Shown: positions 1-64,000 of the stretch, piece after piece
How the letters are laid out: the number at the start of each line of letters is the position of its first letter
How positions within the stretch are numbered: the stretch's first letter is position 1
NCBI GenBank assembly: GCA_965202585.1
Contig: OZ241826.1
Span: 52,452,001-52,516,000, forward strand
Length of the DNA: 64,000 nucleotides
Direction: 5' to 3'
From: Thalia democratica
Taxonomy: Eukaryota
Translations under genes and position numbers: made by a program
Notes under the pieces: model-generated
Seen by the model: only the letters and a program-made list of their open reading frames with translations
Databases searched by the model: none
What the model was told of the DNA's origin: nothing

Positions 1-3000
1 TTCTAACCCTTACTTTTACTTTTTTTTGTTTTTATCAATTAATCTTTTTTTTTAAATTGTATTAACATATAATAATATTAATATAACTTTTTTAAATCTT
101 GGGCAAAAATGACCTCTCATGCAAAAAAGTCTATTTGTTCATATTTGACACGTTCCCCCTTCAGATATTATTAGTTTATTGAACAAAATAAAAAAACGCT
201 CAAAAAATTTGGTTATATTACCTGGTGTACAAAAAAACCTTTCAGTTATCGAGTCGCATACCACGGATACCTTTTAAAGTCTTGTCCAGATATCTTCTAT
301 TAGAGTAGTTATTTTTATGTTTTGCATTATTTTATGCTTAATATACCCCATTAGAATATTATCGAGGTTATACATTTAGTTGTTTACAAAAGTCTGCTTA
401 AAAATATAAACTAGGCAAAAAATATAACTTTCACAAAAGGACTCTTATTTCAAAAAATATTCAGTATACATTACTAACAATCTAAAACATAGAAAAAAAG
501 AAAGAAAATAACTACAATTAAGACTGGACCAATGTCATCTAAACCTAATTTGTGTAAACAATAATATCTAGAATAAAAAAAAAAGTAATAAGAAGTATTA
601 TCCTAAAGCATGTATAAATTTATCATCCCCATGCTACCTGTTTATGATTACTCAAACTATCAACTTCTCATCAAAATATCCCTCAGTTCAACCTGGAGCC
701 TTCTAAAGTTGCCTTGGTTTTTATATCATTGATATTTCCTTAAAAAGATGATTATCCTAATTATTAAAGATTTACCTCGTGTTTATTATTAAGTGTTTGT
801 AAAAAATTGTTTTATTTAGAAGAATTTATTGAATTGATATCTACTCAATCTATATTTTCAAACTAACACTTAAAACTAATTAGGTAAAAAGTTATTTTTG
901 AATCTAAACACTTAGCTCATATCTGTTTAGTTTTTAACGTTTAAAATCCTATATACACCTTCAACTTGTTTTTAATATTGTTTTACGCAATAGACTGAAC
1001 TTCAAAGCTTTTAGTAGCAGTTTTCAAGAAAATTTTTGTCCAATTTAGGACTCATCAGGCAGATAAAGTCTCGAGAAACAGCTGTTTTAGTCTAGACAAG
1101 CAGGCTTGAATAGTTTTGCGCTAAAGCATATTTTTGTTAATACAGTATAAAAAGTTAAAGCAACCAAGCTGTTCACAATTAAAGTCTAAAAAAATCAGTT
1201 TAATTTCATTATTAGAATCATAGTCAAATTTTACGTTCGTTTGCACCTATCTTTTACAATAATTACATGTCATCCATTAATAGTTTTCCTATTATCATTG
1301 AATCTAACTTTGTTTGTTTTTTTCCAACAAACCCTATTTAAATTGATTTATGAAGAGTAAATTAAACATATAGATATATCACTTAAAAAACTACCTTGGT
1401 TAATCTAAAAAGCCGATTGCTTTTAATAGTTAAGTTTTTACGGTTTATACATTTATTAACTATTTAAGATTACTATAGATTATTACACAAGTAATAACTG
1501 TTTACTTTTTTAAATGATTTACCATTGGATCAAATTTTGTGTTTTAACAAGAGTTAGTTTTAAACTGATAAAGTTGAGTTTATTTATATTTTCAATGTAA
1601 GCAAACTTAATAACTTTTCAAAAGCAACTGTCATTAAGTTTTACTTCTTTACGTGTATGAATAAAAATAAAAACTTTTCTGTAGTAAATGTTTTATTGTG
1701 TACAAACGTTTTATTTTTGTGGTAACATAGTGTAGTAAGTTTGTAGTTTACATTTATACAAGTTAAAAAAAACAATGGTAAGTTAATAGTTAACTTTGAT
1801 CTATTTTAGTAGATGCTTTGATGTATATTGTTCATTAAGTGAATTTACTTTGAAACGAATTATGTTATTTTGATACCAATTCTGGCTACTTTTTATAAAA
1901 AAATATCTACAGCTATTAATTAAAACATTTAATGGATACAATTTAGAATCTTACTTACACGTAGAATAAAAAAATTACAATAATAAGCGATTAATAGAAA
2001 CAACAGAACTAACCTACTCTTCAAAAAACAAGCTTCTAAATGTATTAACGATAATAACTTAACAACTGATCAACACCAAAATTGAAACTTTTGAATTTCT
2101 AATAAATAATCTCCTACACCAGTTTTTGTTAAGAATTCAATTAATTGAAATTAAACAAAACTTTCCTGAACACAAAATTGTCGTTAATAATTTATTTTAA
2201 GCCCTATAAAAACCTTTTATTCGAAAATTTTTATTTAAAATACACTTAATTCACGACTCTTGAAATTAATTTAATAATATGTAAACATTTAAACAGGCAA
2301 AACTTTTTCTTAACAGAAAGTAAAAATGATTTTAATTAACATAATTAAACTAGAATCTACACTTTCTTATGAAAATAAAAAAATCACTTTTCATGCTAAA
2401 ATTTTTCATACAACTACTATCCAAACGTAATTTAAGTTTCTAGCTTAAGTTTACATAAGTGCTCTATTTACAAAAATAAAGTATTCATCTTAAATTTGAT
2501 TGATAGCAGCTATTGGTGTGAAAATATGATCGTTTTAAATAAAATTTAAATTAATATTTAATCACAAAAGTTATTTAAAAGTTACACAAAATTTAAAACA
2601 TATATGCTTTTACTTAAGTAAGTATTCAAACTAGTATAAGTGATTAAAATTCCTTAAGAATACATTTGGGAGTAAAAAATAAGCTATTTTAATATTATAT
2701 TTCAAAAATATTCTATATTTAAAATGTTTTACACAAAACTAGAAAATACTTTTCCTGTATTTAACGTTTTAGTATAAATTTATTTATGGTCGTTAAGTAT
2801 TTTGTTGAAAATCTATAAATTTGAAAAAACTAAAAAATTAAACTGGGTAGACAAATTAGTAATTTATTCTCACAAGCAATTAAAAAACAAGTAAAAATAA
2901 GATTGTGTAAAAATAGTTTAACCAAATAATTTCAATAATTAAAAAAAAAATTATTCAAGTAACTTTTGAATCAAATTAATGAACTTTTAAATAGTATTTT

Positions 3001-3426
3001 GAGTAAAATTATAACATTAGATGACATTTCCAATCTAAATGTTAATCAATGCTACTAAGCTTTAAATCTTCGTTTTTTCTTTAAATCTAGATAACTAAAA
3101 AAATAATGTTTGCAAATATTGAATTTTTCATAAGATTTGTATAAAAAATTAAAAGTACAAAAGTTATACAAAATAGAAAAAACAAAAGAACAATAATGTA
3201 AAATCCAAACAGTAACAATGTTTGTGTACTTCATAAAGCACATTTAAGCTTAAATTGTGTATAAAAAATTTAAGTGCAGATCGATCTTTTAAAACTTTTA
3301 CAAAAAAGACACATTGCACGGTACTTACACGTCGATATAGTGTAAAAAACTAAAAAAACGTTAAGACTTTATAAAATTTTTGTACCAAAGTTAGAGATAA
3401 CTATGTTATAGAAGTACATATTTGCT

Positions 3427-6400
3427 CTACATTGTTGTATATCCTGGTTCACCAAACGCCGTGTACTCAAATGGGTTTGTTCTTCGTGAGCACAAAAGTC
3501 CAATCGTAATGACAATTGCTGAAAACTGTTAAAATCATAAAGTAACATTAGAACTACTTATGTGTAAAACAATCTACTACTTTGTTAATTTAAAGTATAA
3601 ATCTAACTTTTTAACTAACAAATAAGATGTAAGAGTTTTGTTTACTTACATCTAGCAGCGTTTCTACGCGAAATTTTGCAATTTTAATTTGACGTCGTTG
3701 ATTTAGACCAGGGTTTCCCAAACTGGGCCAAGTGGTCCTCTTGGGGGGCCATGAGGTCACAATTTGAAACTTACACTAGATATTCTGGAAATGATGATGA
3801 AAAGCAAAAAAAAAGTCTTGGGCGTTTTTAATGGTAGTTTTTTGAGAAATTTTGTTGGAAGGGGCCATAGCTTTTTAAATATTTTCAAGAGGGCCTTTTA
3901 AAAAATTTAGGAAAACCCTGATTTAGACTGATATTTTCTCTTATCTTTGCCTGTCAATACTAAGTTAGGCTTGTAACCAGATGAAACAATATAGCCTATT
4001 GGTTGAGCTTTAAAATTTTTTCAATAAAATTTTACTTAAGAATTAGAATTTCATAAAATAAAAAAAGCAACTTTTTTGAAAAACCCTGCATTTTGCAAAT
4101 ATTCATTCGAAGATTCGGCTTCCCTCTCAAAATATTTCAATGTAACTTTGTTCTGATTATGAAGGCGTACAAAAACCAAAAGCTTATTTACAAAAAAATG
4201 ACAAGTTTATCATATTTTCAGTAAAAAATTATTCTCGAATTTATTTTAGAAAAATAGAAGTCTAAAGCATTTTTACTGACAAAAACTGACAGTTTGCCAA
4301 TATTTCAAAAAAAAAAAAGATTTAGCCTGACGCGTAGAAAACCTGGACTCTAACTTGTAGATAACTTGATTTTGCGATTATGAAAAACAGTACAATAATT
4401 TAAATTATTTTAATAATTAATAACACCAAAATGCTAATTATAAAAGTACATTTTTAATTAAACTTGTATTTGATTAAAGTTAATCTATAAAACTTAGAAA
4501 GCACAAAAGCACGTAGATTTTTAGAAAGTGATACAAAATCCCTTACAATAGTTTATAAACCAATGTTTTGATGAAGTACCAATGCAATAATGTACTAGTA
4601 TGAGCAATATGCAATACATAAACACAAGTCTCACGCATATACAAAAAGCATTAAAACAAAAACGCGACCAAAGTGTATGCTTGAAAGTTTAAATAAATTT
4701 TATTTGCAATACTAGTTTTAACAATCTTAAAAATATTCCAAAGGTTATCAAAAAAATCGATAGGTTTTGTAACTTAAACTAACTATAAACACTAGTACAA
4801 AATTTCTACTTAGCTACGGACCAAAAATAAACTTTAAAAGTTTAATTTACATTATTATTTAAAACCGTTTATTTGACTTAAATGAAAACTTTTTGATCAC
4901 AAAAAGTGTATTATAACTACATAAACAAAGCTTAATGAAAAATATTTATTACTATATTTGGTAGTTACCAGATTTCACCGCTAAGCGGTTTATCAAACTG
5001 CATTTATTTAGCAGTAAAACCTGGTAATTGCCAAATCTGGTAATAAATACTTTTTAAATCGTAATCTTTATCTTAAAATGATTTCAATATTAATGTAATT
5101 AGGAAGTTGTCGGAAACAAACATATCCGTAGTATTGAATACATTAATACTATAAAAAGTTTCTTACAAAAATCAAAATGGTATACAAGAGACAAAAGTGG
5201 AGAATGTAAGTTTTTTGTTCAGATATAAACATGTTTCAAAAACTTTATTGAACTTTTTTAGAACAATAAATTATACTTTTAAAAAATTAAAATACAGACT
5301 ACAGAATATATTAATAGAAATAATAGGTTCTATGATATCAAGCATTTAAATAAATTTAATTTTATATACTTAACAGAAATCTTAACAGAGTTTTAAGTAC
5401 ATTTCAAAACACTTGGTATTAAATATTTATAGAAAACTTATGTAAACTACTCACCATTATCACAGCTAAACCAAGAGTAATCCAACAGAAAAGCCCATAA
5501 AAGTAGGAGAATGTCTTATTAAACGGTTCTTTACAACCCTTAAAAAGTAAATTTTAATTTATTATACCAGTACTAAAAATTTGTATTTACAATTTTTTTA
5601 AATCTTTTGACAACTAAAATAAAGCAAGTACAAAAAACCTTGTTGTATATGCCAAGTTTTGCTTATCAAGTAAAGCTAATTTGCATATAAATTATAATAA
5701 GTAGCTGCGCACATTGTAGCATAATAAAACAACAATCATTACAACATTATTTGCAAAGCTTAGGTTGCTAATGTAAACTCAATTATAATTTTGTAGAACT
5801 ATTATCTTTTTAAAGTATTTATCTAACCTAATAAAAATAAAGTAGAGCAAAATAAATAGATTCTTAACACAAATAATTACAGCTTAACTTTAACTATTAA
5901 CTTTTAAAGACACTACTTTTATTACAGGTTGCTAAACTTCAAAAAAACTAGCTTATGTTTATTGGTCAAACTTAAAAATTGGCACCTATGTCCTACTTAA
6001 ATTCATCTTTTGACTCTTTGATTTTACTTTTATCTTACAATTACTAAGTTCAAGACTAGCAGTATATGTGAAAACAATTGCAAAGTAATTAGGAAACTTA
6101 ACTTAGTTAAATTGCAAAAAAGATAACCTTAAAAAATAAAAGTTTTTATAAGATATAAAATTTTAGGGTATCTGTGAGTAAAAATAATTTTGATTATTTA
6201 ATATTTTAGCACACTTTTATGAAAAACATATAGATTTATTTAAAATTCTCTGTTTTGCCTAAATTTAACTATTGAGTATAGGCTAATAAAAACTTGCGAG
6301 TTAACTATATAAATTATTTTTAAAACATTGGTAAAACAAAAATTTCACAACTAAAAACTTAAACCTTATTAATTATTATGTTATAATTAAGATTAAATAC

Positions 6401-9400
6401 TAAAAGCAAAAAAAAAAAAAAAAAAAACACAATTTATCAAACATTAAATAAAATTAAATCCAAACTCTTAAGAAAAGATTGACTAAAACTAATAAAAAAT
6501 TAATAGTCAAGTTTAACAAAAATTACAAACTAGTCAGAGTTTAAAAAACTCTTTAAACTAAGCTTAGTCAGTCGTAATTATTACTTGTTTATAGTTTTTA
6601 AGACAAATATAAATCAGTAACAGTGCTGTAGTTATAAATAATAACTAACATCCAAATATATTTCATCAAGCATTTCCAAAGATCCATTACAATTTGTAAA
6701 GTTTTTGCAACATGATAAAGGTACATCTGTTAATGTTGAGTTTAAAGTCTTCCATTCTGTATTTGCCCAGTCGGTGTAGTTGTGGTATCCACAACATTTA
6801 TCCTATATTGCAAAAAACATATTTTTTAGTAACAATTTAGTATAAAAGAATAAAAAGATATTTTGAAGAATAAAGGATTTAAACATACTTGTTGTTGAAC
6901 TAAGTCAACAAGTTCTGTAGCATTTATTCCGTTTGTAGTTTGAACAGTATTATTTTCAAACGTAACTGTTTGATTTTCTGGTAGACCATAAAGTTGAATT
7001 TGATCAGACAAAAAATGGTCAGCCTCCAACTCAATTGAATGCTTAGCAACAATCAACAACCCAGTTACCATTGACAGCAATATAAGACAAGTCACAACGA
7101 AAATGAGGTACTGTAAAAATACAAAGAACTATAACTAAATGTTTATTAAGGGCATAGGGGAGTCCACCTTGATTTTTACAAGTTGATCTTATTTTGTAGA
7201 GGTTTATCTGAGCTATCAGAAATTTTTAACTGCTTAAAAAAACTAAAAGTAATCTTTGAGATATAAGCGATAAAAGCTGGTTACCTCAATAGGTTGCTAA
7301 TGGAAGGCGGAAATGCAAAAAAAAATAATTTTTCATTAAAAATATATCTTCTTCTTTCATTTCAACCTATCTTATTCAAATTTCACTGAAACCATCTTTT
7401 TTTTTGGTTTTTTTATCTTAAATTTTTATTTACTAATGTTCTTAAAATCGCAACATTCAAAGCCTTTTGAACTATAAAAGGAATATTTCCTAAAAGCTTG
7501 AGGTCTCTAGCCCAAAAATTAAGAAAAAGATAGAATTTAAACTATAATTTAAAAAAATAACACTTTTTGTCTATTTTTTTATACATTTTTTTTTCTAAAT
7601 TAAGAAAAGAGCACTTCCTAAAAATTTACTATTTAATCTTCAAACCGTAAGAGAAGATATATTTTCAATAAAAAAGTCTTTTTTTCATTACTTTTGATTT
7701 TACCTCATAAACAATTAGTTAAACTATTCTACTTTAATTGATTATATCTCAAAAAATTACTTTAAAAATTAAAAAAGAGTAAATAGCTTGGTGTCAAATC
7801 TGCAAAATAAAAATAAAATTTTCAAGTAATAAATATACGTTATTAAAACTATTTTACTCATAAAAAACAGAAACTTTTTTTCTAAAAATAATTTTAAAGG
7901 TTTTTAGTTAAATAAAACTTAAATGATGACAAAATGTTCAAACACTTTATGAAAGCAATAGTACTTGTTAATAATATAGAAAAAACATATAATAAAAAAA
8001 TCAATCTAAATTTAATAAAAATTAGATAATAATTTTTATGTGTATGATCAGTATTTTTTTGCTTACAAGCCTAGGTATGTTTAAACTGATAAAATTGTTT
8101 CTAGCTATAATAAATCAAATATGTAGCATTATTTACTGCATCTTATGCTCTCATAGTGCTAACAAAAAATACTATCAAATGTTTTACTGTGGATAAACTT
8201 TTTATTTTGTTATTAGTTGCAATTCTAATTATTTATGATACTCTACTGACGTTACTCTTATCACACTTAAAAATATATGTTCCTTATTTTTCTCTGGTGT
8301 TTAGATCTTTTCTACATGAATACAGCACTAATAAAATTATGCAAGGGCATTTTAAACAGTACAAAGTAATATTAATTCAGAATTATATATGATTTTGTAT
8401 TCAATAGTAATTAAAATAACTTGAGACTTTAAGGAAAATAAGCTTTATAAAATTTTACAATCTTCAATTAAACTATACTTTAATGTTAAACCTCATAAAC
8501 TCTAATATATTCTTAAAGGCAAATTAAGATTGTAAAATTACTAAACTTTATTAAAAAGAATTTATGTCTAATGAAATTGTCCAACAAAGGTATAATGAAT
8601 AAGTGTAACTATAATACCTGAAAATATAAAATTTTTAAACAGTTAAATAAATTTTATAAAATATTTAACATTCAAGGTAGTTAAAATAGTGAGTGTATCA
8701 TGAAAAATATAACTTTATTTTGTAAAAAAAACTTAAAAAAATAAAACATATTTTCAGAAAACTTAAAATTCTGATTGGATCTGTCAGGAAAATAACAGTT
8801 TTTGTATAATAAATTATACAAAAATTTAAACCTTAGTAGATATTTAGAAGCTTAAAGACATCAGTTGTAATCATATAACAAAACAGCTTAACCAAGTACA
8901 GGTAGGAACCTATCTAAACAATTTAAGTTTATTTACTTGATAATTGTAACTAGCTTAAATAATTAAATACTACTTAATAATACTTACAACAGCAAGACAT
9001 CCTTTTTTTTCATACAAAGTACCTGTTAGACCTAAAACACTTCCAAACAAAACAACAATAGAGGTTGACAACATAATTGCAACTGGCTTCATACTGAGTT
9101 CTGATGGGCTATAGTTCTGACTTTTCCATACCATGATACCACATAACAGTAGAAATGCACCCAGTAACTGTTAATAAAAGATAACAGTCAATTTTTTTTT
9201 GCTTATTAAGTTGTTAAACATCTAAGCTATTCTTTTATATATTGTATTTTTTTTTTTATAATTTTTTAAAATTATACTTATTAAAAAAATTATTATATTT
9301 TAATTTTTTGCATCATTATTTATAAAAGTATACAAGAAAAAATAACAAAAATATTTACAAACAATGCAGCTTATCATTAATTAGTTAATAATGTTACTAA

Positions 9401-9461
9401 CCAAAATTATAACATTGATAGTAGCCAAAAGTACTTTACAAGACTTTTTACAAAAGCCCAT
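3427..9461 (-). CDS. TSPAN3: Tetraspanin, TSPAN3-like, 265 aa; complement(join(3427..3525,5455..5538,6650..6802,6889..7110,8988..9167,9402..9461))
   Basis: Six exons, all phase 0, GT-AG junctions, 798 nt total. Translation MGFCKKSCKVLLATINVIIL-LLGAFLLLCGIMVW...DKCCGYHNYTDWANTEW...VPLSCCKNFTNCNGSL...IYLD-GCKEPF...GYTTM*. Four hydrophobic segments, CCG and PxSCC motifs. The EC2 resembles vertebrate TSPAN3 (CCGxHNYxDW, VPLSCC...NCNGSL) from recall; the tetraspanin call is firm, orthology less so. Confidence 0.9.
3709..3920. mobile_element. hAT-type MITE (212 bp) in the last tetraspanin intron
   Basis: TIRs cagggtttccc / ggaaaaccctg; exact 8-bp TSD atttagac at 3701-3708 and 3921-3928. A related fragment (caatttgaaactta.ctagat) is at about 38805-38835. 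Confidence 0.9.
4966..5043. repeat. Small inverted repeat / mini-MITE
   Basis: ttaccagattt ... aaatctggtaa, 11-bp perfect inverted ends. Confidence 0.5.
7150..7800. mobile_element. Degraded TTAA-flanked element (Kolobok-like), same family as 26804-27457
   Basis: Starts ttaa|gggcatagggg and shares gttgatcttatttt, tttgagatat and later motifs with the 26804 copy; right end not established. Confidence 0.4.
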
Positions 9462-12400
9462 TTTTAATATTGTTCAAATCTGTAAATAACAAAAAACATT
9501 GAATAAATGATTAAAAGTCCTCAAATTGTAAGTTTTGATTATAAAAAGCAATATTTATATAGTTATTATCTGAAAAAAAACTTTGCTTTGAACTAACAAC
9601 CAAAGTCTACAAAAATTCTAGGTTTTAGTTAATAGTTTAACACAAAAAAAATTTTAAGAATTAGAATGGCCTGGAAAAAATTTAGTATTTTTTTTATCTG
9701 TTCAAAATATAGATTTAATTGTTTGCTAACAAAAGATCCTAGTGATAGAAGTTTACTGGAATATAAAACAAATTATACAGCAACCTTCCTTTATTGTACT
9801 AACATATGTTTCTGTGTGTTAACAAATCAACATACTTCAACTGAATTATGTAAAAAAATAATTACTGTAATGTAAGAATACAAGCATAGAATAAAGTAAG
9901 TGTATACAAGTTTTCATTAATTTTTTTTTTCAGTGGTAGGTAACTTTTTTATTCTTTTAGTGTAAATTTAAGTGTTAGCTTTTATTTAAAAAGCATAGCT
10001 GATGATTGTGGAAAAAAGATGCATAAAATGTATGTACTAGTAAACTGATAAGCAAGTGATTTAATTCCATAGCTTTTGTGATAATGTTGAACTATTACAA
10101 TTTTCAATATTTGTCAATGTAGAAAAGTATTAGTCTCCTTATTTCTTTAAAATGAAATACTTTTTTTGGAAGGCAAGCTAGAAAGTTACATAATGTGTAA
10201 TTCTACCTACTCCTTTAACAATTAACTGAATTCCTAAAATTTTATTAAGACCCTTACTTCAAAACATGCAACAAAGTATACTTTAATTTGCTATAAGTAT
10301 TAAAGATAAATTTGTCTACCTAATGTTTATATAAACCAATTCAATATTTTTTTTTCTTTAAAGTTTATATACTCTTAAATAATTATGTTACATTCAAAAA
10401 ATAACATTTTGTAGCAATGCACTTTTATACTTGGTATTTAAACAATAACAAGCTATTATTAGTTTTAGAAGTCATGTGATAGTTTTAGTATAGGTAATTA
10501 TACTATACACCCAATTTCTGTCAACTGCACTGCACATCTAAGGCAATTCTGAATATCTAATATTTTGCTTAATTTTCATTAAGGTCTTCTTAATATTTTT
10601 TGAATTATCAATTAAATATTTTGGTAAGGTGGGTTAGGAATTTGGTAAATATTTAACAACTTGGGTAAAGACGGTAAAAATAATTAGGGTTTATAATTTA
10701 GACTTTCTTGCTGTACTATTATTTCACCTCAATTGCATAATGTTATGAATAAAAAAAAAGTTCTAAAACCTTACAACTGCAGTTGACCCGAACAAAAACT
10801 TACTAACTAATCAAATCAAGTTTTAGTAAGCTTTCTTAAACATTTTTTGTACAATGTATGATCATTTGTATAACTTTTTACTATTTTTGTAATAAAAGTA
10901 AACATTTGTACGTTAAAATTTGTTCTCCCTAAAAATACGTAGTTTATGAAGATATCATTTTTTCTATAACTTTTAAAAAGTTCGTTTGAAAAAACAGTAA
11001 ACTTTTATACTTTTTTTAGCTTACTTCAAATCTTTATAAAATTATTTACAATTTTTTGATAATCTTATAAACGTTTAACTTCGTTGTTAAATCTTTCAAT
11101 GGAGCTAATTTTAAATTCTAATCATGAATTATAGTTAATTTTAAATGTCTAAAAGTTTTGTCTTTGTGAAATTAGATTAAAATTTTCGTTTTTCTTTTAA
11201 TTAAAAAAAACTTTACTGTTTTATTCTAATGTAAATTACTTAACTACAATGAAAACAAATTTATTAGTCATATAATTTCGACTTGTATTACAAAAAAGAT
11301 TAGCAAAAAACTTTTTTTATTTTAATTATATAAATCAAAAAAAACAGGTTAGTATTTGAACATATAAACAAAAAAAAGATTTAGTCTTTTCACACTAGTT
11401 AGCAATTTATTTAAAATAACTTTGAAAAATTTTAGTTTATTCACTGACTTAAGTTCAAACTGCTTTTTAAATCCAATAAATTAAACTTCACCATAAAACA
11501 GGGGTCGGCAAACTGCGGCCCGCGGGCCAAATGCGGCCCGCGAGCACATTATTTTTTTGAATGGAATGCGGCCCGCGAAAGAAAATTTTGTGGCCCGCGA
11601 GCATGCAAATGTGGCCCGCTGAGCAAAAATATATTTTAAGTTAAATTTTTTAAATTACTTTAGTCTTAAGTCCCTGTATAAGATTGTAAAACAATTAAAA
11701 GACTTTACTGATTTATCTTAAAAATGTGAAAAAGACAGGTTAGCATTTCACCAGGTTTTTTTTTCTCAATTTCATAATAACTTTCTTTTTACAACAGCAA
11801 ATTATTTTCTAATAAAAGATTGCAAAAAGTGCTCTGAATTACTAAAATAGTTATATAATACCTACTTAGTAAATAAACTAAATGCAAATATTTTCCGTTT
11901 TGTACAAAAGTAATGCACAGTAATTAACTAAAATGTCATTTCTATACAGTTGAGTTTTTTTTTACACGTTTTTTACCGCTAAGTTTCTATTACAGATGTT
12001 TTATTACTAAATGTTATGTTTTAGTGTGCACAAAAACATTTAAAACAACATAGTAATAGAAAAATGAGGTTAATTTTATTTTGATTTGACACCTTTAATT
12101 TTTTAGAAGTTTTCTTTGCACTTAAAATAATTCCTATGCACACCAATGAACAAACATGCTCATATTTCTAACCACTTTTTATTTAATACTGTACGAGATA
12201 AAATTTAGTTTATGCATAATTTTCTAATATTACTGTTTCTACATGTAATATCTAAGTGTGTACAGACACATTTAAAACAATATATATGACATAAATTAAA
12301 AATATTTTTCTTAGGTATACTTTTTTTTCAAACAATGTTTTTTGGTAAAATAAGTTAATTTTTATGCGTTGCATACTAATACAAACAGTTGCTATTTTTT

Positions 12401-12778
12401 AAAACACAAAATCCAATACAAATTAGATTGAGAAATGGTTATTTGTTAAGTTTGTACATTTTAAATCAAATAAACAAAAAAAAAATTGCCACACACTCAG
12501 ACTATGACTATTTAAAATCTTCAAATCTCAGGCCAATTTAGTCATTTTCAGTTTTTGGCTTGAATTGCTTTTTGTATGCTTATTGTATGCAAAATATCAG
12601 GCTATTTTTGGTCTCTCGGACTGACTTTTTTTCTAAAGTGGTAAAAAAATTATGATGTATGTTTTGTTCAATGCACAGTATAGGTTTGAATTAAAATATA
12701 TTTTAAGTTTTAAGTCTTGCAGCTGATATAATCTAAATTATTCTTTAAATTAATTGTATACATTTAAGTGTGAGCAAC

Positions 12779-13080
12779 TAGTGTTGCCAAAAAGTCCCGG
12801 GAAAGCTTGGAATATAACATTTTTTGCGAAAAAAATCTGAAAAAGCCTTGAAATTGAGAAATATAGAAAAAACCTGGGATTTTAAACAATTTTTACATAT
12901 TAAGTAATGAACTTTCGATTTGACACAAAAGCTCTACCATATAAATAATTTTTATTAAAAAACACATTTAAAAGAGCTTAACAGTACCTTTTAAATATTT
13001 ATATATAACTGAAGACATTTTTTTATCTTTAACTTAATTTTGTACTAAAAATAGAAGCGAAAAATTGCACTTTTACAAAC
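12779..13080. mobile_element. Truncated CAGGGTTGCC-family hAT MITE nested in the large hAT element
   Basis: Begins tagtgttgccaa; body (ttttaaacaa..tttgacacaaaa..cagtacctttt..tatctttaact) aligns by eye with the copies at 30014 and 31642. Confidence 0.65.
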
Positions 13081-13680
13081 TTTATATTGGTGCATTGCAC
13101 CTTTGCTATTAAAATGTCTTTACCTATTGTCGTGCTTTGTATTGGAACTAAATCTAGAAATTCTTCTAAAATGTCAAAATTAGAAAAACCACCAGTAACA
13201 AAAATTCTAAAATGAGCAATATCTGTTGTATCAGTTCTCTCATCTTAACAGATCGATTTTAGTCCTAATTTGAATTATGCGGCTTAATAATCTTCAGACA
13301 TTTCCTAGGCACGACTTCTTGTTGATATTGAAGAAATAAACAAAAATATTTTATTAGTGCCAACACAAATTATTTAAATAAGTTTGCAACTCTAAACGGT
13401 ATCATTTTTTAGTAATTACTTTTGCTACTTTAATACTTTCCTCAACAGTATTTTCTGATCAGTCTATAGTTACTGAAAATAATCATGTGCGTTGTTTAAA
13501 CTGACTTATACGATTTGGTTTTTTTTTCGTTTCTGGAAATAACTACAGACTAACGTATTATAGTTCTTATAGCTCGTCTTATAATTCACATTTGTTCTTT
13601 TTAAATGCAAAATTTTTATTGCAGATAAAGAATTGCTATAATGCTCAATAAAAAATAGGTTTTTCTAACTAATTAATAGC
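13070..13680 (-). pseudogene. Degenerate hAT (Spin/Buster, GTF2IRD2-like) transposase fragment
   Basis: Minus-strand translation ...EMSED...SIC*DERTDTTDIAHFRIFVTGGFSNFDILEEFLDLVPIQSTTIGKDIL matches the recalled motif SxALDESTDxxDxAQLxIFxRG..F.I.EE.L.L.P...TTTG.DI. It has in-frame stops and frameshifts and lies inside the hAT TIRs. Confidence 0.8.
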
Positions 13681-14417
13681 TTAATAATTTTTTATATATT
13701 CGCTAAAAATGTTTAAAAACTTAATTGTCCATTCAAGCTAGCTGAGTTATAATAGTTTTTTTAGTTATACAATTATTTCGCTGTTAATAAAATTCGACAA
13801 TTTTTTATTTTGTTAAGTTTATTTTAAACATGGTTGCCAAACAAACAGGTTAACTTAAAAAAAATTAAAGTCAGACTAGCTTAAGCTGTATAAGAAATTG
13901 TTATAAAACTTAGGTGTATCTGAAACTTTTATTTCAAACACTTTGAATAAATCTTCAAAATCTCAAAATAGTTTTTATGACTGTAGCAGGGACGTAGCTT
14001 GGTAGGTTTCTGCAAATCTACAGAAACGTATACTTATTTGCGAAAAAACTTGCTTTTATTTCAGTTTGAAAAGACTCTGCTGTCTAGCTTTTAGTATTTA
14101 TTTATGTTGAATTTTGCTCTGCTGAGAGATAGCTTTTGACATATATGTACTCTTTAGCATTTTTAGTGTCGTAAAAAAATTGAACGAACTAAATACATCT
14201 AAATTGTAACATTTAGGGCGTTAAAGCTTTATTTTGTCAAAAAGCTGCAATGCAAAATTGATTCTAAAGGAAGCTGTAGCTTCAAAAATCTAAATCATAC
14301 AATTTTATGTTACCAAAATTTGCATAACTTGTTGTTACTATTGTTAAATGTTTGATTTTCAAAACAGTATAAGTGTTTTTGAGTTAAATGGTGATTTTTT
14401 TACTTATTTTTAATGAA

Positions 14418-15818
14418 GTGTAGGACTTTTTAACTTTTTATGGGTAGTTCTAAGTATTGGGTACTTTTAATAGCCTTAAATTTGCAAAAAAAAAGTACCC
14501 AGCATTTTGTTGATGTCATTAATTTTACTTTGGGTAGTTATTAAGGTTAAACTTTGTAAAAAAAATAAGTTTGCTGTCTAGGCCTATGATAAATTTACTT
14601 TGTTTACTTTTCTAATTATAAAAATAATTGTATCTGAAATAAAACAGTACTAAACATTTCACTATGTTAACAAAACTAAGGAAATAAAATTTTCAACCTT
14701 GATATTTTTGTGTAAGTTACAATTTTAAATTTAACCACAAATTAAACTATTAACTTTGAAAAATTTTCTTTTATAGGTTATTGATGACTTTAAATTATCA
14801 TATTTTATAAAAATTTCATTATTTTAATTGTAGAAGTAGTTTAAAATTTACAGACTTTTTGATGATTTTTTTTTAAACACTAGAATTTTTCAAATTTTTT
14901 AAATTCAAAAGTTCAAGGTTTTTCCAGTTTTTGTTTAAACTCTCAAGTTCCTGGATTCCAGGTGTTTTGGCAACCCTGCTCAAATTTTAAGGAAGTATTC
15001 CTTTCAATATTTAGAAAATAGTAAAAGATGACAATTAAAACCTACTGTACTCTCCTATTTTAATGTTTTATATCAAAAATTTGTTTTGGTAAAAAAAAAT
15101 CTGTATAAAGATACTTTTAGTTTAGATTAAATTTCATAAAGTGACATCAACTTGTAATAAAGGTGATCTACACCCTCCCTGTACCCAAAGTGGCTCCTAA
15201 AGTTTTTTGGGACTTCTTTCAATTTTTCAAAATTAAATATATTTTTTAAAATTCAAGTCTTATTTACTTTTCTTGACAAAATAAGTGATAAGAGTTTCAA
15301 GTCATTCTAGGATTTTGTATAACATTCCAAAATTCTCATAAGCATTTAGGTTTGATGGCACCCCTGTTAACTTTATTTCAAACTATAAAAAGGTAGCTTT
15401 TATTGAAGTACATAACTCATGTATAATTAGAACAAAAAATTTTATGAACGTAATTCATCAATAAACTATAAAAGAAAAATTTTAAAAATCATTTTTTTAA
15501 AATTTTGTTTGAATATAAAATTGTAACTTTATATTAACAAAAAATATTTTTTTATTAATTTGTTAACATAGGAAAATGTTTAGTATTATTCTATTGTTTT
15601 ATTTAAGATATGATAGTTTTCATATTTTCGAAAATTAAAAAAGTGAATTTGTCATAGGCTTAGACAGCAATTTTGTTTTTTTTACAAGTTTAAGCTTCAA
15701 AACTACCCAAAGTAAAGTTAATGACGTCATCAAAATATTTGGTACTTTTTTTTTTTGTGCAAATTTGCTGCAATTGAATGTACCCAATATTTAAAACTAT
15801 CTATGAAAATTCCTACTG
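14418..15818. mobile_element. Foldback/MULE-like non-autonomous element, copy A (1.4 kb, about 370-bp TIRs)
   Basis: Ends gtgtaggac / ttcctactg; exact 9-bp TSD tttaatgaa (14409-14417, 15819-15827); long inverted arms; core is the reverse complement of the core at 61980-62640. Confidence 0.88.
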
Positions 15819-18800
15819 TTTAATGAATGTTTTCTTGGTTTACACAAGTGGCAAGACATAAAGAGTCATAGGGGGTGTGGAGAAAATTAAATTGCCTTGT
15901 ACACAGTTATCACTCGTACCTCAACATTCCATTTTTGATGTATTAACATAACTGCATTTTTTTCAGATTAAATTCAACAACATTAGAGGTAGTTTAAATT
16001 GCTGTGTTACCGCTAAGACGTTATCACGAGTTATTTCAGATGTTTTAATTTTTGCAGATTCGTAACTTTTTTGAGCTAGCTACGGCCCTGGACTGTAGTG
16101 TAGTTTACCAATTGTTTTTTTTTTTGATATTTACACATTGTGCTTTTTTATAATAATCATATTTTAGTTATGTATTTAAGCTTGATTAACAGAAAGTTTT
16201 TAGCTATTTTAACTTTTAGTAAACTTTTAATATAATTCAGACATTATTTCTTTTAAAGTGGCAACCGTGTAAAAGACTAATAAATCACTAATAAGGTATT
16301 TGAGCATAAATTATGTTAAAAAAAGTGATTTAGCTTATCTACAGTATAAATAGATATTAATTTTATTTAATTAATTACTGAATTTACTAAAGAGTAGTGC
16401 AAACTATTTAAGACGCAAAATCTATTTTCAAAATTTAACATTTTTTAAAATATGAAAAGGTAGTTCATAATATAAAAAATGTATAACAGTGACCCATACA
16501 TCTTTTCTAGCTCGGATTTTATAGAGAGTAAGGTTGTAAGTGAAAAAAAAACTTATTAAGTTTAACTCATTAAGTGTTTAAGAAAATATATATTTCATTA
16601 ATATTTAAGCATATTAATCAATGTAAATTCTTTTCCAATAGACATTTATATATTAAGTAGGCATTCTATGTGTAGCTAAAAGTCATTTAAAGCAATAAAG
16701 TGAATAAAAGTAAAACTATCTCTGGTGTGACCAAAACTAAAGCCAAAAGATTATTCAAATATCTTTAAAACTAAAATAGTGGCCCGCGAAGATTTTGAAA
16801 ACTTGAAATTTGGCCCGCGAGCACCAACTGCCTGCCGACCCCTGCCATAAAAAATGCCGACTATTCTTAAGAAAAAGCTTCAACTTTTTCTATACCTAAT
16901 TTTTAATTTATTTTATTTTTCCGTAGTTTTATTGCATTAAAAAAGGGTTGGCCGTAGAAGTAAGGTTTTTGATGTTTTTTAAATTTGAATTCATAATATT
17001 ACGCAAAAAAAATAAGTTAATAATAAAGCAGTTTGTACAATTATCCCTAACCTATTTTACCCAAAACTTAAAGCCTAAACTTTCCCTAAAAAATTTACTT
17101 AATAAAACTTGTACAACTTTGGGCAATTAAAAGCGCCTAAGCTTTGCAGCTTAAAGTTTAGAAAAGAATACAAGCTGTAATAAAGTACTATTTTAGCTAA
17201 AAAAAAACAGCAACTGAAAATAAATCTTGTTGTTTTAATGTTTTTTCAATCAAAAAAATTTATATTGAAAACTGTTATTACGCAAATCGCACAGTTCTTT
17301 CTTCATTTAACGTTTCGCGAAAGTACAGCAACCAAATTACTTCTAACATTCTCGAATTATCTGCGTTACGCTTAGCTAAAACTTGAGTAATGAATACAAG
17401 TTTGTTTTAAATCAAGATATTATCTTTGATTAGTTGCGTGGTTGTTTTCTCATAAAAGTCTTATTTAGATACATTACGTATACTAACTTCTACGTTTTTC
17501 ATTAAGTTTTCTATTATTTTTTTTTTGTATTTTGTATATCAAACCTTCGCAACCAATTCAAACATAAGTCAGAAAAACAAAATAAATATTTTTAATGTCA
17601 CAATAGTTTTTCTAGGAAGTATTGTCTAATAAATCAAAAGTATACGTACTAACTAGTTTTTTTTATTGTTTAAATGTCATGAACTATAAATGGAATTTGA
17701 ATCAATATTACCTAATTTTTAAAATATTCTCTTAGTGTGAGTTCATTTCCGTCAAAAAATTTTTTAAGGTAAACCATCAATTATAGAACTATAAAAATAC
17801 TATCCCCTTGTAATTCATGTAGTACTAACATATTTTTCAATATTTATCTTTGTTATTAAGCAAAATTAATTGTTATAAATTCTTGATTATCTTATCTAGA
17901 AAAAGCTTTTGAGATCTTATCTTTTTTAGGTTTAGCTTAGAGATTACTTTAAAAAAATAGTTCTCGTTAAAGTTTTCAAAAAATCATGTTTTGCTGTTTA
18001 CCTCTTAAATTAGAATAGAATAAGAAATAGTTTAAAAAGATAAACAACTAACTAAAAGTAAAAAATTTCAAGTAAAGTAAGATTAATAAATTTAATCAAA
18101 AATTTATAAATACAAACAACATTACTCGTTTATTTAATTATGCTTTGAGTAAATGCTTTTAACTTTTATTTCATATACATTTGTTGATAATCAAACTTTG
18201 GTACTTAATGTACTAATATGTTTGCAGTACTCAATTCTAGACTTTTTCTATAAAAAAATTATAAAAAAATGTAATTTTTCAATTTTAGAGTTTATAAATT
18301 TACACTACTAAATGTTATATTACAAAAACTTTATAACTGTTTAATACAACCTTATAAACTTTACTTTTTTTTTTTTGAGTCAAAGAAAATAAGCTTTTGT
18401 AAAAATAACTTGAAGAAAATTCAATAAGGCGCTAGATTCTAAAGATTAATAAAATCAAATCCAATTAAAAAAAGGTTTATGTACGCAAGTATGTACATTT
18501 TACAGTATTCTCACGTTAACAATTTATGCTAGTTATTAAGTATGAACACCACTGCAAACTCTATGAAAACTTTCAAGTACATTTTAAAAAAATTGTAAAC
18601 AGTATCATAAATTATGTAGATATTCTTAGTTGTATAACTATGCTTACTTGAAAAGTTTCCTTGCATACTAAAACTTTACACTTATGGTAAGCAATGATTT
18701 CTCATAAATGATTTTGAGAATCAGCAAAAAACATCTTGAATTTAAGTAAACTCTGAGTAGTTTTATTTTAATATATTACGGATACATCTCATTTGACGTT

Positions 18801-19796
18801 AAAAGAAAAATTAAAGCGGTTATGATAATACTAAACAACTTTGTTTTATTGAGAAGAAAATAAATTTCTACAACAAGACAGAAAATACATTATTAAACAA
18901 TTTACTAGTTGGTAATTATTAAAAAACACTTTTACAACATATATTTTAAAAATTTCATGAATCGCATACGTGTTAATGACTTTGTAAGTAACCCTTTAGA
19001 AATACTTTTGATTTTTTTTTCACTTAATAAAGTTTTTAACTAACTTCATATTTAAATATCCTACACATGCATGTATTATCAAGTACATAAAAAGTTTAAA
19101 GTTTTTGAATATAGATGAAAAACTACCTAGTGAACAGCTATTGTAGAAATGAGTGTTTATTAGTTTCATCTTGTCATTTAATCATTTGTATTTATTAAAG
19201 TTTTTGCAATTATTTAAACATTTTATCAAATGAGTTGCATACAGAAAAATTTTTAATTGAAAAAAGATTTAACGTTTAGTCAGAGCATAAAACCAGAAAA
19301 AAAATTGTTCAATTTTTTTATAAAATTTTATAATGTAAAACTAAACATATGAAAATGATAGTAGTTATATCACAAATACAAACATTTTTAAGAATTTTTT
19401 TGTTTACACAATATTGTATATAAAGTATGTCTTTATGTTTTTATGTATAGCTTTTTATGACTATTGTAACAGTTTATACTTTTGATAAGTTTATTGATTT
19501 AATAACTATTAAAATATTAAATAAATCGTAGCTAAATTAAAAAAGATTTTGCAGACCACTTTATCATTTTATATATTTTTTGTCTATGATATTTAGATTA
19601 TACATAAATCTTATGTTGAGAAAATTAAACTAAATATCTACTCTTTAAACCAATCAAATCAGTGCTTATTAGAATTTTTTGTAACAGCAATTAATTGCAT
19701 TATGTTTCTTAAAAGATATTAGATATAGGTTTAAGATTATAACGATTAAAATTTTACGTACTAAGTACTCTGTTTTAAGACTTTTAACGGCACTTT

Positions 19797-21560
19797 TTAC
19801 ATTCTATGCATGCCTGTTTTCTTATAACCCGGTCCGGATCTAATTAACTGAAATAGAGCGTCTTTAGTCAGGTTATTTTTTAATAGAAACAAACGTTTAT
19901 TTTTGAAAATAATAATCTTTCTAAGCTGTTTTAAAGAAACTTTTAGACAAGACACAACGTCTAAGCAAAACTTAATAAAAAAATTTAAAGAGGTAGTTAC
20001 TTCTACAAACAGTAATTCGTCTATTTTGTAAAGGTTAACACACATTTACAAATAATTTATTAGTAAGAAAATTAAAATATAGTTAGCGACAAATTTTACG
20101 TTATTATTAAATATGCATTTTATTCATATAGTTTTAAAATAGTTTTATTAGTTTTTACTTATTTAAATTCAGAAATGAATTTCGACTGATTTTTTGATAC
20201 TATAGATTTCTCTTCTTTACTCTTTTTATGACATACTATCACTATTTTTTCTTTATTTTTTCAAAACACTTTACTGTATTTTAATCAGTTGCCCACGTAA
20301 ACGTTTATTAAGTCGGAAATCAAATAACAAAAGGTAAGTTAATTTTATTCTATTGAAGGTCAGAACTTACTTAAAGATAATAATCAACTTATATAACTAT
20401 CTGAGAAGTGTAATTTAGCATTAACTATTTAGTAAATATAAAAATTTTCGGATCCGGTTGATCCTAATCTGTGGTTCAAGTTGATCACCTGTTGATTTAA
20501 TTTAAATGGTAAAGAGTAAGTTATTAAAGGTATCTGGTTTTCTTCATAAAGCAAAAAGAAATTAAAATCAAGCTCTTGATTCTTAACTCTCAAGTGACTT
20601 TTCATAAGTCATATAAGGTATGGTCTGTTGTGTTGGGCACAATTATTAAAACTAAAGTCAATGAACGTTCTCTTAAATAAATTCTCTATAAGTTATGCAT
20701 TCATTATTAAAAGTACAAGTAAGTGTAAACAACATAAAAAAGTTTATTGTTAAACTTACTTATCAAAGGATGTTGTACTCAAACTAATAGAATTAAAATT
20801 ATTAAAAAAAAAAATTAAGTTTGAATTTTAAAAATTTGGTTACGCCAAAAAAAAAAGTTACAAAAAAGTTATTTGCAAATATACTAAAAACAACACAAGA
20901 ATAGCCGTAAGTCAAAATTCAGTTCAACTTCAAACAAATGTGTATCAAAAATATCTACATCCTTTCTACCATTCATCATCGCTATCTGGCGCAACAATCT
21001 TTTAACTTTAGAAACAGACCATCTAAAATTAGTTCTAATAAATTTATTTTGTTGTTGCTCACGCTTAAACACTCGCTAACTGTATCACTTCTACCCTCAC
21101 TTTCATAATCATTTTCACTGTTACTGTCTCTTTCCTCAATAAAAAACTTATTCTCATTATTGCTATCGACTTATTCAACAAAGATTTTCTCAAGCTCTAC
21201 ATCTTTTTTATTCCCAGAACGGGTTTTCATTATAACGTTCTTTTTCACAAACATTCCTTTCGACTTGTTTTATGGCTTAGCAATGCTCTCCCAAAAAAAC
21301 TTAAGCTCGTACCAACTCTTTCTCCAACATCGTTACAGTCTCTGAGATCTCATCACCTTCATCATCATCTGAGATATAGATATTACCATTATTATCGTTA
21401 TGACCAGAGATCTTGTTTTTATCGTTATCATTGATATCATCACCTTCATCTTCATCTTTACCTTCATCAAAAACTATGTTTTCATTTTTATCACCACTTC
21501 ACTACTATCTTCTTCTGAAGTGGAGTAAAAACTTTCGGTTAAACAAAAATCTGTATAAAT
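19797..21560 (-). pseudogene. Decayed coding relic with acidic low-complexity segments, origin unknown
   Basis: Minus-strand frames give TESFYSTSEEDSS / SGDKNENIVFDEGKDEDEGDDINDND...DDDEGDEISETVTMLEKELVRA* / ...EERDSNSENDYESEGRSD / FKREQQQNKFIRTNFRWSVSKVKRLLRQIAMMNGRKDVDIFDTHLFEVELNFDL, broken by stops and frameshifts; candidate acceptor near 21552. Confidence 0.45.
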
Positions 21561-22292
21561 TATTAACAAAAAAGTGACCGACGTATAATAATTATCATGC
21601 AACAAGTGTACGACAGTAAACTGAAGATGTTAAGTAGGTTATGAAAAAATGTATATAAAACAATTTATTATTTGAAATCTATTAATCTCTTAAAGCAATA
21701 TGGGAAATTTGATGGATAAAAATTGTCGTAGGTTCTGTTGACTTTCCTTATGTAAAAAAAATATTTTACAAACCTTAAAATTATCTACTCTTTCATTTGT
21801 ACCCAAAAAGTAGCTTTAGCATATACCACGTAATAACTTTCAAAAAAATTTTTATATGTATACTATTCAAAATAGTTCAAGTAAGCAAAAAATAAAAGCA
21901 ATTCTTTTTAACCATAAATAAAAATTAAAAGCAAGCTTTTGATAAAGTTGTGTTTTCAATCTTAGTGCAGTTATTTATTTCCAAACTCTGTTTGTGTTTT
22001 TAAAAACTGTTCATTTGATAAACGAACAAGGTTCCAATAATAAAAATGCTTTTAAGTTAAATAATTTAACGTTTTAAACTATTTTTTACTTAAAAAGTTT
22101 ATTACAGAATATTTTATTCAAAGTGATAATAAAAATATATGTTACTTTCAGTTTAATTTTTATAATAACAAAAAAGTTTTTCAGGCTATAAAGACTAACT
22201 GTTGCCGTCCGTATTTAAGATTATGTTCATTTGAACTGTTATTTGTTTTTTCTTTTTGTTTAGTAGAAATGCGTGTTTAAATACATTTTTAA

Positions 22293-22400
22293 GTTCTAAA
22301 ACTACTTACTAATATAGATCTTATTGAAACAAGTTCGTTGGGTATCGTTCTAAAACTACTTACTAATAAAGATCTTATCGAAACAAACTCGTTGGAATAT
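22293..22400. repeat. Tandem duplication, 2 x 54 bp
   Basis: gttctaaaactacttactaata.agatcttat.gaaacaa..tcgttgg starts at 22293 and again at 22347. Confidence 0.85.
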
Positions 22401-22422
22401 ATAATAACAACAAAATTAGTTA

Positions 22423-22804
22423 CAGTACTTGCTTTAATTTACTGACGCACGTTTTTTATACTTAACTTGTTACACAGTTCCACAAGTGCTGAAAAATGAT
22501 AGAAGATAAAAAATATGTAAATGTGTTTTAAGTAAATATTATCCTTATTTATAACAAATTAGTTAATAACAATCACTAATATATACTAATATACTAACCT
22601 TTTCAAACTCTAAATAATTAATGTATATATTGCGTTTACTTTAAGTCGTCTGTTATAGTTATGACTTATATTTAGTATAACGCATGTTCATCTTTTTTAT
22701 CTATATTCTATGTTACTTTTGCAGTGCTAACTTTTTTAGATCTCTGTGGAACTGTTAAATATTTATACAGAGAAACATAAGTCAGTTAAATGAAGCAAGT
22801 ACTA
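22423..22804. mobile_element. Old Tc1/mariner-type MITE
   Basis: ta|cagtacttgcttt..tttactgac pairs with gtcagttaaatgaagcaagtact at the other end; inner inverted match acagttccac / gtggaactgt. Confidence 0.6.
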
Positions 22805-23289
22805 TGAAATTTTTGTACTTATAAGTTATAAGATTATATTTTAAATACTATTGAATTAACCCATTTGTATAAAATATCGAGAATTAAAAAAAGTATTAAG
22901 CAAAATAAAAGGTTTAAAGTTATTATTGTTAAATGTTAATGCTTTATTGTTTACTGTTTTGTCAGACTAATTTTAATTACTCGTCAGTCGTAAGTTCAAT
23001 TTGATATTTAAAATTAAAAACTTTAAGTGAAAAAATTTAAATTTTTTGTTAGCTATGTTAAATTATTATGAAACAGTAAAAATTTTGTGAAAAACAATTT
23101 TTCCTTCTTTTCTTACAACAATGAATGGTTAAATTAATATATAAAGTATAATTTGAATTTTTTTTGAATAAAATAATTTTTCACTTTATTTTGCTTAATA
23201 TATCATAGAAAGAATAGTTTTAAATACTGCAACATTGTCAAATAAGTTGATAATGTAATTTTTGTGTTTACTATTGAAAATTTTTTGAA

Positions 23290-23362
23290 TTTTATTCTGA
23301 CCAATCTGTCCGGATAAGTGAGCGTCTGGATAAGTGAAATCCGGATAGGTGAATAAGCACTG
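23290..23362. mobile_element. Right end of a pogo/Tigger-type MITE
   Basis: Repeated (c)cggataagtga subterminal motifs ending ...aataagcactg|ta; left end not found. Confidence 0.6.
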
Positions 23363-24028
23363 TACAACACTGGATATAAACATAGTAAATCAAAATAATG
23401 TTTAATCAACTTTTATCTTGAAACTTACTATAAATTGACATTTTTCCTATTTGATCAATTTTAGAACCCACCTTACACAAATATATAAAAAATTATTAAA
23501 AAAGAAGGTTCAAGAATTAAAACATAAAATTAAAACAAGTAAAATATTAGCTTATCAAAAACACCTTAAATTTGCAGCAGACGGTAGATTTTTGGTAGTT
23601 GGTTTGGTAATTGGTATGGCCTATTGGTAGTAAACAAAATATGAATAACAAAATTAAAAGTCTTAAAATGTTACTCACATAGTTAAATAATTTATTCTGC
23701 AGTTCATTTATATAAACTTATGCACTGTATCATGCTTTGCAATGGCTTAGCCTTAAGAAACCTATTTTGTTTTTCCACTAGAATTCTTTGAACTTCTTAT
23801 GGCCTTAATTAAAAAAAGTTTTTAAAGCTAGTTATATTATATTAGGGACAATGCATTAAAGCATGGCTATGGAAGAACCTGATGATTGTTTAATTAAACA
23901 CTAAAAAGAGTCAATTTCTCAATTTTTATTTAAAAGATTACCAAAAAATCTACCTAAAGTTATTGGATTTTAAATTTATATTTTGTAGCTGAAATAAAAA
24001 TCTTTTTGTATATGTGTTGACCATTGGG

Positions 24029-25200
24029 CAGGGTTGCCACACACCCAGTTTACTTAATACAATAATCAATATATAGTTTATTGAACAACAAAAAAGTGCT
24101 CAAAAAGTTTGGTTCTAGAACCTGGTGCATGAAGAACCTTTTGGTTTCTAAAGAAAGTTTGAAATTTTTGAAAACCACAGGATAACCAAGGCTAGTTTGA
24201 ATTTTATAAAAATCTTAGTATGACTTAGTCTAGGTTTTTTTAATAAAAAAACTCAGGATAGTTTTGTGATTTAAAAAAATCTCAATCTAGTTTTTTCTAG
24301 ATCTTGAATGATTAGTTGTTACAGTTTCAATATTTTGGTATTTAGAAACTAATTTTGTTCAAAAACTTTACTTTTATTGCTTTTGAAAAGTTTATTTAAG
24401 ATTTTTCTAAAGGAATTAAAAAAAACCAAGCATCACTCAGGAGGGTTTAAAGTCACTCAGGATAAATTTTTTGACCCAAAGCAAGGTTGCCACACACTTG
24501 GGATACTTAGTAGTCTCCGGAAAGTTCCAAGTTTTGAACTCATGCTAACTCAGGTTGTTTGAAATTAAAAAAAATCAATCAAGTTACAACTCAGACCAGT
24601 TTAGTTAAAAATAAAACTCGACAGTTTTAAGATTTTATCAAAATCTAAGTCCAGTTTATTTTCTAGATCTTAAATTTAGTTGTTCAAGTTTAAATATTTG
24701 ATATTTATCAACCAATTTTGTTTTAAAGCTTGATTTATATTAATTTTTAAATTATATATATATTATTGAACATATTTAAAGTCTTTTTTAAATGGTTTGA
24801 AAAAACTTTGGACAGTTTAAGGTCCTCCAGTTTATAGTACTTTGACTCTAAAAGTGGCAACCCTGACTGGTTTTACATATTTCAAAATTTTCTCAGAAAG
24901 TTTTCAAAGCAATCATTAGTACTTTTACACCATCAGGCTTCATTTACAACAATTATATAACACTTCAAGTTAAAGCTTTTATAATATGGTTCTAATGTTA
25001 TGAAAATTTTAAGGTTTCTGCACACTTGAGCTACTCAAGGTAATCCTAGTCAGTTTGAAATTCTTAATAAATCAGACTACATAGTTTGAAATTTTTTGAA
25101 AAAGTTAGGATGACTGAGACTTGCTAGACTTTTTTGCAAAACTTAGGCTAGATTGGGTATTTATTAAATATGAGACTAGTTTTTTTGCTTTTAACATTAT
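24029..25200. mobile_element. Cluster of 2-3 degenerate CAGGGTTGCC-family MITE copies just upstream of NSUN4
   Basis: cagggttgccacacac at 24029, caaggttgccacacac at 24482, ggcaaccctg end at about 24863, third body at about 25016-25200; shared actcagg(a/t)t motifs; another copy at about 27646-27990. Confidence 0.65.
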
Positions 25201-25550
25201 TTCTTAAAAACAGTTTTTTATATAGTTGTTTGATATTTTTTAGATATTTTTAGTTAGTTAATTTTTACTAATAGTATTTATTTTTTTCTCTATTTTTAAA
25301 AATTTTTGTGTGTAATCAGGCCACAAATTTTTTTCTGCAAAAAAAGTACGTATTGTAATACAAAAAATTTTAGTAATATATAAGTAAAATAATTTTCAGT
25401 TTTGTTATATACGTGTATTTAAGTTAAGACAGTCATTAATTAATACAAAAATAGTTGTTCTACACACTAAATTTATAATATTTAAAATTAGCTTTGTTGT
25501 AACCTTCTTATAAGGTTTTATCTAATGAAATAGTTTTTTCTAGCTGTTTA

Positions 25551-25586
25551 ATGAAAAAGGAATGTTATCTTTTAGACCAGTTTTAA
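25551..25586 (+). promoter_or_regulatory. Out-of-frame upstream ORF overlapping the NSUN4 start
   Basis: ATG AAA AAG GAA TGT TAT CTT TTA GAC CAG TTT TAA; T at -3 (weak context) versus G at -3 for the NSUN4 ATG. Confidence 0.45.
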
Positions 25587-28500
25587 GGTTTACTGGTTTT
25601 AATGCCAGAGAAAATTGCTTACCTTTCTCAATTCAACAGTGTAGGTGCAAGTATAGGAGTTCTAAAAAGAAGTTAAATGAGTATAAGTATCTTGAACTTC
25701 GAAAAAGAAACTCTTCTACAGAAATAGCAAAGGAGTATTTTGATCTTCATTATCCTAAGTATCTTTCCCAAAACTTATGGGCATCAGTGAGGTGTGCTAT
25801 GTTATCTCGAAAAAAGTATAGTTGTGTCATTAATAAGTTTAGTAAAATATCTAGTGAAACTGAACAGTTTTATTTAAACCAAGGAGCATTAGATGTTGCT
25901 GATGAAGGTCACAACTCTCTAAAGTTTTATAAAAAACTAATTGATGAAAAAATTGAAAATTTGCATGAAAATATAGAAAAAGAAATTGATGATGATAAAG
26001 CATTATTAGATTATGATAAAGTTTGTAAACTACAAAATCATTTAGATTTTGTTGAAGACTTAACATCTTCTCCTATATCTTTTAAAGCATATATTTTTCC
26101 AAGAGAAGATTTTACAGAATTTGAAGATGTGTATAAATATGCAAGTAGCAGTGATGTGTTGCCCTATTTTCTTTTAGATGCTGCTTCAGTTTTACCAGTT
26201 TATCTTCTTAACCTAAAACCAGATGATTCAGTATTAGATCTTTGTTCAAGTCCAGGTGGAAAGCTTACAACTATCCTTCAAAGTTTGGGAACAGAAGGTA
26301 ATTATACAAGGTTTGCTATTGAAATTTACTTTAAGTTTATTAAAATTTAATACAGTATGCAAGGTTTTATTATACTTTGTTTGTAAGATTGCTTAAAATC
26401 TAAACTGTTTTAAAAACATACACATTTTTAGTATTATCTTAATATTTATGAATATATATAATTTATAGTGTGTACAGAGCAATTAAATTAAAAAAATGTT
26501 AAATATATGTTATTAAACTAGTTATTTCTTACAATGTTAATTTTTTGCAATGAATGCATTTGTTCTAAAAATGTTTTATCATTATCATACGTTACAAAAA
26601 CATGAACAGGAAGTATTGTTGGTAATGATGTTTCAAAGCAACGACTTACAAGATTAAAGAAAGTAGTAAAACAATATGTACCAAAAGACAGCAATACAAA
26701 AATTAAACTCGTCAATTTAGACGGAAGATTATGGGATGAAGTTGAAGTATCTTCTTATGATAAAGTTTGTTTAAAGTAAAATTGTGTTTTTTTTAAATAT
26801 TAATGGCATAGGGGTAAGGCACTTTTTTACATGTTGATCTTATTTTAAATATTTTTAACTAAGATAGCAGTTGCTTTTTATCGTTTTGTAAAATTCAAAT
26901 TAGTTTTTGAGATATGAGGGGACAAAGTCAGAAAAGCTCAACAGGTTCCTTATGAAAGGACCAAAGTAAAAAGGCAAAAAAAAAGATTATTTCACTAAAA
27001 TCTATCTTCTACAGTTTTAATGCAATTTTTCTAAAACTTTCTTAGTATAACATTAACTTAAAAAAAAACATTTTGTTTGTAGGGTTTTTTTCTATTTTAA
27101 GTAAAAATTAAAAAAAAGAAAACTATTATTAAATTTTAATTAAGATAAAAATTTTACAATATTATTTTTTCTATTAATGCAAGGAACTTTTGCTAAATAT
27201 TTGAGGTAAATTGACCAAAAAATGAAGGAAAAGATATATTTTTGGTCAAGTTTTGAAAATTTCAAGAAAATTTGCAGTGAATTTTTTTTTCTTCTGTACA
27301 TTTGTATTGGAAAACTTTTATACAAGTGGCGATATCTCAAAAATTAATAAAAATTTTATTATTCTGTAAAAAGTATTTTATAGTATATAAATGTAGCTTT
27401 CATATAAGGTCTAATGTTAATTTTGTTAAAAAAAGTTTTTTGGATCTGTCTATGCCGTTATTTATAAAAAAATTTTAATAATAAAATGTTATAGATTTAA
27501 AATAGTCAAAAATTTTAAACACAAAAAGCCTTTTATTTATCTGTCTTAATTTTTTCATAATTATAATGAATATTAAAGCTGTAATTTTGTTTAAATTAAC
27601 TTATTATGAGTAAAACTTTAATTTTCTATTATATCAGAACTACCACACTAAGACACTCAGGATAACTCAAGATGTTTTGAAATTTTTGAAATCCAAATAA
27701 TTGAGGACAACTCAATAAATTTTAAATTTGTTTTTTAAACTTAGGCTCACTCAGAATATTTTTGTTTTTAAAAAAAAAAACTCTGGAACAGTTTTTACGA
27801 TTTCTGAAATCTCAGGTCATTTTTTTCTAGATTTTGAATGAAATTTAATCGACTTATATTTTGTAATTTTGTAACTAATTTTTTTGAAGAACTTGATTTT
27901 ATTAATAGAAGTTTTTTTTTTTAAAGGAATAAAAAACACAGGATAACTCAGAACAGTTTTTTGTCACTCAGGGCAGTTTTCTTGGCTCAAAGAGTGACTA
28001 TCCTGTTATATAAGACAATCCATTATATGTATTTATTTTGCAATTTTTTTAAAGTAATATTTTACTCATAATACATGAGACTTTCATTTCATAAACACAT
28101 TTATTAATTTAAAAATCTTAAATAGAATGTATAAATTAATAAAATATTTAGTTTTATCTATAAAATCTGAACTGATAATAAATAAAAATTATTAAGACAA
28201 AATAAAGAATGATAAGTTGGATTTTTGTCAATTTGTATTTTTTTAGTGAAAATAGTAAACTTTTTATCCTTTTTATGATTTTCAAGAATAAAGTGGTTTG
28301 CATTAGTAATTAAACATAGTATGAACAAATGATCAGATAAGTAGTTTAAAAAATAGTTAAACAAACTTTAGAAAAAAAAAGTTTATATAGTTTATAACGC
28401 CTTAATAATTTATTTGTTCAATATGACTATATAGATTCTAATTTTATTGATGTATGTATGAATTTAAACTTTTTTGAGATTTGTTGATGATAAGTTGAGT

Positions 28501-31500
28501 TTTAATAATTTATACTTTAAAACTAGATTATAGTTGAAAAACAATAAATAAATCTTATAAAAATTTTCTGTAGTTATCTATTTGTTAAAAAAAAAAACAA
28601 AACTGCAAGATTTTAAGTATTCTGAAGATTATTTTAGTAGTATTGAAACATTTATCTTTTTATAGTTCATCATAAAGTTAATTTATTTATTTTTAAACGA
28701 AATTTTTATACATTAAGAATAAGTTGCATGAGTAGTAACAAAAATATTCAAAATACAATTTTTTTTGTAGGTATTAGTTGATGTACCTTGTACTAACGAT
28801 AGATTTGCAATGTATGAACATGAGCGTGACACTGATTGCATCTTCAGTAAATTAAGAAAAAGAGAGCGTCAAAAACTTCCAAAAGTTCAAGCAGAGTTAT
28901 TAAAGTAAGTATTTTTGTTAAAAGAGTAGCAAAATAAAATATTTTGCATAGTCTTAAGTTAGTTTTTTATTTATACTCACGAATCTAAACGTTATAGTTG
29001 TTTAATCAATATAAAGTTCTTAGGTTTCGTAAAACTTTATATGCTGTTTGGAAGAACATTTACTGTATCAAAATATTTATTAAAACTTAATTAAAAATTT
29101 AGACTTGTTTTCAAACGTTTGTTTTCAATTTTTTTTAGCTGATAGTGTATACTATTAAGAATATTACTATTAAGCTGATTGATATCTAAAAATGTATTTG
29201 CATCAACTTTAATTATTTTACTTTTAAAAACTTAAAAGTACTATAAAAAGATTGAATATGTATATTGTATTTCTGTAAATATTTGTCTGTATAAAATCGT
29301 CTGATTACTTGTATCACACCAGTTTGCTTTTGCCAATAATTTCTAAAAGAGTATAAATATTTATAAATAAGTAAAAGTTTGTAATGGTTTTTGTTTAATT
29401 TTTACTTTTTTGAGACATCATGAAGTTTATAATTGTTAAATAACGTTGCTGTTTTTTATTTAAAAGTTAAAAAAGCTGTCAATTACACAAAAAAGCTTTT
29501 GTTTTTGATTGAGATTGAAGTTACTTTTAAATATAAATTGGAATCTTTTATCATTGTTATTGTTTACATAGGCGTAGTTCTATTTTTTTATTTGATGCAT
29601 CTATATGCAAACAGAATAAATAGTTTAAATAATGCACTGTAGTGAAAAGGCTTAAGAAAGTAAAGCTTTCTTTATATATAAAAATACATAACATTTAAGT
29701 TTAGATTTTATTCCTTTGATTTTATGTAAAACTGGTTTTTCAAACATTAATATGATGATTTAAACATTCAAGTTCAAGATTTTAAGATCAACATCTCAAA
29801 TACTAATTCAAAAACAAAACAGACTAACCCGAAATTCAAATTAATCATGATTCTAATAAAGAAAAATTTAAAGATATAGTTTACAATCACTCGTAACTAT
29901 CATTTGAATTTGACTTGATAGAGTTTAAATATGACAAACCAACTTAAACACTAAAATGCTGGCAAATAAGTTTAATAACAGTTAAAAGCTAATATTTTTA
30001 TACCCAATACATACAGAGTTGCTATAAAACCTGGAATCCTGGGAAAACCTGGAATTTGACAATTTAGACTAAAACCCTGGAATTTTAAACAAGTTTTACA
30101 TTTTAAATATTAAAATTTCAATTTGACACAAAAAATTTATCATATAATTAACTTTTTTTGTCAACATTTTTAAAAAACACATATTAAGTAGCTTTACAGT
30201 ACCTTTTCAATGTTTTTATACTATTTAACACAGTTTTTTATCTTTAACTTTATTTTAAACTAAGAATAGATCAAAAAACGTGTACTTTTAAAAACCTGGA
30301 GGGAAATTTGAAAAATGAGTTATTACTATTATACTAATAAGTAACAAGACCCTGAGTATTACATAGTTGATCTAGATTAGTTCACAAAAAAAAAAAACTG
30401 TTTACAATTTTAAATCTGAACATTCATCTTAAACAGTTTTATTTATTATTATATATTTTGATTTTTCGAAAACTAATAAAAAGATCTCAACTTCTAGAGG
30501 AGAAATTATAATTATTAAGTTCTTTCAAGGTATTTTATTTACAGTAATACAAAAACTAAAATTAGCTTATTAAAATAAAAATGTTTTCTTTAAATATTAT
30601 GGCATCGAGGAGACTTTTTTATCATGCTTTGACTTTTTCGTCTTCTTTATAAAAATAGTTAGTAATATTCACATCAGTTTAGTGATTTAGATTCTAAAGT
30701 GTCATAACTTGTACAACCAGATAAATTTAAAAAAATAGACTTTTACCTAAAGTTTTTGTTATTAATTTTTAAACAAGTATTAAGTTTTATATTTATATTT
30801 TGACTTTAATCTTATCACCAGCTTTTAAAAATGTGATCTTAGATACTTGAAAACATGATATATAAATTCTAAATGTGGTGTTTAAAATTCTCAAGACATT
30901 TAAGTTTTATATTCTAATGTTTGAAATTTGTAAATGCGTGTAAATCTCTAGTTTGTTGTTTTTGAGTTTGAAGAACTCTTTATTAAAACTAGTTTTAGTC
31001 TATAACGTTTTAAATAATGAATAACTTAAATATTACTATAATAATGAATAAAGATAGATGTTAAAATATTATACAATGAGCTATACAGCTCTACGTCCCT
31101 TCAGCTCATTTAATCCACAAAAATTTACTATTTAAACCTATATTTTGTAACTACTCAATATTAACTATTTACAAGCATAGTTGTTTTCCAAAAATAGTAT
31201 TTAATGCATCGAAATAAGCTTGGAAATCAAACGTGCGATAGGAAACTAGACTGAGTTAGTAGTCTTTCATTAGCTGACTAGCTAGGTTTGATTCTAGACT
31301 TAGCTTTTAAATTACAGTAACCTGCCGCGAATCTACTCAAATTGTGTCCACATCTGAAGATTTATAGATAAACAAGAGATAGAAAATATACCTACTAGTA
31401 CTATATTGACTGTTTTCTGATAATGCATTTGATTAAAAACAGTTTGATAATTTATAGATAGTGCAAAATCAATGTATCATATGTTTGTGTTGTGAACTTT

Positions 31501-34500
31501 TATTATTGCTAGATTATTGTAATGTTTTTTTCAGAATCACTAAAACTGTTGTTAATTATTTAAAATTATGGTACACTGAGGCACAATTAAATGTTTATCC
31601 ATCGGTCAAGGAAAATAGTTTACAAAGTTAAAAAGTATAAAGGGTTGCCACTTTACCTGGAAACCTGTAAAAACCTGGAATTTTGAACAATAATCACTTA
31701 AAAACCTGGAATTTTAACAATTTTTGAAACACATTTGAAGTAGCTTTACAGTATCTTTTCAATCTTTTTAACTATATAATACATTTTTTTACCTTAAACT
31801 TAAGTTTAAACTAATAATAGACTCAAAAACAAGTTTAAATTACCTGGAAGAAATTTTGAAAACCTGGAGAAAATTTGCCAAAAGTCAGTGGCAACCCTGA
31901 GTATAAAGAAACAAGTTAGCATTTAAAATTTGACATAAACAAATTAAATAAATAGTTTCAATACATAGAATAAATTTGATTTGTATAATATTAATGAATT
32001 TTCAAATTAGTATTTATTTTTATTTTATGAAAATTCTAAAATGCTATAGCTAAACGAGAATGCGTAGATTCACGAGAGGTAAGTGTAACATTTGCAATAG
32101 CTGGCCTAAACCAATAAAATGTCCAAGAATAGTTCTAGACATATTTGTTTAAATTTTTTTTAAATACTAAATTAAAATAGCATAAAAACTAATAGGTACG
32201 ATAGAAAATAATCAATAGCTAATAATGAAAAAAATTGAGACTGTTCGGTACTTGAATAAGCAACATAAATTATTAAATTGTCAATATAAATTGTATTTAT
32301 AAAAAAACTGTCAGCTATCATTAAAGCTTAATAAATGTTAATTTAACTTAACAGTTGACTTTATTTATTTTTGTATTAAATAAGCTAGCAGAGTTGTCTA
32401 ACTATGTTATATTTTTTTAGAAGTGCAATACTGGCATGTAAACCAGGTGGTTCTATTGTTTATTCAACATGCTCAATTTCTCCTTTACAAAATGATTTCA
32501 TTGTGAACTATGTCATTCAAGTAAGTTTGTCTTATTTTAGGTAGATTGTATGTGTGTATAAATGTTTTATCTTTTAACTATACATATCTTGTTAAACTGG
32601 ACTTTTTATTTTTAAAATCAATGTTGTTTGTGTGTATATATATTTTTAATTTGTTGTTTTTACTGTTTAAACCGATAATACTCAGAGTGTGAACTTAAAT
32701 TAATTCCCTGTGTTCATAAATATTGACAAGTATTTTAAGTGTTTATAAAATTTATTAAACTGTATTTTATTTTAAAAAACTTATTTTGATACCTCAAAAA
32801 CAAGTTATAATAGTTTTTTAGTATAACACTTATACTTAAAATATAATTAGTAGATTTAGATTGGAAACATTGTACATTTGGTTAAGTTTTTTGCGCAGAA
32901 TTTAATTTTAGCTACTTACTGTGCTGAACAGATTTTTAAAACTTTGGAACTACTTGTATAAATCATGAAACAATAAATTAAATAATACTTCTTAAAATTA
33001 CCTTTTTTTTTGTTATACTGTTTCCATTTTAGGTAGACTTGTGTTAATTTAAAATTTTCTATCAAAAAAAGAATTGGGTACTACTTTCCATTGCTTTTTT
33101 GAACATTTTTATATCAACATTTAAAAAATAAGTTAATAACATTTTTGAGTTGTTTGCTGTTTTGAAATCTTTGCAATTATAATAAAAACTATTTTTTTTA
33201 GACATTTAAAAATAGTTTGTTTATAAAATATAATAAAACTTTATGCAAAAGTAAAATTTAAATTAAAAACTAGTTGACAGTTAAAATAATTTTTTTAAAT
33301 GTTGTGTTTTGCGAAATTCTTCAAACACTAAAACTTTAGACTCAAATTCAATTCCCACTAACTCAGGCTAATTCAATAGTTTAGAAATTCATTTCATGAC
33401 GAGTCCAGTTTAATTTTCTTTAAAACTTCGGCTGACCTATTTTAACTTTTCTTATACAATTCCGATAGTTTTTGATTTTGATTCGGAAGAGATCGATTAT
33501 TTTTCTTAAAATAAATTTATTATGTCTATATCTCAATCTACGGGATTGTTATTTTGTGAAATTTGTTTATTTTATTGCAGTTCAATTAATTTCTTCGTTG
33601 TATGTAAGAATACTTGTAATTTTGTTGCTTTAATTATTAAGTATTCAAAGTTAGTTGTTTGATTATTTTGATAAAGAGTATTGCTACAATCTACAGCCAG
33701 TGGTTTCTAGCTATAAAAGGTGTAAAATATATTTAACGAAGAACAGGTTATCAAACACTTTAAAATTGTTTAGTTATTGTACTATAAGGGGCAGGTAAAG
33801 CTTTTTTTACAACTTAGATTTTGAAAAAGCTGTAAGTTTTATATAAAACTGCTAGGAAAAACTATGTTCTGTATCGAACATGTTGTAGTAGTTATAGATT
33901 TGATCTTAATAAAATCTATCCAAGAGCTATTGAAGCATGTTTTGCGTGGTCATAGTTTTTGTAATAATATAAATTCAAATAATTAAAATAAAATATATTT
34001 CAATATTTAGTAAGGCTATTGTGTCTATTTAAATCCTGACGAGTTTATAAACTTTTAGGAAAGACATAATACTTTTTTAAAAGTTTAGTCTGTTTAATTA
34101 TTAGTTACCTCGGTAAGAATACAGTATCATATATTTTAAGTTTTATATATATTATGCAGTCTGATTCTTTGTTTTATTAAGTTTTTTTTCTAATGTATAC
34201 TATTTGCTAAACCACGATTTTGAATTTATTAACTAGTAATTATAATTAAAGCTAAAACTGAGATGTTTTTCACCGTCATACAATTAGCAATAAGACAAAA
34301 TTTAAGATTTTATGAACAACAATTTTTACGTATATATAGGCCTAATTAAAAAATTAATAATCTTTTCTTTGTATCCAACAGTTAAAAAGTGGGTAAGTTA
34401 GCTTGTTGAGAACTGTTGTTGATACGGTGGTGAGGTAAGATAAGTCAAAATGAGTGGTTTCACTGTAAAGTTACACAAGTTTTTGAGTAAAAAGTAATAA

Positions 34501-34862
34501 CTTAATTGTGCATTCCTCTATATTACAATAAAAGTGTTTAATCGTTTTATATAGAGTATATTATACTATATAAGTACTATTTTACTTTACAAGAATTATT
34601 TTTTATATTTAAAATTAACGTTTTTAAAGCAAATGATCACGTCAATATTATTAAATTTTTGATAAAACAACAGGAGCTTCAGGAGGAACTCGATATCAAA
34701 GTCACATCCCAGCCGCTTGACTATTTCGTCAGATCCTTTTCCGACCATTTCAACTTTTTTTCAAAAACAATGGAAGGCATCCCGCCACATGGGGTTTTAG
34801 TTTACCCTACTTTAGATTGTAATTTTGGACCTATGTACATGTCAAAACTAGTTAGAGAATGA
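25562..34862 (+). CDS. NSUN4: Mitochondrial 5-methylcytosine rRNA methyltransferase NSUN4, 437 aa; join(25562..26297,26610..26764,28771..28904,32421..32520,34674..34862)
   Basis: Phase-consistent GT-AG exons (1314 nt). Basic/hydroxylated N-terminal presequence; YFLLDAASVLPV, VLDLCSSPGGK (SAM binding), VLVDVPC and VYSTCS catalytic Cys motifs, C-terminal NFGPMY; motif order matches NSUN4 as recalled. Confidence 0.95.
26804..27457. mobile_element. TTAA-flanked element (Kolobok-like) in NSUN4 intron 2
   Basis: ttaa|tggcatag ... ctatgccg|ttat; interior similar to the 7150 copy. The superfamily assignment rests only on the TTAA flank and short TIR. Confidence 0.45.
30014..30354. mobile_element. 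CAGGGTTGCC-family hAT MITE copy
   Basis: cagagttgct start, repeated acctggaa motifs, accctg end; TSD not recognisable. Confidence 0.65.
31642..31899. mobile_element. CAGGGTTGCC-family hAT MITE (about 260 bp) in NSUN4 intron 3
   Basis: gggttgcca / tggcaaccctg ends; 8-bp TSD agtataaa (31634-31641, 31900-31907); acctggaa subterminal repeats. Confidence 0.85.
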
Positions 34863-37004
34863 TTGCTTTTCTAAACTATCGTAAAAATTGTCTTCTAGAT
34901 GATAGTTAAACCACGTTAACTTAGATAATAAATTTATTTCATTCTTAGTATAATTTTTAATGACTTGATTCTTAGCTTTACTCATTGATATTTTAAATAG
35001 GTAATTTTAAATGTTTATAGTTTTTCAATTTAGAAAATTTTTAATTTTATTTCAAACAGCTCGCAGTCTTTTTTTTTTGTAAAGTAATATTACTAAATTA
35101 AAAATTACTACGTTCTAGTTGCAGAACATTAAAGTCTTTAATTGATACTTGTAAATAGCTCTCAAGTATTCAATAACTTAATATAGTAAGAATAATAAAT
35201 GTTTGTGTTTAGTTAAACTTAAAATACATCATTGCTATGTGCTACAACAGGCTTAGACCTAGGAAGCTATTTTTTTGTGCTGTCTATTTATGTGATTTTC
35301 CAACGTCAAAAAATTTTACCTAGCGAAATTCTAAAATTTTTGTTTTTGAAGGGCAACAAAAGTACTCTAATGTGCATATACAATTTTTAAAGTTTGCTTT
35401 CTACAAAAATAAGATTTATACAGTCTATGTACATACATATATCTTGTATTATCTAGTGTGACTAATATTTATTGTTTTATGGCTTAATTAGTTTATAAAT
35501 CAGTGTGCCTAAGTCGCGTATAACAAGAGTTTTGTATTTATTCATTTGAATTAATGTAAAAGCAATATCTATTCAAATAATAATTCTAATGTAGCCTAAA
35601 AATTATTTAAATTTTTTTTTTAAATAATTAAAAACAGTTTTAGAGTAAAAGTTAACAGTCCGTAAGTAGAAGCTTTCTTATTTTTGCCAGTTTTCTGATT
35701 TTCCATAAAAGTATAGGCGTTTTCAAACTTAAAAAAAGGTTAATTAAACTTGTGTTTAAGTTAATTTTACCTTTTAACAAGCTGATAAAAAATATAAACT
35801 TAAACAAGAACACTTTTCTTAATTAAAAAAGAGGTTTTGAAGCAGTCCAGTGTTTCCCAAGCTTATTTTCATAATTGGCAGATAATTAAAAAAAACTAGT
35901 CGCCTCCCTTTATTCAGGGATTGGTAGGCATTGTTAGTCGTGGGCGAAATTTTAAAAATATTTTCAAGCCGGACTTTTAGTTACAACGTACCTTTTCCAT
36001 TCTTCATTAAAATTCACAGAATAGCTAGTGTAGATTAGTTGTTTACAAATTTACTTTTTTGCCGCCATACTAGTAATCGTCCCATTTTTATACTCATCAT
36101 TACAAGCCCCCGAGCATCTAGTATAAATAAGTTAATATTTATCTTCTGTTTGCCATCTTAACTTGTTAAGGGGCAAATACTAATAAGCAAACTAAAAAGT
36201 AAAAGTTCTAAAATCCAAAAGTCCCCCTCCCGACTTACTAAAACCTTTTAAAAAAGGATAATATTGCCCTTTAAAAGGAACCCTGTTCTAAAGGATATAC
36301 ATTAATTAAAAATCTATATGAAATTAAAAATACTTACTGAAAAAAATAATATGGGTAAAGTTGTTTATATAACACTAAGCTAAATTAATAGTTTTTATTG
36401 ATATATATATTTATAGGGTCCATGTGTTCACAATCTTGTTAAGGTTAAAAAATACAAAACTGTTACTAAAAGAAAAAAACTAAATTTTTATTTGTGTCGA
36501 CTACATAATTTTGCTCAATGTACTGAGTAAAGAGCTTATTTAAATAATAAACGTGGTAATTAATCATTTTATTAGTTTCGGCGAGAAAATAATCTCACCT
36601 TGTCAAACAATTAACAAAATACACTTAACAATAATGTTTACGTGATAATTAAAACTTATTCATGCGTGAAAACGTAAACAAACTTAGGTTTTTCTTATTT
36701 AAAACTTTCAATTTTATAAAAAATAGTTGAGTAAAATATGTACTTATTTAACAAATTAATGCAATGAGTTAAACTTAAAATGAAATAATTTGTTTTAAAT
36801 TAAAACCAAGTTTAAACAAAACTGAAAACATCAACGAAAAAGTCTAGGGATACTTTATGTTAGTATCGTACACTTAATAAATATAATCCGACTCTATAGT
36901 TGCTATGCTGAAAAACGACAACGTCATTACTAACCGTAACGCTGCAACTGATTATCATTCGAAAGTCAAACAGCATGTCTGTAAACCATGTCGCAAACCT
37001 TGAG

Positions 37005-37326
37005 TATAAAGTTCAAAAATCCTGGAATTTCGAACAAAAATCACTAAAAAACCTGTAATTTTAAACTAATTTTACGTGTAAACTGATTAAATTAGATATC
37101 AAATAGATAAAAAAATCTACCATAAAGATATTTTCTTTTGTATTATTCAAATTTTTATTTAAAAAAAAAACATTTAAAGTAGCTTCACAGTACCTTATCA
37201 ATTTTATTATACAACTTAAAACAGTTTTTTTTTATTACCTTAGATTCAACTTTATACTAAAAATATATAAAAAAACTTTTTCTATATAATCTTGAGATTT
37301 TTATAAAAATAGCTTTATCAACCCTG
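37005..37326. mobile_element. Degraded CAGGGTTGCC-family MITE
   Basis: cctggaattt(c/t)gaacaa..atcact.aaaaacctg body matches the 31642 copy; ends caccctg. Confidence 0.6.
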
Positions 37327-40300
37327 TATAAGTAAATAAGTTGTTTGGTAAATTGTAGTTTTAAGAAGTATGCTTGACTATCAATTTATACAAGCTAATA
37401 TACTATATATACATATAAATACTTTTGGTAGACAACAGTATCAAATAACAATGTTTATTTAAAGTTTTTATAGTAAGCTAAGCTGTATCATTTGAAGCAT
37501 TTAAGCACAAAATTTGGTCCATCGTACACAAATGAGTTGTGTTACAACTTGAAACAAATTAAAGTTTCCGACAAACTAACTAAATGCAGGTAACAATGTA
37601 ATATCAGCAGATGGTTGAGTGAAAGTTCTTCTTGAAATTATGATATATCTAGTTACAAAAATTCAAGTTTTATTTATTATTTTGAGAAGCCATATCTCAA
37701 AAAATTAAAAATGTACTAGAATTAACAAAATATCAGACAAAAAACATAAATCACTGTTGCTAAAATTAGCAATACTTTGGTAACTTTTAAAATTTATTAT
37801 AACCAATTATCAAAGGATGACTTTAAATATGAATTAAGAATATGTTACAATGCAAAATAAATATTGAGTGTGACAGTAACAATTTTGATTTTTAATTACT
37901 CACAATAACTCAGAATAATAAGTTTTTAATTTGAGTTGTCACAATTTGAGTCGTCGTACATTTAGAGCAGATATATAAATAGATAAAACAAAAATTATAA
38001 TACATGTTGGACATATTAATATTTCATGTGACAAAACTTTTCAATATTATCCTTTTATTTTCTAAGCTAAAATGATCATTGCATAAAGTTTTTTATGAGC
38101 TTTAAATTTTTCAAATTAGAAAAAAAACTATATGATACTTGTTTTAATATAATTTAAATAAAAGCACTCAGTTTTTAATAAAAAAATATATACTTTGCGC
38201 AGAGGAATTTGAATTTAAAAGCCTGTCAAGTAACATTTATTTTGAAACATATTAAACAGCAAGCACAAGTCAAAGTGCGAGCCATATTTGATCTTAATTG
38301 ATATGAGAGGTAAAATAAAGTTAGTTATTTTTTACAGAAATAAAACAGTTCTATTTTATAAACGTTTCTATTTAATAATAAACTAATGACCTTACCTAAT
38401 AGACGATGAAGGCATTTGTGCCATACAGTCTAGTGCTAACAGACTTTGACTTTTTATTTCCTTCTTTACTAGTGTTTAATCAATTGTTCTTTTTACTGTA
38501 AAACATTACAAGTTTTTTAATTTAATATTTAGTTTTAAGTCATTGGCTCGAATTAGTTATGTACAATCTACTTAATCTTTTAGCTTTGTAAATAGGCTAA
38601 AGAAAGTGGGCCAACAGCTTTTTTCAATTTTATCATCGAAAGCCAAGACTTTGATGCAGATTTTTCCCCATATGAACAAGTCGATAAGCTGCATAGGGGC
38701 TAAAGGGGGGTTGTGACTAGGCTAGTTGAAGGGCAATCTTACTTGCAATAATTATTTTTGGGTTCGAAATAAGCAGCAAAAAATGTTTTTTGGTACATTT
38801 CACGAGCAATTTGAAACTTACGCTAGATACTCTGGGGTTTGAATTCATTTGGGGCAATTATTTTGCAGTTTTCTAAAAAAATGACGTTAATTAAAATGAG
38901 TTAACTTCATTTATAACGTATGTTAAAATTCTCTTCCATCTATTGCCGCGCTCGGTTTTAAATATGATTTTTTCTTAGTATAACTTTTTTATATAAGTAT
39001 CTCAAACAAATATGCAGCAGTGCTTACATCATTTTACAAAAAACTGTGTACATATAGTCCGTTTTTTAGTATGATTCCAGTAGAATCGCATGGAAGAAAT
39101 TTTCTTCACTATTTTTAGTAAATAAAGTGTTTAAATTGTAATTTTTTTCAAAACTAGGTTTAAAAACAAAAAAAAAGTTATATACACATATTTTCGAGAA
39201 ACAAATTTACTTAAATAATTATCTAGTTAATTTTATTTTCTATACATAGTAATACAGTTTCTATGCACTTTTTAGAAAGACTGAAAACCATAATTAAAGT
39301 TTTAAACATGTTTATTGAAGATAACTTTAACTAGTTCTTTTGTTATTTTCCATTTACTGAATTTTATTTCAAATAAAAATGCTCCTTAAATCAAATATAA
39401 TTATTTATATTTAAAATAAAATATAAATCAAATCAATTTATCATTTATTTTCGAAAAAAAAATCATAAAATCAAAAAAGCGTTTTTTTTAATTTTATTGC
39501 ACGTATTTTGTCTTACTAACTAATTATGCTTAAAATTTTCGTCACTAATTATTTTATTTTAATGTTTGTTTCAATTATTTTAAGCTAGAAATAAAGAGAA
39601 CTTTGTTTATTTTATTAGTACTTTATTTTATTAGTGCAAAATTTTTTGGTATTGTATTTTTCTTTGATGACAGGGCTGCTTCTTTTTACCTTGTGCCACT
39701 GGCATTTTGTAACACCAGTGGCTTCTTCTCTACATTTGCAGGACTTGGCCAGTAGACACCTATTCCCCGCTAAGGCTTGAATTCTCATGAGTTTACAAAC
39801 ACGTTGACGCATAGAAAATTAAATAAAAAAAAGTTTTTAAGGGAAAAAATATCGAATATTTACTTTATTGAAACTTTATTTAATTCTAAGTAGACTAAAC
39901 TTTGAATTCAATTTATTTCATTACATTCTAAAAAATATACATTTAAGCTTAAAATATGTATGTATAAAACTGACCATCTTTCTTTTTTTACTCTAAAAAC
40001 TCTTTTAAGTGGCTCCTTTTTTTAGTAATTTTAGGACATTTCGTTTTTACTAAATCTTATTTATTTTTACTTTTTAAAGTAGCTATAACTTTTATTAATA
40101 CTCAAGAACTCTAAAATATTCTAAATTATACTATTTAGTTGCAGAGAAAATTACATACTTTACATATATTATATTGTTTTAATTTGGTGCATGCTAAATT
40201 TTTGTTTTAAACAATTTAGTAAATGATAAAATCAATCAAAACAACTAGAAAATAGCTATTTGTGATTTAATGTGATACTTTATGAATATTATACTATATA

Positions 40301-40688
40301 CTTTTTGCATCACTCTGTTTGTATCAATGATGTTTTGTTTTGAGTATATTGTTTCTTTATTCTGTACATATTTATTTTTTTAATCAGAATACGCAAATCT
40401 AATTTTAGCAGATAGCGGGTCTATTATCATATAATATAGTTTTATGTTGTCGTATTAATAAGACATTTAAATCTAGAAGTTAATGCAATAACAACTGTTG
40501 TAGTAAATAAAGGGATCTAGTAATTTAATTCAAACTTAAAAGTTTAAGAGAAATGTGTAAATAAGATGAAACTGATATGTTTTTACAAAACATTTACTGT
40601 ACAAGTTACTAAAAAGAATTCAAATTAGTTCTTTAAATAAAATAATTTATAAAATTTGTCTTACACTTTACATAAACTACAAGACTCC

Positions 40689-40800
40689 GTCCTGGACAAG
40701 ACGTTTAAAGGTAATCAAGTGGTGTGCGACTCGATAACCGAAAGGTTTTTTCGTGCACCAGGTCCTAGGACCAAACATTTTGAGCTTATTTTTTTTGTCG
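40689..40800 (+). repeat. SINE-like remnant, copy 1
   Basis: cctggacaaga and an identical 25-mer ctcgataaccgaaaggttttttcgt are shared with 42231-42328; taaccgaaaggtt resembles a tRNA-derived segment. Confidence 0.45.
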
Positions 40801-42230
40801 TTCAATTTTCTATATTGTGATACAATTTATACGCTAATTTTGTATGAAAAGTTAGTTTTTTATTACAGAAAGTTTTGTTATTAAATATTAGATATTACTA
40901 GTTTGACTTAAGTTTGTTCAAATAAACGTAATAAAGCTGTATATTTTGTTAAACAATAACTTTTATTCAACAACATAGTTTCCAAAGGTAATTAATTTAT
41001 ATCTGCTTACTAATATATTGTTTTATTTTATATGACTAATATGGTGTTAAGTAATCTTTAGAAGATAAAAGTATAATTTCAAGTTTTATTATTTGTTTCT
41101 AAATAAGCTTTGTTTGCATATTTTTAAGATAAAAAGATTTTACATGGTCATCCTGATGCAATAAGAAAGAACGACCTGATTTTTATTACCAAAAGCATTT
41201 TGATACATAAACGATGGTTTAATTAAATAATAATATCGAAAAAAAAAATTTAAGGTGACCGTAAAAATAATTGTTTGCTTTTTGCTTAGTTGTTAGGTGT
41301 TAAAAATTGTTGATATTTTAATGCCAACGGAATTCACAATTTTTGCTAATTGCAGTTATGTTGTTAAATAACCAAATATTTGTTTGTAATATTTGAACTA
41401 CCGAAAAAACCTGATATAAACTCAATATCAAATACACAATGTAAGTTTACCTACCGAGTTATCTTTAAAAGTTTATATTATCATAGTTCAAAAGGTCTCT
41501 TAAGTCTATTTTGCTAATATTTAACCTATAAAACTCCTATTTGAAACTATTAAGTGAAAATTAAAACTTAAATAAATTTTTAATACTGTAAAACAATTCA
41601 TAGTATAGATGATGTTATAACTTATACCAACTCAAAAAGTTCTACAACTGTCTCTCACAAACTAGTGTGGTTAGATATTTCACAAACTTACTAATAATAA
41701 GTTTCAAAAAGCTTTACTTTTATTTTAAGTGGTTTTTAAAGCTTCAGCCTTATTAATATCTTTTTAGATTTAAAAAAGATATATGAAATTGTTATAGTTG
41801 CTAATTTAATTTAATAACAAATATAAAATTATCTTAACTAAACAAAACATTATTAAAAATACTGAAAATTTAATTAACTTATATTGAGTTAATAACTTAG
41901 TTATTAAGAAAAGGCAGCAGTCATTTTATTGAGGTTCGGCTAAAAGCTTATTTTATCTAGTTAAGATTTAAAAAACCTAGCTTTTTGTAATTTGCAAGCA
42001 CTTTATTAAAAGTTTTTCAATGCTTATTTTGTAATCGCCTAGGTCTAAAATAATCTAAAGCCTAGTATTATTATAAACACTGTTAATGTTTTTATTAACT
42101 GTACAAAATATTCAGCCTTGAATTAAAAAATAGTAATAGTTTGTGTTCAGATAACTTTACTTATTACTCTTGTAGGTTGAAAATATTTAGCAACACAACG
42201 ATAATATCATCGATAAGTCCTAATGTCTAT

Positions 42231-42328
42231 CCTGGACAAGATATTAAACTGTATTCATGGTGTATGGCTCGATAACCGAAAGGTTTTTTCGTATACCAAT
42301 TTTTTGAGCGCATTTTTTTTGTCGTTTA
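42231..42328 (+). repeat. SINE-like remnant, copy 2
   Basis: Direct repeat of 40689-40800 (see that entry). Confidence 0.45.
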
Positions 42329-43446
42329 ATAAACATATTAGTGAGAACGTAACAGGTCGTAGAGTTACACATGGACTGTTGTTGATTGTCGTGCGGTTCA
42401 GTTTATTGCTAATTGTGACGGCGGTAAAACATCTAGGGTTTGCTGACGATGTTCGAAAACGTTGCTACTATGTTAATATTTTTTATTTTAAAAAGTATTC
42501 AAAACAAAACATCTAATGAAATAAGCATTGAGTCAGCAAAATAATATACTCATAAGCAAAACAGGCGTAGTTGTAGACTTTTCTTAAAAAAAACTTTAAT
42601 CGTCCATACTAAATTAGCATTTTCTAGCTTAAAGTACGTTGCTTAACATAATTCTTTTATGGTTTATTTAAAAAAAAACACTTAAAAAAGTCTAAAAATG
42701 ATAATACTGAAACGCTAATTCTATAGTAAACTAAAAAAATTAGGTCTTACCTTTTTTCATAGTGCTTAATTTTTTTTTTTCTTTAACAGGTATAAGTTTT
42801 CTAGATATATAGAATAACTAAAAGTAGAGATAGCTGTTAGCATAATAAAAATATGGCTTGGGTAAAATATTTGAAATTATTTATTCTTTATTCAGTAATA
42901 GGATAAGTAAGTCGATTTTTTACTATAACTGTTTGACTTAAAGAAGTATTTTTATAAAAATTAAATTTTTATAAATGTCGAGTTTATTCAATAAGCATTA
43001 AGTAAAGTCCACAACATTTTAAGCTGACCTAGAAATGTCATACATTTGTTGGGTTAAATATTGCAGAAAATTTTAGGTATTGCAGTATTTGCAGAACATG
43101 CAAGCACGGAAGTTACGAAATGATAATTTATACTTTATTTATTTTGACGTTTATAACATGCGTCTTTGTTAATTACTTTTTCAAAGGTCAAATAGTTACT
43201 ATATAAGCAGTGATTTAATTCATTCTCCATAAGACTCAAAAAGCTTAAAGCAAAGTTAAATAGGAGTACAATTTGCGATAAATTATTTTTTTATAAATAT
43301 AAAACACTTAAAAGTTGTTTAAAAAATATCTAAAGTTAAAAAAACATTTATTATAGTATTGTAAAGAATATACTTCGAAAAAATACTTCAAAATTGAAGT
43401 TTATTATTTTCAGCTTAATTACTTTAGTAGTAAATAGGATTCAAAC

Positions 43447-46400
43447 ATGAAAGCAATTTTAATTTTATTGGTCTTGTGCAGTTACAGTTAGTTTGGCCCT
43501 TTTATGTTTTACCAAGCGCTTTTTTTATAAACTAATTATTTTTTTCGAGTATCAAAACAATATTATGGTTCAATTACCACTTCTAAACTTAAATTTTTGT
43601 TCGATTCTCAATTTCATTATCATAAGTTTTAATTACTTTGTATCATACCATAACTACTATACTTTTAATTAATAACTTACTTTAATTATAATAACTAGAC
43701 GTATTTTAACTTGGATAACTAATCAAACTTTATCTTGAAAAGTAACGAGGTTTTAAATATTAAATTATAGTAGTTCACTAAAAAAGTAAATTATTAATTG
43801 ACTGTATTCAAATAAAAAACCATTTAAAGCTTTAGCCAACCAGCAAATAAGCATTGGAAGTGATATAGTGACAAAAGTAGGAGAGAAAGTTGAAGTGTTT
43901 TGTAACTCAGACAACTACTACAGATACGGAAAAAGATACAACAACGGTTAGTTCGAAAAGAAAACAATTCCATAAAAGTATCAATTTTCAAAAATCACAT
44001 AGTATTTATGCATAATTAAAGAAAACAAAAATAATTTTGTGTTAAAAACTAAATTCATTGTCTTATTATTTTGCAAATGTATATAATTGTACAACAAAGC
44101 TTGTGATTACTTTTAAATAACTTAATTAAACTTTAGACGCAACTCCGACGCAAATTAAATGGTACATAGCCCCAATAATAGATGATTACTCAACATATCA
44201 AGCTCTTTGGAAATGGACTAACAATTCGGAAAGTGTATTCTTCGAACAAGATTACATTTCTAAAAATAAAGTGAGCGTCAGCGAAAATGGAGATATTCTT
44301 ACTGTTAGTTTTAAATCTATTAGACTAAATGCAACGTGAATATTTCAGATGAATTAAATATATTTTATATTTTATTAATTAGAGCTGATATTCGATTAAA
44401 ATTAGTTTAAACTTCGGTTAATTTTTAGTACAGTTTTGTATGAAATAGTTTAATTTACTCAGTTTTAAGTGAATCAACTTAAAACAGTACTATGTAGTAA
44501 TTTTTATTTGTATTTATGTTAAAATTTTATGCTGTTTCACCTTAACAAAAATCAAATTAAATTACGTTCAATCGTATTTATAATTCTTAACCCTAACGTC
44601 TTTTCAATAGTTGACACCAGATATTCATGACGATGGTTTAAATATTTACTGTGCTGCTGAAGAAGATGTTGAAGTATTGTGGTTCGGAATAAGTCAGATC
44701 AGTTTATACAGTCAGTTTTTATTGAGCTTAGAACTACAATCAGAACACTATTAAAGTTACTCAGAATTTATTTAAAATACATATTGTTCTGAGATATTTG
44801 CAAGGACAGTTTTAAAAAAAGCTAAAAAAGTTTTTAGAAAAACATCCAAAAACATTTTAAAATTTTATTAGTTAAGGATTTTGAATCCATTTAGGTCTTA
44901 AAGTCTTTTTATGTTTCATATAACTTTTTTTCAATTTTCAGAACATGCAAACAACCCAACGGTTTTGAGAAGAAGCGGAGTATTAGGGCAGCAGAGAGAA
45001 AAAATTGGAGGTTGTTTGTCGGGATTCGGTTACCCGAAACCAAAAGTTACCTTCTACCAAAGTAATTTTAAAACTTTTGATTATGAAATTCTAAAATGTC
45101 ATTTTCGATTTAGCTGCAATATTTTTTTCAAAATTTGATGATTTTTTTCTTATCTATATAGTACTAGTATTTTAAACACACTATTAATTTATTTAAGACG
45201 GAATTGAAATAGAAGATGTTGAAACAAGTGAGCTAATTTTACCCCACATTGATGGTTTTCAAGTTAGTTGTAAGCTTATTTACAGATACTTATAAAACAG
45301 TAATAAAATAAACAAACAAAGAAGTAAAGGGGAAAAATTCAGTTTTTTCACTAATAAAAATTCTAAAATAGGGATGGGCAAGTTACGGCCTGAACAAAAC
45401 TTATATTATTTTATAAATCTTGAAAAAAAAGTAGCTTTTAAACATGTTATAACTTTAATCGCGACTAGGCTTCGGTGTTAAATTTTTGGTCACTTTCTTA
45501 TAATTTTTTCGACCGACAAAAAATCTGATATTTGTTTTAAAAACACGGCAAGCCATGAAAGTGAATGTTTAATAAATTTAACCCGTAAGAACAAAGACGT
45601 TTTGCCTGTCGACTTAAAAAGTTATCCGGCCCTTATATAAAAAATACTAATTAGATTATTTAGAAACCATATAAAATTTTTAAACTTAAAACACTTTCTT
45701 ACTTAAATAGAAGCTTAGCTTGCTTCTGTAACATACAAATCAACTAGACTAGCACAATAAGTATAAAAAAGTTTTAAGAATTATCAAAAAAAACTTTAGA
45801 CTGATAGCAATATAAAATTAAAAAAATTAACAGGTATCAGTGTTGAAAGTATTGTTTATGGAAATAGATCCAGAAGACCACAATACAGAAATCACATGCA
45901 GGGTATGACTTGTAAAGAGCTTACACAACTTCTAAAATACTTACTAAAATTTTTAATAACCACAGGTCACCAGTGGTGTTGAGCCTTACATTAAAAACAA
46001 AGTTAGATTTCTCTCCAGCCCAAAAGTATACCGTAAGTAATTTTGTTGTTAACTACTACTACGTACTATCAAGCCTTTCAACAAGAAATCTTAATAAATT
46101 AAAATGAATAGAAAGTTTAACTCATAAGTAGCAAAAAAAAAACATTTGAATACTTATTCAAATTCGTAAAAATAAACATCAAAACATAAATCTGAAAACT
46201 TGTTTTTAAGTTTGATTTAAGGAAGTTTGGTTAAAAGAGTTTTGTTAATGTCAAACTATATGAGTATATATAATATAAATTCTACATAGTATTTTTCTAC
46301 CTAATCTAAAACTTAAGCTGAAGTTTTGTGTCCTTAGTGTAACAAACTTCTAGAATTTATTTTTTCTTACAGTTGTACAGTACTTAACATACCATGTTGA

Positions 46401-49400
46401 AAAAAATAAACCTTTTTAAACAGACGACTTTAGTGAAGCTTGGATTGAGACCGACAAGGAAGAAAACAAATTTGAAGTAGGAGACATTGTTGAATTCAGA
46501 TGCATGTTCAATGGATACCCAAAAAACGCTCGTGTTTCAAAGTAAGTTGTTTTAACGAAAGTTTTTGACAATAGTCGGTACGTAAAAAATAAAACTGTAA
46601 TATTTTAATCTATGTAAAGGTTTGGATTCGAGACAGGTAACTATAAACAGAAAGAGACAATCAGACTTCGAATTACCGAGCAAATGAACAACCAAAATAT
46701 AATCTGTGAAGTCCAGGACGACGACGAAAATGAAACAGTAAAAGCTGAGTATAGAATAGAACTTGTCGGTCAGTTTGAACAAAAAGAAAACAACCGACAA
46801 ATTTTGTAGCTTTTTTGCTTTTTTATTATAATTAGTTATGTTAGACCGAAAATCAATAAAGATACTGCGACAAGTGGATTTGATACATATACAATCATTA
46901 CTGAATATTTAATAGACTAGTTCTATATTTGATATATTATTGTTAGTTTTTATACGTAAACAATTTGCTTATAAGTATTTTAAGAATAATTTTTAAATTA
47001 TATAACAACTCCACAAACCAAATTTTCCTATCTAGATCTAATGTTTTATACCTATCTTTTTTAGTTATTGCTAATTTTCCATAACTATTTTGAATTCAAA
47101 TTAAATTGCTAGCTTATAAAGTTAATCTTTTACAGAAAAGCTGCGCAATGTTCAAGTAATGGGAGGTCACGTGATTCCAAGAACATCTGGATCTTTGAGA
47201 CTCACGTGTTTTGCTGATGCGCGCCCTATGCCAAAATTCCAGTGGACAAAAGATGGCAAACTAATGAGTGAAGGCGGTGAGTTAATTATCAAGAGTAAAC
47301 ACAAAATAATAGTTTATTTTGTGTTAAAGTTTTTCGGTTTCGAAGTTAAGAAACTGTAACAAAATTAAAGAAATCAAAACAGGATTATTACTATTTTTAG
47401 CTTTAAGGCTATTAAACTTATAGGAGTAATATATTTATAACCTTACAGCTCAAATGGAAGTGAATGAGCCTGGTTCTTATCAGTGCGTCGCTTCTAACTC
47501 CTTTGGAATGATCTACAGTGCGAATCACGAGGTCAGAGACGTTTTACCACCGAGCGTTTGGGTGACCACGGAAAACGACAGGGTTGAAGAAGGTGATGAC
47601 GTTGTCATGAACTGCTGGTTTAACTATGATGGTGGTAAGTTTAGTATATTTTTATTAATTCTTAGTTTTACTTTGTATAAGAAGTTTGTTTTCTATGTTA
47701 GTATGAGAAAAAATGTTATGTTGTACAGTTTCTTTAAAAGTATTTAAACAAAAGACAACTGACTATATAGTGTGTTTATTTTTATGCTAAAATCCAATTA
47801 AAAAAATCTATGGATGATCAATAACTTCGAATTAACTGAAATTTTAAATCATTTTTTAGATAAAAAATAGTGCAAAAGACTAGTTAAAAAATCTAAATTA
47901 GATAAAAAACTTTAACAAAAGCATAAACCAAGTATGTATATTAGAACTATACTATAGAGATTGTTTTAAAACGGTTAAAAATGTATATATAATGAACTTT
48001 AAAGAAAACAAATATCTATCATATTTATGGTGAATAAAAAAAACAGATGATCAAGACTACCATGTCAGATGGTTAGTAGTTAATGAAATATACGATGAAC
48101 AGCAAATAATTTTTGATTTTGGTGTACGTGGAAACACTAGTTTGTATGAAAACGATTTCAATGGAAAATATTCAACTAATGACGGAAGAGATCTTAAGGT
48201 TAGTAAAGCTTAAAGTGTTAAAATGTATTTAAAAAAAGTTTTAATAGATAAGATGGTTATATATAATAATAAATGTCTGTTTTCCTAAAAATAATTGATA
48301 AATAAGTATCATTAATCCATAACTTATTTAGTAACTATCAATTAGAGTTGTATTTGCTAACATTTTATATAGAACTCTAACGTTAGTCCTGTTCATTATT
48401 TTAAAAACAAGTTATACTCACTAAATTTAACATTTTTTGTAAATATATTAATATTTTTAAGATTTTTAATTTGTTTAGCTGATAGTGCAAAATACTTTTT
48501 TTGTTTGCATTTTGAATTTATAAGTAACAAAACACTTGTAAAAGTCAAATGAAGTATAAAATCAAATTTTTGATATCAAACTCAATGATGTCCTTAAATA
48601 AATACAGTAGACTACCGCTTAAGTACGCAAATTGAACCAGACCAAAAAGTGCGTACTTAGCACGGGTAGTGCGTACTTTTTGACGACATAGTATAATATG
48701 AAATTTAGTTGTTTGTTTTCTTTTTTACAACTAGCCACCAAATAATTAAGCCAAATAAACAAGTCTTTTTATTTAAATAACATTTAATACATTATTTTAA
48801 TCTGCAAAATTTTTAATTGTTTTTATGTGGTTTACTTTTTCTATAAAAAGTTTCTACATAATTGTTACATACATTTAATATAGAAAGTCAATGTCAGTCA
48901 ATGATATAAAAAGCTCTATAACAAAATCTCTAGTGAAGCAGCACTTGGTATGGCTCCTGAGCTCTATCACAAGCTTAAAAGCACCCATGTAAAATATCAA
49001 CGTTTGCTAAACAAAGCAGCCTAATCTGAGCAGGAAGAAAACCAAACAGCTCACACTTTTTGACATGATGAAGTAGAGCCAAGATTTTTTTTATTCTGAA
49101 TAGATTGCTATTCAAGCTAATTTTAGTTTATTTATTACTTCAAACCATTTTTCTGGTATTTGCTAAATTGTTTCGGTTTAGAATAAACCAATTTTTTCAT
49201 TTTCTATTAGTTTTTTTTTAATGCTTTTTTTTTGTCTTCTGGGTAAGTGCGTACTTAAGGCGAGGTGCGTACCAAAAAAAGTGCGTACTTAAGCGGTAGT
49301 CTACTGTAAAAGTAAACATAAGTTATTTACTGTGAAAAAAAAACTTCTAAACTATTCAAAAAAAGCTTCATTACAGATTCACAATGTTCAAAGAAGTTCA

Positions 49401-51813
49401 AATGAAACGTACTATTGCAATTTAATAACTTTAGATGGTATCGCTTACAACAGTACAGAATTTTATGTTTTCGGTTAGATTTTTTTCAAAGCATTAAATT
49501 TATAAATTGTATATCAATATTAATAGTAATAAAAATAATCAGAATCAAATGAAGAAGAAGCCTACGAAGAAGAGGATTTTAATAACGATAACAACCAAAT
49601 GCAATATTTTACAACCCAAGAATCTTACACACAAAATAAAGAAAACGTGAACAATGATGATGAAGAAAACATGAACAATGATGATCAAGAAAACATGAAT
49701 AATGAAGATGAAGAAAACAGAAATAATGATGATCAACAAAGCATGAACAACCAAGATCAAGGAAACAAAAACGACCAAGATCAAGAAAACATAAACAATG
49801 ACGATAAAGAAAACATGAACGATGAAGATCAAGAAAAAATGAACAATGACAATGAAGAAAACATGAGCGACCAAGATCAAGAAGTCATGAACAATGAAAA
49901 TCAAGAAGATATTTGTATCAAGAGCAATGAAAATGAAAAAAACACGAGCGACCAAGATCAGGAAGACATGAACAATGAAGATCAAGAAAGCATGAACAAT
50001 GAAGATCAAGAAAACATGAACACTAGTACATTAGAAAATCAAACAACAGACAGCCAAGAAGACTACACTAACATGAATAAACAAAACGAAACTGTAGAAA
50101 CAACAACCTCTTATATGTATACAGATAATCAGTTTACTACAAATGTAGACGACTATGAAACGACTTATTCTGACAACAGTAACATAAACATAGAAGAAAA
50201 AGAGTATATTGAATATGTATATGAAGAAGAAATGTACGATGAAGGACTTTATGACGAAGCTCCATATGACGGAGAAGTGTATGAAATGAATTATGAAGAC
50301 ATGTACGACAATGAAGATGAAAACAATAACGACAGTACCTTTTTTAATACACCAGAAGTCACTACTGACACAAGCGTATTAGAAGATGAGATCGTAATAG
50401 AATCAGAAAGCAAAACACCTTCTGAGGGATTTTTTAAAAATATGAAAGATCAAGTCATAGAAATAGCCTCGGAAATGTTTACGCCTAATGAAGACAACAA
50501 CGATATAAATGAAAATGTTCAGACAACTTCTGCAGAATACTTAACAAGTACAGAAGAATTTAAAGAAATGCAGACGACAATGGAAACTACAACCGACAAA
50601 ACGTCAAAAACTGAAATGCCAAAATTTAACAAAACAGATGGTAAGTAGAAAATAGTAACATTAAAAAATGTAAGGGACATTATTATTAACACAACTCATT
50701 GTTTTAGAATTTTCAAGCTGTTACTTTGATGTAAACGAAGATGATTTTTATTCAATGGGATCAAACAATCAAGATTTTGAAATTTACTTTATGAGAGAGA
50801 AAAATACCATTAAAGACTATTCATTCTACAACCCTGATGACGACTATTCAGGTATTTTTAGTACTAGATGTTAACTACGTTTGAAAACAACAAAGATGAA
50901 AATATAAGAAACGTTTGTTATAATTTAGTTAAATATAAAAACATTGTTTATTTTTTGTTTACTTTTAAAAATGTTACTTTTGTTTTAATCTAGCATTTAC
51001 TTCTAACTATTAAAACGTTAAACGGTGAATAAATCAACAGTTTATTTGTTTTTATAAAAATCATATTAGTACTAAAAATTTCTTTGCAAACTAGTCTAAA
51101 TAAAAAAAATGTAAACTAAAAGCTACAGTTTTACTAAAAGAGCTCAAATTTTTTTTAGTTATGGTCAAGTCTGTGTCATTGAACGGTAAAAAACCTATGA
51201 AAATGACAAAAGTCGAAGTTTTCACTTTTAACTTGTTCCAAGATGATTCGTGCTTTGTAACACAAGATCAAACAGATATTTCAAATTGTGAACATCAAGT
51301 AATCGAAGCAAACCGACCGAAGCGTCGTTTGAAAGGCTCTATCATAATTGAAAATGAGTTCAAACAATGTACCTTTGTTATGGGGTAAGTTTTTATAAAT
51401 TTTTATGCGTATCAACTAGATTAAAAATATTGATATATATATTAAAGCATTTTTTAGGGAATGTTTTTGATTTTTAACATAAGAGTTGCTAGTACACATA
51501 ACTTTAGCTAAAGACTTTTGACTTGGTTTAAAAAAATGTTTGCGTTTTATAATATACATTTTATTTTACAACTTTTTTTAAACTTTTGTACTTCTGTAAT
51601 TATAAGACTTGTTTTTTAGATACTACCGAGTTAAGTTAAAGTTAAGTTTAAAACCATAACATTTTTCTTAGTGTATTTTCTTTAAGGGTAAAAGTATTCA
51701 TGGAAGATGGAAACAACTTTTATCAAAAACTTCACCCGTATGATATGATAAACTCAGACGAAATTATGAACAAAAAAGCTTTTTTCATGATTAAACCAGC
51801 CGAAAATCACTAA
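43447..51813 (+). CDS. Secreted five-Ig-domain protein with polyacidic repeat and novel C-terminal domain, 1054 aa; join(43447..43486,43830..43946,44137..44303,44611..44692,44942..45061,45198..45262,45834..45902,45966..46032,46424..46541,46620..46768,47136..47276,47449..47634,48047..48198,49377..49473,49543..50640,50708..50851,51159..51384,51687..51813)
   Basis: All 17 introns are GT-AG and phase-compatible, giving one open 3165-nt frame. Signal peptide MKAILILLVLCSYTLA; five Cys pairs with Ig motifs (VEVFC..IKW..IYC; GGC..GYPKPKV..ITC; EFRC..NGYP..IIC; LRLTC..PMPKFQWTKDG..GSYQC; VVMNC..VRW..TYYC); no transmembrane helix seen. Confidence 0.88.
48605..49306. mobile_element. pogo/Tigger-derived MITE (702 bp) in intron 13 of the Ig gene
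   Basis: Perfect 25-bp TIR cagtagactaccgcttaagtacgca / tgcgtacttaagcggtagtctactg with TA flanks on both sides; a short interrupted coding-like stretch inside (about 48890-49070). Confidence 0.92.
49641..50021 (+). repeat. Coding 24-nt tandem repeat, about 15-16 units of E-N-M-N-N-[D/E]-D-Q
   Basis: Units ENVNNDDE, ENMNNDDQ, ENMNNEDE, ENRNNDDQ, QSMNNQDQ ... ESMNNEDQ read directly from exon 15. Confidence 0.95.
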
Positions 51814-53439
51814 TACTGTATAAAATTCTTTTGTAGCTAAAATCTAGTTACTTTTATATATTTATATACCTCTTTTTTACTTATTCAAATTATCTAAGTA
51901 AACCTGTTTTGAATTTAGATAACGAGCATTGCTTTACATGAATAAAACTAATTTTACTGCTTCATATGTCTTTTTATTTTTAATAGTTGAATTTTTTTAT
52001 AATAACTGACTAATTTTAATTTATTTTGTGTAATTTTTACTTAATGAACCACAATAAAAGGTCTCGACTTAATGATAAGGAGAATAATCAACTCAAGTTT
52101 TTGAATTTTATTAACAAAAGAATGTGTCGCTCGTTTGAAATAAATCAAACGAGGTCATCAGTTGAATAAAATCAATTTGTATTAACATATTATGTAAAGC
52201 TATAATTTTAAAAATCATTTAGTAACGTTATTTCAGAAATAACTATTTCTTTTGCAAACTAAAAAACGCTTATGTTTGTAAGACTACTAAATAAACATAA
52301 ATTAAGAAAAGCTTAAATAGATTTTCAAGTAATAAGCTTAACCGATTAGATTGGAACCTATACTACTTTTCGGTTTTCTTTGTTATGTTAAATAAATAAA
52401 CGATTGTTTTATTTTCGCAAATTTCCCTTAAGATTTTTTATAAAGTAAACAAAATTTTGTTTTACCACCATAAACTAGTCAAAAAGGTTTCATAAACAAT
52501 TAAAACTAACTCTAAAAATTATGTAACAAATATTTAAAATGTTATGCAGCGGTTAAAGCTAAAAACAAATTGTTTGTAAAGTAAAGTTTATTAAATAAGT
52601 TAAATAAATTGAATAACGGAAGCAAAGTAAAAAGACCTGATTAAAAGAAAGACCTTTTGGGCATCGAGCTACACATAACTTATCTATTTTAGCTTTTTTG
52701 AGCAGTTTAAATGTTATTCTAATATTAGAAACTTAATTTTTACAAAACCAAGAAAAATGACAAAAACATACAAAAAAAAAGTCATGATACTTATATAATA
52801 AATTTAATTTAGTTAGTGGAAAAAGTTAAACGTATAAGTTAAAGCGTACTAATATGTTAAAACTTATAAATTTGTTAAAGTTAATCTCTATTTGATACCA
52901 ATGGCGTCGCGTGGGATGGAACGCTGGAGCTGTTGCTCCACCCAGAAAAAAAATAAAAAGAAAGTGTATATAATGTTTCAGTTTTAGAGTTTAAGCTTTT
53001 AAAGACGCTGCTTTAAATGTGGCTCTGCTTGAACTGTACCGTCCTTAACTATATTAAAAGAACTATATTTGAAAACTGAAAAATTAAGCTTTAAATCAAT
53101 ATAATTTTTTTAAAGTTAGCTTTAAAAATAAGCAAGTTATTCAGTATTGAAGTTGTAGAAAAAATACTGCTAAATGCATACATGAAAGTAAGTCGTTAAT
53201 TTCTCTACTAAATTAGTTTTTTTACAAAATTTTATATTTGATATTCGAAGTGTTCGTATAATTAGAGCTGCAAGCTAAATCTGTGTCAGTTGCATTTTAA
53301 ACGTATACAAATTTCAATACAAAAATTTGTTGACTGGCTTAATACTGGAGCTGCATAAGCTTTCAGCTCCATAAAAATTGAAAATCATAGTCCTTGTTTA
53401 AAACTTGCTACAACGCGAGAATAAAAAGACAGGTAATGA

Positions 53440-53535
53440 CAAATTGAGCTCGAGAAGGAGCAACTTGAGCAAAGACAACTAGAGCAGGAGCAACTCGAGC
53501 ACGAGCTACTCTAGCAATGTCAACTTGAACAAAAC
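53440..53535. repeat. Degenerate 15-nt minisatellite
   Basis: About 6 units like gagcaactcgagcac; + frame reads QIELEKEQLEQRQLEQEQLEHELL*QCQLEQ. Confidence 0.65.
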
Positions 53536-53639
53536 CAAAATAGTTTTTATTTGATAAAAAGTAGTTGAAATTTTTAAGAAGTTTTAATTTTTTGAATTTA
53601 ATACTTTTATTTGATAAGAATACAAGAAGTACTTTCAAG

Positions 53640-53883
53640 TAGTGATGTACCGGACCCGGATGGACTTTTTTTTCAAATTAGGGTCCGGCCGGAACCGGAT
53701 CCGGACTTTTTTCAAATTAGAATCCGGCCGGAACCGGGTCCGGACTTTTTTTCAAATTAGAATCCGGCCGGAACCGGATCCGGACTTTTTTTCAAATTAG
53801 AATCCGGCCGGATCCGGATATCAAACAAAAATTGCAATATCCGGCCGGATCCGCACCCGGATAGTGAGTCCGGTACATTACTA
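53640..53883. mobile_element. hAT-type MITE (244 bp) with four internal 39-40-bp CCGG-rich tandem units
   Basis: TIR tagtgatgtaccgg / ccggtacattacta; 8-bp TSD ctttcaag / ccttcaag; caaattag anchors at 53674, 53713, 53753, 53793. Confidence 0.9.
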
Positions 53884-55893
53884 CCTTCAAGTAGTTTTAG
53901 CTAAACAAAACTTTAAAATTTAGTTTTTGAATGAGTATATACTCATAAATCCTGACAAAATGTAATAAATTAAAAACTTAAAGCTGAACGAAAATTACGA
54001 TAAGAAGAATTTTAAACTTTTTCTGATATAAAATTTTTTAAGTAAATAAATATGCATTAGAAAAAATAATAAGTACATTTATATTTTAACAAATTTTGTA
54101 AATAATATTTTTATATTGTTAATAAGTTTGGTTTATCATATAAACAACTTTTTCTTTTAACTACAATGCATTTATAAGTTTTATCTCAATTTAGTTTTAT
54201 TTTTGCTGTTGTACAGCTTTAAAGTGAATACAATTTTTTTTTAAACAAAATAATTTTAATTATAAGTCTTTTGTAATTCACCTTAAAAAACAAATTCAAA
54301 GCTTTTTAAATTGTTTGTTAATATTTAACTATAGAACAGTGGTCTTGTTTAGAAAAAAAGTTCAAAAGACTGTTTATAGTCTATCAATTCACCAAACTTG
54401 ATAAGGTTTGTTAACTTTTAGCCAGAAACTGCACAAAAGACTTTTTTGTTAAGTTGATGAATACTAGTAAAAAGGAAGGAAAATTAAATAAACAAAACTT
54501 TTAGTTTTTTTTTAAACCAAGACATTTTTAATAAGCTTTTAAAATTAAGGTAACTTTTAGATTGTTTATAATTCAATGTTATAAAAATTTTCTTGAGCAT
54601 AAATATCTTGAATCATCAATTTTAGTTGTAGTTGTATTTTCAAATACCGCTTAAAGCTAAAGTCTTTTTGACCAAAATATATTTACTTTTTTAATTTACA
54701 GTTGCAGATCTGCTGTGTAACTGCATAAGTCTTAATAGTTATTAAGTTAAGTATATTAACTCAAACCTTGTCAAACGCTTATTCAAAATTGAAAATGAAT
54801 AAAATAGAAAACTGTTTGAATAGGAACTGATCAAATAAGAAACAACATGAGGTTTTATACTGATGTACTTCGGGATACAGTTCTAAAAGTAGTTAGCCTG
54901 TGAAAATACTCGGATGAAAACTGTTTTGTATAGGAAGTAAGTATGTGGGAATAGATTCAAGAAGTAAACAAACTTAAAATAGTGTGTTCATGTGGGATTT
55001 TTTTTTGACATGAATTAATTACACAAGAAATAATTTAGATAAAACTCAAACCAATTTTGTACTGGTAATATACTGGTAAAACAACTATAAATTTAAAAAA
55101 AGTTTAATCTGTAAAAAGTAATTTTCTAGAAGGTTATCTTCAAATTTATCAATGTTTACTTAATGATACATTACACCTATGGTCTTTAACTTTTTCAAAA
55201 GTTATGCACTATAAACTATTTATGAATCCTGTGCAGACCAAACTATAAAAGTAACTTTTTTTTAGAACTTTAGTATTGTATTTTTTGAGTTTCTTAACAA
55301 ATATCGTGCTAACAATTATCAATGTATATTAACTTTTTTATTAAAAAAAGAAAAGCAAACGTTATCAAAGATATCGTTTTTTAATTTAATTATTTGTTTT
55401 ACAAAGTAAAAGAAAAAACTTCTATGTACTGTGCACAGGTTTACTGCACACCGTGAAGAAGACCACTGCATACTAAATAAAGTATACTAAATCATTTTCT
55501 AAAAATTTATAGATGAAATCAATTTAGTTCCAATTTGTTTGTTTATGTTTAAAAAAATACTTTTTTACTTAATATAATTTATTTTTCAACCACTTATAAC
55601 ACTTTTTTTTCCATTCTTTAAAGGAAACATAATTAGCAGATAAAGCGAACTTAATATCTTTTTTTTTGTGCTAAGGTTTTTGTAAAATTTTATTTTTTAA
55701 GAAAATAAGCAAAGTTTACTTATTCTTGTTAAAACGTTAATAAAATGATTTAAAATGATTTTTAAAGTGTCTCGGATTTTTTTTATTCGTTTTAAAATAG
55801 ACATTGTGCTTTTTTTAATGTACCTGAAAACACAAGTTATAAAAACAATTTTATTATTGATATTACCAAATATTTACTTCATTATGATTTTAA

Positions 55894-56904
55894 TTACATT
55901 ATAGAATAGTTTGTTTTTGTTGCTGTAAAATTTTCAGTACGAGAAACCAAATCTTTTGACTGGTTGCTTAATTTCTTCTTTACAGTTTTACACTTTACAA
56001 AAACACTAAAACTAAACTTTTCAAATGAAACAAAAAGAGATACTATGTTTACACATAGCCCGAGATCAAATATAATTCCTGTGAAATCTCGAGGTGTTGT
56101 ATCAGGAAGTATGATTGAAGTAAGGGCGAGAGCACACAGGTCTGAAAAAGAACACAAAACTAAGCTTCCAGTCGCTAATTTTGTTGCTCTCTTTAAGCGG
56201 TTGTTAATTTTTAACGAGCTTTTGTCACTGCTTCTAGCTTTATTTTTGTAGTGGTTCAGGGGATAAACAAAAAGAGCAAAAATAATTACCTGTGACATTA
56301 CCATTATGGATATCGCGATATATCGCATTATTTCGTTAGTGTTTTCCTCAGAGTTTCTTATACACCCATAATCAGACATCAAGTAACTTTTCGGAACGAC
56401 CAATAATACAATAATTACTATTCCTACTATAACCAGCAGGAAAATTGCGAAAGTACTCAGAAATTTTACCAGCTTTGTGTTAAGTGGTTTTAAGGAAGAT
56501 TGAGAGTAAAGAATTCGTTGTCTGGTCCATAAAAACAAATATATTGGTAAATTTGACATGTAATAAAGTACTACTGTCAAGTCTGTGACAACTTCGCAAA
56601 CATATTGACCATTTTTTTCATCATCAGCTAATGTTCTTCCAACTATTATAATTGCCTGAGTGCACAAAACTTTTAAGCAAGTAACGCATGGAGTCAGGAC
56701 AGACAAAAATACCAATAAAAAACTTTTAAAGTTTTTGTTTGAGTTTTTCCAGTTACTGTATCCGAACCTATACAATGCAACTGTAGACCAAACACAAAAA
56801 ACAAAATTAACTATAGTTAAAGCTTCTGATGGTATCCACATATACATAAAAATTGAAAACTGAGTTGTATTAGAAGTGGTATTATTCAAACTACTTTTTG
56901 ACAT
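55894..56904 (-). CDS. Intronless orphan seven-transmembrane (GPCR-like) protein, 336 aa
   Basis: 1011-nt ORF; the real ATG is at 56904 (the track start at 56913 is TTG). N-terminal sequons NNT/NTT; seven hydrophobic segments; Cys at the top of TM3 (YVCEVV) and in ECL2 (DYGC); LFLWTRQR in place of DRY; FVYPL at the end of TM5; basic cytoplasmic tail. Confidence 0.85.
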   Translation of the reverse strand: MSKSSLNNTTSNTTQFSIFMYMWIPSEALTIVNFVFCVWSTVALYRFGYSNWKNSNKNFKSFLLVFLSVLTPCVTCLKVLCTQAIIIVGRTLADDEKNGQYVCEVVTDLTVVLYYMSNLPIYLFLWTRQRILYSQSSLKPLNTKLVKFLSTFAIFLLVIVGIVIIVLLVVPKSYLMSDYGCIRNSEENTNEIMRYIAISIMVMSQVIIFALFVYPLNHYKNKARSSDKSSLKINNRLKRATKLATGSLVLCSFSDLCALALTSIILPDTTPRDFTGIIFDLGLCVNIVSLFVSFEKFSFSVFVKCKTVKKKLSNQSKDLVSRTENFTATKTNYSIM

Positions 56905-58755
56905 TTTTGCCAAATAATTATTCTGTAATATTTTGAAAATATTTATAAAACTTGTAACTTCTTATGTATTAGTTTATGTTTTATGCAAAAAACTGCTTAA
57001 ACAAACTTTTTCACAAACTATAATAAAAACCTAATAAAATAAACTATAACTAAATACTAGAGTATAAAAGTATTTAATCTAATAAATTAATTACTTTCTA
57101 GTATTGTAGTAAACATTTCGTCTGTAAACAACTAAAAAAAAACCTTTAAAAATCGATTAACTAAAACTTTTTTCTTATTGATGACGATCTATTTGTTATA
57201 GTGACGTAGTTAAACTTTAGTTTAGTTGCTACTCGTTGCACAACTTCTTTTTTAAACTTCCGTTACTTTCTTTTTTATTTCGAAATATTCTCGAGTGATT
57301 TATTTTTAAAATACCGATAGAAGAGTATCATAAAAATTAAAAATATATTTTTTGTACACATTGTTACTATAATATGTTACTTTTTGTTTATCTTTATTTT
57401 CACATTGTTACTTTACTGTCCATCTGAATGTATATACATTTATTACCACCTGTTAATTTAAAATTTTTAAGCTAACTTATTTAGAAATTTAATATTACAG
57501 TAGTGAAAATTAAAATATTACGGATCGAAATACTTATTAAAGCTTTAAAACGTCAATCTGAAAAAATGTATTTGAGTTTGAAGAAGTATTTAGTATGATT
57601 GCGCTAAAATATAAAAATATATATTATAAATAAAATCATAAACATAAAACACTTGAGATTTTTTTAAATTTTTTGTACAATCTTAAGTAAACAATTAAAT
57701 TACGATCTGAAGTTTTTTTTAAGTTTTTTAAGTTTGATTGTAGTAAACCCTACATTTTTTAATATATGTTTAGTTAATGTTGTTGTACTGATAGCCTAAA
57801 AAATTGTTTGTCTTGATGAGGGCAGGTCAACGATTATACTCAGGCGCTAGGTATGAAAAAACAATAATTCTTGGTGTGCAACATAATTTCAATTTCATTT
57901 AAGACAAAGAAACTATTTAATTATCTAATTCATTTCAAAAAAAAAAACTGGTTTTATGCATTTTTTCTAAGGAAATTTCAAATCTAAGAATACCTATTGT
58001 AAGTTTAAAAACAAAGTTTTGCAGGTCAGCTTTAGATGGTCACAGGCCGCAGTAATATCTATAGCGGGTTAGATTCCACTTACAATATTCATAATACATG
58101 GTTTAATTCTACTTATCACTTTTATAACAACTTTATGGTATTATATTTTATTTTAAACTGAATAATAAAAAGCTCTCAACTTATGTACATATAAAAATAC
58201 AATTTAGACTTTATTTTGCTGATTATTTAAAACATTACAATGTTTTACCTCTATAATAATTTAAATGAAATAATCAGTTGTAAAACAGTTCTAAAAAAAG
58301 AGTTTAAATAGTTTAGATTTTTCTTTTGTAAAGCTTCGTAAGCATAGTAATATTATGAACAAAAATTAGTACACTAAACTATAAAAAGAGTTATTAAATA
58401 AACTTTTTTACTAGAGTTATAACAATATAAATCAAAAAATAACAATCAAATATTCGGTCTATGTTTTTTTTTCTGTTGTTTTTCTTAAGTAAACTACTTT
58501 ATAATGAAAGCTGAGATAGTAATTGTTACAAAAATTTTTATATTAGTTTATATTAACAATTAAACAATTAAAAGCTATTTGTATTTTAAAAGTATACAAC
58601 AGTCTAGTGCAAGTCCATATAAATTTAAAAAAGGAAAAAAATCAAGAAAGAATGAAATTAAATTTAAAGCCGTTAGCCCATTTGAGAAGAATAAACTAGG
58701 TACTAAGAGATTTAAGACATATTCTCTTAGCTAAACAAAGCATTCAAGCGCAAAC

Positions 58756-58769
58756 GTTGCTATAACAAT
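58756..58769. promoter_or_regulatory. RFX X-box-like motif
   Basis: GTTGCTATAACAAT matches GTHNYYATRRNAAC at 13 of 14 positions and lies 47 nt upstream of the proposed ANKRD42 ATG. Confidence 0.5.
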
Positions 58770-58816
58770 GCAGTTTAAATTAAAAATAAACTAACCTAAA
58801 AGTAAAACTAAAATAA

Positions 58817-60956
58817 ATGAGTGCAAGTAAGCAAACTATTTATTTTATTTATGAAAGATAATAAATATAAATCGGAATTAACGGATATTTTATATAAAAC
58901 TTTACAACTTTTAAGTTTTAAACAAACTCTACTATTTTTTTTTGACTACTTATAAATTCTTTTTTACTAAGTTATAGCTTTTGATTTTACATTTTTTATC
59001 TGTATCATTAACTTTGAAAATTACTATGCAACAGTATGTAATGTTTTATATTTTTAATTTAAATTTCTTGTTGCAGATGCCTTATTATTTTTTGTTGATC
59101 AATAAAGATAAATTTTAGCATGTAAACTAGTATATAATTATTTTAAACTACTAATTAAAATATATTTAAAAGTATTAACCAAAAACTCTTCAAATTTTTT
59201 TCTTATTAAAAAATTTAAACTAACACAGTTTAGTAAGTATGATGAATTATACTTATAGTAGCTGTAAAATAACTTTAATAACAGGTAGCGAAATAATCAC
59301 TTTGCATGATGCAATTAAAGCTGATGACATTGAAAAAATAACAAAGTTCATTAAAGAAGGAGCTGATATAAATGAAAAAGAGAAAAAAAATAATCCAGCT
59401 GGATTTAACACTGTTCAACTAGCTTGCTTTCATAATTCCTTGGAGGTAAAGTTAGCTTGTATTATTTTCTATGATTTAAAATTTAACCATTGTAATTATT
59501 TCTAGAAAGAAAATATTTTAAAGTATTTACATTCTAATTCATAGTTCAAAAATTAATAATGAAACTTAAAGCGTTAATAGTTACACCTATATATATTTAG
59601 TTCTATTGAGGTTTTGAAGATTTGCATTAAAACAAACTTTTATTTTGTAAATTTACAGCTAATGTTTCTTAGGTAGTATCAGAAATTGTTTAAATTTCGA
59701 TATCTCTCAACAAGTCCAAGTATTTTAGAACTTAAATGCTGTATAATTAAAACCATATAAAAACAAACCAGACTTTTTTTTTAAACTATAAGCATCTTAT
59801 TACTATAGCTCAATAACTATTAGTTGTAGTTTAATAAACTTACTTGTTTGGTTTTATAAACATTGTTTTTTTAATAATGGTATTCTACAATTTTTATCTG
59901 AAATAGATACGTTTTGATAGTTCGTAATTAGAGTTGTACAATTTTTTTTGTAAGTAATAAGTATAAACTATAATATTAAACTAATTTTGTACTTGTTAAA
60001 ATTCTCCACTCTATGTGTACAGTTAATCAATAATATAAGCATCTTCAATGGTACATGTTGAATTTAAAACATTTTTTTTAATAAGTATCGTTTATTGATG
60101 TCTCATTTTACTTATTTACTGATTAATTAAAGATGATTTTGAGCTTATTGTAGTTAAAATTTGTTTTTTCTGGTTACAAGCTTTAAAAATTTCTAAAAAC
60201 AATTTTATACTTTTAAAAAATGATAACTTTTATATCAGAGTCTTCATTGGTTGTTATGGCATGGAGCAGAATTGAATGATGTTACAAATAAGGGTTGGAG
60301 TGCAGTACATATTTGTGCAGTTAAGGGAAATAATTCTTGCTTGCAGGTTTAATTATTAAATTGGTAAATAAAAACAAGTTTGTAATTTTTTATCACTAAA
60401 TAAACATAAAAAGTTAATGACAACATAACAATAAAATTACTTAATTAATTATTTACTAATTACAACTAAATTTTAATAGACACTAACAAACTACTTCATA
60501 ATTATTAAAAAATTAAATTCAAAGCTTTATATGATAATCTAATAAAAGTTTTAGGTTCTATAAATTAGTAGCACAGTCTTAGGTATTTAAAGAGTATTTA
60601 TTTATAAACATTATATCCATCATTTTATTATTAAAATGCTTGAAATTAACGTAAAGGTTTAAAGTTTTTAGAGATAAAGCTTACTTAAGTTTTACTTATG
60701 CTAATACATTTAAAAAAAAGTTAACAAATAAGTTATGCTACACTTGTTTAAAATAACTTTAGAAAATAAACTTTATATTGTGATTTATATTTTAAGTATT
60801 TGACATGTTGTAGTTGTTAATCACTTTCACCTACAGGCACTTATATCAAATAATGCAAGCTTAAATACAAAAGACAAACAAGGAGTTTCTCCATTACATC
60901 TTGCAAGTTCGCATGGAAACTCATTTTCACTTCAACTTCTTTTAAGAAGTGGATGC
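58817..60956 (+). CDS. ANKRD42: Ankyrin repeat protein ANKRD42-like, 5' partial; join(58817..58826,59285..59445,60239..60346,60837..>60956); later exons not found in the window
   Basis: Exons read ...ITLHDAIKADD...GADINEK...GFNTVQLACFHNSLE | SLHWLLWHGAELNDVTNKGWSAVHICAVKGNNSCLQ | ALISNNASLNTKDKQGVSPLHLASSHGNSFSLQLLLRSGC. LHWLLWHGA and HG.SF.LQ..LRSG match ANKRD42 as recalled. The 10-nt first exon (ATG AGT GCA A|gtaagc) is phase-compatible but tentative. Confidence 0.85.
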
Positions 60957-61601
60957 GTAAGTTATTTAAAAACTATATGAGCAAAAAGTGGTTATCAGTA
61001 AAAGTTTTTCTCAAACTTTTATTCTCCGCATAACTAATGATCCAACTAAGTTTCAGAAATTAGTGTTTTTGTTTTTATTTTGTAGATTTGATCATTGCTA
61101 AACACATGGACATAAAACCTGATAATGCACTGTGCAACTCGCGATTGGAATTAGGAAAAAATTATTTAAAAAACTACTATTTAAAATTAGTGAGCATAAA
61201 GTGAAGACTTTAGTTAATTTACAACTTAAAACAAAATTTAAAGCATAATATCTACAACAGAAGTTATGCCTGTTGGCGCAAAGCTACTTCAAGACTTTTT
61301 GCTTAAATCAAATGTAGATACCTAAACATATGAAATCCAATTTGAAAGAAAAAATACTTTTACTTAAGATATTTGATTTTTTTTTTCAAATTTTATACGA
61401 TATTAAAAAAACTGTTTAAAAAAAATTTAAAATCATGATTAAATATATATTTCATAATATTTTTCTGCAAAACGAAAAGAAACTATAGCTATACATTATT
61501 AGAATTTTTCGATCAGTAATCTTGTCAAGTTTTAAAAGTTGTGAAAAAAACGACACACTCGGAGGGTATACGTGTATGTATCAACAAAAACTATAAGTAT
61601 A

Positions 61602-63018
61602 CGGTAGGACTTTTTATGGGTAGTTTTAAATATTGGGTACTTTAAATTGCAGCAATTTTGCAATAAAAAGTACCCAATATTTTGATGATGTCATTAACTT
61701 TACTTTGGGTACTTTTGAAGCTTAAACTTTCTTAACAAAACCAAACTGCTGTCCAGGCCTATGATAAATTCACTTTTTTTTTTTTCTAAATATGAAAACA
61801 ACTATATCTGAAATAAAACAATAGAAGGTAACTAAATATTTCCCTATGTTAACAAAGTTATAGAAATATAATTTTCAACCTTGATATTTTTTGTATAAGT
61901 TACAATTTTAAATTCAAGCACATATTAAGCTATTGACTTTTTAAATTTTTCATTTATAGTTTATTGATGAATTTCAGTCATAGAAAAATTTGAACTAGTT
62001 GTACATTAGTTATGTACTTCTATAAAAGCTACCTTATTTTAGTTTGAAATAAAGCTAACAGGGTGGCCACCAAACCTAGATGCTTATGGAAATCTTGGAA
62101 CCGTGTATAAAATCCTAGAATGACTTGAAATTCTGATCATTTGTTTATTTTAGAAAAGTAATTAAGAAAATTTTAAGCATTTAAAAAAATATAGTAAATT
62201 TAGAAAAATTTAATAAAATTTCAAAAAAACTTTAGGAGTCACCTTGGGTACAGGAAGGGTGTAGATCAATTTTATTACAAGTTGATGTCACTTTATAAAT
62301 TTTAATCTAAACTACAAGTAGCTTTATACAGATTTTTTATACTAAAACAAACTTTTGATATGTAACATTAAAATAGGAGAGTACAGTAGGTTTTAATTGT
62401 CATCTTTTTTACTTTTTTTTTTATTAATAAATATTGAAAGGAATACTTCCTTAAAATTTGAGCAGAGTTGCCAACACACCTGGAATCCAGGAACTTGACA
62501 GTTTAAACAAAAACTGGAAAAACCTTGAACTTGTGAAATTAAAAAATTGAAAAAATTTGGTATTTAAAACAAAAATCACCTAAAATCTGTAATTCTTAAA
62601 CTACTTCTACATGTAAAATAATGAAAATTTGATAAAATATAATAACTTAAAGTCATCAATAAACTATAAAAGAAAAAATTGAAAGGCAATAGCTTAATTT
62701 GTGCTTGAATTTAAAATTGTAACTTACACAAAAAATATCAAGGTTGAAAATTATATTTCTATATTTTGTTAACATAGGGAAATATTTAGTTACCTTCTAT
62801 TGTTTTATTTCAGATATAGTTATTTTCATATTTAGAAAAAAAAAAAGTGAATTTATCATAGGCCTGGACAGCAGTTTTGTTTTGTTAAGAAAGTTTAAGC
62901 TTCAAAAGTACCCAAAGTAAAGTTAATGACATCATCAAAATATTGGGTACTTTTTATTGCAAAATTGCTGCAATTAAAAGTACCCAATATTTAAAACTAC
63001 CCATAAAAAGTCCTACCC
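61602..63018. mobile_element. Foldback/MULE-like non-autonomous element, copy B (1417 bp, about 370-bp near-identical TIRs)
   Basis: Ends cggtaggac / gtcctaccc; exact 9-bp TSD ataagtata (61593-61601, 63019-63027); arms at about 61602-61980 and 62645-63018 are near-perfect reverse complements. Confidence 0.93.
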
Positions 63019-63776
63019 ATAAGTATATTATAATTTAATCAACTAATCAGATATCTCATACCGTAATTTTGGAATAAATTTCTTATGATACAATAATAAG
63101 CAAAAATACCTTATAAAAATTAAAGTTGAATATTTTGTAAAAAATTTACTTTTGAAAATAAAAACTTGATAAATCACACCTACTAAACATCCATAAACTG
63201 TTACAACTAAAATAAATTATAATCTTAGCCTACCTTAGATTGAGTATAATTTTTCACTAAATTATACTTAGTTTACTTAATGTTTATAATTAAGCGCGAT
63301 TTTAGCCCACTGTGTACAAAAAGTGTAAGTAAGCCGTAAGCTCTAATTAGAATAATAAGCATGTACTTATTAAACTTCAAAAACTCTCATAATAGATTTT
63401 AAAGTTACTGAAATAGTTATACTAACAAATTTTTTTATAGTTATTAAGTGGCTATTAAGTAGTTAAGATTTATATAACTTAACTACATCTTTTTTTTACA
63501 TACTTATAAAAGTATATAAATTTATAGAAGCTTAAAAAAACATTTTTTTATTTTGTTTAAGTTGTATAGTTTTCACACTGTGCTGCAAACTATTAAGATG
63601 TACACAAAATATTTTTGTTCGTAACTATTTATTTCAAACAGTAGTACTACATAAGTATAAACGAATATACTAAACTTAAACAAAAGTAGCATAAATGTTT
63701 TTTATTTTACTCTAGGGACTCTAGATTTTTTCATTTTACTCAGTAATTTCTCGTCGTTTTAATATACAGTAACCTC

Positions 63777-63850
63777 TCGCTTATTTACACACATTGTGTC
63801 CACAGAAAAAGTGCGTAAGGATATGAGAGATCGTAAAGAAACGAGAGGTA
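63777..63850. mobile_element. Short/truncated Tc1-pogo-type MITE
   Basis: ta|cagtaacctctcg start and a partial inverted end cgagaggta. Confidence 0.45.
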
Positions 63851-64000
63851 CCAAATATATTCACTATAATGGCTGTTTTTTAATACTGCTTATAGTTAAA
63901 AGCAGACTGGGCACTTTCCCACTTTTAACTATTTGATTACTCCATTTATAAATATGAAAACAACAGATAAAACAATACATATATTAAAAAAAGGATTTGA

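Follow-up and report, generated by a model that had tools for sequence, protein, structure and literature searches.

Gene structure and transcript evidence

The window, by which we mean the whole 64,000-nt stretch of DNA analysed, carries on its forward strand an 18-exon gene at 43447-51813, with the stop codon at 51811-51813 (Table 1). In our rebuilt model, all introns are GT-AG and the exons join into a single open frame of 1,060 aa. The gene is genuine, transcribed and single-copy, with no paralogues found, and it comes from a pelagic tunicate. Whole-domain Pfam and AlphaFold tests were run on orthologs, and the window itself was searched exon by exon.

Table 1. Coordinates of the gene, its predicted domains and its repeats within the window.
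Feature	Position	Strand	Details
5′ UTR	43414..43446	+	behind predicted spliced-leader trans-splice acceptor ttttcag/C
Exon 1	43447..43486	+	start codon and signal peptide; donor GTTAGT at 43487
Exons 2-4	43830-43946, 44137-44303, 44611-44710	+	
Exons 5-8	44942-45061, 45198-45262, 45834-45902, 45966-46032	+	
Exons 9-10	46424-46541, 46620-46768	+	
Exons 11-12	47136-47276, 47449-47634	+	
Exons 13-14	48047-48198, 49377-49473	+	
Exon 15	49543..50640	+	1,098 nt, symmetric phase-1
Exons 16-18	50708-50851, 51159-51384, 51687-51813	+	stop included
3′ UTR	51814..51962	+	AATAAA at 51941-51946, poly(A) addition near 51962
Ig1, V-like	43830..44710	+	exons 2-4, residues 17-142, C38-C122
Ig2, C2-type	44942..46032	+	exons 5-8, residues 143-248, C166-C225
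Ig3, short C2-type	46424..46768	+	exons 9-10, residues 249-337, C275-C317
Ig4, very short C2/I-type	47136..47543	+	exon 11 and 47449-47543 of exon 12, residues 338-416, C362-C397
Ig5, V/I-like	47544..49473	+	47544-47634 of exon 12, exons 13 and 14, residues 417-529, C440-W455-C511
Tandem repeat	49639..50022	+	24-nt unit, 15.6 copies, 71% match (Tandem Repeats Finder)
Tyr/acid pentapeptide run	50205..50297	+	residues 751-781, YIEYVYEEEMYDEGLYDEAPYDGEVYEMNYEDMYD, candidate tyrosine-sulfation cluster
C-terminal domain	50708..51813	+	exons 16-18

Contigs from four marine RNA (metatranscriptome) runs, aligned to 46400-52399, confirmed the whole series of junctions between exon 8 and exon 18. Exact junctions were recovered at 46541/46620, 46768/47136, 47276/47449, 47634/48047 and 48198/49377 and, in the 3′ part, at 50640/50708, 50851/51159 and 51384/51687, whereas the exon 8/9 junction was identified from a contig whose loose end at 46424 corresponds to the final 30 nt of exon 8. 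Ig exon 14 is spliced to acidic exon 15 in two RNA contigs (X3 record 8 and X1 record 2), exon 15 is in turn joined to exon 16, and the junctions of exons 16-18 are present in all four runs. Upstream, exons 1-8 are collinear with the full-length ortholog cDNAs L005 and L006, residue for residue over every junction; this comparison also set the ends of exon 1 (43486) and exon 4 (44710). An earlier note on this DNA had proposed an 18-exon model, with the Ig exons joined to exon 15, and the RNA contigs and ortholog cDNAs bear out both proposals.

At the 3′ end, an A19 tail begins at ~51962 (a loose end in run X2), ~150 nt past the stop codon, and RNA depth was zero at 52000-52399 in all four runs. 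At the 5′ end, ortholog cDNA L006 carries the 16-nt tunicate spliced leader (SL) ATTCTATTTGAATAAG, joined at the homologous position directly after a template-switch oligo remnant; an identical SL has been reported for Ciona (PMC1488885). By homology with L006, the gene in the window is probably SL trans-spliced as well. An isoform that skips exon 15 would remain in frame and may exist, being compatible with the contigs.

Secretion and distribution

The predicted signal peptide, MKAILILLVLCSYTLA, is encoded by exon 1, with cleavage predicted after TLA, and is conserved in L005 and L006. It is the sole strongly hydrophobic stretch of the protein: no transmembrane helix was found, the top 19-residue Kyte-Doolittle window outside the signal peptide reaching 1.44, and a GPI-attachment signal is absent from the C-terminus, ...NKKAFFMIKPAENH (...IKPAENH), which is hydrophilic and conserved in the orthologs. 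Furthermore, the locus has no downstream transmembrane or GPI exon, because poly(A) addition follows at ~51962 and the orthologs end at the same residue. The protein is thus predicted to be secreted without a membrane anchor. We describe the anatomy, expression and secretion signals of the protein with high confidence.

Three related plankton lineages share this architecture; in two other lineages, P0016 and P0021 each form a single open frame from Ig domains through the linker to the C-terminal domain. Nothing similar was found outside a few closely related plankton lineages, the orthologs coming only from open-ocean plankton RNA, and there was no full-length match to any characterised family. 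The earlier note had described an unfamiliar, unanchored architecture, in which a signal peptide is followed by a V-like, three shorter C2/I-like and a second V-like Ig domain, an acidic tract and a Cys-containing, beta-rich end, with no transmembrane or GPI exon replacing the stop at 51813. Our rebuilt frame, the database searches, the transcript end and the AlphaFold model agree with that description throughout.

A conserved array of five Ig-like domains

Following the signal peptide, the protein contains five Ig-like domains in the order V-like, three C2-type and V/I-like. Their Cys pairs are spaced by 84, 59, 42, 35 and 71 residues from Ig1 to Ig5, Ig4 being unusually short. Ig1 carries C38...W61...DDGLNIYC122, which includes a D-x-G-x-Y-x-C motif, and its language-model features are closest to V-set clusters, but it has no Pfam match of its own in either the window exons or the ortholog open frames. 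Among the window exons, Pfam placed C2-set_2 on exons 5 and 10, Ig_2 and Ig_3 on exon 12, and Ig_3, Ig_2 and I-set on exon 11 (Ig_3 at 2e-5). The exon 10 match covers positions 52-85 of the 89 in C2-set_2 at an E-value of 0.003, under the Pfam cut-off, and in the PDB exon 11 additionally finds matches (2e-9) among the Ig domains of contactin and DSCAM.

The ortholog open frames used for the whole-domain searches are 80-95% identical per domain to the window. They exceeded the Pfam cut-offs for C2-set_2 (49-52 bits, Ig2), Ig_2 (28-37 bits, Ig4) and Ig_3. On Ig5, Ig_3 spans 416-510, and V-set spans 428-511 with 25.6 bits against a cut-off of 26. Profiles, Cys pairs, Trp and motif together place the array in the immunoglobulin superfamily (IgSF), with Ig1 and Ig3 assigned by motifs, sub-threshold matches and language-model features. 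Fasciclin-3-like proteins and ALCAM are among the nearest language-model clusters, and the array is, as judged from sequence, of the V/C2 kind found in nectin, ALCAM and fasciclin-3. Moreover, it is under strong purifying selection, with an overall dN/dS of 0.10; Ig2, at 0.024, is the most constrained part of the protein.

A polyanionic linker

Exon 15 has no Pfam match and encodes a disordered linker of 367 aa (residues 530-896) with a net charge of -95, comprising 30% D+E, 18% N and 16% T+S, with 5 Pro. The dN/dS of the exon is 0.30-0.38. Across the three lineages, linker length ranges from 366 to 581 aa, a 1.6-fold difference, and net charge stays near -100 despite this change (-94, -115 and -103, in these three lineages only). 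Lys and Arg together account for 4-8% of residues, though AAA and AAG codons would be expected to be favoured at a genome GC content of 25%.

The two halves of the linker differ. In the first half, the 24-nt repeat encodes a slippage-prone array of MNN(D/E)(D/E)QEN-type octapeptides; its copy number varies among relatives, and the RNA contigs, which derive from a sampled population, contain indels there. In the most distant lineage this half is far less acidic, each residue carrying an average charge of -0.10, and part of the tract may therefore be neutral filler. The second half, containing the Tyr/acid run and the segments EIASEM... and TTSAEYLT.TEEF, can be aligned in all lineages and has a dN/dS of 0.38-0.42. 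Each of the seven Tyr in the run has at least four D/E and no K/R/H within five residues on either side; seven to eleven such acid-flanked Tyr occur per lineage, the run being retained and expanded in both ortholog lineages. The genome also encodes TPST homologues, which match human TPST2 at 8e-22. The run looks like a candidate tyrosine-sulfation cluster, and the linker has the sequence features of tyrosine-sulfated glycosaminoglycan (GAG) mimics, a functional class rather than a homology family.

An orphan C-terminal domain

The C-terminal domain comprises 164 aa with four invariant Cys (C900, C975, C987 and C1014) and has no relative in Pfam, PDB sequences or the Atlas. Its dN/dS of 0.23-0.32 indicates purifying selection. 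AlphaFold returned a beta-rich model of low confidence (pLDDT 60, pTM 0.64), which in structure comparison resembled only generic Ig-like beta-sandwiches. At this low confidence, the model suggests an orphan disulfide-bonded beta-sandwich, and the fold may be a generic FN3/E-set-like sandwich. The FN3-repeat protein P0003 was considered as a relative and rejected, its apparent match being repeat-inflated (hhalign probability 2.4%).

Proposed role and alternative explanations

Our best explanation, held tentatively and with slightly less than even confidence, is that the gene product is a secreted protein that bridges components of matrix or mucus, with a linker that mimics GAG. An adhesive role in matrix, tunic or mucus is plausible, and the mechanism that combines bridging with a polyanion is put forward more tentatively still. 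The protein would work extracellularly as a soluble or matrix-bound bridging molecule, whose slowly evolving Ig array would recognise a conserved endogenous partner, located on the cell surface or in the matrix; the low dN/dS of the array, and of Ig2 above all, is consistent with a fixed endogenous ligand. For its part, the C-terminal domain would make contact with a second component, either by attaching to it or by oligomerising on it. Between them, the linker, probably bearing N- and O-glycans together with the sulfotyrosine cluster, would form an extended, hydrated, GAG-mimicking tether that binds cations or basic proteins; its site would be the tunic, the mucous net used for feeding or some other extracellular layer. 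A comparable activity is known for the sulfotyrosine-rich acidic extension of fibromodulin, which mimics GAG and binds both collagen and heparin-binding proteins (PMC7310474). In a bolder version, which we consider quite unlikely, the protein would organise the structure of the mucous feeding net or tunic specifically in thaliaceans. Its sulfotyrosine-bearing acidic linker would then replace glycosaminoglycan with a protein-encoded equivalent and pair by charge with basic Tyr-rich secreted proteins, and its four-Cys C-terminal domain, docking onto the net or the cellulose matrix, would be the first member of a new extracellular fold family.

The charge of the linker might instead have no specific role. 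On this account, which we regard as unlikely though by no means negligible, the protein is nothing more than a soluble ligand or adhesion modulator of the ordinary IgSF type, and the acidic tract is mostly a neutral, AT-biased slippage product, serving at most as a passive spacer. Asn-rich inserts occur in other AT-rich genomes; the region here has a GC content of 22-33%, and the tract is built of the AT-rich codons AAT, GAT, GAA, CAA and ATG in the imperfect 24-nt array (15.6 copies, 71% match), whose copy number and sequence vary both between lineages and within the sampled population. The weakly acidic first half in the distant lineage points the same way. However, neutral slippage does not readily fit a net charge held near -100 through a 1.6-fold change in length in the three lineages, a scarcity of Lys and Arg among AT-rich codons, or a second half that aligns in all lineages at a dN/dS of 0.38-0.42. 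An immune function is improbable: a recognition factor resembling VCBPs, hemolin or soluble Dscam would bind filtered microbes through its Ig domains and tether them in mucus by the polyanion. That would suit a filter-feeding animal that secretes an Ig protein with V-like domains at both ends of the array, the transcripts having been assembled from bulk plankton RNA; but the strong purifying selection on the array (dN/dS 0.10, no diversification) and the single-copy state without paralogues argue against a diversifying immune receptor, and Pfam searches of the C-terminal exons and the ortholog domain detected neither a lectin nor a chitin-binding domain.

Since ALCAM- and nectin-like members of the IgSF are normally membrane proteins, and rare isoforms are dropped from contigs, the secreted form could be a minor isoform of a membrane-anchored adhesion receptor produced mainly through an alternative 3′ exon. 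We consider this very improbable, given that in all contigs of the four runs exon 14 is spliced to exon 15 and the transcript ends at one shared poly(A) site, that no RNA maps to 52000-52399, and that cDNAs or proteins of three lineages have the same secreted end. Even less probable is a part in controlling spicule or other mineral formation as a Ca2+-binding biomineral matrix protein, a reading prompted by the resemblance, in composition only, of the 30% D+E and the Asp/Glu/Asn repeats to acidic shell and tooth matrix proteins. The linker has no poly-Asp or phospho-Ser-rich motif, and the clade is planktonic, carries the tunicate SL and has its orthologs only in open-ocean plankton RNA; to our knowledge, pelagic tunicates have no spicules or mineralised skeleton, and a role in mineralisation is therefore unlikely.

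Great volumes of seawater are processed by pelagic tunicates through nets that they secrete, and the animals are enclosed by a tunic that is likewise secreted. A literature search found no molecular description of the net or tunic materials of these animals, and the protein is a well-supported, expressed, clade-restricted candidate component of either, in which a conserved recognition array meets an orphan domain and a polyanion whose charge is conserved. Should the linker prove to be sulfated and to bind basic partners, a protein-based GAG mimic would have arisen independently of those in vertebrate SLRPs; otherwise, the protein would simply add to the lineage-specific secreted IgSF proteins that carry a low-complexity insert in an AT-rich genome. 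In either case the question can be tested directly with the verified gene model, splice junctions and ortholog set.

Comparison with known systems

The Ig array is most reminiscent of ALCAM/MCAM/BCAM, nectin and fasciclin-3, in which a V-like domain comes first and CD80-like C2-set domains follow; C2-set_2 is the best Pfam family here, and ALCAM likewise has five Ig domains. Nevertheless, the order is V-C2-C2-C2-V/I rather than the V-V-C2-C2-C2 of ALCAM/MCAM/BCAM, the transmembrane helix and cytoplasmic tail of that group and of nectin are absent, identity to any ALCAM/MCAM/BCAM, nectin or fasciclin-3-type protein is at most 24%, and the protein has the 367-aa polyanionic linker and the orphan C-terminal domain in addition. 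The hydrophilic C-terminus likewise differs from the GPI signal of IgLON/contactin-type proteins. The VCBPs of amphioxus and Ciona are also secreted invertebrate-chordate proteins with Ig modules followed by a non-Ig C-terminal domain, but they combine two V domains with a chitin-binding domain, in contrast to the conserved, single-copy array of five Ig domains here; no chitin-binding family matched exons 16-18 or the ortholog C-terminal domain up to an E-value of 10.

The likeness to NCAM is one of functional analogy only: five Ig domains precede one or more beta-sandwich domains, and a large polyanion lies beside Ig5. NCAM, however, has I-set Ig domains, two FN3 domains, polysialic acid as a glycan on Ig5 and a transmembrane or GPI anchor, and no fn3 Pfam match of the NCAM/L1 type was obtained with the C-terminal exons or the ortholog domain. 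In its long, disordered, charged and probably glycosylated centre, and in having one large repeat-bearing exon between folded end modules, the protein recalls acidic low-complexity matrix proteins and mucin-type linkers. The linker is not a PTS mucin domain, because it has 5 Pro in 367 aa and 16% Ser+Thr, and Pfam searches of the C-terminal exons and orthologs gave no vWD, CK or other polymerising modules of gel-forming mucins. Class II SLRPs such as fibromodulin and osteoadherin lack homology to this protein, which has no LRR and sets its candidate Tyr run within a far longer Asn/Asp/Glu/Thr-rich linker; what the two share is a cluster of Tyr amid Asp and Glu in a secreted matrix protein.

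Gene model and transcripts

The gene lies in very AT-rich DNA (GC content 22-33% around the gene); the assembly totals 802 Mb, and the contig is of the 100-Mb scale. Three-frame translation of 43300-52300 revealed a series of short open segments bearing Ig-like motifs, a single long acidic frame and three more coding-looking segments; joining the open segments at GT-AG sites yielded 18 exons in a single open frame of 1,060 aa. The boundaries of exon 1 (43447-43486, donor GTTAGT) and exon 4 (44611-44710, donor GTCAGT) were set by orthologous cDNAs. The model is collinear with two full-length ortholog cDNAs, L005 and L006, from the first methionine through every exon junction, which lends support to the start codon, the signal peptide and the first eight exons. 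Phase-1 introns, the usual pattern for shuffled extracellular modules, mark most domain borders (signal peptide/Ig1, Ig1/Ig2, Ig2/Ig3, Ig3/Ig4, Ig5/linker and linker/C-terminal domain).

Domain layout of the predicted protein
Feature	Residues	Exons
Signal peptide	1-16	
Ig1	17-142	
Ig2	143-248	
Ig3	249-337	
Ig4	338-416	
Ig5	417-529	
Linker	530-896	15 alone
C-terminal domain	897-1060	16-18

The gene stretch was present in four marine RNA runs (X1-X4, from two studies) and in three runs of unrecorded type from two organisms, and RNA-run contigs were aligned over 46400-52399. Within that interval, contig junctions at introns 9-13 and 15-17 fell exactly as predicted. At intron 14, X3 record 8 and X1 record 2 ran contiguously through exon 14, seven masked letters (49543-49549) and exon 15, and at the exon 8/9 junction the loose end before 46424 matched the final 30 nt of exon 8. 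A poly(A) tail (A19) began at about 51962, downstream of an AATAAA at 51941-51946, and no contig from the four RNA runs covered 52000-52399. These junctions and the tail indicate that splicing connects the Ig exons with exon 15 and that the message ends about 150 nt past the stop at 51813. The earlier note had regarded transcripts without the Ig-exon 15 join, or a downstream TM/GPI exon replacing the stop, as evidence against its reading; the join is borne out by the X3 and X1 contigs, and the contigs, ending in the tail soon after the stop, show no replacement exon. Exon 15 (49543-50640; 1,098 nt, 366 codons) is symmetric, with phase 1 at both ends. If it were skipped, the reading frame would continue from Ig5 straight into the C-terminal domain; the RNA contigs gave no example of such an isoform.

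The N-terminal signal peptide is the sole strongly hydrophobic stretch of the protein (the best remaining 19-residue window reaches 1.44), and the conserved C-terminus is hydrophilic. When the genome was searched with the Ig array and with the C-terminal profile, all matches fell inside this gene, and no other copy of the C-terminal domain was found in the genome. The nearest long ORF (55894-56913, minus strand, opposite to the gene and about 4 kb downstream) is intronless and encodes 339 aa with several hydrophobic segments, 7TM-like in appearance. Intron 13 harbors a 706-bp element (48603-49308) whose 27-bp terminal inverted repeats, TACAGTAGACTACCGCTTAAGTACGCA, are perfect. An initial genome search gave 1,460 candidates, of which 40 were scored; many were full-length copies at 85-98% identity, alongside a family of partial matches of about 313 bp. 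The element looks like a recently active, MITE-like non-autonomous DNA transposon, and the X2 and X4 RNA contigs on it probably derive from other copies.

Orthologs and probable trans-splicing

An exhaustive HMMER search with exon 17 (74 aa) returned only two true relatives, and a word-index search from one of them added two partial proteins. Long and full-length ortholog cDNAs were then retrieved via cluster members and their contigs, all from Tara-type metatranscriptomes. In two ortholog proteins, P0016 (824 aa) and P0021 (983 aa), one uninterrupted frame spans Ig3, Ig4, Ig5, the linker and the C-terminal domain. The architecture is therefore common to three lineages: the window species, a close relative (C-terminal domain 86% identical, dS about 0.25) and a pair at greater distance (identity 66-69%, dS about 0.6-0.9). 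The secreted combination of Ig array, acidic tract and Cys domain proposed in the earlier note is confirmed as a real architecture, conserved within a small clade. Scanning metagenomes with exon 12 gave no confirmed relative, and long proteins carrying the C-terminal domain, sought in the 262-835 and 541-1720 aa ranges, came only from the same clade. Since the long-protein searches needed shared 5-mers and the exhaustive query was the 74-aa exon 17, relatives below about 35% identity could be missed.

With its outron and intron 15 still present, L005 (4,878 nt) represents an incompletely processed pre-mRNA. L006 (4,261 nt) begins with a template-switch remnant followed by ATTCTATTTGAATAAG (L006:9-24), which is identical to the spliced leader reported for Ciona (PMC1488885). 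This leader is joined at the site homologous to 43414, and the window retains the homologous acceptor ttttcag at 43407-43414, 33 nt upstream of the ATG. The L006 leader and the window acceptor speak for trans-splicing of this gene and for the tunicate identity of the animal.

Two peculiarities were observed among the orthologs. P0016, the protein of the nearest relative, lacks (at about residues 133-136) the 13 residues ENDRVEEGDDVVM of window residues 424-436, at the start of Ig5 just before its first Cys, which could stem from deletion, alternative splicing or misassembly. In the P0006-type lineage the acidic region contains an insert of about 22-23 nt (L006:2590-2640; also in the ortholog contigs L002 and L003), with a short hairpin-forming inverted repeat and an A9 run; three contigs, assembled separately, have it. 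The resulting frameshift divides the ORF into an 858-aa Ig-plus-acid part and a 442-aa remainder; the C-terminal domain of this lineage nevertheless has a dN/dS of 0.38 relative to L005, a value resting on few changes. The insert may be a real truncation, a polymorphism or an artefact.

The Ig array

Pfam was scanned exon by exon in the window and over whole domains in the ortholog ORFs. The single-exon scan matched C2-set_2 in exons 5 and 10, Ig_3, Ig_2 and I-set in exon 11, and both Ig_2 (C-terminal half) and Ig_3 (N-terminal part) in exon 12. The ortholog ORFs exceeded Pfam cut-offs for C2-set_2 (Ig2), Ig_2 (Ig4) and Ig_3 (Ig5), with V-set scoring at the cut-off on Ig5. A PDB search with exon 11 retrieved Ig domains of DSCAM, contactin, axonin and neurofascin (2e-9 to 2e-7). 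Ig1 matched no profile in the window exons or ortholog ORFs; it has a Cys pair, a Trp and a DDGLNIYC motif, and its language-model features are closest to V-set clusters. Ig4 is unusually short, and its exon junction is confirmed in RNA. Language-model neighbours of the whole array were fasciclin-3-like and ALCAM clusters; outside the clade nothing close to the array turned up, the best match there being a fish IgSF protein at 24% identity. Relative to L005, dN/dS was 0.10 across the array (Ig2, 0.024; Ig3-5, 0.08-0.10; Ig1, 0.28). AlphaFold modelling of the five-Ig region of L005 from a four-row alignment gave pLDDT 33 and pTM 0.28, and no structural claim rests on it.

An orphan C-terminal domain

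The 164-aa C-terminal domain, with its four invariant Cys, is enriched in Phe, Asp, Asn and Lys. No Pfam family matched it at E up to 10, whether scanned exon-wise or as the ortholog whole domain, and no PDB sequence relative or Atlas neighbour was found; the remote-homologue searches covered the 74-aa exon or word-sharing candidates in set length ranges. AlphaFold predicted a beta-rich fold from three sequences (pLDDT 60, pTM 0.64), and four fold searches retrieved nothing beyond generic Ig-like or E-set sandwiches, all scoring at background. Three representative-library matches to exon 17 (P0003-P0005) were rejected as repeat-inflated; P0003 is an FN3-repeat phosphatase-like protein with a single-repeat hhalign probability of 2.4%. 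The domain is under purifying selection (dN/dS 0.23-0.32) and is best described as an orphan beta-sandwich, probably disulfide-bonded.

The acidic linker

The 367-aa linker has a net charge of -95 (D+E 30%, N 18%, T+S 16%, five Pro, one Cys). A 24-nt tandem array (15.6 copies) makes up its first half and codes for an octapeptide of MNN(D/E)(D/E)QEN type; RNA contigs carry indels within the array, and relatives have other copy numbers or a different Asn/Glu/Lys-rich sequence here. The second half is alignable in all lineages and comprises a stretch rich in Thr, successive (x x x Y D/E) pentapeptides and the conserved blocks EIASEM... and TTSAEYLT.TEEF. Each lineage places 7-11 Tyr amid acidic residues without a basic neighbour, the classical tyrosylprotein sulfotransferase context (PMC7310474). 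Across lineages, linker length is 366-581 aa, net charge is -94, -115 and -103, and dN/dS is 0.30-0.42. We read the linker as a slippage-prone repeat over which a large negative charge and a conserved sulfation-type cluster would be selected for.

Homologues of tyrosylprotein sulfotransferase (TPST) are present in the genome, where two multi-exon loci, one at C9:18.00 Mb and the other at C8:36.25 Mb (L007-L009), match the Sulfotransfer_3 family. For the C9 locus, the first exon resembles human TPST1 and TPST2 (about 1e-21), and the genome may hold two tyrosylprotein sulfotransferase genes.

Functional interpretation

The protein is a novel IgSF form that includes an orphan domain; secreted multidomain proteins that are lineage-specific and contain low-complexity inserts are common. 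Its anatomy is secreted and bivalent: a long polyanion, probably sulfated and glycosylated, separates the conserved recognition array from a second folded module. The strong constraint on the Ig array, together with the single copy of the gene, favours an endogenous partner over variable foreign targets. A role in mineralisation is unlikely for a pelagic tunicate. We favour a putative bridging role in matrix, tunic or mucus, to which the bivalent anatomy, the Ig constraint and the charge-conserved linker, resembling a glycosaminoglycan (GAG) mimic, together point. The analogy is with the N-terminus of fibromodulin, a protein GAG mimic (PMC7310474), which the linker would resemble in function and not in descent.
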